Part shown: positions 1 through 64,000 of the stretch, piece after piece
Layout of the letters: each line of letters begins with the position of its first letter
How positions within the stretch are numbered: position 1 is the first letter of the stretch
Assembly: GCA_002269645.1 (NCBI GenBank)
Contig: NIVC01002092.1
Span: 124,001 to 188,000 of the forward strand
DNA from: Macrostomum lignano
Taxonomy: Eukaryota
Direction: 5' to 3'
DNA: 64,000 nt
The notes under the pieces: model-generated
What the model saw: only the letters and a program-made list of their open reading frames with translations
Told to the model about the DNA's origin: nothing
Databases searched by the model: none
Translations under genes and position numbers: made by a program

Positions 1-1466
1 TGCAGAGATGGCAACTCTACCCATTCCACTGACTCCTGAGCACAGGGGGTGTACAGCTGTGGCCCTGACTTTCTAATCGTCAGGCATGTACACTCGCTGT
101 GTCTTGGGGGTTGGGGGTTAACGACGATATGTATCGAAAATTACTTTGATTTCGCTGACACAGCGAATCAGAATTCAAATCGGTGCCACCGCCGAAGTTA
201 GAGTGGAACCCGCTCTCCTTCCCCAGATCGTTAAAATGACACCGCCAATCAGTGCTGAGACCTTTCGAAGTGGCCAGATTTTATTCATTATGACGGCCAG
301 ACTCAGTGGTTTGCAGTGGCCGGCCAAGTCCTGTGATTGCATTACCCCATCGGCCTAAACTGTCACACTAAACGCCCCCCGGGCCCGGCGTCAAGCGTCA
401 ACAAGGCGAGCGCGGGCACGGGTCGAACCGACTCTCCCAGGGATCAATACGATTTTGCCAGGACGGGGAACTGGTGTTGGGGCCTGAGCTCTATGGCCAA
501 AGACGCCGCAGAGGATGAGTAGGAGAATGCAGCGGATCAGGGGACGGGTGGGGTAAGGGAGAGGATGTAGGGATTCCCGAGACCAAGGAGACCTTGAACT
601 GAGATTCTGGAGTGTGTCAATTCCCCCCCCCCGAAATTCTCGTATACAGCCAATCTGCTCATTCTACCGTCAGCTTCAAGCATGAAAAACTTTACAGTAT
701 TCATTTTATGTCGAATGTGTGTTGCATGTGAAATATATAATTTCTGTTGAATTGAAGTAAAACTAGCCTTATAGAGTTGTCAATCCAGATTTTGGTTCTT
801 GGTGTCCCTGCCGTCAGCCGGGCTCGGGCAAGATTATTAACCTGTCAGGACGCGTTAAGCTGCATCGCTTCGCATCGGAGGAGCCCGGCAGGGACCGGGT
901 GCCGCCCGCCGCCTTGGGGATATTGGGAGAGAGCAGAGACGGAGGCGGCGACATCGAGCTGGTTTCCCGGACTGCCGGGTCAGAGAGTGATAGTGGATGC
1001 GACGGATTCAGGATGATATACAGGAGCGCCTCCTGCTGGTCCGCTCCAGCCCCGATTTTATGGCCCAGCCAGGAATTAATTACCTCTGGGCTGCGGGGGA
1101 CTCCGCTACAGACTGCTGCCTGGGCGAGGCGCTAGCAGACTGCCCCCCCCCGAGTTTGAGTAGAAGCTCGTGGAAGCTCATGATTTAACCGGCAGGAGGC
1201 AGCAATCGGAGCATGAAGCAAATGTTGAAAGGCAAAACACTTCTGCATTTGCTTCCTGACCGTTCCCAGGGGCTGCTCTTTGAGTAGGCTGAGGTCTCGA
1301 GGGACAACCGGCTTCGAACGAGTGAGAATGAAGACGGGGGACTTGCGGCAGCGAAGATTGTCTGTGAGACGGCTTAGGAAGCTGGAAGGGGGTGCTTGAG
1401 CTTAACTGCTGTGAGATAATGCGCCAGAGGTGAGAGGTTAAATGAAAAGGTTAGCAAAGACGGACT

Positions 1467-2157
<691 letters not shown>

Positions 2158-2523
2158 GATCAGCCATGTCTGGCTCCAATCGGCAGGCGGCAAGCCAGGC
2201 GGAATCAAGGATCCCTGAGCAAAGCTATTTGAGTCTTCCCAAACTTCTCCTCCCATTTCCAGTCTCCTGGCGGTCAGTCTAGCGAGCCACAAGGGGGGAG
2301 GGCAGCGCAAACAGAGCCTTCGATTTCAGCAGCGGAGGCAGCTCACCGGCTTGTTTGGCGTGTAGTTTTGCTAATTGAGATTTTGGCACGGCAGCTGCCC
2401 GCCCCCATTGCTGGATTAATTCTGTACCCCAGCTGGCTGCGCTCTCCCATGCGCACTGGGTTGCGAAGGGAACTTTGGAATGAAAATACACTGCTTTAAC
2501 TGTTTTGGTTGTACCTTTGAGCG

Positions 2524-2760
2524 GAGATGGAGGTAGAGAGGAGATGAGGCGGAGAGTGGAGATGAGGCGGAGAGTGGAGATGAGGCGGAGAGCGGAGATG
2601 AGGCGGAGAGTGGAGATGAGGGGGAGAGTGGAGATGAGGCGGAGAGTGGAGATGAGGCGGAGAGTGGAGATGAGGCGGAGAGTGGAGATGAGGCGGAGAG
2701 TGGAGATGAGGGGGAGAGTGGAGATGAGGGGGAGAGTGGAGATGAGGGGGAGAGCGGAGA
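2524..2760. repeat. 18-bp minisatellite ggagatgaggcggagagt
   Basis: About 12 copies. Confidence 0.9.
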
Positions 2761-3593
2761 AGAAGGACAATAGCAGAGATGGAAGGGAGAGAAGAGAGTC
2801 CAGATTTGCTGGCTAATGTGAAGCAGAGGCATCGGGTACACGCGTAAGCAGCCAGAAATGTCGGCCAGGAAAGCGAAGTTCTAGAAAAATCATTCGACAC
2901 CTCTGTCTCTCTCTCTCACCTTCCAGGGGTTCAGCCGCCATCGAGGTCAGCTATCGGCGATGCCGGAGATTGTTCAGCAGTTCAGGAACTGGGCGGTCTC
3001 AGTTTTGCAGTCCTGCAGCGTTCGATACGGAAGCCTCCGAGGTCACGGCTGCCGCAGCCGCCGCCATCGCCGCAGCCGCGACAGCTCGCAACACCGTGGA
3101 ATGGAGTTCTCGCATTGGAATCAGCCTCGGCAGCTCGCGAACGGCATCGCAGCTTCTGGGTATTTCTCCGCTTCCGCTCCCACCGTCATTCATCAGGCCA
3201 ATTTTGCTGCTTCAGGGAAAAAAGCAGAAATTCCCAGGCCTGGGCAAACTGCAGGCCAATTGCTGGTTGCTGACCTTTGCGCTGAAGCAGCGATCCCAGA
3301 CCCGCTCCCCGAATTCCCATTTGGGGAACAAGCGGACTTCTGTTCCCTGGGAATTCTCCGCACCCACTATGCGTCGCTCTGATCTTCATAAAAATTTGTC
3401 TAGGTAGCGATTTTCGAATGTATGGCTACAGGTCTCTTGCAGGGGTGCCAGCCATTTTATTTCATTGGGCGCCAAATCTACAGCAAGGGATTAGATGGAG
3501 CCTGAGTTTTAGGCCACCGCTGTACGTACGCTGATGAACGTGTTATTAATTTTTTATCACCCCTGGCTCCGTGAGCCCAGGGCCGACGCTATG

Positions 3594-3603
3594 ATAGACA
3601 GGC

Positions 3604-3648
<45 letters not shown>

Positions 3649-3655
3649 GGCAGGC

Positions 3656-3688
<33 letters not shown>

Positions 3689-3825
3689 GGCAGGCAGGCA
3701 GGCAGGCAGGCAGACAGACAGACAGACAGACAGGCAGACAGACAGACAGACAGGCAGGCAGGCAGACAGACAGACAGGTAGGCAGACAGACAGACAGACA
3801 GACAGGCAGGCAGGCAGACAGACAC

Positions 3826-3876
<51 letters not shown>
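3594..3876. repeat. (CAGA/CAGG)n microsatellite
   Basis: Read directly. Confidence 0.95.
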
Positions 3877-4259
3877 GGCTATCCTATTCTAATTGGCTGA
3901 GCTTACCGCTCTGGAAAATCCCCATTCGAAAGAAGGTTAGTCAGTGTCGAGTGGTTACAAATCTCCCAAAGGGTTAAGCATCGAAGTTTCAAATCTTCCA
4001 AATAGCTGAATGGCCTGTTTTTGTAAGAAATCTTGTTAGCGATCCCTCAGGGACACTGGGAAGAGGGGGTGGAGCCCTGGAAGGCGGAAGAGGCCGACCC
4101 CCCGCTGAGGCGGAGGCTGACTGACGGGAGCGACTGATTTCTGGGCTGAAGATACCAAACTGACTGCTAATCTGTTGGCGAAAAAATCAGTTTGCTAATA
4201 GGCTCCAATCCGAAGATGGCAACTACACGCTACACTCGTGATATTGAAAATGAAGATCT

Positions 4260-4443
4260 TCGCCATAGCCATAGCCATAGGCATCCTTAGCCATAGCCAT
4301 AGACATAGCCATAGTCATAGCCATAGCCATAGACATAGCCATAGCCATACCCATAGCCATAGCCATACCCATAGCCATAGCCATAGCCATAGACATACCC
4401 ATAGCCATACCTATAGACATAGCCACAGCCACAGCCATAGTCA
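4260..4443. repeat. (CATAGC)n hexamer repeat
   Basis: Read directly. Confidence 0.9.
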
Positions 4444-5321
4444 TAGGCCATTGGCATCCATGGCTACAGACAGGGCTCAGACCAAAACCCAATTCAATCT
4501 GTCCAACCAGAGAGTAAGCACTATCAAAGTGACAAGTCCGGAAATAGCCACCCTGCCAAACCCTGCGCCAAGGAAGGCACCAACTACCAGCGAGTCAGCC
4601 GGGAATCAAATGACTAATTCAATAGGCCAGGCGGAGAAGTTAATGATTTTTCTCTCGCCCGCGAACCCCAGCGCTAATTTAAGAAGCAATACACTTAAAC
4701 TCCAATTGGCGTGACTAGGAATTGATGCGGTGCCAAAGCACCCGCTGGTGGTAAATCGGTAGTTTGGGAGAGCAAATTAAGGCATTGCAGCTCCCCCATT
4801 GGAATCGCCATCATTGCCAATGCCAGGTCTGCGGCCGGTTTCACTGAGGACCCCCCGCCGGGCGTGTGAATTTGCCTACACCGTTAAGAGATGAGGCCGG
4901 AGCAGCTTGAGACATTGTGGGGAGGGGGGTGGAGGACGGCGGGGTCTTGATGGAATGAAAATAGAGAGCGGAGCGGCAACAGGCACCGCGACTCTCTTTC
5001 CCTCGTTGCTTCAACTCTGCAGAGCAGCTCCTCTGTTATGCAGTAGTGGCGCATTTTTAGATTGCCAAAAATCCACGAGACTCTTCAAGTTCTCCATCCG
5101 ACAGGTTAGCGGCCAAATGCTGAAATTTTGTAAGCGACAGAAAGACAATAGGGAAATGAAGAGTTAGCGAGAGTGAGGGAGACAGTGGCAGCTCTGGACA
5201 GAAATCCTGCGACTGTGGCTGTATAGCACAGGTTGGCTGTGTCAGTTAAAATCAATTTGTGACTGCTGTCTTTGCAATCCGCTGCATTGACGTGCATAGG
5301 ATGTGATGATCGGCAGGCTTT

Positions 5322-5785
5322 GTGTGTGAACTGCTGGCTCTGGGTGTGATCTGCTGGCTCTGTGTGTGATCTGCTGGCTCTGGGTGTGATCTGCTGGCTC
5401 TGGGTGTGATCTGCTGGCTCTGTGTGTGATCTGCTGGCTCTGGGTGTGAACTGCTGGCTCTGGGTGTGATCTGCTGGCTCTGTGTGTGATCTGCTGGCTC
5501 TGTGTGTGATCTGCTGGCTCTGTGTGTGAACTGCTGGCTCTGTGTGTGAACTGCTGGCTCTGGGTGTGATCTGCTGGCTCTGTGTGTGAACTGCTGGCTC
5601 TGGGTGTGATCTGCTGGCTCTGTGTGTGATCTGCTGGCTCTGGGTGTGATCTGCTGGCTCTGTGTGTGAACTGCTGGCTCTGGGTGTGATCTGCTGGCTC
5701 TGTGTGTGATCTGCTGGCTCTGTGTGTGATCTGCTGGCTCTGTGTGTGATCTTCTAGCTGTGTGATCTGCTGGCTCTGGGATCTC
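5322..5785. repeat. 20-bp minisatellite tg(g/t)gtgtga(t/a)ctgctggctc
   Basis: More than 20 copies. Confidence 0.92.
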
Positions 5786-6479
5786 ATTGCATGTATGGCA
5801 GTTATAATTAATTATTATAGCAGTATCACAGAGTATTAAAACTGCAAATTTGAATACAAAATGTCCTTCCCAATTGCAATCTTAGCATGATGGACAGCGG
5901 GCACCGAACTGATCTATAATCGCTGCCCATTCAGAATTTACTGTCTGTATACTCAGAGGAGGAAGGGTGCGAAAAAGAAAAGCCAAGCAAAGCCCGCTGC
6001 CGCCTATCACACCCGCCCCGGCCACAGCCGAATCAAGTAAACAGTGAACATTTCTTTCTTTAGCCCGGAAATCCTGTGGCGCTGAAAGACCTTCTTCTTC
6101 TTCTTCTGCCTGGCAAGAGTCACGGCCACGCCGAAGGCCGAAAGTGTTGAAGGGGGAACGCCGTGGATTAGGCAGATCTGCAGATTCCCATAGACAAGAA
6201 GGGAAGCAGCCACCGCTGCTGAAGCTGAATGGACAGCCGCGCGGCCCGTTGTGTTTTATATATTAAGATTATGACATATGTCTGGCGCTATGCTGTATGG
6301 CGTCTGATGCGTGATGGACCCCGTGGGCATGGCTGGGCCAAGTTCGCCCCAGCAACTGCGAAGTGGAGGGGGGCGGCTCGCCATGTGAAAACATCGTGTT
6401 TGTCGCAAATTGCCAATGATTGCTAATCCATTATTACAGCTTAGCCCTGAACTCTAACAATTAACTACCGATCTTGAAT

Positions 6480-6797
6480 TATGACCTACATCATGAGCCA
6501 TGACCTACATCATGAGCCATGACCTACATCATGATCCAAGACCTACATAATGATCCAAGACCTACATAATGATCCAAGACCTACATCATGATCCAAGACC
6601 TACATAATGATCCAAGACCTACATCATGATCCAAGACCTACATCATGATCCAAGACCTACATCATGATCCAAGACCTACATCATGATCCATGACCTACAT
6701 CATGATCCAAGACCTACATCATGATCCAAGACCTACATCATGATCCAAGACCTACATCATGATCTAAGACCTACATCATGATGTAAGACCTACATCA
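6480..6797. repeat. 19-bp minisatellite atgatccaagacctacatc
   Basis: Read directly. Confidence 0.92.
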
Positions 6798-7877
6798 TAA
6801 ACTACCGATGACTCATGACCTAGATCATGAACAACTGATTATGACTTGCACTGCAGCACCAACTAACAATGAAAATGTACATACAGCATCCCTATAAACT
6901 AAGCATTGCAACGAGCTAATTTGCACAAATCCTTAAAATATATCAATGAAAGCGTATAAATCAGTACCCTTAACTTTCTTACCGCAACCTATGCGGCAGG
7001 ACAGATTCGAGGTGCAGACTATGCATACTGACTAGCCAAATGTTTATCTAAGCATCCTTTGAAAGCATAAAGAATGCATCTACGAAGAAGGATAGTTAAT
7101 TAAACACAACAAAATCAGCTATTCAATCCAGCCAGCATAACTCTGCCCACTTCAATATCATTTTTCCTCAAGATCTATATTTCAGCTACCCATCACCTAC
7201 TAGGACAGAAAAGTGCGCCTGGCATAGAATAGATAGATAGAAGTGAATAATTAAACTTCTGTCGAGGTATAAGTATATAAAATACTATACTAACTACTTA
7301 TAGTACTTGCTGTCAGTAGTACTGGAACATTTGTGACGCTAAACTGCCAAATTTGCTCAATAGGGTAGGCTTTTAGTTCAGTTTTAGCTCAGAAATATTA
7401 CAATAAAAAAGCAACCAAAAAAGGCCAGGATTTTACTTGCTTGCTTAAAGTTAAGTAAAATCATGCTAAAGCATGGACAACTTAAACCATGTATGATTAC
7501 AATATATTCCCATATTAAATGTAGACAAGCAGCAATTCAAAAGACACGAAAAGCAATCAAGTCAAGGTACGCACTAAAAGTTGATTTTTCAATAATTTGA
7601 CAATGACAAAAACGAAAACTGACAACGCTTAATGCAAGCCAGCGTAATTAATTAATGATAAAGGTAAGAAAAAATGGTTAACAGCTGCAAGACACTGAGT
7701 AGTGTGAACAGTAAACTCCAGGAAGACCCAACATCACGGCAAAAATGGAGAGTAAATGAGTTTCAGGTGGACTACAGGTAAAAACTAGATTCTAGGTGCA
7801 GTTTACAGTCAGTTTACAGGCTATTAGGCTGAGATTAGTAGATTTAAATGAACAGTTTAAGATCATATTGGAGTGGT

Positions 7878-8221
7878 TTCAGGGCGATTCTCACTGCGCT
7901 TTCAGGGCGATTCTCACTGCGGTTTCAGGGCGATTCTCGCTGCGGTTCCAGGGCGATTCTCACTGCGGTTACAGGGCGATTCTCACTGCGCTTTCAGGGC
8001 GATTCTCACTGCGGTTTCAGGGCGATTCTCGCTGCGGTTCCAGGGCGATTCTCACTGCGGTTCCAGGGAGATTCTCACTGCGGTTCCAGGGCGATTCTCA
8101 CTGCGGTTCCAGGGCGATTCTCGCTGCGGTTCCAGGGCGATTCTCACTGCGGTTCCAGGGCGATTCTCACTGCGGTTCCAGGGCGATTCTCACTGCGGTT
8201 CCAGGGCGATTCTCACTGCGG
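7878..8221. repeat. 23-bp minisatellite cagggcgattctcactgcggttc
   Basis: About 15 copies. Confidence 0.92.
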
Positions 8222-8754
8222 TTATAAGGCGAATCTCAAAGCATATGGACAGTCTAACTTAGCTTGACAATCTAAAGTCAAGCTAAATCACTAAATACGA
8301 GTACAAATGCTATGCATACTAGTCTAACATACACAATATTGATGCAGGTATGCTAAATACTTAAATATATGTCTGAAGATAGATTTTCTATAAAATTTAA
8401 ATATATCAGCTACACTCACTACGCGTAAAGCAGGGAAAACACAAAAAATATTGAACGCAGAGCAATGAGTTGAGCAACACAAGCGCAGATGGAACTGGCT
8501 GAGGAATCTATGCGCAAACAGACGAATTCGAAGCGATCCAAGTCTGACATAATTGTGATCGGGAATGCAGAATATCTCACTATCTAATGGATTAGACGCA
8601 GATCTAAAAATTTAATTTCGGTTTTGGAATGCAATCTAAAAAATAGAAGGTCGACTGCTGCACACAGGCCTTGGTGTACCTAAAACTGAGATTTACAACT
8701 CCAAGACAGTAAGAAAAATCTATTGAAGCAAAAAACTATATATAGTTAAATTTT

Positions 8755-11700
8755 TCAGACGCCGGAAGTGGCATCGGAAGCAGCGCGAACACCGGAAGAC
8801 CCACCGGAAGCTCCGGAAGCGGGACCGGAAGTCGCGTCGGAAGCAGCACCGGAAGCTCCAGAAGCGGCCCCGGAAGCTCCAGAAGCGGGACCGGAAGCAG
8901 CACCGGAAGCTCCAGAAGCGGCCCCGGAAGCAGCACCGGAAGCTCCAGAAGCGGGACCGGAAGCAGCACCGGAAGCTCCGGAAGCGGCCCCGGAAGCAGT
9001 AGCGGCTCCTTGGGCCAGACGATTCCGCACAATAGCCAAATGATTGCGAATATAATCCTCGTTGGGGCCAAGCTGGACAGCCCTGGCCAGGCACTGCTCC
9101 GCCTCGCGCAGCCGGCCGGACTCCACCATGGTGACGCAGAGGTTGTGCAGCGCCTGTGGGCTGGTCGGTTCCAGCTGGTGGGCCTTGTAAAAATAAGCGG
9201 CCGCGCCGGATACGTCTTTGAGATGGTTCAGGTGAATGTCGCCTAGAAGCAGGTGGCCCTTCATGTGGTCCGGATGGTGGCGCAGCAGCGTCTCGGCCGT
9301 CTCCTGAACAATGGCAGAGTATTGGTAGCTCTGTGCTGGCTTAATAAGTACATTTCGATTGGAATTGCGCAAAATTTTCTATACAGGATTGCTAACAAGC
9401 CACATATGATTTCAATGTACTACATCATATGGGTCGCCATCATAAACCCGAAATATCACAAACCCGAAAACAAAAATAGCAACGCCATCATAAATCCGAA
9501 ATATCATTAACCCAAAAAATCAGAACTCCGAAAGCACTTCCCATCATAAACCCGAAATATCACTAACCCAAAATGTCACAAACCCGAAATATCATAAACA
9601 CGAAATATCACTAACCCGAAATATCATAACCCCGAAATATCACTAACCCGAAATATCATAAACCCGAAATATCACTAACCCGAAATATCATAAACCCGAA
9701 ATATCATAAACCCGAAATATCATAAACCCGAAATATCATAAACACGAAACATCACTAACCCGAAATATCATAAACGTAGCGAGTGTTTGGTAGCGAGTGT
9801 TTGATAGCGAGTGTTTGGTAGCGAGTGTTTGGTAGCGAGTGTTTGATAGCGAGTGTTTGGTAGCGAGTGTTTGATAGCGAGTGTTTGACAGCGAGTGTTT
9901 GGTAGCGAGTGTTTGATAGCGAGTGTTTGGTAGCGAGTGTTTGACAGCGAGTGTTTGACAGCGAGTGTTTGATAGCGAGTGTTTGATAGCGAGTGTTTGA
10001 TAGCGAGTGTTTGGTAGCGAGTGTTTGACAGCGAGTGTTTGATAGCGAGTGTTTGATAGCGAGTGTTTGGTAGAGAGTGTTTCATAGCGAGTGTTTGATA
10101 GCGAGTGTTTGGTAGCGAGTGTTTGATAGCGAGTGTTTGATAGCGAGTGTTTGGTAGCGAGTGTTTGGTAGCGAGTGTTTGGTAGCGAGTGTTTGGCAGC
10201 GAGTGTTTGATAGCGAGTGTTTGGTAGCGAGTGTTTGGTAGCGAGTGTTTGATAGCGAGTGTTTGGTAGCGAGTGTTTGATAGCGAGTGTTTGATAGAGA
10301 GTTTATGAGCCGGTTATTTCTTTGAAAACATAGGAGTGGCGCTTGACACAAAAATCGAACTCAGATTTGAATGCAATGAATTTTACAGAAGCACTAGTAT
10401 TACCTTAGCCATAAGCGGCCTGCCCATCTCATTGTGATACATCAGAGCCAAATTGAACAGGGCGCCCCGCATTGCCGGGTCCCGGTGCAGTGCCCGCCTA
10501 TAGTAGAGCTCGGCGGAGCGCAGATCTCGCATGTCCGTGTAAATCATGGCCAAGCTGAACAGCGGGCCCGCATTGTCCGGCTCCAGCTCGGCCAGTTGCT
10601 CCAGCATCTGCTTTGCCGTCTGCCGGTCCGCCCCGCCGGCCGGACTGTCCTGCAGCACCGAGGCCGCGTTGTGCAAAGCCAGCCGATGCCGCGGCTCCGA
10701 CTGCAGGGCCCGACGAAACCAAAACAGGGCTTCGCGTTTCCGGTTGGCTCGCAATTCCAGCACGCCAATGTTGAACAGGATGTCAGCGTGGTCCGGCCGG
10801 TGCTGCAGTGCCAGGTCGTAGTGCCGGCGGGCCTCCTCGGTGCGGTTCATCCGGATCAGCAGGTCCGCCCGGTTCTGGTGCGCGTCGATAAAGTCCGGCC
10901 GCATGTTGATGGCGGTGAGTAGCAGCTGGTCCGCCTCCGCGTAGCTGCAGGGTATGAGGTGCGTATGACCCTAAGTAAACTCGAGTAGTCTATGACCCTA
11001 AGTAAACTCGAGTAGTCTATGACCCTAAGTAAACTCGAGTAGTCTATGACCCTAAGTCAACTCGAGTAGTCTATGACCCTAAGTAAACTCGAGTAGTCTA
11101 TGACCCTAAGTAAACTCGAGTAGTCTATGACCCTAAGTAAACTCGAGTAGTCTATGACCCTAAGTAAACTCGAGTAGTCTATGACCCTAAGTAAACTCGA
11201 GTAGTCTATGACCCTAAGTAAACTCGAGTAGTCTATGACCCTAAGTCAACTCGAGTAGTCTATGACCCTAAGTCAACTCGAGTAGTCTATGACCCTAAGT
11301 AAACTCGAGTAGTCTATGACCCTAAGTCAACTCGAGTTGCTGTCTATAACACTGAATTAACGGGAGCTGGCAAGCTGCTATGAGCCCCGAGTAAACAGGA
11401 GCTGCTGTCTATGACTATGACCCCAAGTAAACAGGAGCTGCTTGTAGAGTGTTCTACCTCCCGTAAAAAGGAAAAAGAAGTTAATCGTAGGATGTTACTG
11501 TAAGTAAGTAAGTACACGCATGCGCACCGGATTTTTGAATGAATCACGCTACCAGAAAAAGAGGTTACCAAGAAAAGACGCAATGAGCCATTTTCCCCTT
11601 TTAGCGCAACACGTGAATTGTAATGATACTATTTTGGACCGAAAAAGCGCCTATAAATACAAGCGGTCCGAAGCGGACCCGGAGCCAACTCCCGACGAGA

Positions 11701-14700
11701 GGAGAAGCTCCGAAGAGGAAGCCTTAGGAGGACTTCCTGATCAACCAAGTCAATCGAGACTCGGTCGAATTGTTGCGGTAAGCCTTCCTTATTTGCGCCC
11801 GTGGTGTTAGAGACGTCTCGCTCAAGTCTAGTGTGACTTGAGTCTAGTTGAGTCTGTTTAGACTCTACTGGTTGCAGTCTCCAGAAGGACTGCCCCTGAT
11901 AGATCTTAGGAGACTATCAGTGGTTTCCGGAGCTATACCTAGAGTGCATAGAGGCACTGCTAGAAGGAGGCTAAATTCAAACCGCAGTTCGGCGCAGGGT
12001 ACCCATTGTTGATACGAGGCCTCTGATTGGTCCTGACTGCAGAAACCGGCCGGAACAACTTCATCGGAAGTACAAGAGGAACCAGGACCAGAGCAACTGA
12101 AGAACCAAGGCGCCTGATCTATCAGATCAACTGAGAGACTACAGACGAGATCTACACGAGATCCACATTGAAGAGATATCTCATAAGGACTCAAGGTAAT
12201 TGAATACCTTCTGTTGACTTACTGGGTTGCCTAGCTACTGAGCTAGAAGTGATTGTTCCTTGATTATCGAAAGTCGGGTAATAAGGAACACATCACTGCT
12301 GTCTATGACCCCGAGTAAACAGAAATCATACAGGGATCAATCAGGCGCTTTAATTATAACAAAAATGTCTTAATAGTGCTGAGAATAGGCCCTTTAAATC
12401 TCATTTAAAAAGTCACCCACTTACCGACTGGTATCATTGGAAATGAGCGTAGCCAAGCTAACATAGGCCTTGAGGTTGGCCGGCGCCACCCTGGCTGTGT
12501 AGCTCTGACCTTTCTTAGGCTGCGGCATCAGCGCCACCGCTTGACGATAGAATTTCTCGGCCATGACTTTGTCGCCCAGAGTGGCATAGGTGCGGGCGAC
12601 GTTCTGGTGGGCTCCGATGTCGTCTGGCTGTACGGAGGCCGCCTTCAGAAAGAATGGCAGAGCCTCTGAGAATCTGCGGTGGGAGGGGCGACTGGCGACT
12701 GTAAAAACAATAACGGGTGCTGGAGCCTCAGTCCCGTGTCTTTGTTATCCCGAACACATCAGTCCCGTGCCTTTATTATCCTGGACAACTCAGTCCCGTG
12801 CCTTTATTATGCCGGACACCAGAGTCCCGTGCCTTTATTATGCCGGACACCAGAGTCCCGAGTCTTTATTATCCCGGACACCAGAGTCCCGTGTCTTTAT
12901 TATCCCGGACACCTGAGCACCGTGTCTTTATTATCCCGGACACCTGAGCACCGTGTCTTTATTATCCCGGACACCTGAGCACCGTGTCTTTATTATCCCG
13001 GACACCTGAGCACCGTGTCTTTATTATCCCGGACACCTGAGCACCGTGTCTTTGTTATTCTGGACACCTGAGCACCGTGTCTTTATTATCCCGGACACCT
13101 GAGCACCGTGTCTTTGTTATTCTGGACACCTGAGTCCCGTGTCTGTTATTCTGGACACCTGAGTCCCGTGTCTGTTATTCTGGACACCTGAGTCCCGTGT
13201 CTTTGTTATTCTAGACACCTGAGTCCCGTGTCTTTGTAATCCCGGACACCTGAGCACCGTGTCTTTGTTATCCCGGACACCTGAGCACCGTGTCTTTATT
13301 ATCCCGGACACCTAAGTCTTGTGGTGCCACCTGACTCCCGGACACCTCAGTCCTGTGGTGCCACCTGACTCCCGGACACCTCAGTCCTATGGTGCCACCT
13401 GACTCCCGGACACCTCAGTCCTGTGGTGCCACCTGACTCCCATGTACTACGGACTATATAACCAGAATCAATGTAGAATCGAATCGCATCAACACAAGCA
13501 CAGAAATACTCACTTCTCAATTTTCTCCAAACTGTGGCCCACATTGTTCCACAGCTTAGCATTGTTGGGATTAACTCGCACAGCAGAGGTAAACAGCGAA
13601 TATTCGTCTTTCCAATCGCAATTTCTGCACAGAGTTTTGCCGGAAAATGCTATCAGAGTCATCAGCAGGCCAAGCCGGCAGACAGACTCGGGCAGTCTGT
13701 GACGCAGCCGGTCGTAGCCAAGCCCAACTAGCAGGCAGAATCCCATACTAGGCAGGTACAATACCCGTTCGGCAATGACAAATCCCACTGGGAAGAACAG
13801 GTTGGAGGCCGGCAGGAACGGCAGGGCCAGCATAGCCAGGCCCAGTCCCACTGGCCAGTTAGCCCTGGACCGGAGCGCCACCCAGACCAGGCCCAGCAGC
13901 CAGGCGTAGAATGCCAGCACCAGGGCGGCCAGGTGCGGCTGGGTCAGCGGAGACTCGAACAGCGGCACGGAGCCCATGGTCCAATCGGCGCACAGAGGCC
14001 AGGGCAGCAGCAGAAGCAGCAGATTCAACGGCAGCAGAAGATTAAAGGTCAATTGTCTAGTAGGAGTTGGTGAATGCGCGGCCGGATTATCGAATCGAGT
14101 GAACACCGGCAGCTGGGCGCCCATGACTCGAATCCGGGCCCACATCAGGCCTGCGGTGGCGCCTAGCAGCAGGGCGCAGCGCGCCAGACTGCGGCGGGAC
14201 CAGGGCAGCTGGCCGGTTGAGAAGGCGGCCACCAGCTGGCCGAGGGTGATGCCACGCCTAGCAACGTAGAGCTCGTGGAATGCGCACACGGCTACCACTG
14301 TGATGGCCTGGAGCGGCATTAGCGTTATGGTCATTGCTAATTGATGCCCTCATTTGTGCGCTTCGGCTCTTACCTTGGATTCAACTTTAGTATCATGACC
14401 CCTGCATGTCTATTCTACCGCACCTGTATTTACCTGATTTCTGGATGTCTATTCTACCGCATCTGTATTTACCTGATTTCTGGATGTCTATTCTACCGCA
14501 TCTGTATTTACCTGATTTCTGGATGTCTATTCTACCGCATCTGTATTTACCTGACCCCTGCATGTCTATTCTACCGCATCTGTATTTACCTGATTCCTGC
14601 ATGTCTATTCTACCGCACCTGTATTTACCTGATTCCTGGATGTCTATTCTACCGCATCTGTATTTACCTGACCCCTGCATTTCTGTTCTACCGCATCTGT

Positions 14701-15730
14701 ATTTACCTGACCCCTGCATTTCTGTTCTACCGCATCTGTATTTACCTGACCCCTGCATTTCTATTCTACCGCATCTGTATTTACCTGACCCCTGCATTTC
14801 TGTTCTACCGCATCTGTATTTACCTGACCCCTGCATTTCTATTCTACCGCATCTGTATTTACCTGACCCCTGCATTTCTGTTCTACCGCATCTGTATTTA
14901 CATGATCCCTGCATTTGTACCACACCTCTGTTTACATGATCCCCGCATCTATATCATAATTCTATCTTAAACAAAGTTTAAGTCTATCTAGACCCACTTT
15001 ACCCTAAAAGCCAACTAATTGATTACCGTTGCACCAAAGTCACTCCAAGCCAGTTCTCTTCCTCAAATATAGTGTAAAATATCGCCCCCACAAGAGTTGA
15101 GCAAGTCACCTGCTCCTTGCACAGGGTGCCCAGAGCGGCATACAGCACGGCTAGCCAGACGCCAGAGTAGTCGCGTCTAGCAGCGAAGGCCCTCAATGCC
15201 AGAAGGAACAGTGCGGCAGACAGCAGCTCCGCCCGGCCAACAACCCCGGCTACGGCCTCCGTGTGCACCGGGTGCAAGGCGAACAAGTAGGCAGCAACAG
15301 CGCTGGCCCGCTCTTGAACAATGCCGCTCAACAGGGCGCGACAAGCGGCCAGAAACATAGCAGAGACGAGAGCGTGCAGGCCCACATTGCCCAGATGATA
15401 GCCGAACGGGGCCAGCTCAGCCAATGCGTAGTTCAATCTAAACGTGAGCACAGTCAGCGGCCTGTAGGATTTGTGCGACTTCTCCTCGGCCATCGGGGTG
15501 CCCCAGAAATCGTTGCGAAACAGCTGCGTCCAGGGCACGTGCGGCCGAAGGTCTTTGTTGTCGCGAACTGCTGAGGCGTCATCGAACACAAAGTCGCAGT
15601 GCAGGCTGGTGACGTAGCAGGCAGCTGCTAGGATGGTCACGTACACCATGTGGTGATCGAATTTGACGCCAGACTCTTCAGCTTCATCGCTATGTGATGA
15701 GGACGATTTTGGCTTGCCAGAGGTAGGCAT
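8755..15730 (-). CDS. TMTC3: TMTC3-like protein O-mannosyltransferase (TM/DUF1736 + TPR), ~917 aa; exons 15110-15730, 13514-14307, 12425-12673, 10404-10944, 8755-9303
   Basis: All introns are GT-AG with consistent phases (0,2,2,0); total 2754 nt. Motifs include [88 protein letters not shown] and [13 protein letters not shown]. The TPR-region motifs match the TMTC3 paralogue as I recall it. Confidence 0.93.
9438..10300. repeat. Adjacent ~16-bp (taaacccgaaatatca) and 14-bp (tagcgagtgtttg(g/a)) arrays in TMTC3 intron 4
   Basis: The switch between arrays occurs at ~9775. Confidence 0.9.
10965..11337. repeat. 27-bp minisatellite ctatgaccctaagtaaactcgagtagt
   Basis: About 14 copies in TMTC3 intron 3. 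Confidence 0.92.
11443..12295 (+). mobile_element. Solo LTR (853 bp) in TMTC3 intron 3
   Basis: TG...CA ends; 5-bp TSD CTGCT at 11438-11442 and 12296-12300. Removing it restores the flanking repeat unit gagctgct-gtctatgacccc. Internal TATAAATA at 11652. Confidence 0.8.
12727..13441. repeat. 31-bp and 34-bp related minisatellites (…cccggacac) in TMTC3 intron 2
   Basis: Read directly. Confidence 0.9.
14395..14950. repeat. 39-bp minisatellite in TMTC3 intron 1
   Basis: tctattctaccgcatctgtatttacctga…, about 14 copies. Confidence 0.92.
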
Positions 15731-18639
15731 CTTGTATTGTATTTGGCATGAAATAATTGTGCACAAAAGTTTTAGATTTTTGAAAACTTCTGTATTGCAT
15801 TTCACAGTATTGTGGTTCAGGCAATATACACTGGCCATGCGAATTATGTCTACCCAATATACTAAAAATAGTTTGTCAGTATCTTTTTAACTAAGAGTGC
15901 AACTTAATTGCTTCCAGATACAACCTAGTTTACTTCAATATGAGTAGTTCAGTTGAAAATTCTTTCTTGTTATTATATTTCTTTTTTCCTTTTACTGCAT
16001 TGTCTATTTGTGTTTTCTTTTTTCATTTATTCTCTTATTTTCTCTTTTACCTTGCTTGATAATTACCCTTTTGTCTTTTCACTTTGGAGGAAGAGGTTCA
16101 ATATTGTGGCTTACACATTTCATCTGGCTAGTTTGGCTAGGTATTGCATATATATGATGGTAAGTTTAGTAATAACTTCCATTTAAATGAATAGCTACTT
16201 TTACAAAGTTGGTCTCAAAAAGGTTATAATTTTAATTTTTTATCACAGGTTCAAAATTAGCTTAATTTAATAGGCTTTTTTGAAAATAGAATGTTTATTT
16301 ATCAGTTTAAATTTACTTGCAGTATTCTTAATATGTATACATACACTTGTATACTTTTATTTACTTTATATACTTTTTATGTTCATTTCATGCCTACTAC
16401 AAATTTTAATACTCATATCTATATCTACAATATGTTAGGGGTCAGATAATATCAAAATTTTGAGATTTTTGAGACTCAAGATCTATACTTTTGAGATAAT
16501 TAAAATTCAAGATTAAGCCTAATTAACATCTAATATGCCTATTTATATTATTTTATCTATCATTGCCAATACTTTTAATTGTTAAATGTGCACAATGATA
16601 ATAATAGAAAAAAACTATCATTAATATATAATATTAACCTTAGTAGCTTGATATATATCATTTATCATATTTTAATATATTAATATTGTAGTCACAAACA
16701 TAATAGGCCCTAGTCACAGTCACAAATCTTGACTTTTTGAGATGTCAAAAAAACCAAGATTAAGATTTTAAACAGTGCCAAGATCTTGATAATCAAGATT
16801 GAAATTGAAATTACGATCTTGTCCAATCCTTATATATAATATATTTATTTATTGCTTTGAATAGCCTATTTTAACATAGATAATAAGCATTACATGTGCA
16901 ATACCCAGCCAAGCTAGTTGATCTAGCTGCCTAGCAAAGGCCTATCTCAAATATAGACAATACTAACTAGGTAATAAGGCATTTAGCTATAATATATATA
17001 TAAGCCTAATTATTTCTAATATTTACCCAAAATCATGTTAGGGAAAAGGCTAATTTTTGCTTAAGTTTCTTTTATATATAAGTTGCATGACTAGTTTAAA
17101 TCAGGGGGGGGGGCATTCTATACAAGTGGGAAAATTTTTATAAAGAAATAATATATGCATATATAGCAGTGCCAGTATGCAATATAAGCCTAACAAACTG
17201 TAGGACCTAGGGCCTAATAGCTAGGCCTAGGCCCCCTAGCAATATCATAGACATAGGTCTACCCATAGTACAAACATAAATAAATGAAAAAATTATGCAT
17301 AGGTCTAATTTAATATATAGTTATTCTATATCAAATAACATTTAAAAAATATTTATGCTTGTGTAAAGGCCTAGCCTAACTTAGGCCATTTGCTAAATAT
17401 TTTTTTATTAATTGCACATAGTAGAGACCTAGAATAAGAATAGGGCCTATTTTATCATATTGATCTTGCAAATATTAGATTTATAATGATCTGATCTTAA
17501 TGAATTACTAATGATATTTAAAAGAAAACATAATAGGCCTAGGCCTAACTAGATATAGGCCTAGTTTTTACTTTTGATTTTGACTAGAGCCTTGCAAAGC
17601 CATATAAGCCAAGGGGGCTTAAACCTTTTTTAATTCGACTAGGCTTTATTAAGCCTACCATCTTGCCACTAGGTCTAAGCTTGACTTATGACTGCTTACC
17701 AATATTATAAATATAGGCCCTAGGCCTAGGGCAGCTAGGGCCTAATAACTTAGGCTATTGCCGCCTATTCACAATCACCTTTACGCCTAATAATCTATAA
17801 AGGGCCTTATATATAATAGGCACTAGGCTGGGCATTGTCATGGTTTGAAAGGCCTATGCCCTAGCCCTATGGCCTATAGCCTTAGGCCTAACTAACTAAG
17901 CTAGGCCTACCTGGACTAACCTGGTCCTTTTTTCTATGAGAATAGTAGGCCTGTCTCTCTCATTGACATTGTCTAAGGCATAGGCATAGCTTGCCTGCTA
18001 GAAAAAGGATCATTTCACACACCCTAATTTTCACAACATTGAAACCAGAACCTTTCATAAGACCTATATTTCATAAACCTAATTTCACAACATTGAAACC
18101 AGAACTTTTTATAAGACATATTTCATAAACCTAATTTTCACAACGTCAAAAGTAAGCAATGCAGCACCCGCTTAAAAAATTGAAGCCGATTCCTGGTTAA
18201 ATTCCAAGTTAAACTGTGAATATTCAAGGTTTATCTAGGAATGAGTAGTAGTAGTTAAGTTGGCTCAGGCAAGAAGCCTGTTTGGCCAGTATATTTCTGT
18301 GTATTTAAGTTATTTTAGCATTAGTTGTTTAATTACGATTAAGTTCAAAAGGTTAAATTTTTACACGAGTTACGATGCGAGTTACGATATTTGTAAAATT
18401 ATTAAGGTATTTGAAAGAGCGTTTTTTGTAATAAGATGTAGTATTTTGCAAGCGCGCAATATTTCAAAGCGTGAAAAACGAACGAAAAATGAACAAAAAC
18501 GAACTTCGAAAGAACTTTACGTTAAACGAATAACGACGATTTAAATAGGTATTAGATAGGAAACTAATTAAATACTAATTAAATGCTAATTAAATAGGAA
18601 ATTAAGAAGACAGTAAATGAATAAACAAAAGAAAAGCGG

Positions 18640-19610
18640 ATTTATTACACTGCTGATATGTCTGTTTCAGTTTGCATAACTGTTTTAGCTATTCATGACT
18701 TCATATATTTTAGCTACACCAGTGAGCTCTTTTCTGACTCTTTTTTTCATTTGTAGCATATCCTAACTTGTGTACTTGCTTGTCATTTAAGAGGTACTGA
18801 CAGAAGTATTTTTTCTGATCTTTTCAGTTTGTGGACATTCGGTCAAGTAGTGTAGGATATCGGAACCATTTCTCGCTCCACACAGTCTACATGCTTCATG
18901 AGAGAAAATGTTGGGTGTAATTTCGCATTTCAGTTTTAGGAGGGTTGTTAGGAATTTTTTGTTTCTAAAAGTGCATGGAAAGTAATCTGAAAGGTACGTC
19001 GGGCCTGCAGATTTTTTTGTAGAGATAGGCGTTTTTGTAGAGTTTAATATGTTGCTGATTCTCTAGCTTTTGACTAAGTTCTCTCTCTCTGTGTATCTTG
19101 AGGTGCTTTTTCACTAGGTATTTCTCGTTATTAAAGCTTTGGGAAAGTTTATCTTCAGTTAGTGCTTTTAAGTCTATACTTTCCAGTTTCTTTAGTACAT
19201 TTGTTTTCCATGGATTTTTTTGGCTGGTGTTTGAGTAGAAAATTTCTAGTGTCGTTTGGCAAAGTTTTTGGTGTCTAATCTTCAGCCAGTAGGTAAGGTA
19301 GGTTTTAGCGATTCGTTGGGAGATTGGAGTAAGCTCAAGTTCTGATGATATCACACTGTTGCTAGCAAATTTTGGTAGATTGAGGAGATATTTGTAGAAT
19401 TTCAGCTGAATGTTATCAATAGCTTTTGTTTCAGAAATGGTAGCCAGAGGGCCCCAGAGCTCACAGCCGTACGTGATAACGGGGGTGACAAGCGCGTCGA
19501 ATAGTCTGCGAATGAGTGTGATGTCCAGGGACGTATTTTTGAGAGTTAATGAGAGAGTTAAGATCGATCGCTTCCAAGTTAAACTGGCGTTTGAATTCAT
19601 TGCACTTTAA
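18640..19610 (-). mobile_element. 5'-truncated non-LTR retrotransposon (post-RT region + CCHC finger), frameshifted
   Basis: LFDALVTPVITYGCELWG...IQLKFYKYLLNLPKFASN is a typical post-RT LINE ORF2 segment. Downstream CRLCGARNGSDILHYLTECP (~18830-18890). AATAAA near 18641. Confidence 0.75.
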
Positions 19611-20929
19611 CAAAGCACGATCAAAAAATTTGAAAAAATGACTGTTAAACTTAGCTAACTGTAAATTAATTTCAAAGTTTGAAGTTAAAATATTAGGCTA
19701 AACTTCTTTACACACATAAATGAAACGCAGCATAAAAAAGTAATAGATTTGAATGTTATCGCGCACTGCTCAGTCTATACATTTTTATTTTACAAGCGCG
19801 CGCATTCACTTGTACATAAATGAACTATCGAATTATCGCGCGAAATCTTTTGGGACATAACTTTAAGACCATAATGTATAAGATTTTACTACAGCCGCAT
19901 CTGGGACATGAGTTTAAAATTTTTATGCGGCTGAGACGCGGCTGAGACGCTGAGCAACATGGAAGTGCGCATTCTCAGTTTTTGCCTCAATCTTGAAATT
20001 AGCTTTCTTTTGTTCATTTCTACTATTTAAGAATATTAATAACCAAAATAATTAAAGATCTAAGCGATAGGTGTGCAACTATACTACTAATTACTGTTTA
20101 GTCCTTGGCTTGTGTGTCTTGCTATTTATACAGAATAGATATTTTATATAATATATCTTTTAAATTCTGTCTTGAAACTTTCATAGTAAAAGACACATTG
20201 AACACGAATTATGTTTGATAGTTATACTAATATATATATTAGCAAAATTTTAATTGCATTGTTATAATAAAAAATAATAGTTATAAAAATCTATAAGAAG
20301 CATTACTTTTTGTTACTCTATCCTCAACTTTAGCAGCCAAAACATGTAGTTTTTAAATGTAAGAACTATCTCAGCTTTTAGGTAGCTTTATTTTAAAGAG
20401 ATGTTTTTTGTACATATTTGAAATAAACAAATAAAATGGTTTACAGTTTTATAGTCACTCAAAATCCATCTAGAATTTAGGCATCTAGAATTCAGTATTA
20501 AATCATTATAAATCAATAAATAACTTTAAATCATTAAATCACAAAAATAACCTGTTTGCATGCACTTGCATTTGCACTTTGAGCTCCCATCATTTGATTT
20601 TTATCATTAGTAGTATTTTGTCCTTGTTATTTTTCATAAATTTTTTTAATTGTGATTAGTGACTTCTAGCTTTATCATGTCAGATAAAAAGCAATGTATA
20701 AGCTGTTGGGCATGTAGAAGCCGTCAAAAGCGAGCATAATTTTCTTGAATAATATAGGTATATTTGTCTGGAATAAGTAGAAAGTTTAAAAAGTACTAAC
20801 TGTAAAGTTGTAAAACTGCCAAAGTTGGTAGAAGAAACACAAAGGCTAATAAAAAATGTGCTTCACAAAAATAGTGCAGTACCATCGAAAAATATGACTA
20901 ATTTTATTTTCACTGTCCTTGCAGTTATT

Positions 20930-22101
20930 TCAGGTTGCACATGGAGCACCAATTAAACAAATGGTTTGTAGTCCGCTTTGCTCAGAATGCGATGCAAGCC
21001 GTCAATGAACAGGACTTGTGCGTCATTACTGCAGCGAGCAAAGAAGAGGCTCCTCTACGTCTACGCTACGGGAGGAAAGTACATGTAGCCGGACGCTCCT
21101 GAAGCAGTTTACAACCCGGGACTCTGATGGTCCCTGCTTTGCCTACCTTTGCGCTGATCAGGAACTGCCTCCCAATCATAGAGACGGTGAGAATGATATG
21201 CTGGACAGCGCCTGGCACTTATTTGTTACAGTAGGCGGCTAGCTTGCAAAACTATAGATTAGAAAATGTGGTATTAGCTGTACAGTATTTGTGTTATGTT
21301 TTGTTTTATGAATTTCCCTAACTTTTTAGGGGCGCCGACAATCGGCAACCGTGCGACTGGAGCAGATGAACAAAAAGCTCGATAAGTTGATCGAATTGTG
21401 CAGCGCCCAGAGTCACGGTGGTAGGACGGTTGGACAGGCTACACAAGAAAACACGCGGCCTGAGGCTGAACCACAGGACAGGTTGATGGAGGAGCAAAAT
21501 GGCATCGCGACTGGACAGGACGGCGATGAGGCGGCATGTACAAGTAATCTGGATGATGAGCTCCCGGCCGTAACAATAAACAAACAGCGACTCGACATCG
21601 CCATTCAGGCTAATGCTGCTGCGATCGATGCTACGGCAGCCACCAAGCTTTGTTACTAAGGAGCTGCTAATCGAACTTATAGGTATGAAGGCTTTTCAAA
21701 CTTAATTAACATGTCTGTCACTTCCTTGCAAATATAAAGAAATGATTATCATAATTTGAAGTTTTAGGTTTTGCAATTTTATAATAATAAAAGCGCACTA
21801 AAGGTTCGCCATTTATAAAAGTTAAAGTTCAACGGCACATTTATATTTGCTGTTTATTATCATATTTCAGGTCGTGATGCTCTTACATGCGACTCCGGCT
21901 CCTTTATGCAAGGACTACTTAAGTAGATGGATCGACGGAAGACTCAGAATTGGTGAAAATTTCATCGGAGGCCGATTTTTCAATGTATCTCCTGTGTACG
22001 CTATTGATCGACAATCCTCCGCCAGTACTGAGGCCCAGCTTGAAATGGCGAAGACGCTAGCTGTCCGCGGCGACTTACTCGACGAGCTGCTCGCCCCCTA
22101 G
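20930..22101 (+). pseudogene. Degenerate spliced ORF resembling DNA-transposon accessory (coiled-coil/BEN-like) proteins
   Basis: Exon-like blocks ~20934-21207, ~21331-21682 and ~21871-22101 are bounded by ag/gt. Peptides: MEHQLNKWFVVRF, RLEQMNKKLDKLIELC, FVTKELLIELIG|RDALT. Stops and frameshifts are present. Confidence 0.35.
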
Positions 22102-22835
22102 AAGCTAAGTGTGTCAGCTAACTGCATTCATTTACAAAAAAATCTTATAACATAAAATTTTTTGGATATAAATGCGATTCCCAAAACACACTGCTTTTTT
22201 ATTTCTTATTTTCTTCAGTTTCTACTTATAGACATATTGTGAATACATTCACGCATTCGCTCTTTCCCACGCGCATCTCCAACTGATCACTGTTCATTTT
22301 TCTTGCATTATGGTTAAAATTAAATAAAGAAATAATCGAGATTGGAGACCGTGTAAAAATTAAGAAAAAATTCTACGTTTTCGTCATTAAACAGACTCGT
22401 ATCCGTGATAAGAGTTATGTACTTTTGTTAAATTTAATTGTGTGAGAGTTAGCGTTGCTACGGCGGGAAAAAAACGGCCGAGATTTGGCGTCAGGGCTTC
22501 TAAATATGAAATTCCAAATTTACTACTACTGCAAAAAACTTTGCGCACTACTAACCGCAGTAGATCAATTTGGACATAACTCCTAAATTTCCGCGACGCT
22601 CATTAAATTAAACAATTCTTCCGTCTTCCTACTTTAACTAGGAACGTCTTCCGACTTACCTGATTGGCTGGCTAACATGGAAGAATAGAGTGATTTTAAA
22701 CCATGAATATGGCTTTCTGTTTTTTTCATGCACCGATCTGTTTCGCGATATTATTTTCGAGTTTGAAACAGTGCGTCAACATAGTGAAACAGCAGAAAAC
22801 GATAGGGCCTACCTACAGCCAAAAGGGATACAAAA

Positions 22836-23176
22836 TAGAGTCTAATAAGTAACAGTAACAGTTAAGGGACAGAAAACGCTGACATATGTCGCATAGAAAT
22901 TGATTCCAGTCTACTACTGTTGTGTGCGAAGTGTGAAACTCTGGGCCACCTGGTCAACAGACCTGTGCTCCAGGGACCACAATGTAAGGTTCAGCAGTTC
23001 TGCCGCAGGCCGTACCTCATTTGGTGGCACAATAAAACTTGGTGCTGCTGGTCGACCAGCCATGTTAAAGAAATTCGTGCAAATACGAGAGCGAGAGTCT
23101 AAGTGAAGTCAGTTAAATCAGAATGTCTTTAACAGTGTTACTGTCACTGTTACTGTTACTGTACTTGTCTGACTCA
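22836..23176. mobile_element. Putative MITE with imperfect (CAGTAA)n-containing TIRs
   Basis: Left gagtctaataagtaacagtaacagttaa versus reverse complement of right gagtcagacaagtacagtaacagtaacag...ttaa. No clear TSD. Confidence 0.35.
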
Positions 23177-23749
23177 CAAGACCTAAATTTCTCAACGTCA
23201 TGGCAATGGCTAGAGTTCCGGCACCGGAACCCATTTTCTAACAGCTACGGATCCGGCAGTGCCATTATAATATAGATAGAACATTATACTTTTCTTTCTA
23301 CAGGTGGCTGATATTGAGATTTTGTTCTAGATTAAAATTTAAGACGATATGATAAGATTCGGGACGAGATGCTTCTAATATTCAGACTTCTTAAGATATG
23401 TTCTTAGCAGTCTTTATATGCTATGTCTTTATATGGCGTGCATATTCTGCTACTGCATGCACTATAGTTTTTAAAGTCTTCTGATTAAGCTTCAGTCAGC
23501 AAGCAAATCAAGCTTTCTGGCTTGTACGAGCGATGGGCTCGGCATTCTAAAGCAAATCGAATCACCGTTAAAATTCCCTAGGCCTAGGTCGCAAATAATC
23601 CTCCATATTAGCAGGTGGCTCCATATCAGCAACAGCCATATGCAGCTCCACTGGAACAATTTCACAGACTACAGGCAAACTCCCGCGTTCTGCAAAGCCT
23701 AACCTGAACAGAAAAGTTTCTGAATACTCTGATCGCACTTTAAAAAAAC

Positions 23750-24160
23750 CGACCTCAGGGAGATGTGCATGGTCCTAACCGGCTATGGATTCTTCCAGAG
23801 ACATATCTCGTTGCGAACCGGTTTGCCCTCCCACATTATTTTCTGTGGCATGGAGAGGAGAGCATCACGTGACCTGTCCTAACTTCAAGGCGCGGCACAA
23901 ACTTCGGCCAACAGCCTCATGCAGTTGGATGGACGAGCTGAACATCCCAGACAACATCCGTGATCTTTGCGCCTTCGTCCGAGATTCCGGCCGGATGTAG
24001 GTCGCCAATGCCTCCTCCCCTGCAAACCTGCCAATTACTGGTCTTTTTCTGTCCTGGGGGGGGGGGTTCAGCCTAATCGCGGCGCCTGCGTTCTCCGCAA
24101 GTAGTAAGTAAGCCTTTGATCGGCGCCAAGTGACTCGTAGACGACAGTAAATAAAAATCG
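23750..24160 (+). mobile_element. 3' fragment of a non-LTR retrotransposon
   Basis: [12 protein letters not shown]...FCG...HHVTCP resembles the LTGHG + CCHC C-terminus of I/R1/Loa-type ORF2, here frameshifted. AATAAA at 24150. Confidence 0.55.
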
Positions 24161-26010
24161 ACCAGGACGGCTACGTTGCTTTTAAATCTATAAGGAATGC
24201 AGTATCCTACGGACTTCTATTTTCAAAGGCGAACAAAATAAGAAACTGAAGGCAAATAAAGAAACGAAGGATAATTTATGCCAAGTAGGCAAGTAAAATA
24301 AGTAGCGCAGTGTTTACACACTATTTGCAGTTCCATATTGTTTAGAAGTTCTCTGATCACCATGAAACAGAAATATTTTAATGCATGCTCAAATCCAAGC
24401 AATAAATAAGATCAATTTGGGACTATAGAAAAGCGTAAAAATGACAAGATGACGCAAGAATTGACAATAGCCTGTCAGCTAGCTAACAGTTTTGCAGAGA
24501 AAAATCATTGCTTAGCTTTGAATAAACAATCTGCTAACAATCACGCAGTGTCATCCGGGAAGGGGAAGCGAGCTGGGGGGCAGAAGTTGAATGGAGCGCC
24601 AGCTGGATGAGTTAATTTGAATGCGTGTCTGTCTGTATATCTGCCTATCGACAAAGCAATAGAATTGAGAATTTGCTATCTATCTAGTCTTCTAGATATC
24701 TAATAAGCAACTCCATTGAATTTCAGCATCCCACAGGTTAAAGCTGTCGTCGCATGCACAAAACACAGGGGCACGTCAGTCATGCAAGTCACAATGTAAC
24801 TCATCAGTGTGTCATTTTATTTCTTGAAGCATTTTAGTCAAAAACATGAAATATATTATATTGAGCCTACAGATACTGGCATGGGGACCCCATGCCGATA
24901 GTCCATGCAATACACAGGAACAGGCCATCATTAATTTACACAAAGTAAAGAGAAAAACAATAATAGCACCTGCAGATTAAGGTGTGCATTTTTGTAGTCG
25001 GTCAATAAAAAAGTAAAATTGAGAAACGTGGAGTCAGCGGTCACGTGGCCTTGCAAAGCGGAGTAGACAATAAAAAAATTAATTAATTAAATATGTTGGG
25101 AAATCCCTGCGATAAGAGGTGAAGAAGCAGCCACTCAGTCATAGGCTTACAGTTTTGGTATAGATAAAGCTTTATTCATAGGCAATGATAATAACAGCTA
25201 GGCAGGCCAACCAGAGCGTGAAGCTACTTTCCAATTCAGTAGTATCTATCTCTGCTTCTTCCTCGCATCCTATTGGTCCATTGATCCGTCCAATCAGCGC
25301 CCCTGGCGTCTATCTAGTAGTAGGCCTAGTGGAATCTCTAACCCTGGTTTTATTGCTTAGTACATTAGCCGCGATTGCAAATGTACATAGCTTCTATCAC
25401 GTGATTAGAATTTAAAATTGACCTTTCCTCAGCAAAAAGTAACTGTCTTATTTACTTGCTACTCAATGAAAAGTAGCAAAACTGGAATATCTAGTTTATT
25501 ATCTTTGCTACATGCGTAAAGAGTTGCGGAATAAATGTGAAAAATAAAACATCATTAGTTTGATGAAATTGCGGGCAAAACACACACACAGAGCTTGTCA
25601 TGGAGACATTAAATTTAAGCAAGCACATCCGACGCTTACTATGAGCGATTTCTATGCAAAGATGATCGATTTCCAGTTCGACCAATATTAAATATGCAAT
25701 GCCACCAAATATGTGATAACAGAAAACAATCTAGAGCAAATATTTTGACAATGCTACTTATAAGTAGTTTGATGCAGATAGCACTAAGTAGTCAGTTTTT
25801 AGAGGCGTATATGAATTGCGCAGAATTGGTACAGAAACAGCCATTTGGACAGGTGTTAAATTAGATTTACAGAAAATCAATAGTTAAATAAATAAGCACA
25901 TTAACACTCTCTGATTGACTGTGACTGATTTGATCGAAGAAAGAGCACATAGATACTGATTTACTATTGTTACTATAAGTAGTGCGTTGGTAAAGCAAGA
26001 GCTGCAGCCG

Positions 26011-27699
26011 TCATTCCGGTGGCAGCAGGCCAATATTGGCGGCGAACTCCAGCAGGGCCAGGTGGCAGAACACGTACTGCTCGGCTGTCTGGATGGAGCC
26101 GGCTCGCTGTTCCCTCAGCTTCAGCACGGTGCCAAGCAGGTCCACCTCGCCGGTGTCAACCAGGCGCCGCATAGCGATGTCGACAGTCAGGAAGGTGCCA
26201 GTCCGCCCGATGCCAGCCGAGCAGTGCACCAGCACGGGGCCGCGGCGCTCCTTTGCCACGCTGCGAACTTGATCGAGGAATTTCAGGAAGGATCCGGCGG
26301 CGTGCGGGATGCCAAAGTCCGGCCAGCTGGTGAACTGCAGGTGAGTGACGCTCCGGCAGCTGTCACGCTGCGTTATCGTCAGCTCGGTAGTTACTAAATC
26401 CTCTTGATCGTCTACTGATTGACACGTGACTGTGACGTCGCCGTACGTCTGCGACTCGCCTGGCGACTTCGGCCAGTACAGCGCGCACTTGGTTCGCCTG
26501 CCCTCCACTAGGCGGGTTGTCATGACGATGACGCCCACGTTGTTCTGCCAGACCATCGACCAGAAGTCCGGCACTGTGTGCGGCAGGGGGCCCTGTGGGG
26601 TTTGAGATAGGAACGGATTCGTGTGACCTGGAATTCGGATTGGAGACACCTGGGATTCGGATTGGAGACACCTGGGATTCGGATTGGAGACACCTGGGAT
26701 TTGGATAGGAGACACCTGGGATTTGGATTGGAGACACCTGGGATTTAGAATGGAGATACCTGGAATTCAGGATGGAGATACCTGGAATTTAGAATGGAGA
26801 TACCTGGGATTCAGGATGGAGATACCTGGAATTTAGAATGGAGATACCTGGGACTCCAGACAGTCGTTGCCTTTACCTGAGTGCAAATGTAGGCATTGGC
26901 CTGCTGGTAGCCATCCACCCAGTTGGCGTGCACATAATCCGAGTCACCGCCTTTCAGCCGCACCCGGCTAGCATCCAGACAGGGCACATCGGCGTACCGG
27001 TTCCTGTCCCGGTTGCGGCGAAACGCGTCGCAAGGCCGGTCGCTGCCCCGGTCGGGGCCCAGCTTGCTGTTGAATTCCTCAACCAGGCCTTCCCGTTGCA
27101 TAGCAGAGATGCGGGCAGCGAAGGCGGCCAGCGACATGCTTTTGCTTCGCGTATTCTTGTCGTCGTTGATTTTCGAGCCGCCGTCGCCGCTTCTCTTCTT
27201 CGACGGCGAATTGCCGCCGCTGCCGCCGCTGACGCCGCCGCCGTCGATGCTGGGTGACCGCTTCCGGCTGGAGCTGCCGTTGCCGCTGGCGCCGCTGGCG
27301 ATGACAACGGAGTCCGTCATGCTGACGCTGCCGTCAAGCAGCCAGTCGCCGCCTCCGCCGCCGCCAACGCCTCGGCCAGTTCCGGCGCTGCCGGAATCGT
27401 CAGTAAGGCTGCTGGTGTCGGAGGCGGCGCCTGACCCAGATTGGAGCCCGCCGCCGACGCCGCCGCGAGTGAAATAATCGGGCGGCAGGGTGCGGCCCAT
27501 TCGGCGGCAGGCCTCGCGCAGCCAGGCCTGGTGGTCGTGCGCCCGGGTGCCGCCCAGGCTGCCTGGCAGAACCTCCAGCGGCAGGTGGCTGCTGATGGTG
27601 CTGCTGTTCACTATGAACACCCGGTCGCGTGGCTTTTCGCGCACGAACATCCGCAACACCTGAGAGATGGCGAATGAATAGATAGATAGATAGATAGAC

Positions 27700-27734
<35 letters not shown>

Positions 27735-27735
27735 C

Positions 27736-27782
<47 letters not shown>

Positions 27783-27783
27783 C

Positions 27784-27834
<51 letters not shown>

Positions 27835-27835
27835 C

Positions 27836-27914
<79 letters not shown>

Positions 27915-27915
27915 C

Positions 27916-27946
<31 letters not shown>

Positions 27947-27947
27947 C

Positions 27948-27986
<39 letters not shown>

Positions 27987-28036
27987 CAGATAGATAGATA
28001 GATAGATAGATGGATAGATGGATAGATGGATAGATG

Positions 28037-28070
<34 letters not shown>

Positions 28071-28123
28071 CAGATAGATAGACAGGCAGACAGACAGGCA
28101 GACAGACAGACAGGCAGACAGGC

Positions 28124-28156
<33 letters not shown>

Positions 28157-28163
28157 GGCAGGC

Positions 28164-28234
<71 letters not shown>

Positions 28235-31200
28235 GTGCATGAATAGATAAGACTCCGACTAGAGAAAAATCAACTGAGAATCAGGAAAAGAAAATGATCT
28301 GGGAAATTAAAAGGAAGGCCCATTGAAGAAGCACGCACAAAAACCGGGATTAAGAAGCAGCAAAGAAGCCGAAGCAGCGCTTTCATCTAATTAATTTTAC
28401 ATAAGGCAGTTCGCCTATGCAGTGCAATTATGAAGCTTATTTTCAACCTTTTCTCTGACTTGATTAAGCTGCCCAATAATGAACAATTTTTCAGTTACAG
28501 CCAGCAAGTACAGTGCAAGGGATAAGCAAGCAGACACTGTTTAATAACGAAGAAGTTACCCAACTTAAGTCTAAAAACGGTAAAGCAGGAAATCTCGCAC
28601 GCATACTTATGCATCCCCTCACTGAGCTGAGCTCACAGAGATGATGCCTGATTAGTTCCTCACTACTTTCCCATCCCCCCAGTGCATACGAGATTACTAT
28701 AGCGCCAAGAGTCTCTGAAGCGAAATAAACGCTTAAGCCGCTCTCTCTCCCGCCGCGGGTCCCCTCATCAACAGTAAAGCCCGTATAGTCGGGCTGGCAA
28801 TAAAAGTACAAGCCTGTTGTAGACTTAAACTAACTGAGTAGACTGTACGTCTAACATGGGACCGGCTTCGATTATAATAGTAAATTAATATATGAAGCTA
28901 GTGATAAAATTTCGAGACAACTCTGGGTAAACGGCTAGAGCAATTATGGCTGTCTTTAAAGTTTTAAATCCCTCGCCATCTAATGATTTTAGAAAATTTA
29001 ATATAATATTCAAATCAGTGTTGAAATTCTCCTGATTATCAGCCATGGCCCTAACAAGAGTGTGTCCATAGTTTCAGAGCTCTATTCATGCCGAATCTCT
29101 GCCGTACCTCTGCTCATTCAGCTATAAAACATGCCTTAAATACACTGAAGCAGGAGAGAAATTAATGCCGAACAATGTTAGCAATTGTCCCACGAATTTT
29201 ATTGGCCTTAACTGAAGAAACTCTACTATAATAATAATAACTAAAGCAGACTTCTCACGATATTTTTATACGCACAAACGTTATTCTCTTGTCTAATATA
29301 CTCGTAAATCGCGGGTCAGCTTAGCTTAGCTTATATGTGGATGGGGCGCATTAAGCGCGCATTTAAAATGCACGAGTCTGGCATAAGCGCGCGTTTAAAA
29401 TGCACGAGTCTGGCATAAGCGCGCGTTTAAAATGCACGAGTCTGGCATAAGCGCGCGTTTAAAATGCACGAGTCTGGCATAAGCGCGCGTTTAAAATTCA
29501 CGAGTCTGGCATAAGCGCGCATTTAAAATCGAACTTCATGTAAAATTGTGCTCTTCTGTCTCAGTCGTACAAATTGCCTGCGCGCTTCTTTACAAACTTT
29601 CAAACCCTTTCCTAGAACCCAAACCATAATAACCCTCACTGCCTAAATTGCCGACAGCCACATGACTGACATTCGTAACTACTTGGATGTAATTTTGAAT
29701 TAAAATTTACAAATTCAAACTTTTTACGCTGCCCTTAATATTGAAAGTTTCATTCAACGCGAATTTATCGAGTCAACCTGCTAGCACTGGGCACCCAGCT
29801 GTAGCCAAAAGCCACAAGTGTACATTCAGGCTAGTTAAGATAAACATTAAACTATAGTCAGCAGTGTTGATTGAAACCAGACTAAATTAAAAGCCTCTAA
29901 ACATAGAAGAAACTTGAAGATTTTCCACCAGAAAGTGCTGCTGCGGCTGCAAATAGTTTCCGGAGTGGGGCTTAGAAAACAAAGCCAGGGTCACAAGCAG
30001 AGCCTGTAGGTCTGTACAATCGTTCATTGGTAAGAACTGCGTAAATCAATCAAGTCAGACATGTGTTTCACTTCAATTTGCTCAATGGGGGAGTTGCTGA
30101 AATGCCATGGCTCAATGGGGGAGTTGCTGAGATGCCATGGATCAATGGGGGAGCTGCTGAAATGCCATGGCTCAATGGGGGAGTTGAATATTAAAATCGA
30201 AGCCAGCTCGCGTCTCACCTGAAACGGAGCCTTGAACCAAATAGGCGCGGTCACAATCAGCACCTTCTTCAGCCTGGCGGGATAATTGCCCTTGAGCATA
30301 TTAAGTATCCGAATGCTCAAATCGTAGTCAAAGTTGCCGTACTTGGAGCCGGTCATGTCGTAGACGAACACGAGGCCGTTCTCCTGGGCCGAGTCGACGG
30401 CTAGGGCGGCGTCCAGCTGAAAGATGAGGCTCTTCAGGGTGTCCCGGTGCGTGGTCTCGGGTGGCCGGTGCCTGCAGGCGGTGAACAGGGCCACTACTGA
30501 GTCACTGGAACTCTGTCCGGGCACGATGGTGAGCTTCTCGGACAGCAGTTCAGCTCGGACGCCTTCGTCGCAGGGATCGATGTGCTCAAAGTATTCAACG
30601 CGGCGGAGTTTCTCGTGCGCAGCAAATAAATCAACGGCTCGTTGAACGTCCCACTTTCTGGCGCGGAGAAATTTTAACGAGACGGCGCGCTGTTGCGACT
30701 CGGACAGGAGGCGGAGGCGGTCGCCGCAGTGCGGGATTTGCCGGATCCGGTCGGCAAAGTTTTGCAGAGCCTTAGCAGTTTTAAAATTAGATTTATAGTT
30801 ATTTTACAATTGAGTAAACGGCGGGAGTAACTTAACGCCTCGTCATGTTATTAGCAAGCTCAAGTCTAAAATCTTATATCGAGGTTTTTGTTGGGATCCA
30901 ATTAACAGGTATGGCACTGAATTCACACCCAGAACCCAATTCAAAAGTTCATTTTTAAAAATTTATTTCTGGATTTTGCATTTGTTTGACAAAAAATGCC
31001 AGATTATTGATACTTATACTTAATCTTACTTAATATAATTGATATTTTGTAAAAACAAGCAAGGTAGCTACAAAAAGGCAATATCATTTAAACTAAGCAT
31101 CCTTACAAAAATGTATATATCTGAACATAACTACCTGTGACAAATATTTTAATAGATTTAGAATAACAATAGCTTTTTAACCACAACAAATATGAATATA

Positions 31201-34200
31201 TTTATTAGCTATCTATTAAACATATACCAAATACATTTTATATGGCTATATTTAGTCATTCATTATTTGAGATCTTTAACAAAATAATACATGTAGTCTC
31301 AGACAGTTATGTTCAGATGTGTCTAATTAAAATTAAAATCTGTATCTGAAATTAAAGATAAACAAATTTTTATCTAAAATGAAGCCTCGAGTCAAAATTC
31401 AATCAAATGTGATTAAATATTAGGAATAACTATATTTATTTTATGATAAAGGAGCAAACCTATTTTATTTTTTTATAAAAAATCTTAGGCATCTTATATG
31501 TGACCATATATAAATACATGGTCAATGCATTTATGAATAATAAATTATGAATAATAATGAATTTTATATATATACATAGGCACTATGATATACATAGATA
31601 TACATAGATCCTATGGAAGGATCCATAGCACAAGCTATCACAAAGACATTACTGATAATTTAACTAATAACTATATAAAGTATAAGTTTAAAATTCTTTA
31701 ATACATTGGGATTATTCAAAGAAATAGAAGATAAACTCTAGAACAAGTTAGTGGGATATTTAAAGATGGAGGTAAAACCATTGATGCCTATTAGAGTGTA
31801 TATACTGTGATGGGATATCTAGATCTTATATCTAACAGTATCATAACATATTGTTATAGGATATATATCCTACATTTACCAGAGTGTTTTTACCTAGCTT
31901 ATCTAGCTAGTATAAATAATGATAAACTGAGTATAATATAAACTAAATATAAACCATGATAAATTAAATTCTGTGAAGATAGTCTTAATTTTTATGCAAA
32001 GATTCCATCTTGGCTTATCTATAGTTGCAGGCATGGCTTTAGTAGAATCCCAAGAAAAAACATGAAAGGCCTTTTTTTAATAATTATCACTTACATTTTT
32101 AAAGGCAACTGTTATTTCTCTAGTGACTAGACAAATAGCAACATGGTTATTTGTCCAGTTACTAGACAAATAGCCATCTTACTATTTGTCTAGTCCATAG
32201 TCCCAAGTGTACAACATATATGCCAGAATTTTTTTGCTCCGCATGTTGCATGCAGAAGGATTGGATCAAATCTAACTAGTGTGCGCCAATGGACCCTAGG
32301 GGTGGGGAAGAGGGTTGCAAGTTGGGGTGCTGCAACAATCAAGCTTTTTTTGTGTTCCAAATTTTATCTTACTCTGCAGAAAAACAACACTTTTAGAAAT
32401 GCTTACCATAGGAAATGACCTAAATATATTTATTTGCTTTTTAGTTAATAAACTATCTATGCCTTTTTTTAACATTTATTATGATACTCAATTTCCATCT
32501 TTTTTGTGGTAAAAATTTGAATTTTAATTCACTATTTCTTAACTTTATATATACAAAATGTTATACAAAAATAATTAGTTTTTTGCTTTATAACTTTATC
32601 TAAATAAAATCTAATATCTAAATCACTATTCTAGTAGTACTGATACAACATTTATAATCTGAAGCTGTGTATAAAGTAATGTTCAGCATATACCAAAAAT
32701 GGGTCATTTTTTCAAGGTACATATAGACTATTCCAAACTATAATAATAGCTAGCTCTAAATATGGTGCTATGCAAAGCATACCAAAAAAACTTTGCCAAC
32801 TCCTTGATGCATGCTATGCATGTGGTATTAAACTGCCTTAGACCTTTTTATACACAAGAATTTCCTCTAAAAACAGCATATTTAAGAGTATGGTATTGAT
32901 TCAGTAGCATAGCTAAGGGGGAAGGATACAGGGATATATCCCTCTCCCTATTTTGATGATTTATAGGAAATGAAAATTAGGTTTTTTTTAAAATGCAAAA
33001 TAAAGTGGCTTAGACTTAGCAAAATGGCTAAAAGTAGGTCTATTTCACTTTTAAATTACTAATAAAATGTTTTAAACAATATTTCTGCAAATCTCTAATC
33101 CTTAAAATGTCTAGTCAGGATAGACATCTACTGGCTATATTCTAATTTTAACAAAATAAAGTTTTTTGCTTAAAAAACAAGATTTGATACTTGTATATTG
33201 CAAATTTTAAGCAAAAATGCAAAAAACTTTTTTATTAGTTTATAATAAATTTTGTCCCTAAAAGTTATCTCCCCCTTTTCAAAATCCTAGCTATGCCATT
33301 GAATCTGGTTAATACCTTTAGATAGGCCTTTTTCCTATTTTAATTAATTTGTTATACTACTATAAGCCTAGTATATTCAAATATATACTAGCAATTTTCG
33401 CCCCCCCCCCCAATGGGGGACATCTCGATAGAATCCTTGTTCTTTACAAATAACAAATAGACAGCAAAAAAGCCTTTATAAGAAAACAACAGACATTCAC
33501 TCTAAAAACAAAACATCCCAAGACAGCAAGCATCCCCAGACAGCATTCAAGCATCAATCACCAAAAAGCAAGCATCCCCCAGACTGCAAGCATCTCCCAG
33601 ATAGCAAGCATCCCCCAGATAGCAAGCACCCCCCCCCCCCCGGATAGCAAGCATCCCCCAGATAGCAAGCATAACCTAGATACAAAGAGACCTTATAGAT
33701 ATCTAGCAACCCCCTCTCGGATAGCAAGTACCCCCCCAACCCCCCCCCCCAAGAGCAAGCATCTCCCAATAGCAAGTTACCCTAGTAGCAAGCATCCTTC
33801 CGATAGCAAGCATCCCTCAGATAGCAAGTATCCCTCAGATAGCAAGCATCCCTCAGATAGCAAGTATCCCTCAGATAGCAAGCATCCCACTAATAGCAAG
33901 TATCTATCCTTAAATAGCAAGCATCCACCAGAGAACAAGTAGTTAGTGCAACAATTTAGTTAGTGCAACAATTTCCTTAGCTTTATAGTGGCTCCATTTT
34001 GTTTGGCATGACACTTTTTTATGTTTGAAATGGTGTTTCTGTTATGTTTGAATTGGTGGCACTTTATTGTTTGACATGGCAGTTCTTCTATGTTTGACAT
34101 GGTGTCTCTTCTATGTTTGACATGCTGGCTCTTTTGTGTTTGACATGATAGCTCTTTAATGTTTGACATGGTGGCTATTCTATGTTTGACATGATAGCAC

Positions 34201-37200
34201 TTTAATGTTTGATATGGTGGCTCTTCTATGTTTGCCATGGCGGCCCTTTTATGTTTGAAATGGTGGCTCTTTAATGTTTGACATGGAAACATGTGTATAT
34301 GTTTGACATGATGGCTCTTTAATGATTTACATGGAGTCACATATATGATTGACATGGTGGCTTTTTTATGTTTGACATGGTGGCTCTTTTATGTTTGACA
34401 TGGTGGCTCTTTAATGTTTGACACAGAGTCACGTATATGTTTGACATGGTGGCTCCTTAATGTTCGACATGGTGGCTCTTTAATGTTTGACATGGAGTCA
34501 CGTATATGTTTGACATGGTGGCTCTTTTATGTTTGGCATGGTGGCTCTTTTATGTTTGGCATGGTGGCTCTTTTATGTTCGACATGGTGACTCTTTTGTG
34601 TTTGGCATTGCACTTCTTTTATGTTTAGCATTTTGTATTTTTATGGTATTTTAATAAAAAATCATTTTGCACTACTAAGATTCGAACCTAGGTCACTACA
34701 TTAGCAGTCTAAGTCTGTTTGCATCTAGGCTATCTCTTTTCAATTGGAGAACATGAACTGTTGCCCTTATAATTCAATTCTTATAGCAATTCAGTTAGAA
34801 TAAAAAGTTATAACATAATCAATTTCTCAATCAGCCAGTATCAGTCTCAATTCAAGTTAGCAATATTGGTTACGCAATGGAAATCAAGTCGTGTGTGTAT
34901 TTCTTTGGCACTGTTTTAAGTTGTTGTGATGTAATCTTTATCAGAATTGAAATTCAGTTAGTCAGGTTTTTCTCTAGTATTCTTATAATGCATTTCAAGT
35001 CGAAAATATTGCTTGACCTTTGAAAAAAGCATGTTTTTTTAATATTTAATCCCTTGAAGATTGAGCAATGTCTTAGCCAAGATGCATGTATGCATGTTTG
35101 AAGAAAATTGGTTGAGGAGTTTTTTTTAAAAATCTATTTCACATGTACAGACAACTCATTTTTAGTATATAAGTTTTGATTTTTAGTATATTGGAAAAGG
35201 AAGGAAGTTTTGATTCTTAGTATATTGGAAGGTAAGTACATAGTTTAGATTTTTAGTATATTGGTGGACTAGCTAATTAGAGCTGTCTGCTAGCATCCAG
35301 ATTTTTTATTATACCCCCCTTAATTGGTTACACAAGTTAAATAGAGTAATTATCTGGGCAGTGGGGTGCAATGTGTTTTCTTATCAGCTGGCATCAATGC
35401 AATCATTAAAATTGGGTGTGAATTCTCTTGCTGTGCATAGGCTGATAAAATTTGCATTTAAAAAGCTCATTTAAAACAGTTTTTCGAATATTTAATACCT
35501 TTAGCAATGAGCTAGAGCTTAATAAAAATGTATGTACCATCCTGGGCACATTTGACATCTTTTGGTGAAAAGGGGGTGAAAATTGGTTAGGTCATTTGGG
35601 AGATAATTGATTGCCCACATACAAGCAAGCAAGATTTTCATTTTTAGTATATTACTAGCCAATCCCAATCCCTGTTGGGGCTTTCCATCCAAACTCCAAC
35701 CACAGCTTTCCCCATCCACAAAATCCCCGATGCAAAGAATCCCCTATCCAAAGAACCCCCATCGATAGAATCACCGATCCAAAGAATTCCCCATTCAATG
35801 AATCCCCTACTCAAGAAATCCCCGATCTACAGAAGCCCCCTATCTAAAGAATCCTCATCCAAAGAATCTCTCATTCACAGAATCCCCATCTAAAGGATCC
35901 CTTATCCACAGAATCCAAATATAAAGAATCGTCCATACATTCCTATCTAAAGAATCCCCCCATCCATTCCTATCCAAAGAATTTCCCCATCCATTCCTAC
36001 CTAAAGAATCCCCCATCTATCTATACCCAAAGAATCCCCCCAATGAATCTCCATCCAAATAATTCACATCATAATCCCCATCTAAATAATCCATAGATCT
36101 CCCATCTAAATAATCCTCCATCAAAGAAATAATTGCCCACAGAATTCCCTCATCTAAAGAACCCCATCTGAATAATCCCCATCCAAAGTATCCAAAGAAT
36201 CTCCCATCCAAATAATCCCCCTATTAATAGAATTCTTGGTCAAAGAATCCCCTCATCTAAAGAACCCCCATCCAAATAACCCCATCTAACGAATCATTCA
36301 TCTAAAGAATCAACCATTCGAAAAACCCTCCATCGAAACAATGCCCTATCAAAAGAATTCCCTTATGAATCACCTATCTAAAGATATCTATTAAAAGCAT
36401 CCCTCATCCAAAGAATCATCAATCCAAAGAATTCCCCCCAAGACTTAACATCTCAGCAATTCTCCCAAGCCTCGACACCTCAGACAATTCCCCCAAGCCT
36501 TGACATCTTACCAATTTCTCCCTATCTAAAGCCTTGACATCTCAGCAGTCCTACAAGTAGCCTCTATATCCCAGTTATTCCCTGAGTAAGCCTTTATATC
36601 TCAGTAACTCCCCTTGTAAGTCTTGACATCTTAGCAATTTCTCCCCATCCAAAGCCTTGACATCTCAGCGATTCCCCCAAAGCCTTGACATCTCAGCGAT
36701 TCCCCCAAAGCCTTGACATCTCTACAGTTTCCCATTAAGCCTTGAAATCTCAGCAATTCCCCTCCCCAAGACTTGACATCTTATAAATTTCCCCTTAAGC
36801 CTTGACATCTCAGCAATTCCCCCCACAAGCCTTGTATCTCAGCAAGTCCCTCTTAAGCCTTCACATCTCATTAATTCCCCTAGGTAAGATTTTATACATA
36901 TATTTTAATAATTCCTCCTGTAAATCTTGACATCTTAGAATACTCTTCCGAGCAAGCACCCCCCCAAGAGCAAGCGTCCTTCCAATAGCAAGCATCCCCT
37001 GATAGAAAGTACTCCCACCAAGATTAGTGAAACAATTTCCTCAGCTAGCCAATTCCAACCCCCATTGGGGCTATTTGTCCAAACTTCAACCACAGTTTGT
37101 CCACGCAATAAAATTTCACCCAACTGAATCTCAAATTTAAAGAATCCCCCTTCCAAAGAATCCACCACCCATAGAATCCACAATACAAAGAATCTCACAT

Positions 37201-40200
37201 GCAAAGAATCCGCCATCCAAAAACCTCCTATCAATAGAATCCCCGATCCAAAGAATTCCCCCTTCAATGAATCCTCCTATCTGAATAATTGCCCATCCAT
37301 AGAATCTTATATGCAGAGAATCCCTATCCAAAGAACCCCCATCAATAGAATCCCCGATCCGAAGAATTCCCCTTCCAATGAATCCCCCATCGACAGAATC
37401 CCCTATCCAAAGAATCCCCCCATCCATCCCTATCCAAAGAATCCCCCCATCTATCCCTATCCAAAGAATCCCCCCATCCATCCCTATCCAAAGAATCCCC
37501 CCATCCATCCCATTCAAAAGAATCCCCCCATCTATCCCTATCCCCCCATCCATCCCTATCCAAAGAATCCCCCTATCCATCCCTATCCCCCTATCTATCC
37601 CTATCCCCCTATCCATCCCTATCCAAAGAATCCCCCTATCATCCCTATATAAAGAATCACCCCATCCATCCATATCCAAAGAATCCCCGACCTCCATCCA
37701 TATCCAAAAAATCCCCCTCCAGAGAATCCCAATCCAAAGAATCCCCATCTACAAAATCCCGATCAAAATAATGCAAAGATTCACTCATCCAAATAAACCT
37801 CCATCAAAAGAATCATTGGCCAGAGTCCCCTCATCTAAAGAACCCCGTCCAAATAATCCAAAGAATCAGACTCCAAATAATTTCCATCCAAAGAATCCAA
37901 AGAATCTCCCATCCAAATAATACCCTATCAATAAAATCCTAGGCCAAAGAATCCCCTCATCTAAAGAATCCTCGTCCAAACAATCCCATCAAATCCAAAG
38001 GATCCCTTTATCGAAAGATTCCTTCATCTAAAGAATCCCCCACATTCAAAGAGCCCTTCATCGAAAGAATCCCCCATCGAAGGAATTTCTCAATGAACCA
38101 CCTATCTAAAGATATCCATTAGAAGCAGCCCTCATGGAAAGAATCCCCAATCCATAGAATTCCCCCCAAGACTTGTCATCTCAACAATTCTCCCCAAGCC
38201 TTGAGACCTCAGTAATTCTCTCTTAAGCTTTGACATCTCAGCAATTTGCTCTCAAGACTTGAAATTTCAGGAATTCCCCCGCCAAGACTTGACATCTCAT
38301 AAATTTTCCTTAACCACAATGAGACTGATGGCACAATTTCGTGCCAAGCCAGCAAAACTGCCCCCGACTGATGCCTGGCTTAGACCGGTGGATTAGAGCA
38401 GTCAAACCCTTTTCCTGACTAGCCTACTATGCCAACACATCCGTTCCCGACGGCTTGGTTCAATATCGTGCCATAGAATTTTTTTAGCTCAAGTTTTTAA
38501 GCTCGTATACAAACCCCTTCCAGACTGAAGCAACTTTTCACGCAGTCTTTGCCAAGTAGATTTTGAGACACAGCCCTAGTGTTCCAGTGTTCCCACCGGT
38601 GCAGTCAAACTTGCTTAAGTTCTTTGTTTAAGTTTTATAGCATTGTATTGCTAGCAGCGTTGTTCTTGGACGAGCGTACGAGTAGTATAAATTACGAGAT
38701 CATGAGCGCTGAGTCTGATTGGGAGACCGACGACGCGACGGAGTCCCCAATAGTTACCGATGACGAGTCTCTGAGCGACTATGAAGAGCTGAATCCAGAT
38801 GTTGTAATGCTTATGTTCCTGAATCTTTTGTAAGCTTTTTCTGTATTTTTCAGGATAATATGCATAGCTTATATTATGGTTCGAGGGTTGTTTTTATAGT
38901 TGTTATTTCTTTCATTAGTTTCACACACTTTATTGCATTCTTTCGAACTCTCGAACAGTAATACTGTTACAACACCGGTATATCAGGTCCATCAATGCAC
39001 GTTCACATCAGGTCACATGTTCTTTTTATCAAATATATACACAATTCCCAATTATGTTCTGCTCTATCTGTTAAAAAAAGATTTTTGTCTTTCAACAAAA
39101 GCCATGGCACAAAAACGGTCCATATCAGTCTGCAATGGCTGTGCTATCTATGCGAAAGGTGGTGCAAACATAAACTAAATAATTGTCAGTCGGGTGCAGT
39201 TTTGCTGGCTTGGCATGAAACCGTGCCATCAGTCTCGTCGTGGAGCGCAAAAATGTCTATGGCACGATTTTGGTCCATCCGTCGGAACGGATATGTTGGC
39301 ATAGAAGACTAGTCAAGAAAAGGTTAAGCTTTGACATCTCAGCAGTAAGCCTTTATATCGCAGTAATTCCCCAGTAAGTCTGCATATCTGAATAATTCCC
39401 CAGTATGTCTTGACATCTTAGCAATCTCACCTGATCAAGCATGCCCTAAGAGCAAGCATCCTTTTGATAGCAAGCATCCCTTGATAGAAAGTAACCCAAG
39501 CAAGATAGTGAAAAAAATTTACTCAGCTAGTACAATAATTAGTTTCTTATCTAGTGCAATAATCCTTTTCAAAATTCAGAGTTTAATAAAAAAATTGAAT
39601 ATACTACATGAACGCTCATAGCTTCTTCTCTTTTACCTGATTTACTGGACATTTTTTTAAGTTAAAATTTTTAATAAAAAAACTTTTACTCTCTAAAAAT
39701 TTGAACCCACGTTGCTGCATTAGCAGTTCAGTCTGTTCACCTGTAGGCTAACTTATCATTTTGATAACATGAATTGTAGCACATATATAATTCAACACTG
39801 AAAACTCCAAGCATAGAGTAGAAATCACTTGAAGCAAGTTATGACATAATCAATTTCTCAGGCAGGCAATATCAGTTTCAATTATTAAAGTCAAACATTA
39901 AAGTGAACAATATGGTTACACAATCTAAATTTAAATACAATGGCGCTGGCTTGAATTGGGGAGTTGCGATAAAGTGAAGGTTTGCAATATGGAAGAGCAT
40001 ACAATGTGAATTTTATATAAAGTAAAATTCATAGGAATCTTCTTTTTAATGCTATGCTCTTAATTTTTCAAATCTCAGAAAACAAATTATATTCCCGAAC
40101 TCAGCATTCCTATCTCTTTCCAGCAATATAAGGTTCTCTTCTGAAAGTGAAAAACTCAAAGCGCAAACAATGATTGAACATTCCTGCTTTAAAGCATTGA

Positions 40201-41560
40201 AATTAAAAAGGTGTACATTCAGCGCCAGCTACAGTGACAGGCCTGCAAGTTGATGCATTGAAATTAACAACCATGCAATGCCTAGGACTAATTGAATGGC
40301 AAAACCCTCCCTCCAATTTCAATAACTTAAAGGTGTTGCGCAACCTTTCAATGCTTGTAGCTTTCCACATGAGTGTAGAGAACCAATGCTATAGTTGGCA
40401 CTGAGTTATGATGCAATACAATTCCATGGGCAGTCAGAACACTTCTCAATTGGAAAAAACTGTTTGAACTTAAAAAACAGGCAAAAAATTGAGTTTCTCA
40501 AATATTTAATCCCAAAAAATGAAGCAATTTCTTAGCAAAATTTTGTGTACCAGTGCACCATCAATAAACATCAAATGTAGAAAACCCCACGAAATTTGGA
40601 CTACGCAAAGTCAAATTAAACGAAGGTTCCTATAGATATATAGATAAATAGGTAGGTAGGTAGGTAGGTAACTAGATAATTTTGACTTTTAGTATATTGG
40701 ATAGGATTTTAGTATATTAGAAAGATATGAAAATTATGAATGCAATTAACTCACTTAAAATTTTACTTGTACATTGACTACATGACATAGTTTGGATTAT
40801 ATATAAATGTATGCCAGGTTTAATGCCAAAAAATGATGAGACCTTAATTATACGCAGGGTTTATGCATCAAAATAAAAAATTTGTCATTTGACACAATGT
40901 ATATGTTGCCTTCCAAACTAAATCTAGACTACATGATTGAAACTTCTTATTTTTCAGTTTGATTTTCATACCTCCTAATTTGCCTCATAAGAGGGTATGG
41001 GTATAAGATAGGAAGCAGTTAGACTAAATGTAGACTAGACATATACTAGTTAGTATAACAACATATTTTTTATTTATCAAGATACAAATAAGAAAATTTT
41101 AAAATCTAGAAATATTTACTAAAATAAATAGTAGGCCTAGTAGTAAAAAGTAGTAATATCCATTTAAATAGACAAATATCAAATTGGCTATTTGTCTAGT
41201 ATAATAATTGGACAAATAATGAAATAGCTATTTATTTGATAACCAGACAAATAACCACATCACTATTTGTCTGGTCACCATACCAATAACAATTGTATTT
41301 TTTTAAATTGATTGACTAGACTTTGGTTAGGCCTTTAATTAAAAAAAATATTTTTTACTAATTAACTATTAAAATACAAATCAATTTGATGATAGTGTTG
41401 TTGTTATTACAGTAATTATAATAAATTAAGCAATATTTTTAGCAAAAAAATAAAAAGTAGTTGGGCAGGTATTTACCGTTTCTTCAGCACCACTCAGCTT
41501 GCTTGCACTGCTATCTTCACATACACAGTACCACAAGCTGACTGAACTGTTTTGTGACAT
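26011..41560 (-). CDS. PTPN9: PTPN9 / PTP-MEG2 (Sec14/CRAL-TRIO + tyrosine phosphatase), ~666 aa; exons 41477-41560, 30219-30770, 26877-27659, 26011-26592
   Basis: Sec14 part: KFLRARKWDV, QENGLVFVYDM, YPARLKKVLIVTAPIWF. PTP part: RNRYADV, DYVHANWVDGY, YICTQ|GPL, FTSWPDFG, HCSAGIGRTG, IQTAEQY. All junctions are phase 0, GT-AG. Exon 1 (MSQ...KLSGAEET|gtaaat) is less certain: it was chosen because it supplies the missing ATG in frame. Confidence 0.88.
26620..26855. repeat. 22-bp minisatellite ggagacacctgggattcggatt in PTPN9 intron 3
   Basis: Read directly. Confidence 0.9.
27678..28232. repeat. (GATA)n grading into (GACA)n
   Basis: Read directly; PTPN9 intron 2. Confidence 0.95.
28491..28811 (-). 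pseudogene. Possible degenerate LINE AP-endonuclease fragment
   Basis: YTGFTVDEGTRGGRESGLSVYF loosely resembles the GY-x-F-x-DR...GGG-x-AIY motif. Confidence 0.3.
29385..29527. repeat. 32-bp minisatellite gcgcgcgtttaaaatgcacgagtctggcataa
   Basis: About 4.5 copies. Confidence 0.88.
30078..30186. repeat. 30-bp repeat gctcaatgggggagttgctgaaatgccatg
   Basis: About 3.5 copies near the PTPN9 exon-2 donor. Confidence 0.85.
32902..33301. mobile_element. hAT-like MITE (400 bp)
   Basis: TIRs cagtagcatagctaag / cctagctatgccattg (CAGTGGCGTAGC type). No recognisable TSD. Confidence 0.4.
33525..39540. repeat. Compound degenerate satellite region (agcaagcatccc, 23-bp atgtttgacatggtggctctttt, aagaatcccc and gccttgacatctcagcaatt arrays)
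   Basis: Read directly; PTPN9 intron 1. Confidence 0.85.
38314..39323 (+). mobile_element. Internally deleted piggyBac-type element (1010 bp) between TTAA sites
   Basis: TTAA at 38310-38313 and 39324-39327; excision restores the satellite unit ccttaagctttgacatctcag. ~75-bp TIR pair at 38407-38485 and 39250-39323. Acidic N-terminal remnant MSAESDWETDD (38702) and Cys remnant KRSISVCNGC (~39115). Confidence 0.78.
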
Positions 41561-43201
41561 TGACTTCACAAAGTAAAACTATGAAGCGTTAGTTAAGGAC
41601 AATGATACTCTAGGAATATTCTCCAGGGCATAATTTATGCAATTTTAACTTCACTCATGGTAGGGCTAATCGTGTCGATTGGTGCTGCTGTCCTGTAACT
41701 GTAATGATGTAGTGTAGGCCCCTAACTTGGCCTAAGTGCCGGATGTAGCTAAGCTAAGAAAAATGAAAAAATGTGATCGATTCTTAAATAAATTTGATGA
41801 TAAACTAAAAAGTGAAATTCTTAGAAAGAACTGAGTAACACTAACTGGAATAGTTATTACTACGTATAATAAAATGGAAAACGGCTGTACTAAATTATTA
41901 TATTGGATTAATCCGGCACTTGCATATCAGTTTCTTTGAAATTAAGGATTCCATGAAAAGGTTTAGTCAGTAAATCAAACTGTAAAGGCTAAAAAGTCAT
42001 GGTAAAGAAATAGATATTGAAATTAAATTACTCAAAACATTAAAGTTTTAGGCAAAGAATACAATCAATTGGCTTCTACAGGCTCAAATATTTTTTTTCT
42101 TTTTAGTATAACGCATGGCAGTCCAAAAATAATAATTTGTACAGTTGTACTGTCCAAACCTCAATTAATGGCCGTAGTATTTATGTTCGTGAATTTTCTA
42201 ATTTGTTTTGATTCTAATCAGGCTATGTTTGTAAATACTCGTAAGAAAAATCATCCTTACAAGCTGGTGGCAAAACTATAATACGTACACTGTACGTACC
42301 AATTGTAGTTTACATGAACACACTGTATTAGAAATATAGAAATTGCTTTATGAGAAATATTAGAGCTCCAATTCAGTGTAGCATGGATGCATAGCCAAAA
42401 AGATGATAATTATTTTGTGCAAGGATAGAAGTAACTCACGGCAATGAAATTAACAAATTTAAGCTGTCAGTCTTTTAAAGTAATGGTACATGTACGTATG
42501 CTGGGCCTCCTGGGCCAGGTTGGCGAAGAAAGGCCACGCCACTGACCGAATCTGAGGCGCCGGCGTCAGCCAGCAGGCAGAAAACGCCAAGTGTACGGCA
42601 AGTCCGCGGCGTCGAGCAGATCCTCTCGGACGCCGGGAACTAGCAGACCAAACTACAAAAACTACAACCTATACATGTACTAAATATAAATTGTCTATAG
42701 TTTTAATTGTTATGCGTGGTTCCTAGCTAGAATGTGGTTGAATTAATGAGAAAACCGGAGGCTGATACCGAAGCAATCGCAGTTTATGTTATAGTTTGCT
42801 TTTAAGTAAATAATTATTAGAAAGTTTTTATTAAATTTTTTATCCGCAATTACATTGTGCCGGTCTCTATATATTGACCACGCTACTACAAGTGCAAGTG
42901 CATGAATTAATTCTTTTATTCGCTTCAGCAAAAATAATACCACGTAAATTTCCAGTTCAAGTGCAGCAGGAGACGCGGAAGGTCAATATAAGAAACGAAC
43001 AAAAATGAACCCAGCAGGCGCGAAAGCGCCCTTTAAAAGAATTGTTGCCAAAAATTACTATTTTGCGCTCGGCATGTTAGCAGCGTGTTCATTGTTATAT
43101 CGTGGAAATCTCCCGCGAAAATTGCGGGAGGCGCGTGTGGTGGCCAAGGATGATCCACGTTAGTTGGTTTTAAGTAAATCTAACACGCGCTGCACTCACA
43201 A

Positions 43202-46200
43202 TCAACAGTCGCCCGTAGGCTTCGGCTGCCGCAACCCAGCTCTGGCCATCACGCGGCGAGCTACCGACTCTTTCGTGTGACTAAAAATCCGACAGAAGTC
43301 CTGCTGGCCGACAAGTCCCTTAGTTGACTGGCCGCGCGCAGCCCGTTGGAGCACCTCAACGGCCAGGCAGATGCTCTCCTCAACCGTCTGAGTGACAATC
43401 CTGCTCAATGTGGATGTGTGCGTGCTCAATGATGGGTCCGAATTGAGCTCGAGTAGCCACACGTTGAAATCCGCTCCAATTAAGAAGTCGCAGCCAAACA
43501 GCTCAAATGACATTGGCTGATCACATAGCGAGCTGCTGGCCAGAGAGACCACGTGAGCCAGGATCGCGCGGATTCGAGGATACAGCTGACGCCGTACCCA
43601 GTCAGTGCAGGGCGCCTTGAATCGTTGGTTGATGTAGTCGTTGAGCTGGTCGGGCGTCCACACCGTGTCTTCCTTAACAGCGTCGTAGGACGGGTCCCGC
43701 TGCTGCACGGCCTGATTGGTGAGGTGCAGCAACGGGTCGTCGCTGTCAGGCCGGTAAGACCGGCAGGCCAGTCGAACGTAGCCGGGGTGGCAGAAGGCGT
43801 GCACGCCGCGGCGAATTCCGCTGCGCAGGTTCGGCACCAGTAGCAGGTAGACTCGCAGGTCGAACTTCCGACCTTCCAGTAGTAGCGGCGGATGCACGTA
43901 GCGCTGCATGATCAGATCGCGGTGTGCGTAGCCAGAGAACTTAGATTCCAGGACTGCAGCCAGGCTGTTCAGCGATTGGCTTCGGCCGGCTTCCAGCGAC
44001 GGCGAACGGAGCAGTGCGATGCCTTCACCGCAGTCGGCGTGACCGGGCTTCATGAGGAACATGCCACCGGGGTTTCGGCCTGGATTTTCGTGTGCTCGAT
44101 TGTTTATACGGTTTATGATTATTGCTGTCTTCTGGAGCTGACCGTGGATGCTTACTATACTACGTCAATTAGTCGGGCTCTATGGTTCAAAAATATGTAC
44201 GAGCAAGTTTGAGGCTCAAAATGTAGCTTAAAGTATGTTAGTTGTCAAAAGAAATAGTTTGGGTTTCCGAGCGGTGCCAAGAGGGCATTAACTGAACCCT
44301 AGAAATCTCTACTGTCCGACCACATCGACCGCCCAAAGCGATGATGGCAGACACTTTGAGAATCAGCACCGTTTTGACATCCTTAATTTACGCCTAAAAA
44401 CCAGTCAATTTTTTTGCATTGCCAATAAATTCACAGACCAGAGGAAAGAACTGCAATGTGCGGAAAAAAGAGCGAATCAGGGAGCCGTACAAAGAGTGGA
44501 ACAAAGAGCGGGAGTAAAGAGCAGAAGCAAAGTCGTAAAGGTGCAATAGGAATTCCCCAAAAAATGATGTAGCCTCTCACGCATGCAGTCCAGAATGCTG
44601 AGCGCGTCCGATCCGTTGAGGTGCACCGTGTCGGGATAGAAAGTAGCCGCCTGCAGCCCGGTCGGCACCAGGCCGGGGTGGTTAAGCTCGAACTCGCGCA
44701 GGAGCCGGGCCAGACTGCACTTGTTGGCGATGAGGCCGCGAAAATGCAGCCGGTTCACGATGTGGCAGCCTGCGACGCGCGACAGTGCGGGGCTTACGAC
44801 GTATGACTATATGGGTTAGCCAGTTTACAGGGTGCTTGGAGCGCTGCATGCGGACAAATCAAGAAGCCAGGAAGGAGACAGGCCCATTCCACATATCCCT
44901 AGAGCTCGCACACTCCCACGGATACGTACACAGGCACACGCTCATCATCAGGCCAGTTGGAGGTTGGCCATCATGGATGAGCCACTATTACAAATCAAGG
45001 ACCACTGTAGTATAACAGGACGTGAAACTCAAGGATCGTGTAAATTTTTCCGGGAAAAAATACACTGTAGAAATAGGAAGGAATATTTTTTCATAACGAA
45101 ATCAATGATTGCATTCGATCTGGGGCAGTGAAGATTAGCATTCTTTTAATTTAGCATGCAAAGCATGTTGGGGGCTCGCAAATATCTTGCTAGAAATAGG
45201 GAGTTGTAGTCTAGTGGTCAGAGCGTCGGTCTCACGACTTGGAAGTCGGGGGTTCGATTCCCGATCCCACTAGAACAATTTGTGTCCTTGAGCAAGACAC
45301 TTAACTCTGCATTGCTTCAGTTCACCCAGTTGTAAAATGGGTGTCAGCATTAGCTGGGGTGTTTGAGGCTGTGTGGCGACCCCCCAGTCCTTGGACTGAA
45401 CAGCCGTACGCAGCTTTCAGATGCGCCGCGCAATAGCTGCGGCTGAGCTGTCGGCTGCACATCTGGCCCAATTGGGGCAGGTGTAATAAAAAATATGTTG
45501 TATATATAATGTGTCATTTTGAACTTTTTCTCTTTTTGTTTAGTAAGCCCAAAGTTTAAGTGTTCAGAAATGCATGACATTAGCTGAACGCGTTTTGTTT
45601 CTTCTTGAATAAAGTATGTGTTATAAAAATTTTGCATGCAGGTACTCTTAGTAGCTTTTAGACAGTTCTAGGAATTATGCTAGGCTAGGATAGACGAGAA
45701 AACAATATGAAAGTTAAACTTTCACTACACAACCATATGTTGTAAAATACAACCGAGTAACATGCAGTGAATGCTAAATTGAAAGAATGGTAATCTTCAT
45801 TGCCCCAGGTCAAATGCAATCATTGATTTTGTCCTAAGTTTTCTCCTATCTCCGCAGTGTATTTTTCAGGAAATTGACCTCCAAAAAAATCACACGACCT
45901 TAGAGTTTTACCTCCTGTTATACTATTATGGTCCTTGATGTTGATATCAATTCTACTGATACTACTGAACACTACAGAATATGATCTCATAGTTTGTTGT
46001 TGAGGTAGTCTTTTACAGTATACTTTTGTTTATTTGATATTTCCCTTAAAACCTGTTAAACAGATGTAAAAACTTTAACCTGTCTGCAAAAAGTATTTTT
46101 TTAACTGTCAATCAGTAAGCTAGTACGAAGTGTCCTTTAAAGGCATGTTAAAATGTAAAAGGCATGTATACACCAATTGCATGACTTTTAAGCCCCGTCA

Positions 46201-48597
46201 GCAAGCGGCACATTAATCTTACCCCGGCCACTCTTCCGCTTGGCTCCTGAGTTGGTTCCGTTGCACCAGAGAAGAGCCATTTTATCCACGGGTCTGAATT
46301 CGTTCGTGTCGGCCTCTGGCTGGCGCTCATTGAACCCCATTGCGTTTAACATCTTCCTACAGCTGGGTGTGTTGGGGGTCAGGCAATCTTCCTTAATTCT
46401 TTCTTCCTGAAAGGAAGAGGAGGGGAGGAGAAAGAGGAAGGAGAGGAGGGAGAGGAGGGAGAGGAGGGAGAGGAGGGAGAGGAGGAATAGGAGAAAGAGG
46501 AAGGAGAGGAGGGAGAAGAGGGAGAGGAGGTAGAGGAGGGAGAGGAGGGAGAGGAGGGAGAGGAGGGAGAGGAGGAATAGGAGAAAGAGGAAGGAGAGGA
46601 GGGAGAGGAGGGAGAGGAGGGAGAGGAGGGAGAGGAGGGAGAGGAGGGAGAGGAAGGAGAGGAGGGAGTGGAGGGAGAGGATGGAGAGGAAAGAGAGGAA
46701 GGAGAGGAGGAGAGGAGGGAGAGGAGGGAGAGGAAGGAGAGGAGGGAGTGGAGGGAGAGGATGGAGAGGAAAGAGAGGAAGGAGAGGAGGGAGAGGAGGG
46801 AGAGGAAGGAGAGGAGTGAGAGGAAGGAGAGGAGGGAGATGAGGGAGAGGAGGGAGAGGAGGGAGAGGAGGGAGGAAGGGAGAGGAGGGAGAGGAGGGAG
46901 AGGAAGGAGAGGAGGGAGAGGAAGGAGAGGAGGGAGAGGAGGGAGAGGAGGGAGAGGAGGAAGAGGAGGGAGAGGAGGGAGAGGAGGGAGAGGAGGAAGA
47001 GGAGGGAGAGGAGGGAGAGGAGGGAGAGGAGGGAGAGGAAGGAGAGGAGGAAGAGGAGGGAGAGGAGGGAGAGAAAGGAGAGAAAGGAGAGGAGGGAGAG
47101 GAAGGAGAGGAAGGAGAGGAAGGAGAGGAAGGAGAGGAAGGAGAGGAGGGAGAGGAGGAATAGGAGGGAGAGGAAGGAGAGGAGGAAGAGGAGGGAGAGG
47201 AGGGAGAGGAAGGAGAGGAAGGAGAGGAAGGAGAGGAAGGAGAGGAAGGAGAGGAGGGAGAGGAGGGAGAGGAGGAAGAGGAGGGAGAGGAGGGAGAGGA
47301 GGGAGAGGAAGGAGAGGAGGGAGAGGAAGGAGAGGAAGGAGAGGAAGGAGAGGAAGGAGAGGAGGGAGAGGAAGGAGAGGAAGGAGAGGAAGGAGAGGAA
47401 GGAGAGGAAGGAGAGGAAGGAGAGGAAGGAGAGGAAGGAGAGGAAGGAGAGGAAGGAGAGGAGGCAGAGGAAGGAGAGGAGGAAGAGGAGGGAGAGGAAG
47501 GAGAGGAGGAAGAGGAGGGAGAGGAGGGAGAGGAAGGAGAGGAAGGAGAGAGGGAGAGGAAGGAGAGGAAGGAGAGGAAGGAGAGGAAGGAGAGGAGGCA
47601 GAGGAAGGAGAGGAAAGAGAGGAGGAAGAGGAGGGAGAGGAAGGAGAGGAGGAAGAGGAGGGAGAGGAGGAAGAGGAAGGAGAGGAAGGAGAGGAGTGAG
47701 AGGAAGGAGAGGAAGGAGAGGAAGGAGAGGAAGGAGAGGAGGGAGAGGAAGGAGAGGAGGAGAGGAGGGAGAGGAAGGAGAGGAAGGAGAGGAAGGAGAG
47801 GAAGGAGAGGAAGGAGAGGAAGGAGAGGAAGGAGAGGAAGGAGAGGAAGGAGAGGAGGGAGAGGAGGGAGAGGAAGGAGAGGAAGGAGAGGAAGGAGAGG
47901 AAGGAGAGGAAGGAGAGGAAGGAGAGGAAGGAGAGGAGGGAGGGAGAGGAGGAGGAGGAATAGGAGAAAGAGGAGAAAGAGGAAGGAGAGAAGGGAGAGG
48001 AGGGAGAGGAAGGAGAGGAAGGAGAGGAAGGAGAGGAGGGAGAGGAGGGAGAGGAGGGAGAGGAAGGAGAGGAGAAAGAGGAGGGAGAGGAGATATGACT
48101 AAGGGAGTTAAAAGTTTTCTCGTACGATCGATTTCAAATGAAATTTTACCTGCGGTTTGACCCTATACTATAGTAAAAATACAGCACAGCATGCTCACAT
48201 TAATTCACCGTGAGAATAGAAAATAAAGTACTCCCCGCGCAGTGTGGTGTATCGTTCTCGAAACAGGGCGGCCCATTGTCTCGGCATCGTAGTTATCAGA
48301 CAACAGACGTCGACGCGGCGCAGACGGCGTCGGAGCGGCCGTCAGTAGGTCAGCTGAGTCGGTGTGCATAACACTCGCGAGATTGGCCTCGCAGGTGCGA
48401 GCGTCAGCTGTCGCATTGGTGCACGAAACGGTGTCAATTGAAAGGTTGGATTCAGTTTCAACAAGGCCGATGGAGCCTTGAACGCAGACTCGATAGTCTC
48501 TGCGACCGTTTTTCAAGCGCATTCTTAGCTTGTCATCGACTGTCGCCGAGGATAAATACAGCAAATTGCGCTCATCAACGGTGGCTGATACGCTCAT
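43202..48597 (-). CDS. TTLL10: TTLL10-like tubulin glycylase (TTL domain), ~550 aa; exons 48209-48597, 48150-48162, 46223-46406, 44581-44769, 43202-44079
   Basis: TTL motifs: MKPGHADCGEGI, MQRYVHPPLLLEGRKFDLRVY, HLTNQAVQ, FELFGCDFLIG..VWLLELNSDPSL. HLTNQ and the RGQ tail resemble TTLL10. Phases 2,0,1,1 are consistent; total 1653 nt. The start codon and the 44079 acceptor are less certain. Confidence 0.78.
45199..45495 (+). mobile_element. tRNA-derived CORE-SINE
   Basis: A box TAGTCTAGTGG and B box GGTTCGATTCC, followed by tgtgtccttgagcaagacacttaac...tgtaaaatggg (MIR/CORE-like domain) and an A-rich tail. Confidence 0.72.
46415..48092. repeat. ~1.7-kb polypurine (GAGGAAGGA/GAGGAGGGA)n tract
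   Basis: Almost exclusively G and A on the plus strand; TTLL10 intron. Confidence 0.95.
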
Positions 48598-50761
48598 CGA
48601 GTTTTCTTGTTTTCCGTGCGATTGACTGTTATGTAGAAAGGCAACTGAGCCGAGCCGTCAACCGTGGCATCATCTCGACCTCTTGATCCAGCAGATTTCG
48701 ACGAAAGCAGTGCAAGTAAAGCCTTGTAATTCGCTTGTACAAAACGACCCGCTGCGATGCTTAGCTTCCAATAGGCTTTCTTGCTGCAATTTACCAGTAA
48801 GAAGTATCGTAACTTGCCAACCATGTAGATTCTGTCGTTGCTTACTTGCATTTTGGTATCTTGCGAATCATCTTGACCGACCAGCTGTGCATTTAGCGGA
48901 TACTGACAAGTTAGTATGAGTTAATCGGTTGTACACGTGAGTATTTATGCATTTTGCATACCCTGAAAATCTCTATGGCCTAATTATTTCACACAAACGT
49001 CCAAGTTTAAATTAAAATTGCAAAAGAATTGTATTGAATTTGTCATGCAGTCTTGTGGTACCTGCGATCGGGTCGGTCCCCTGCTCCATAGTGACTATAG
49101 TTTATAGCATACTGCCAGGCGTTGGGACGCACAGAGTAAAAATTTAACTGCATGTTTATACTCATGCAGTTGTCCAAGGGCAAAAACTTAGCCTGGCACC
49201 GTGTGGTGTCGGGAAGTTTAACGACGTACGTGTTTGATCTATACATGTATTATAATAGTAGGTACAGGTAAGCTGATGTAGCTACTGTATCGGTAGCTGA
49301 ACATACAATTGTATACAAATGAGTACACGCCATTGGACCGCACTCCTGTATGGCCGCAGACTGCAGTTCTGTCGAACCCTGAAAGAAACAACACCAAGAC
49401 AATGCAGATTAATGAACTATATTTCTACATGCATTGTAAATGCAGCGACGTGGCGTTTCATGCTTCTAGAAATATTTTGGGAATTAAGATCTGATTGCAA
49501 AATACGTGCATAATAGCTACCAAAGTTTAGCTTTAAGCTCGTAATAAGTCCTTCGAGTTACTCGTATAGCTGTGCAAATTTTTACGCTTCCGTCCGGGGA
49601 CCAAAGTGTAGATAGAATAAAATAGAGCAGAATAAAAATATTTTTCAAAGCAAAAATCCTGAAAAATGGGGTATATTCACAATTTTACTGTTTTGAGGCC
49701 TAGAATTTAACTACTCGGGTCAAAAATTTGCCTCAATATAGCTCGATCGTCTATATATCTACACGTGTTTGAATGCTTAAATCGAAGTAAATAATGTGAC
49801 CTTTTCAAAACTTGTATAAGCGCAATAAAGCTTGTTTTATTCTGCAGGACTTCTATGGATCGTTTTATTTCGTGACTTTTTACACATGCATTACAATTAA
49901 AAATTTTAAGGCACCTCACCTAGTTTCCGGTAGATTCCCCAATCACGTGTTTAGCAATTCATATTACGACTTTGCGATCGTTGTCACGGTATTTGTATTT
50001 TCTAAGAATCATTTTCATAAGCTGCCATCGAACTCCAAAGTGCTCAGTAAAAGTGCTCTGAAAATGTGATAGAATTACTCATAGCTACTTCCTATGGCTA
50101 TACCATACCCTATATTTTTTAGGCTACAGAAACTATTTACACTACTATACATAGGTATAGCTAGCTGCTATGCAAATATGTATCATATTTTCAAAAGTCC
50201 AGCTTTACTTTTTCATTCTTTAGAGTCCCTATTTAAAAAAACTTTCTGATTGTTGAATAGTTGGGTTTTTGTTTTGCATCTTTGTTTCTTCATAATTTGG
50301 AATTGTATATATTCCAAGTTATTTTATATTCAATTAACTTCTAGAAAACAGCCCTAGTCCAGCTAGCGTAACCTTGTTAAAAGAGGGATATTTTTATGCC
50401 TTACTTAATTTTTGTCACTATCATTAATTATTACTTATTTATTATTTATACCTATATTATCGAGATTTTTAGATATTTTAAACTTTACAAATGCTAAATA
50501 ATAATTTAGAAATTTGGATTTATTTTTACCTATTGACTTAAGAAACTTTAAATCATATAGCCTTTCTAACAAAAATTGTAACTATTTATTGCTTTTTTAA
50601 ATCTAATTCTAGTTCTAAATCTAAAATCATATTCATTCTACCAGTTAGTCAATAATTTTATAATTTCTTCTTTTTAAAGGTTAAAGCACAAGGACTATCA
50701 AAATTTATTCACAAGGCAAATGAATCAAATCAAATGTCTTCCATGCTTTCAGTTGTCTCCA

Positions 50762-51363
50762 ATGCTTTCAACATCTGTGCCAGCAACTCATGCCAGTCTG
50801 CAGCAGCGCTCGCAGCAGCTGCAGCAGGAGAAGCAGCGCCTGATGCAGATGCTTGATGAGCGACTCACTGGTCTGTTAGACATCCTTGGCAACGACTCTG
50901 ACAGCCAATCCCACCCAGTGCAGCAGCCGTCTCCATCGTCAGACGATTCGCCAAAGCAGTCAGCGGCAGCAGAAGCCAGCAAGGCTCGGCAGGATCTGCC
51001 AGAGAAAGAGTTCCGCCAGCGTTGCAGTCTGCTCACCGAATTATTCGAACTGTCCCATTTTCGCACCCTTCAAAACGTATTTATTGCCTTGATGTCGCTC
51101 TACGGTTTGAGCACTCTGATCTGCGACACCATGGACGGCAAGTCCCTTGTTGACACCCTGTCGCTGCCGTTGCTGCGCTGGGCGTTCGGCCGTCTGCCCG
51201 ATGCCATCGCAATCTGGATGGCGATGCACGCGGCGGTGCTGCTGGCAGCCTACCCAGCCTACCATCACTATGCCGCCGCGCCACCTGTCTCCAGGCGCTG
51301 GCGACTCGCCTGGTTGGCTTCGTACATCGCTTTTCAGGTGGGTCGTTTGTGTCAAATCCATGA

Positions 51364-51405
<42 letters not shown>

Positions 51406-51458
51406 GCAGTTAGTTAGCTAGCTAGCTAGCTAGCTAGCTAGTTAGTTAGTTAGTTAGT

Positions 51459-51498
<40 letters not shown>

Positions 51499-51500
51499 CC

Positions 51501-51539
<39 letters not shown>

Positions 51540-51568
51540 CAGTTAGTTAGTTAGTTAGTCAGTTAGCC

Positions 51569-51599
<31 letters not shown>

Positions 51600-51600
51600 C

Positions 51601-51682
<82 letters not shown>

Positions 51683-51711
51683 GTAGTTAGTTAGTTTGTT
51701 AGTTAGTTAGG

Positions 51712-51753
<42 letters not shown>

Positions 51754-51759
51754 GTTAGT

Positions 51760-51790
<31 letters not shown>

Positions 51791-51793
51791 TTG

Positions 51794-51838
<45 letters not shown>

Positions 51839-51839
51839 G

Positions 51840-51883
<44 letters not shown>

Positions 51884-51884
51884 C

Positions 51885-51930
<46 letters not shown>

Positions 51931-51937
51931 CTAGTTA

Positions 51938-51968
<31 letters not shown>

Positions 51969-51998
51969 CAGTTAGTTAGTTAGTTAGTTAGTTAGTTT

Positions 51999-52030
<32 letters not shown>

Positions 52031-54159
52031 ATGTAACCTGTCCATACTTTTACTGCTGAGCAGCTCCGCTCCCAAACGATCTCGTAATAATCAAGCTTTT
52101 TTTGCAACCAAACCGATGTGCTTTTGTTAATATATTATTGTAAATAATATAACATATATTATTATTCTATTACAAACCTGAGCGTGGCACCGGTTTTGTT
52201 TTCGTCGTTGTAAGTGACCTTTAAAATGCTAGTTGCGCTACTGTGGGCAGTAGCGTATTCAGAAAATGCGCAATTAAAGCTTTTGGGAAAGTGCTTTGAC
52301 GATACAAGCAAACTCTGCAATACTTTATTGTGAACTCTCCCACACTTGCAAAAAATTGCAGCTTGGCTTCCTCGTGCTGCCGCTGCGCTCCCTGCTCGCC
52401 GTCCAGCTGCCTCCGGCCTCCGCCATCATAGTGCTCACCGAACAGAGTCGCCTAATGATGAAGCTGCACGCGTTCGTGTGGGAGAGCGCCAGCCGGGGCG
52501 GACCATGTCCGAGCTTTGGTCGCTTTCTCTACTTCCTGTTCGCGCCCACGCTGGTGTACAGGGATGCTTATCCGCAGGACAGGCCAACCAGGTGAGATGG
52601 CTGTTTAAGATGCTGTGTACAGGATTCCGCAGCCAGCAGGAAGTTAACGCAAACCCCTATCAGGAAAATAAAAATCATAGTATGTCCTAGACAATGCATG
52701 ACTCTAACAGCCCGGCGCGAATGTCAACTGCTTCTTTAATTCACAAAAATTTTCTCCTCAGCTTCTGTCCAACAAATAATCCTGATTTGTTGGTGATCAG
52801 TTGTATTAACGACTCAGCAACTGTTGAAAAGGCTTTGATAATTCGTCAATAGTGCGACGTGACCATTCAATGGCTGCTTCTATCTCTTCGTCATCCATGG
52901 TGATGCCTTGCAATGTCCTAAGCCGCTGAAGGACTTATTTCAAACGGATGCTATGCTCTTCTAATGTCCTTCCCATCACAATGATATCATCGAGATAACG
53001 AGCCAGCTTCCCCTGTCAATCATTGCAGTACACTGTGCATTACATACTGGAAGGTCTTGAAGCAATGAAGAAAATTGTGACGCTTTTTTCGATCGACTCA
53101 AGACCATTTCAAACGAATGTTCTAACGAAATCAACAAAACAATCTGTTTCACGGAGAGGATTTAAAAAAATATCTGTTTTACGATCTACTTTTTAAGGCC
53201 CGATATTAGGAGTCTAATATGGGCCAGCTAACAAAGGTCTCATTATCATCAATTTGAATAGAATTCTTAATAAATGCCTACTGTTGGGCTTCTATCACAT
53301 TTATCCCATGTTTATGCCTATCCCGTCCAGGTGGCGCTACGTTGCCTCTAACCTGGGCCAGGTGGCCGGCTGCGCCCTGTTCGCCCACCTGCTGCTGGTC
53401 CGCTACTGCCTGCCTGTGTTCTCACACTGGCGCCGGCCCAGCCTCGCACACTTCATCCACACAGTGTTCCAGTCTGCTTTGCCGGGCGGCCTAGTCCTGC
53501 TACTAGCCTTCTTCGCCGTGCTGCACTCCTGGTTGAATGCGTTCGCCGAGATGTTGCGCTTCGGCGATCGGCAGTTCTATCGCGACTGGTGGAATGTCAC
53601 CTCGTTTCGCAGCTGGTACAGGTGAGACAGCTGTTTGGCGGGTGTCAGTTATATCTCAGGTGAGACTGCTGTTTGGCGGGTGTCAGTCAGTCTCAGGTGT
53701 CAGGTGCTAGTACGAGCAGCTACTATCGCAACTATGAAGGCCAACTCTATGGCCCAACCCCCCCGCAGAACCTGGAACACAGTAGTGCATGATTGGCTGT
53801 ACGCCTACGTGTACAGAGAGCTGTGCCTCCGCTTCGGCAAGCGGTCCAGTTCCCTAGCAACCGGCTGCGTGTTCCTGCTCTCCTCCCTATTTCATGAGTA
53901 CATTTTGGCATTCAGCTTGGGCTTCTTCTTTCCGGCTCTGTTTGTCTTCTTCTGCGGCGCCGGGTTCGGTTTGATGTTCGCCAACGGGCGCTCCCGGTTC
54001 TGGTCCGTGTTCGTGTGGGCCAGCCTGTTCCTTGGCATGGGCGCTCTCATGTGCCTGTACAGCATGGAGTGGTTCGCCAGAAGGAACTGCCCCACAGCCT
54101 ATCCTGGTCGGCCCGTTCTGGACTTCCTGGTGCCGCGATCGTTCACGTGTCCCATGTGA
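50762..54159 (+). CDS. SOAT1: Sterol O-acyltransferase (ACAT/SOAT, MBOAT family), ~495 aa; exons 50762-51337, 52362-52591, 53331-53621, 53769-54159
   Basis: Motifs: FLYFLFAPTLVYRDAYP, FFAVLHSWLNAFAEMLRFGDRQFYRDWWN, RTWNTVVHDWLYAYVY, catalytic HEY. Phases 0,2,2 are consistent; total 1488 nt. An acceptor (tttcag, 50752) lies just upstream of the ATG, so an upstream exon is possible. Confidence 0.9.
51364..52030. repeat. (TTAG)n microsatellite in SOAT intron 1
   Basis: Read directly. Confidence 0.95.
52905..53012 (-). pseudogene. Ty3/Gypsy reverse-transcriptase fragment in SOAT intron 2
   Basis: LARYLDDIIVMGRTLEEHSIRLK*VLQRL: YxDD motif with an in-frame stop. Confidence 0.72.
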
Positions 54160-54224
54160 CAGGGCTGCTCTGCGTGACTTTGATCCCAAATGTGTAGTTT
54201 GAAATCCCAAATCAGTAGCTTGAA

Positions 54225-54640
54225 ATCCTTAATCTATAGAAATCCCCAATCAGTAGAAATCCCCAATCAGTAGAAATCCCAAATCAGTAGAAATCCCAAA
54301 TCAGTAGAAACCCCAAATCAGTAGAAACCCCAAATCAGTAGAAATCCCAAATCAGTAGAAATCCCCAATCAGTAGAAATCCCCAACAATCAGAAATCCCC
54401 AATCGTTAGAAATCCCCAACAACTAGAAGTCCACAATCAGTAGAAATCCTCAATCAGTAGAAATCCCCAACTACCAGAAATTTCCAATCATTAGAAATCT
54501 CCAACAACCAGAAATCCCCAACAACTAGAAATCCACAATCAGTAGAAATCCCCAATCAGTAGAAATACTCAATCAGTAGAAATTCCTAACAACTAGTCTA
54601 GAAATCCACAATCATTAGAAATCCCCAATCAGTAAAAAAT
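54225..54640. repeat. 17-bp minisatellite agaaatccccaatcagt
   Basis: Read directly. Confidence 0.88.
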
Positions 54641-55356
54641 GCCAATAATTGGAAATCGCAAATCTGTGAATTGAAGAATCGCATTATTATATCTAATTAT
54701 TTGCTACCGATTTACTAATTCAAGTACTATTTTATAGCTAATTAATTGCGTTATTTTTCTTAAACTAGATAATTATATACCAATGTGCTTATTTGTCTAC
54801 TCTTAAAGTAGCTGGCAGTAGTAGATAGTATTCGTTTCTGTTGGCTCTTGCCATGAGTTTTTGTATTGTCTACATGTCGGTATTGTGTTGTATTAATTCG
54901 TATAGTCCCTCTGTGCGAACTTATCACGCAATCAGAAGTATTTTATTGATTTACTTTGTACTCAATAATTCAATATTTTATTGTCATTTCTTAACACTTC
55001 TTCAATTCCAAAAATGACATATCTACCGCTATACTATTGATAAGAATAACTTGAAGTCACTCGCAACAATGTGGTTATCTACATTTTTTCAGTAGTAAAA
55101 TTAGCGTTTTTTTGCCTTTTAGGCTCAACAATTGCCTTGGCTTTCTACAAGCAGACCCATTAAAGTTACATCTTCATCTCGTTTTACCGACTTTTCAGAC
55201 TGCCTCAGACTCGAAATTATTCAGAAAAAATTGAAGGAAAACTTCAAAACCCTAAATCCAGTGCGTGTGCGTAGCGATCAAGAGAAAAGGGGTGGCGCCC
55301 CAGCCCTAAGCCAGGCCGATAAACAGTTTGGCTTTATTCCCCTTGCCCGCTTATGT

Positions 55357-55583
55357 CTAACTTTGACCTCTCTCCTTACTGCTCTCTCATTGGCTGAGCA
55401 AGATTGGGCCTGTCCCTAGACTGAGTTTCGTCCGCCTAACTTTGACCTCTCTCCCTACTGCTCTCTCATTGGCTGAGCAAGATTGGGCCTGCCCCTAGAC
55501 TGAGTTTCGTCCGCCTAACTTTGACCTCTCTCCCTACTGCTCTCTCATTGGCTGAGCTAGATTGGGCATTGAGTTTCGTCCGT
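55357..55583. repeat. 79-bp tandem repeat x~3
   Basis: Units start at 55357, 55436 and 55515. Confidence 0.88.
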
Positions 55584-56400
55584 CTTGTGTTGTGTACATC
55601 ACAACGTCATCACATTCACTTGTGTACATCAAGTTAAATGCTTGTTCATTCTTAACCCCTTATGCTCATGAGGCCGCAAACTCCGATCCGAGTAAAAGGA
55701 AAGTAAATTTTAGCTGCCACATTAAATTTAAGTGACACAGTGTAGAAAAACTACTGAATAAAGAGTAGATACAACTTTTTCAACCTTTCATTGCGAGTAA
55801 CATCTCTAGTTACTCTGTCTGTGACGTGGACTGTATTATACTATACAATAAAGCGACATTAGTAATGCTAATTGTGTTTGCAAATTTTATCATGTTAATA
55901 CTTTAAACTTTTGAATTGCCTTTTTTCTTCTAAAACTTTTACAAGAAGTTTTGCTAAGCCTCTTTATTTCGAATACCAAATAATTTATGATTATTAAGAT
56001 TAATCGTATTATACTATACGGTTTTTTCTTTTTCTAGGTAAGGGAGACTTAATAACAATTTAATTTTTTCTAAGCGTAAAGCTCAATTAGCCCTTATTGT
56101 CAGGAGTAAACTGTACAATTGTACTCATTAACCCTGCTGAAGCAAAAAATAGCAACAAAAAATTAAAGCTAAAAAGACAGCCAGCCTTCTCCGAGTTGAC
56201 AATTCACGGCCAGCTGTATTTCTAGCGCTCATATTTAGTCTGTATATTTAGTTTGATAGATGAAGCTGCTGCACTGGTCCGTTGAAATTCAGACAGTCTT
56301 TGTCGAGCTTCCAGGCAACAGGAATGATCCGTGAGAAAGGTCAGTTAAAGGTCACTTGAAGCCTTGGGGGGGACTTAGATTCGGTCTCTGTGTTTTCACC

Positions 56401-56940
56401 TTATTTGCCCCAGCCAGGGGCGGGAGCGCGCTTACCCCATCCGGGAGCGCGCTTACCCCATCCGGGAGCGCGCTTACCCCATCCGGGAGCGCGCTTACCC
56501 CATCCGGGAGCGCGCTTACCCCATCCGGGAGCGCGCTTACCCCATCCGGGAGCGCGCTTACCCCATCCGGGAGCGCGCTTACCCCATCCGGGAGCGCGCT
56601 TACCCCATCCGGGAGCGCGCTTACCCCATCCGGGAGCGCGCTTACCCCATCCGGGAGCGCGCTTACCCCATCCGGGAGCGCGCTTACCCCATCCGGGAGC
56701 GCGCTTGCCCCAACCGGGAGCGCGCTTACCCCAACCGGGAGCGCGCTTATCCCAGTAGGCAGCATCGCTATCATCCTCAACGGCATCATCGTCGTCCATC
56801 GACTTGTCGGCTATCATGGATTCCAAGTCGTCGTCGAGTTTGCGTTCTCGATCTGGGTTCTCGGCGCCAGCAGCTGCAACAATGACAGCGACCGCGACAA
56901 TCAGCAATAGCAGCAATCGACTGGTTGCAAAGGCCGTCAT
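56401..56940 (-). CDS. APGWamide neuropeptide precursor, 179 aa
   Basis: Signal peptide MTAFATSRLLLLLIVAVAVIVAAAGA, an acidic spacer, then KR-(APGWGKR)x15-APAPGWGK-stop. A 5'UTR intron 56944-57066 (gtgaga...cttcag) ends 3 nt before the ATG, so the ORF-track start at 57006 is intronic. Confidence 0.93.
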   Translation of the reverse strand: MTAFATSRLLLLLIVAVAVIVAAAGAENPDRERKLDDDLESMIADKSMDDDDAVEDDSDAAYWDKRAPGWGKRAPGWGKRAPGWGKRAPGWGKRAPGWGKRAPGWGKRAPGWGKRAPGWGKRAPGWGKRAPGWGKRAPGWGKRAPGWGKRAPGWGKRAPGWGKRAPGWGKRAPAPGWGK

Positions 56941-57194
56941 TGTCTGAAGCACAACTCTTCCTTTACTTGTGCTTGTATTGTTTGCTGCAACAAGGTATAA
57001 AAACAAACTTTTACTATTTCAGTCGCAGCAAGAATAAGTTTTCTCAAAATAGACTTAGACTCTCACCTTTCCTAATTTACTTGCGGCAGAGCAGATTCGG
57101 GTTGATGAGAGTTCTTGGCCGCTGTTCACTGAATGCCGGGGCTTTCAAGTCTGCAGTGTAGCGTGGGGAGAACAGTTGGTGAAATGCTCCAGCT

Positions 57195-57202
57195 TATTTA
57201 TA
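57195..57202 (-). promoter_or_regulatory. TATA box of the APGWamide gene
   Basis: TATAAATA on the minus strand, ~130 nt upstream of the 5'UTR exon donor at 57067. Confidence 0.5.
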
Positions 57203-59917
57203 CTGGAAAGAGGGAGAGTTTCTTTGGAACTCAGCGTCGGAACTCGGATTCATCTGTTTCGAACCAGACTGTGTGTCGCCTGTCAGAGCGGCTTGGCTTT
57301 AATCTTCATCTCGTTCCTGTTCTGTCAGCGGGGGTCCTTACTCTTGGGATTTTGCGCGCCTTGCTTATCCTCTTATAGTCCCTTTAAGATTCCTGCAGCC
57401 AATTCTGAAACATTTTCCGAGATTAAAAACGCCAAAAAGCAGATTAAGGATTAACAAACATGACTTTATGGGGAGTTTATTTAGTCATGATTAAACTCCC
57501 AACTCAAATTTGGCTGACAAATACCTGCCAAGGTTGTCGGATCAGTTTGACGTGCTGACCTCACCTACCGGCTAAGCCAGTGTCGCATGGAGCATGGAGC
57601 TGATGAATGTCTCTTCTTTTTTGGGCGCTAGTTCTTATCTAATCAAAGCATTGGCAAACTTGTCTCCTAAATTTAATGTTGGATTCATCCATGGCTGCCG
57701 CGCGTTTTAACACCGGATAGTTCTGTCTACGGATTTGAGTGCGGGACGTCTGTTCCTGCATCGCACAGCTTCCTTCACCCCGTTTAGGCGCAACTGCAAA
57801 ACTCCGATACTATCGGCGATTCCTTTTGGATAATCGGAGCACTTTTTTGGCAGTATCGAACATCGGTATACTTTCGATATAATTTTTCATTTTTTTACCG
57901 ATGAGTCAGATAATGCGTTAAATTAAAAAGTTAACAGATGTTTTGTACGCGGTAAAAAGTTATTATGAAACAAGAAGGCATATTATTAAAATATTGGTAA
58001 CATTATTACTGCCAGTGTCATTGACTCATTAAATTATCATTACAAAACCCTATGTATTTATCAATTATCATATTTCATGCTACAAGCTCTGCAACACTGT
58101 ATGATTATCGAGAGGTCACGCTTCACACACAACTGCCATGGCGTCGAGGCCGGTAGGCCGAGACGCGGTAAGGCAGTTGTGTGTGAAGCGTATCTCGATA
58201 GTGGAATTGTGTCTATTTTCGACCAAAAACCAATTCAAAACGGCTAGGATACAACTTCCCAGACGGGAATTGTTCACTAATCGATTCAAGGGATTTGTGT
58301 CATAGGCATTTTCCACTTGGCGCAAGCCAAATGATGGCCATAGACTAAACGTCTGGAACAAAAAGTTCAGCGGAGCAGCCTGAAATTATCATAGACGAAA
58401 CATGTTAAATAAAGTTATGGTCTTATAAGCTGGAACCCTGCAGCAGAGGATACATGTTTCTGTTTCCTCCGTTTGCCCTAACCTCTATTTATGCCACTCA
58501 TACGAATGATAAATTGGTCGAATTTGCCGATTGAAAGCGTTGACGGCTTGAATGGAAATGAGGTCAACTTTCTCAGCGACTTGAGTATGGGTGGACGTGA
58601 CGAGGCGGATGGCGAAGAGTTGATGGAGTTCATCCGATTCATTGAATGCGGTAACGATGATGCTCTGCCACCACTGCCAAGCAAAGAAGAGGCTTGCCCC
58701 GAGGATTCCATGCAGAACAAACCATGCAATTCGGCCGATGTGTGTAACGTCTAAAGACATTTCTTATTATTTTTTTTTCGTACATTTATACAATCTGTTT
58801 ATTCAGCTTTGTTGTATTGAATAAAAAATATCCTCGCAAACGCATTGATACAGGAATATACAGATTGCTCATCTGCAAATGGGTATATCCAAATATAACC
58901 CGTTGGGAATATCCAAAGATGGGGACGGCTTGACCATAGACAATCCGCAGATAAGCAATCTGTTGTATTCCTGTTTCGATGCCTGAAAGGCGCGCAAAAA
59001 TTTACTTAGTTCACAATTTCCGTCGACGCAATCGTTTGTGGCCCAAACGAAACTAGACACAATGTCAGTCACTGATTGTAGATTGATTCTAAATGTTTTT
59101 TATTATCATACGAGAAAATTCTTTGAGTCCTTGAGCACGAGCATTTGCTTCAACTTGAGAATATTCTCCAAGTGCGAGCAAATCCTCAGCCACTTTAAAC
59201 CATAGACAAGACGTCTTCCCACTTGATTCCATTGACCTTTGCAGGCATCTGAAGCTTATACACCAATTATAGACTGGCTTGTGAGAAGGGAAACAGAAAG
59301 AGAAAGAAAAAGCAAGGCATTTCTTACAAGAATGGAAACGCAGTGACTTTTACCGGCTGAGTCAGCTTTACTGACTGACACTTTTACTGACTTTTACGAG
59401 CTACCTCACTTTTTCTTGAGCAAATCTAGCTTCGCAATTTAGTTTATGGTGCGGTTTTTATTCATACTAGCAGAAGTAAATGCCCAGACGTTGAGAATAT
59501 TGAGCAACAGCTCAGGAGCAAGAACTCCTGAACGAATGCTCATGAGCTCTTGCTCACTTTATTCATGCAGACCAGAGTCGATGCTTGAGCTTGAGCAACT
59601 GCTCACTTTATTCATACGGCCTATTGTCTCTGCAAAATGCTTATTATCAGTTACTTTTATTCACAAAATCTTTCACTCTGGAGTGCTGGTGTGCAAAAGC
59701 GCCCCGCCCCTTTGATTAGCGCCCCCTTGACCCCGCTGTCTTCTGACTTTGCCATAGACATTTTCAGCGGGCCGTGAAACCGACTGAATACATTGGAGTA
59801 AATGGGATTTTACCATAGACAGTCTCAGCGGGCCGTGCTTCGCGCCTCGGCATTATAGATCGTTTCTGCCCTTTGCAGCCCATCAACATTGGTATACGGC
59901 ACCTTCTAGCCATTTTG

Positions 59918-60086
59918 GTTTGGGCCATAGACTACTTTGACTAGGCAAAGCCACGGTCTCCGTGTCAACTTTTGAAAGCCCCAATAGGAAAATTGACTGC
60001 AAAAAGCGTTAATCTACACATATGAAGGTTCAAGCTTGATTCATAGGCTCTTTCTTTACCAGTGAAATGGCTGTCTATGGCCAAAC
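59918..60086. mobile_element. Short MITE-like inverted repeat
   Basis: ggtttgggccatagac ... gtctatggccaaacc. Confidence 0.35.
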
Positions 60087-60714
60087 CTCGCTAAGAAATG
60101 AAGCCTGAGAACTCGAAACGAGGTCAATCAACCAATTCACAGGCCTGAAAACGAGGCCAGTAAACTTTGCTTTGTTTAAACAAATTCGATAGGTAACAAA
60201 CTCAGTAACGGAAATCGGCGAATCATATTACATTGTCCATTCGGTTAATTGTACATAAGGTAACCCGAAGGTCACTCCGTTAACACCGTCTCACCGTTGA
60301 CCGTCATACTCTTCTTCTTAGCGGGAACACTGATCTTCTCAGACTCGGGATTCAATGTAGGCTCAATGGATGCCACGGGTCCAGGCTCAATGGACTGCGC
60401 CCATCCATACCCCCACTTATGTGGGGCTTCCGATATCAAGGACGACTCAGGTATAAGGACGGGAAACCTCGTTTCTTGGAAACTTTAGGAGCCAGGTTTT
60501 CCGAAAGAATACACTACGGAGATAGGAAGTTTTCATTTTTCAGCACAAAAATTGTTATTGCTTTCGATGGGAGGCGGATCCAGTGTTCTTCTTTTGATAT
60601 TTTGTGCCGTTCTTACAGCTCTATTCATATTCATAAATTTTTTTGTTCAGAAAATTAGGATTCCATGTTAATTATTTATTCTACGTACATTCCCTGCGCC
60701 TAAAAACCATTAAA

Positions 60715-60843
60715 ATGGCACGGCTCGGTTCATTGGTTTTACGTATTTTCTCGTATTTTATCATTCTAAGCTGACTGTGTAACAATATGTGTAACAGAGA
60801 TCATAAAATAGATTCATAAAACCAATGAGCCGAGCTGTGCCAT
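60715..60843. mobile_element. 129-bp MITE
   Basis: 27-bp TIRs matching at 25/27: atggcacggctcggttcattggtttta / taaaaccaatgagccgagctgtgccat. Confidence 0.6.
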
Positions 60844-61341
60844 GCATTTGAAAAGCTAATCGAATTGGGGTATCGGAATATCGCATTCAACCGATACTTT
60901 CATGTATCGCGTCTAACATTTATTTCTATTTCGGAGAATTGAAGCCCAATTGTTTTGTCAATGTGGATATTAAAATTTAACCACATTCAAAGTTCCGAAG
61001 CTACGTCTACTGACAATATTTTTTGCTAGTAATTATGTTTAACAGTATAAACTCTCAGCTCAGCTAACGCAGTAGTAAATAGTAGCTATTCTCATAAGAA
61101 CCAACGCAATCTTAAAGATTCCTCATAAAAGATGGTTGACATGCGGTTATTTTAAGAAACAATAAATAGTCATGCCCCAGGTCTCATTGCGCCGACCTGC
61201 GGAAACCTGATGCGGGCTCGGCGTCGAAAGTTATTAGGGGGTCCGACTGAGTGCAAATTCAACTGTCCAGTTTATTTGTTTAACACGACACATCTGTCAT
61301 TTCTAATGCTGGTTCACGGTAGCGCAGATATTGCGTCTCTC

Positions 61342-62344
61342 TCAGGCGTTGTCAAACTCGACGCCCGCTTGGTCTCCGGAGGTGGTCGGTTCCGCAAAAA
61401 TGGGACGAATCTCCCATTGGGAATAGCCGGCGTAGTCTGCGGCCGGTTCGCCGCCGTACCGCCGCTTGCCCCAGCCGATGGAACGGTGCGGCCGCTGCCG
61501 ATGATGAAGCCGCTCGAGATGCTGGGCGACGGACCGGATAGTCACCGGAGTGCCTGAAGTTCAGAGACGCTCAGAGGTTGGCCTGTTCGACTCACAGCGC
61601 GTTGTGCCTGCCTGCAGTCAAAGTGCCCCCCCCGAGTTCCAATTCGTGCGCAGCTACATTGATTTGGAGCTCGTGCATGAAAACTCTCATTTAAATGAAG
61701 ACCAATCGACAAGGCACAGAGAGTGAAATACGCGGGGGGCTACTGTGCTAGTCCATATACTAAAATACACAGGGGGCTACTGTGCTAGTCCATATACTAA
61801 AATACACAGGGGGCTACTGTGCTAGTCCATATACTAAAATACACAGGGGGCTACTGTGCTAGTCCATATACTAAAATACACAGGGGGCTACTGTGCTAGT
61901 CCATATACTAAAATACACAGGGGGCTACTGTGCTAGTCCATATACTAAAATACACAGGGGGCTACTGTGCTAGTCCATATACTAAAATACACAGGGTGCT
62001 ACTGTGCTAGTCCATATACTAAAATACACAGGGGGCTACTGTACTAGTCCATATACTAAAATACACAGGGGGCTACTGTGCTAGTCATTATACTAAAATA
62101 CACAGGGGGCTACTGTGCTAGTCCATATACTAAAATACACAGGGGGGGGCTATACAGGCTTGATGATGAAGTAGTCAGGGTGGCTGTACACCCTGTGTGA
62201 GCGTGTGCCTGTGTGCTTTTCCATGTGCATGCTCCCTGTGGTAATTTTTTTTATTCAACCGAAAGAATACTCACCTTCGCAGTCGGCGGCCAGAGCCAGG
62301 ACCGCTGCACATGACAGCAGCAGGAGGAGACTGATCTTCGACAT
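61342..62344 (-). CDS. Putative secreted neuropeptide precursor, 97 aa (C-x5-C ... SIGWamide); exons 62275-62344, 61596-61607, 61342-61553
   Basis: MSKISLLLLLSCAAVLALA-ADCEG|TTRC|TPVTIRSVAQHLERLHHRQRPHRSIGW-G-KRR-YGGEPAADYAGYSQWEIRPIFAEPTTSGDQAGVEFDNA*. Both donors are gtgagt, acceptors are gcag and cttcag, all phase 1. AATAAA at 61271-61276. Confidence 0.78.
61727..62150. repeat. 37-bp minisatellite acacagggggctactgtgctagtccatatactaaaat
   Basis: About 11 copies in intron 1 of the new neuropeptide gene. Confidence 0.92.
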
Positions 62345-62984
62345 CGTTCCGGTCACTCAGAGAAGCTTTCAGGAGCGGTTACGGACTGTTGAAGGAGGTC
62401 GAACACCTTCGATATTTCTGATAAGCTCTGGCGCGAACCGATTACGACCCGAGCGAGTTTTATCCCAATTTATCCCCGACACGAGACCGGAAATTGGGAT
62501 GATGAGGCGCGGCAAGTTGCAGCGGCCCCTGTGCGGGTCCGGGATCTGGTTCATCATCCTGGAGTTAACTAACTGGGAGATGAGCGCATCGCTCTCACCT
62601 TATCCCCGGCTCCCTGCGCGTCTCAGTCGGGCACGCGAAAAACCTGGCAGTGTAAAAACAGCTACATAAATTACCTGCTCAGCTCTCACTTTCCGAAACA
62701 ATTTCTAGCTTAAAGTAATTTTTCATCGGCTAGTAGCGGAGTTTGCTATTCCGGTTGCCGAGGAGGGGCGTATGTCTCTTTGTTGTCATTAAGGCTGTAA
62801 TTTGTCAATGTGCTACATGCAGTGTTAACTAATGGAACAGGAGCCTTTTCAATTTCATGGTGTTGTGCCGGTCTCAGTGTAGCTGTTCACGATCCAGCTC
62901 ATTAAATTGTTGCAGAAACTCCCATCATTTAGAGTTTCCAACGCGCAGGACATCAATGGGACATTGACTTGGATTTGTTGACAC

Positions 62985-63470
<486 letters not shown>

Positions 63471-64000
63471 CAGACCATGGTCTATCCTATCGTTCTAATC
63501 ACTAGCTTTTCTCTCAACCCCTCCTTCACTCCCCTGTTTCCTTAATTAACCACGTGAATACCCTCGTAAAGCAATTAGCCTAGCCGAGCAGCAGGTGTTC
63601 TAAAATTAGCATCAGCAGCGCGGGGCAGAAGTTGCCATTCTTCACAATACTAGCTGATGCTTGATTATTTAAATTTTACCGCCACGTAATTGATTTTAAA
63701 TCGGTAAGAAAATGGGGTTGCAATCATGTGTTTGGTTAAATAAATTCAGCAGTTATTATTTAAATTATTCTTATTCCTAAGCACATCTGCAAAACAGAAG
63801 GAATTTTGGCTGTTTCTAAAAATGAATTTTACTCTCTCTCGAGAGAACTTTGTTATCAGAATGCAATGATTACATTTCTGATAGCTAATGACGTAGGCAA
63901 GTTCATAGTGCCTTTCTAATTATATTCCACCATATACCTTACTAACTGGGTGGGTCCAGAAGTCCTGGGAGGCTTGGTGGTATTAAACTGCCTGTAGATC

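What the first reader, a model, noticed from the sequence alone, without database searches (positions are those of the whole stretch)
56401..62344. Two different GWamide precursor genes in tandem on the same strand
Seen in sequence: the new ...SIGW-GKRR gene ends ~4.4 kb upstream of the APGW-GKR precursor, both on the minus strand, with no supportable gene between them. Established: APGWamide shares its PGWamide end with RPCH/AKH of the GnRH superfamily, and a relationship has been proposed. Inference: physical linkage of a multi-copy APGWamide gene to a single-copy Q-x-x-H-x-S-x-GW gene could be a relic of tandem duplication and a co-regulated neuropeptide locus.
Basis: inference. Interest (0 to 1): 0.75.

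Follow-up and report, generated by a model that had tools for sequence, protein, structure and literature searches.

The report
Two linked GWamide neuropeptide genes, flatworm

Summary
The window is Macrostomum lignano contig NIVC01002092.1. On the minus strand lie two genes.

- Gene B (62344-62275 plus 61553-61342, 93 aa) is the annotated hypothetical protein Mlig012517.g1. It encodes a signal peptide and one ...RPHR-SIGW-GKRR site.
- Gene A (CDS 56940-56401, 179 aa), 4,401 bp downstream, encodes 15 APGW-GKR copies plus APAPGW-GK.

Nothing credible lies between them. The same order recurs on a second contig that is 95-98% identical, so there is no misjoin.

Gene A is the Macrostomum counterpart of planarian cpp-1, mollusc APGWamide and annelid RGWamide, which is a known kind. 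Gene B has no relative outside M. lignano among 1.8 billion representative proteins.

Gene B's Q-x-x-H-x-S-x-GW resemblance to GnRH/corazonin peptides is weak (shuffle P about 0.02 over eight templates). It lacks the family's aromatic residues. The Q lies 23 residues after the signal peptide. An RxxR site predicts SIGWamide instead.

A local duplicate of gene A is my preferred reading (about 0.4). No similarity beyond GWGKR supports it, and three mollusc-like loci showed no such neighbour.

Rotifer precursors that fuse an AKH-like peptide to APGW copies (published in 2023) keep a deeper link possible. Co-regulation is untested.

The parts
62275..62344 (-). Gene B (Mlig012517.g1) exon 1. ATG at 62344; signal peptide MSKISLLLLLSCAAVLALA|ADCE; ends in phase 1 at donor GAAG|GTGAGT.
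   Evidence: The spliced product is 100% identical to PAA60937.1.
61554..62274 (-). Gene B intron (721 nt, GT..AG). It contains a 37-bp tandem repeat (11.4 copies, 61726-62146). The intron is 905 nt in the duplicate contig.
61342..61553 (-). Gene B exon 2: pro-region GTPVTIRSVAQHLERLHHR, peptide region QRPHR-SIGW, amidation/cleavage signal GKRR, a 38-aa acidic C-terminal peptide, and the stop.
61459..61497 (-). Codons for QRPHRSIGW-GKRR. The RxxR site (RPHR|S) and GKRR predict SIGWamide. An alternative HHR|Q cut would give QRPHRSIGWamide.
   Evidence: The cleavage rules are established knowledge of prohormone convertases, and monobasic sites are noted in PMC8557429. The processing itself is inferred.
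61271..61276 (-). AATAAA polyadenylation signal of gene B, 66 nt after the stop.
56941..61341 (.). Spacer of 4,401 bp between the two coding regions, with no supportable gene. It includes gene B's 3' UTR and gene A's promoter and 5' UTR.
57195..57202 (-). TATAAATA box upstream of gene A, about 260 nt before its ATG.
   Evidence: This is a sequence motif only.
56985..57066 (-). Putative 82-nt 5'-UTR intron of gene A (AAAG|GTGAGA ... TTGTTGCAG|). Alternatively the AG at 56985 is a spliced-leader acceptor. The duplicate contig has an insertion of about 190 nt here.
   Evidence: Inferred; no transcript evidence was seen.
56401..56940 (-). Gene A CDS (179 aa, one coding exon): signal peptide MTAFATSRLLLLLIVAVAVIVAAAGA|E, acidic spacer, 15 x APGW-GKR, APAPGW-GK, stop. 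It is the M. lignano cpp-1/APGWamide precursor.

Best explanation
These are two separate, head-to-tail prepropeptide genes of Macrostomum lignano.

Gene A is the flatworm cpp-1 / mollusc APGWamide / annelid RGWamide-type gene. After signal-peptide removal, a prohormone convertase cuts at each KR, a carboxypeptidase trims the basic residues, and the C-terminal Gly is converted to an amide. This yields 15 APGWamide peptides plus one APAPGWamide per precursor.

Gene B is a Macrostomum-restricted single-copy gene that uses the same processing logic. It has a signal peptide, a 23-residue pro-region, an RxxR site (RPHR|S) and GKRR. The predicted product is one SIGWamide, possibly alongside N-terminally longer ...SIGWamide forms, plus an acidic C-terminal peptide.

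I think gene B most likely arose locally as a tandem duplicate of the neighbouring xxGWamide gene. It was reduced to one copy and diverged beyond recognition, so its peptide would signal through the same RGWamide-type receptor family.

Shown: the gene models, the adjacency, the family assignment of gene A, and the absence of relatives of gene B.
Inferred: the cleavage sites, the amidation, the duplication origin and the receptor.
For: - Gene models and adjacency. Gene B is identical to the RNA-seq-derived GenBank protein.
- The same two-gene order occurs on a second contig.
- Gene A matches about 80 APGWamide/'cerebral peptide 1' precursors, E down to 1e-51.
- Gene A aligns end to end with Smed-cpp-1 (E 1e-17). 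It shares with cpp-1 the termination right after the last copy and the lack of a C-terminal Cys domain.
- Gene B's 'R-SIGW-GKR' aligns only with the 'R-APGW-GKR' units of gene A, and RPHR is an RxxR convertase site.
- Tandem APGWamide-type paralogues probably occur elsewhere: P0055 and P0068 are both assigned to contigs of the same length, 3,254,727 bp, and so probably lie on one contig. This was not verified.
- A rough estimate from my own assumed gene numbers puts chance adjacency of two GWamide genes well below 1%.
- A third M. lignano variant (P0105) has 6 amino-acid changes, all in the signal peptide or C-terminal tail. None falls in residues 20-55, which hold the pro-region, peptide and GKRR.
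Against: - There is no protein or DNA similarity between A and B beyond the roughly 11-residue RxxGWGKR motif.
- Intron positions differ. B has a phase-1 intron after its signal peptide, whereas A's CDS is a single exon.
- B has one copy against A's 16.
- No orthologue of B is known, so age and history cannot be traced.
- The P0105 pattern is only marginal ((57/93)^6 = 0.05). It covers the whole 36-residue block, which fits a long peptide as well as it fits SIGWamide.
- Between the two assembly copies, the whole gene B block including the intron and 3' UTR is nearly identical. No purifying selection can be read from it.
- No peptide has been detected.
Confidence: 0.4

Rival explanations
1. Gene B is a strongly derived GnRH/corazonin/AKH-type gene that produces pQRPHRSIGWamide. 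The pair is then the split (or not-yet-fused) counterpart of the rotifer precursor, which carries an AKH-like peptide followed by APGW copies. Under this reading the linkage is ancient.
For: - Q1, H4, S6, G8 and W9 match the lophotrochozoan QNYHFSNGW and Smed-grh-1 QSYHFSNDW. Excluding G and W, the shuffle P is 6e-4 for one template and 0.02 over eight.
- Seven precursors have [SP]-xPQ(L/V/I)TFS(S/T)DWxG-G(K/R)R followed by APGW-GKR copies. Two are from Brachionus plicatilis and B. calyciflorus.
- The B. plicatilis precursor is published (PMC10730642).
- The 5'-to-3' order is the same as in the M. lignano pair. In B. plicatilis the two parts lie in separate exons split by a phase-1 intron.
Against: - Q is 23 residues after the signal-peptide cleavage site and needs a monobasic cut.
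- The family's aromatic residues are absent (P3, R5).
- The peptide is amidated at W with no C-terminal extension, and the associated peptide has no Cys pair.
- BLASTP finds no alignment with grh-1.
- Planarians keep a canonical GnRH-like gene in addition to cpp-1, so M. lignano probably has one elsewhere. This was not checked.
- The RGWamide/APGWamide receptor is placed in a different GPCR group from the GnRH and corazonin receptors (PMC8557429).
- There is no AKH-like motif near the APGW genes in L004-L006 or L009-L011.
Confidence: 0.15
2. Gene B is an unrelated, lineage-specific secreted-peptide gene. It sits next to the APGWamide gene by chance, and the shared GW-amide end is convergent.
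For: - No homologue of gene B exists anywhere.
- No similarity to gene A beyond the motif, and the exon structures differ.
- No such neighbour appears in three other species' loci.
- W-amide ends have arisen in several unrelated families, such as MIP (P0078, P0080 and P0083).
Against: Two GW-Gly-basic genes as immediate same-strand neighbours is improbable by chance. This rests on a rough estimate, not a computed genome-wide statistic.
Confidence: 0.3
3. Gene B is transcribed but is not a neuropeptide precursor. It would be a small secreted protein or a non-functional young ORF, and the GKRR is not processed.
For: - It is an orphan with no Pfam hit.
- One assembly copy carries a 1-nt deletion that frameshifts the tail.
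- No expression or peptide data were found.
Against: - It has a canonical AxA signal-peptide site, an in-phase splice, and a G-K-R-R directly after an aromatic residue.
- It is annotated from RNA-seq, and the peptide block is intact in all three variants.
Confidence: 0.1
4. The two genes form one transcription unit, either a polycistronic precursor resolved by spliced-leader trans-splicing or joined by alternative splicing. They would then be co-regulated by one promoter.
For: - About 7% of M. lignano assembled transcripts are multi-gene precursors (PMC5730564).
- The genes share a strand.
- An AG acceptor lies 45 nt before gene A's ATG. Splicing gene B exon 1 to it would stay in frame, but that is expected by chance about one time in six.
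Against: - Gene B has AATAAA 66 nt after its stop, and gene A has a TATAAATA box.
- The spacer is 4.4 kb.
- No good in-phase donor exists in gene B exon 2.
- GenBank lists gene B as a gene of its own.
Confidence: 0.1

Closest known systems
Planarian Smed-cpp-1 (cerebral peptide prohormone-1; VPGWamide/TPGWamide), within the mollusc APGWamide and annelid/nemertean/brachiopod RGWamide family
   Same: Gene A has a signal peptide, an acidic spacer ending aromatic-x-x-KR, and tandem xPGW-GKR units. Like cpp-1, the precursor ends with the last copy. It matches about 80 APGWamide precursors. Gene B shares only the R-xxGW-GKR unit.
   Different: Gene A has 16 near-perfect copies against 3 in cpp-1. 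Both flatworm precursors lack the two C-terminal Cys and the phase-0 intron that Thiel et al. 2021 describe for most APGWamide/RGWamide precursors. Gene B is single-copy, has S-I instead of x-P (or R), and carries a 38-aa C-terminal peptide.
Lophotrochozoan GnRH/corazonin-type precursors, e.g. Smed-grh-1 (QSYHFSNDWLPamide) and mollusc QNYHFSNGW...amide
   Same: Gene B is single-copy. Q-x-x-H-x-S-x-(G/D)-W is followed by Gly and dibasic residues, and an associated peptide lies downstream.
   Different: Gene B's peptide is not next to the signal peptide. Aromatic positions 3 and 5 are missing. There are no residues after W and no Cys pair in the associated peptide. BLASTP gives no alignment.
Rotifer APGW/AKH composite precursor (Brachionus plicatilis RNA39930.1; Cadena-Caballero et al. 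2023, PMC10730642)
   Same: One AKH-like W-containing amidated peptide lies upstream of APGW-GKR copies, in the same 5'-to-3' order as gene B then gene A. The two parts are in different exons.
   Different: In rotifers it is one gene and one signal peptide, with 2-5 APGW copies and a clear QLTFSSDWxG core. In M. lignano there are two genes 4.4 kb apart, each with its own signal peptide and stop, and gene B lacks the AKH core.

Membership tests
APGWamide/RGWamide (cpp-1) precursors - gene A | Several short xGW peptides, each followed by Gly and a dibasic site, downstream of a signal peptide | tested here: met
   15 APGW-GKR plus APAPGW-GK after an AGA|E signal-peptide site. Significant matches to named APGWamide precursors and to Smed-cpp-1.
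APGWamide/RGWamide (cpp-1) precursors - gene A | Two C-terminal Cys 20-30 residues apart, with a phase-0 intron between them (Thiel et al. 2021; stated for 'most' precursors) | tested here: not met
   The stop codon follows the last copy directly, and there is no GT donor before it. Smed-cpp-1 and the planarian-like P0098 lack it too, so this looks like a flatworm variant rather than an exclusion.
APGWamide/RGWamide (cpp-1) precursors - gene A | Peptides activate an RGWamide-type GPCR of the protostome RFamide/Wamide expansion | not testable with these tools
   This needs receptor identification in M. lignano and a cell assay.
APGWamide/RGWamide precursors - gene B | Multi-copy xGWamide architecture and detectable similarity to family members | tested here: not met
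   Single copy. The only similarity is RxxGWGKR. No family member was retrieved.
GnRH/corazonin/AKH-type precursors - gene B | A single peptide beginning with Gln placed directly (within a few residues) after the signal peptide | tested here: not met
   23 residues (ADCEGTPVTIRSVAQHLERLHHR) separate the AxA cleavage site from Q. Smed-grh-1 and the rotifer peptides have 0-4 residues there.
GnRH/corazonin/AKH-type precursors - gene B | Conserved core with aromatic residue(s) at positions 3-5, Ser/Thr, and Trp at 8/9 | tested here: inconclusive
   Q1, H4, S6, G8 and W9 are present. Aromatic positions 3 and 5 are P and R. Shuffle P is 0.02 over 8 templates.
GnRH/corazonin/AKH-type precursors - gene B | Gly plus dibasic amidation/cleavage signal after the peptide | tested here: met
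   GKRR. This feature is not specific to the family.
GnRH/corazonin/AKH-type precursors - gene B | Activates a GnRH/corazonin/AKH-type receptor, and no other canonical family member exists in the genome | not testable with these tools
   Only this window and two loci of the M. lignano genome were readable. No AKH/GnRH core is present in the 64-kb window or in 8.3 kb beyond it.

The most novel reading that the evidence does not exclude
The M. lignano gene pair and the rotifer AKH-APGW composite precursor may be two states of one ancient spiralian locus. In that locus a GnRH/AKH/corazonin-type single-copy peptide unit and the APGWamide/RGWamide repeat unit were neighbours, either as exons of one gene or as adjacent genes. 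APGWamide-type genes would then have originated from, or beside, a GnRH-superfamily gene. Gene B would be a highly derived remnant of that unit.
Probability: 0.12. Interest if true: 0.8.

Novelty: new member of a known kind. Interest (0 to 1): 0.4.

Why it matters
APGWamide was described in 1990 as 'related to RPCH', and its origin is still argued. Receptor phylogeny places it with the RFamide/Wamide systems. A rotifer precursor and the 'DNA loss model' papers tie it to AKH.

A flatworm locus in which a Q-x-x-H-x-S-x-GWamide gene sits directly upstream of the APGWamide gene would be a third, independent kind of evidence if the relationship were real. It also makes the question testable by simple synteny checks in other flatworm genomes.

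As the data stand, they show something more modest:
- the Macrostomum cpp-1/APGWamide gene, which is unannotated on this contig;
- a new orphan candidate neuropeptide gene (SIGWamide);
- a small two-gene Wamide cluster that would be convenient for transgenic reporter work in this model flatworm.

Tried and rejected
- **Homologues of gene B.** The word-indexed search of 5.8 billion proteins returned only M. lignano. The full HMMER scan of 1.84 billion representatives added only two spurious hits in long proteins.
- **Pfam.** No significant hit for either precursor. No Pfam, Rfam or tRNA signal for the spacer.
- **Similarity between A and B.** blastn-short and blastp found only the GWGKR codons or motif.
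- **Purifying selection from the two assembly copies.** Rejected. Gene B's exons are identical, but so are its intron and 3' UTR (1 mismatch in about 720 nt). The block is simply undiverged. Gene A's signal peptide and spacer diverge at the neutral rate.
- **Microsynteny.** I scanned 10 kb either side of APGWamide genes in three other long contigs (L004, L005, and L006 from Elysia crispata), and all of three short low-GC contigs (L009-L011). None has another W-amide or AKH-like motif. The flanks are short relative to mollusc gene spacing, so this is a weak negative.
- **Planarian linkage.** The only planarian-like cpp-1 hit (P0098) is on a 1-kb contig.
- **Neighbour-gene synteny.** The B. plicatilis locus and the window share no neighbouring gene families.
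- **Fused transcript.** Gene B exon 1 spliced to gene A's acceptor would be in frame, but that is a chance-level coincidence.
- **Gene naming as a clue to a shared transcription unit.** The 193-aa APGW protein of L002 is not in the protein collection.
- **Literature.** No paper mentions Mlig012517. The Piovani et al. supplement held no sequences.
- **Error on my side.** The true length is 179 aa. The conclusions are unaffected.

Full report
**Source and setting**

The window is 100% identical to Macrostomum lignano assembly GCA_002269645.1, contig NIVC01002092.1. This is a free-living flatworm of the Macrostomorpha.

Other genes in the window:
- a TMTC-type O-mannosyltransferase (about 8.7-15.8 kb, minus strand);
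- a CRAL-TRIO plus tyrosine-phosphatase gene (26-30.5 kb, minus);
- a tubulin-tyrosine-ligase-like gene (43.2-44.1 kb, minus);
- an MBOAT acyltransferase (50.7-54.2 kb, plus), which is the neighbour downstream of the APGW gene.

**The observation**

On the minus strand, gene A has a single coding exon from 56940 to 56401 and encodes 179 aa. It comprises:
- signal peptide MTAFATSRLLLLLIVAVAVIVAAAGA|E;
- an acidic spacer ending ..AAYWDKR;
- 15 perfect APGW-GKR units;
- a last unit, APAPGW-GK, followed at once by the stop.

TRF reports the 21-bp unit 15.9 times at 98% identity. Upstream lie a TATAAATA box (57202) and a possible 82-nt 5'-UTR intron or spliced-leader acceptor (57066-56985). These are sequence motifs only.

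Gene B needs two exons.
- The exon-2 ORF has an in-frame stop six codons before its first listed codon and no Met ahead of the peptide.
- 721 nt upstream lies an ATG-initiated hydrophobic exon (62344-62275) ending in GAAG|GTGAGT. It joins CTTCAG|GC.. in phase 1 and in frame.
- The product is MSKISLLLLLSCAAVLALA|ADCEGTPVTIRSVAQHLERLHHRQRPHRSIGW-GKRR-YGGEPAADYAGYSQWEIRPIFAEPTTSGDQAGVEFDNA.
- It is 100% identical over all 93 residues to GenBank PAA60937.1, 'hypothetical protein BOX15_Mlig012517g1'.
- That annotation was built from genome-guided RNA-seq assemblies (PMC5730564), so the splice and the expression have outside support.
- AATAAA lies 66 nt after the stop.

The stop of B and the ATG of A are 4,401 bp apart. 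In between:
- no ORF exceeds 92 aa and none reaches a Pfam cut-off;
- there is no Rfam family or tRNA;
- no AKH/GnRH-like core or further W-Gly-dibasic site in a plausible ORF is present;
- the public annotation calls nothing there on either contig.

**Not a misjoin**

Contig NIVC01000067.1 (L002) is collinear with window 55.3-64 kb at 95-98% identity. It carries gene B (P0002) and then, 4.8 kb on, the APGW gene (193 aa, 17 + 1 copies) in the same orientation. Such duplicated blocks are expected from the extra large chromosomes of the sequenced DV1 line.

This shows the assembly is sound. It does not show evolutionary conservation.

The APGW gene is not called on the window's own contig. Transcripts overlapping repeat annotation were removed before GenBank submission, which probably explains the omission.

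**What gene A is**

It retrieves about 80 precursors named APGWamide, APGW-amide-related neuropeptide or cerebral peptide 1, with E down to 1e-51.

[quoted passage not shown] It aligns with gene A from signal peptide to end (E 1e-17). It shares the aromatic-x-x-KR entry into the repeats and termination right after the last copy.

Thiel et al. 2021 (PMC8557429) showed three things:
- mollusc APGWamide is the orthologue of annelid, nemertean and brachiopod RGWamide;
- most precursors carry two C-terminal Cys split by a phase-0 intron;
- the receptor belongs to a protostome RFamide/Wamide GPCR expansion.

Gene A, Smed-cpp-1 and the planarian-like P0098 all lack the Cys tail, so this seems to be a flatworm variant. 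An APGWamide gene is also reported in a polyclad larva (PMC10396302). Gene A is therefore a new member of a known family.

**What gene B is**

The word-indexed search of 5.8 billion proteins found only M. lignano sequences. The exhaustive HMMER pass over 1.84 billion representatives added only two spurious hits in long proteins. There is no significant Pfam hit.

The architecture is that of a small prepropeptide: an AxA signal-peptide site, a pro-region, an aromatic residue followed by G-K-R-R, then an acidic tail.

Two N-termini are conceivable.
- Five residues later, RPHR|S is an RxxR convertase motif. It would release the tetrapeptide SIGWamide, the same size and C-terminus as APGWamide.

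A third M. lignano variant from another assembly (P0105) differs at six residues. All six lie in the signal peptide or the tail, and none in residues 20-55. That is marginal (about 0.05) and would fit a long 32-residue amidated peptide as well.

One assembly copy has a single-base deletion that frameshifts only the tail.

**Is gene B GnRH-like?**

The canonical flatworm example is Smed-grh-1. Its peptide QSYHFSNDWLP-GKR directly follows ..EICP of the signal region, and its associated peptide contains a Cys pair.

Gene B shares Q1, H4, S6 and W9 with it, plus G8 with the mollusc form. Shuffling the pro-region gives at least 3 identities outside GW with P = 6e-4 for one template and 0.02 over eight GnRH/corazonin/AKH templates.

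Several points count against membership:
- positions 3 and 5, aromatic throughout the family, are Pro and Arg;
- Q is 23 residues from the signal-peptide site;
- there is no extension after W;
- BLASTP finds nothing between the precursors.

Membership in the GnRH family is therefore not supported, though it is not excluded.

**Is the pair a tandem duplicate?**

Similarity between A and B is confined to R-xx-GW-GKR and its codons, and their intron positions differ.

On the other side, two GW-Gly-basic genes as immediate same-strand neighbours is hard to ascribe to chance. Assuming a few dozen neuropeptide genes among more than 20,000 loci, I estimate well below 1% even genome-wide. This is an estimate, not a computation.

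APGWamide-type paralogues also probably occur in tandem elsewhere. P0055 and P0068 are both assigned to contigs of 3,254,727 bp, and so probably lie on one contig; I did not verify this. I therefore prefer a local origin, with confidence of about 0.4.

**Evidence from other animals**

Within 10 kb either side of the APGWamide gene, three other long contigs (L004, L005, and L006 from Elysia crispata) carry no second W-amide or AKH-like motif. The same is true across the whole of three short low-GC contigs, L009-L011. This is a weak negative because the flanks are short.

Among the hits, seven short precursors carry a signal peptide, then xPQ(L/V/I)TFS(S/T)DWxG-G(K/R)R, then APGW/SPGW/RPGW-GKR copies. 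These are P0096 (Brachionus plicatilis), P0095 (B. calyciflorus), P0088, P0091, P0093, P0057 and P0084.

The B. plicatilis case is already published as an 'APGW/AKH precursor' (PMC10730642). In its gene, the AKH-like peptide and the APGW copies lie in different exons separated by a phase-1 intron.

The order, single W-amide peptide first and APGW copies second, is the same as gene B then gene A. This keeps open the reading that the Macrostomum pair is a split or unfused state of such a locus. I give it about 0.12-0.15, because gene B lacks the AKH/GnRH core.

**Transcription**

Separate signals argue for two transcripts: the poly(A) signal of B, the TATA box of A, and a 4.4-kb spacer. About 7% of M. 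lignano assembled transcripts are multi-gene precursors resolved by trans-splicing, so a joint unit cannot be excluded without long-read data. Splicing B exon 1 to A's acceptor would stay in frame, which is chance-level.

**Verdict**

The locus holds a known-family gene (cpp-1/APGWamide), a new orphan GWamide gene, and a real linkage of unproven meaning. Interest is moderate. It would rise sharply if linkage of APGWamide-type and GnRH-type genes were found in other flatworms.

Noticed in passing
window 56401-56940 (compare L002 15996-16577): The APGWamide gene is not among the called genes on this contig, although its near-identical duplicate on NIVC01000067.1 is called (193 aa). Transcripts overlapping repeat annotation were filtered before GenBank submission (PMC5730564), which probably explains it. 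The 193-aa protein is also absent from the protein collection.
   Followed up: partly
window 56421-56754 vs L002: The two assembly copies differ in repeat number: 15 + 1 APGW units here and 17 + 1 in L002. The last unit reads APAPGW here and ASAPGW there. Four of six substitutions in the signal peptide and spacer change the amino acid.
   Followed up: yes
window 61726-62146 (gene B intron): A 37-bp tandem repeat (11.4 copies, 97% identical) fills most of gene B's intron. The intron is 184 nt longer in L002, about five more units.
   Followed up: partly
L002 about 11125 (corresponds to window about 61390): A one-base deletion (GAACCGACC to GAA-CGACC) in the duplicate copy of gene B frameshifts the C-terminal tail (P0002, 102 aa) but leaves the peptide and GKRR intact. 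It could be a real mutation or a long-read indel error.
   Followed up: yes
P0105 (UniRef A0A1I8H0C9, other M. lignano assembly): A third variant of gene B has six amino-acid changes (S11L, C12A, P59S, T80A, G82E, Q84R). All are outside residues 20-55.
   Followed up: yes
P0034, P0042, P0043, P0054, P0071-P0074, P0079; L012 210-1040: Environmental (ENA/MERC) precursors of 230-276 aa carry 6-9 copies of (S/A)VNFSPGW-GKR or VNFSPSW-GKR and give faint Pfam AKH (PF06377) hits. The unit is the RPCH/AKH octapeptide core (compare pQLNFSPGWamide) without the N-terminal Gln, in multi-copy form. The organism is unknown. Papers containing 'VNFSPGW' were insect or crustacean AKH papers by title; I did not read them, so I do not know whether such a multi-copy precursor has been described.
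   Followed up: partly
L007 5001-5479 (Brachionus plicatilis REGN01000696.1); P0057, P0084, P0088, P0091, P0093, P0095, P0096: Composite AKH-like plus APGW precursors occur in at least seven sequences, not only the published B. plicatilis one. The residue before Q is always Pro, as in Smed-grh-1 (..CPQ). In B. plicatilis, exon 1 holds the signal peptide, AKH-like peptide and GKR. A phase-1 intron follows, then exon 2 with the APGW copies and exon 3 with the tail.
   Followed up: partly
L008 429-677 (P0098, Logan SRR22198335): An 82-aa precursor, ...FYQKR-VPGW-GKR-TYGWMKR-TPGW-GKR-ATEK, closely resembles planarian Smed-cpp-1. Like gene A, it lacks a C-terminal Cys domain.
   Followed up: partly
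window 62275/56985: Gene B exon 1 ends in phase 1, and the AG acceptor 45 nt upstream of gene A's ATG is open and in frame with it. A hypothetical exon-1(B)-to-gene-A splice would therefore read through. This is probably coincidence (about 1 in 6).
   Followed up: partly
window 1374-2310, 27400-28240, 62925-63468; 46668-48160: Long (AGAC)n-type microsatellites create spurious 'SVCL' ORFs. A purine-rich GGA/GAA tract of about 1.5 kb has extreme GC and AT skew. The window is very repeat-rich, as reported for this genome.
   Followed up: no
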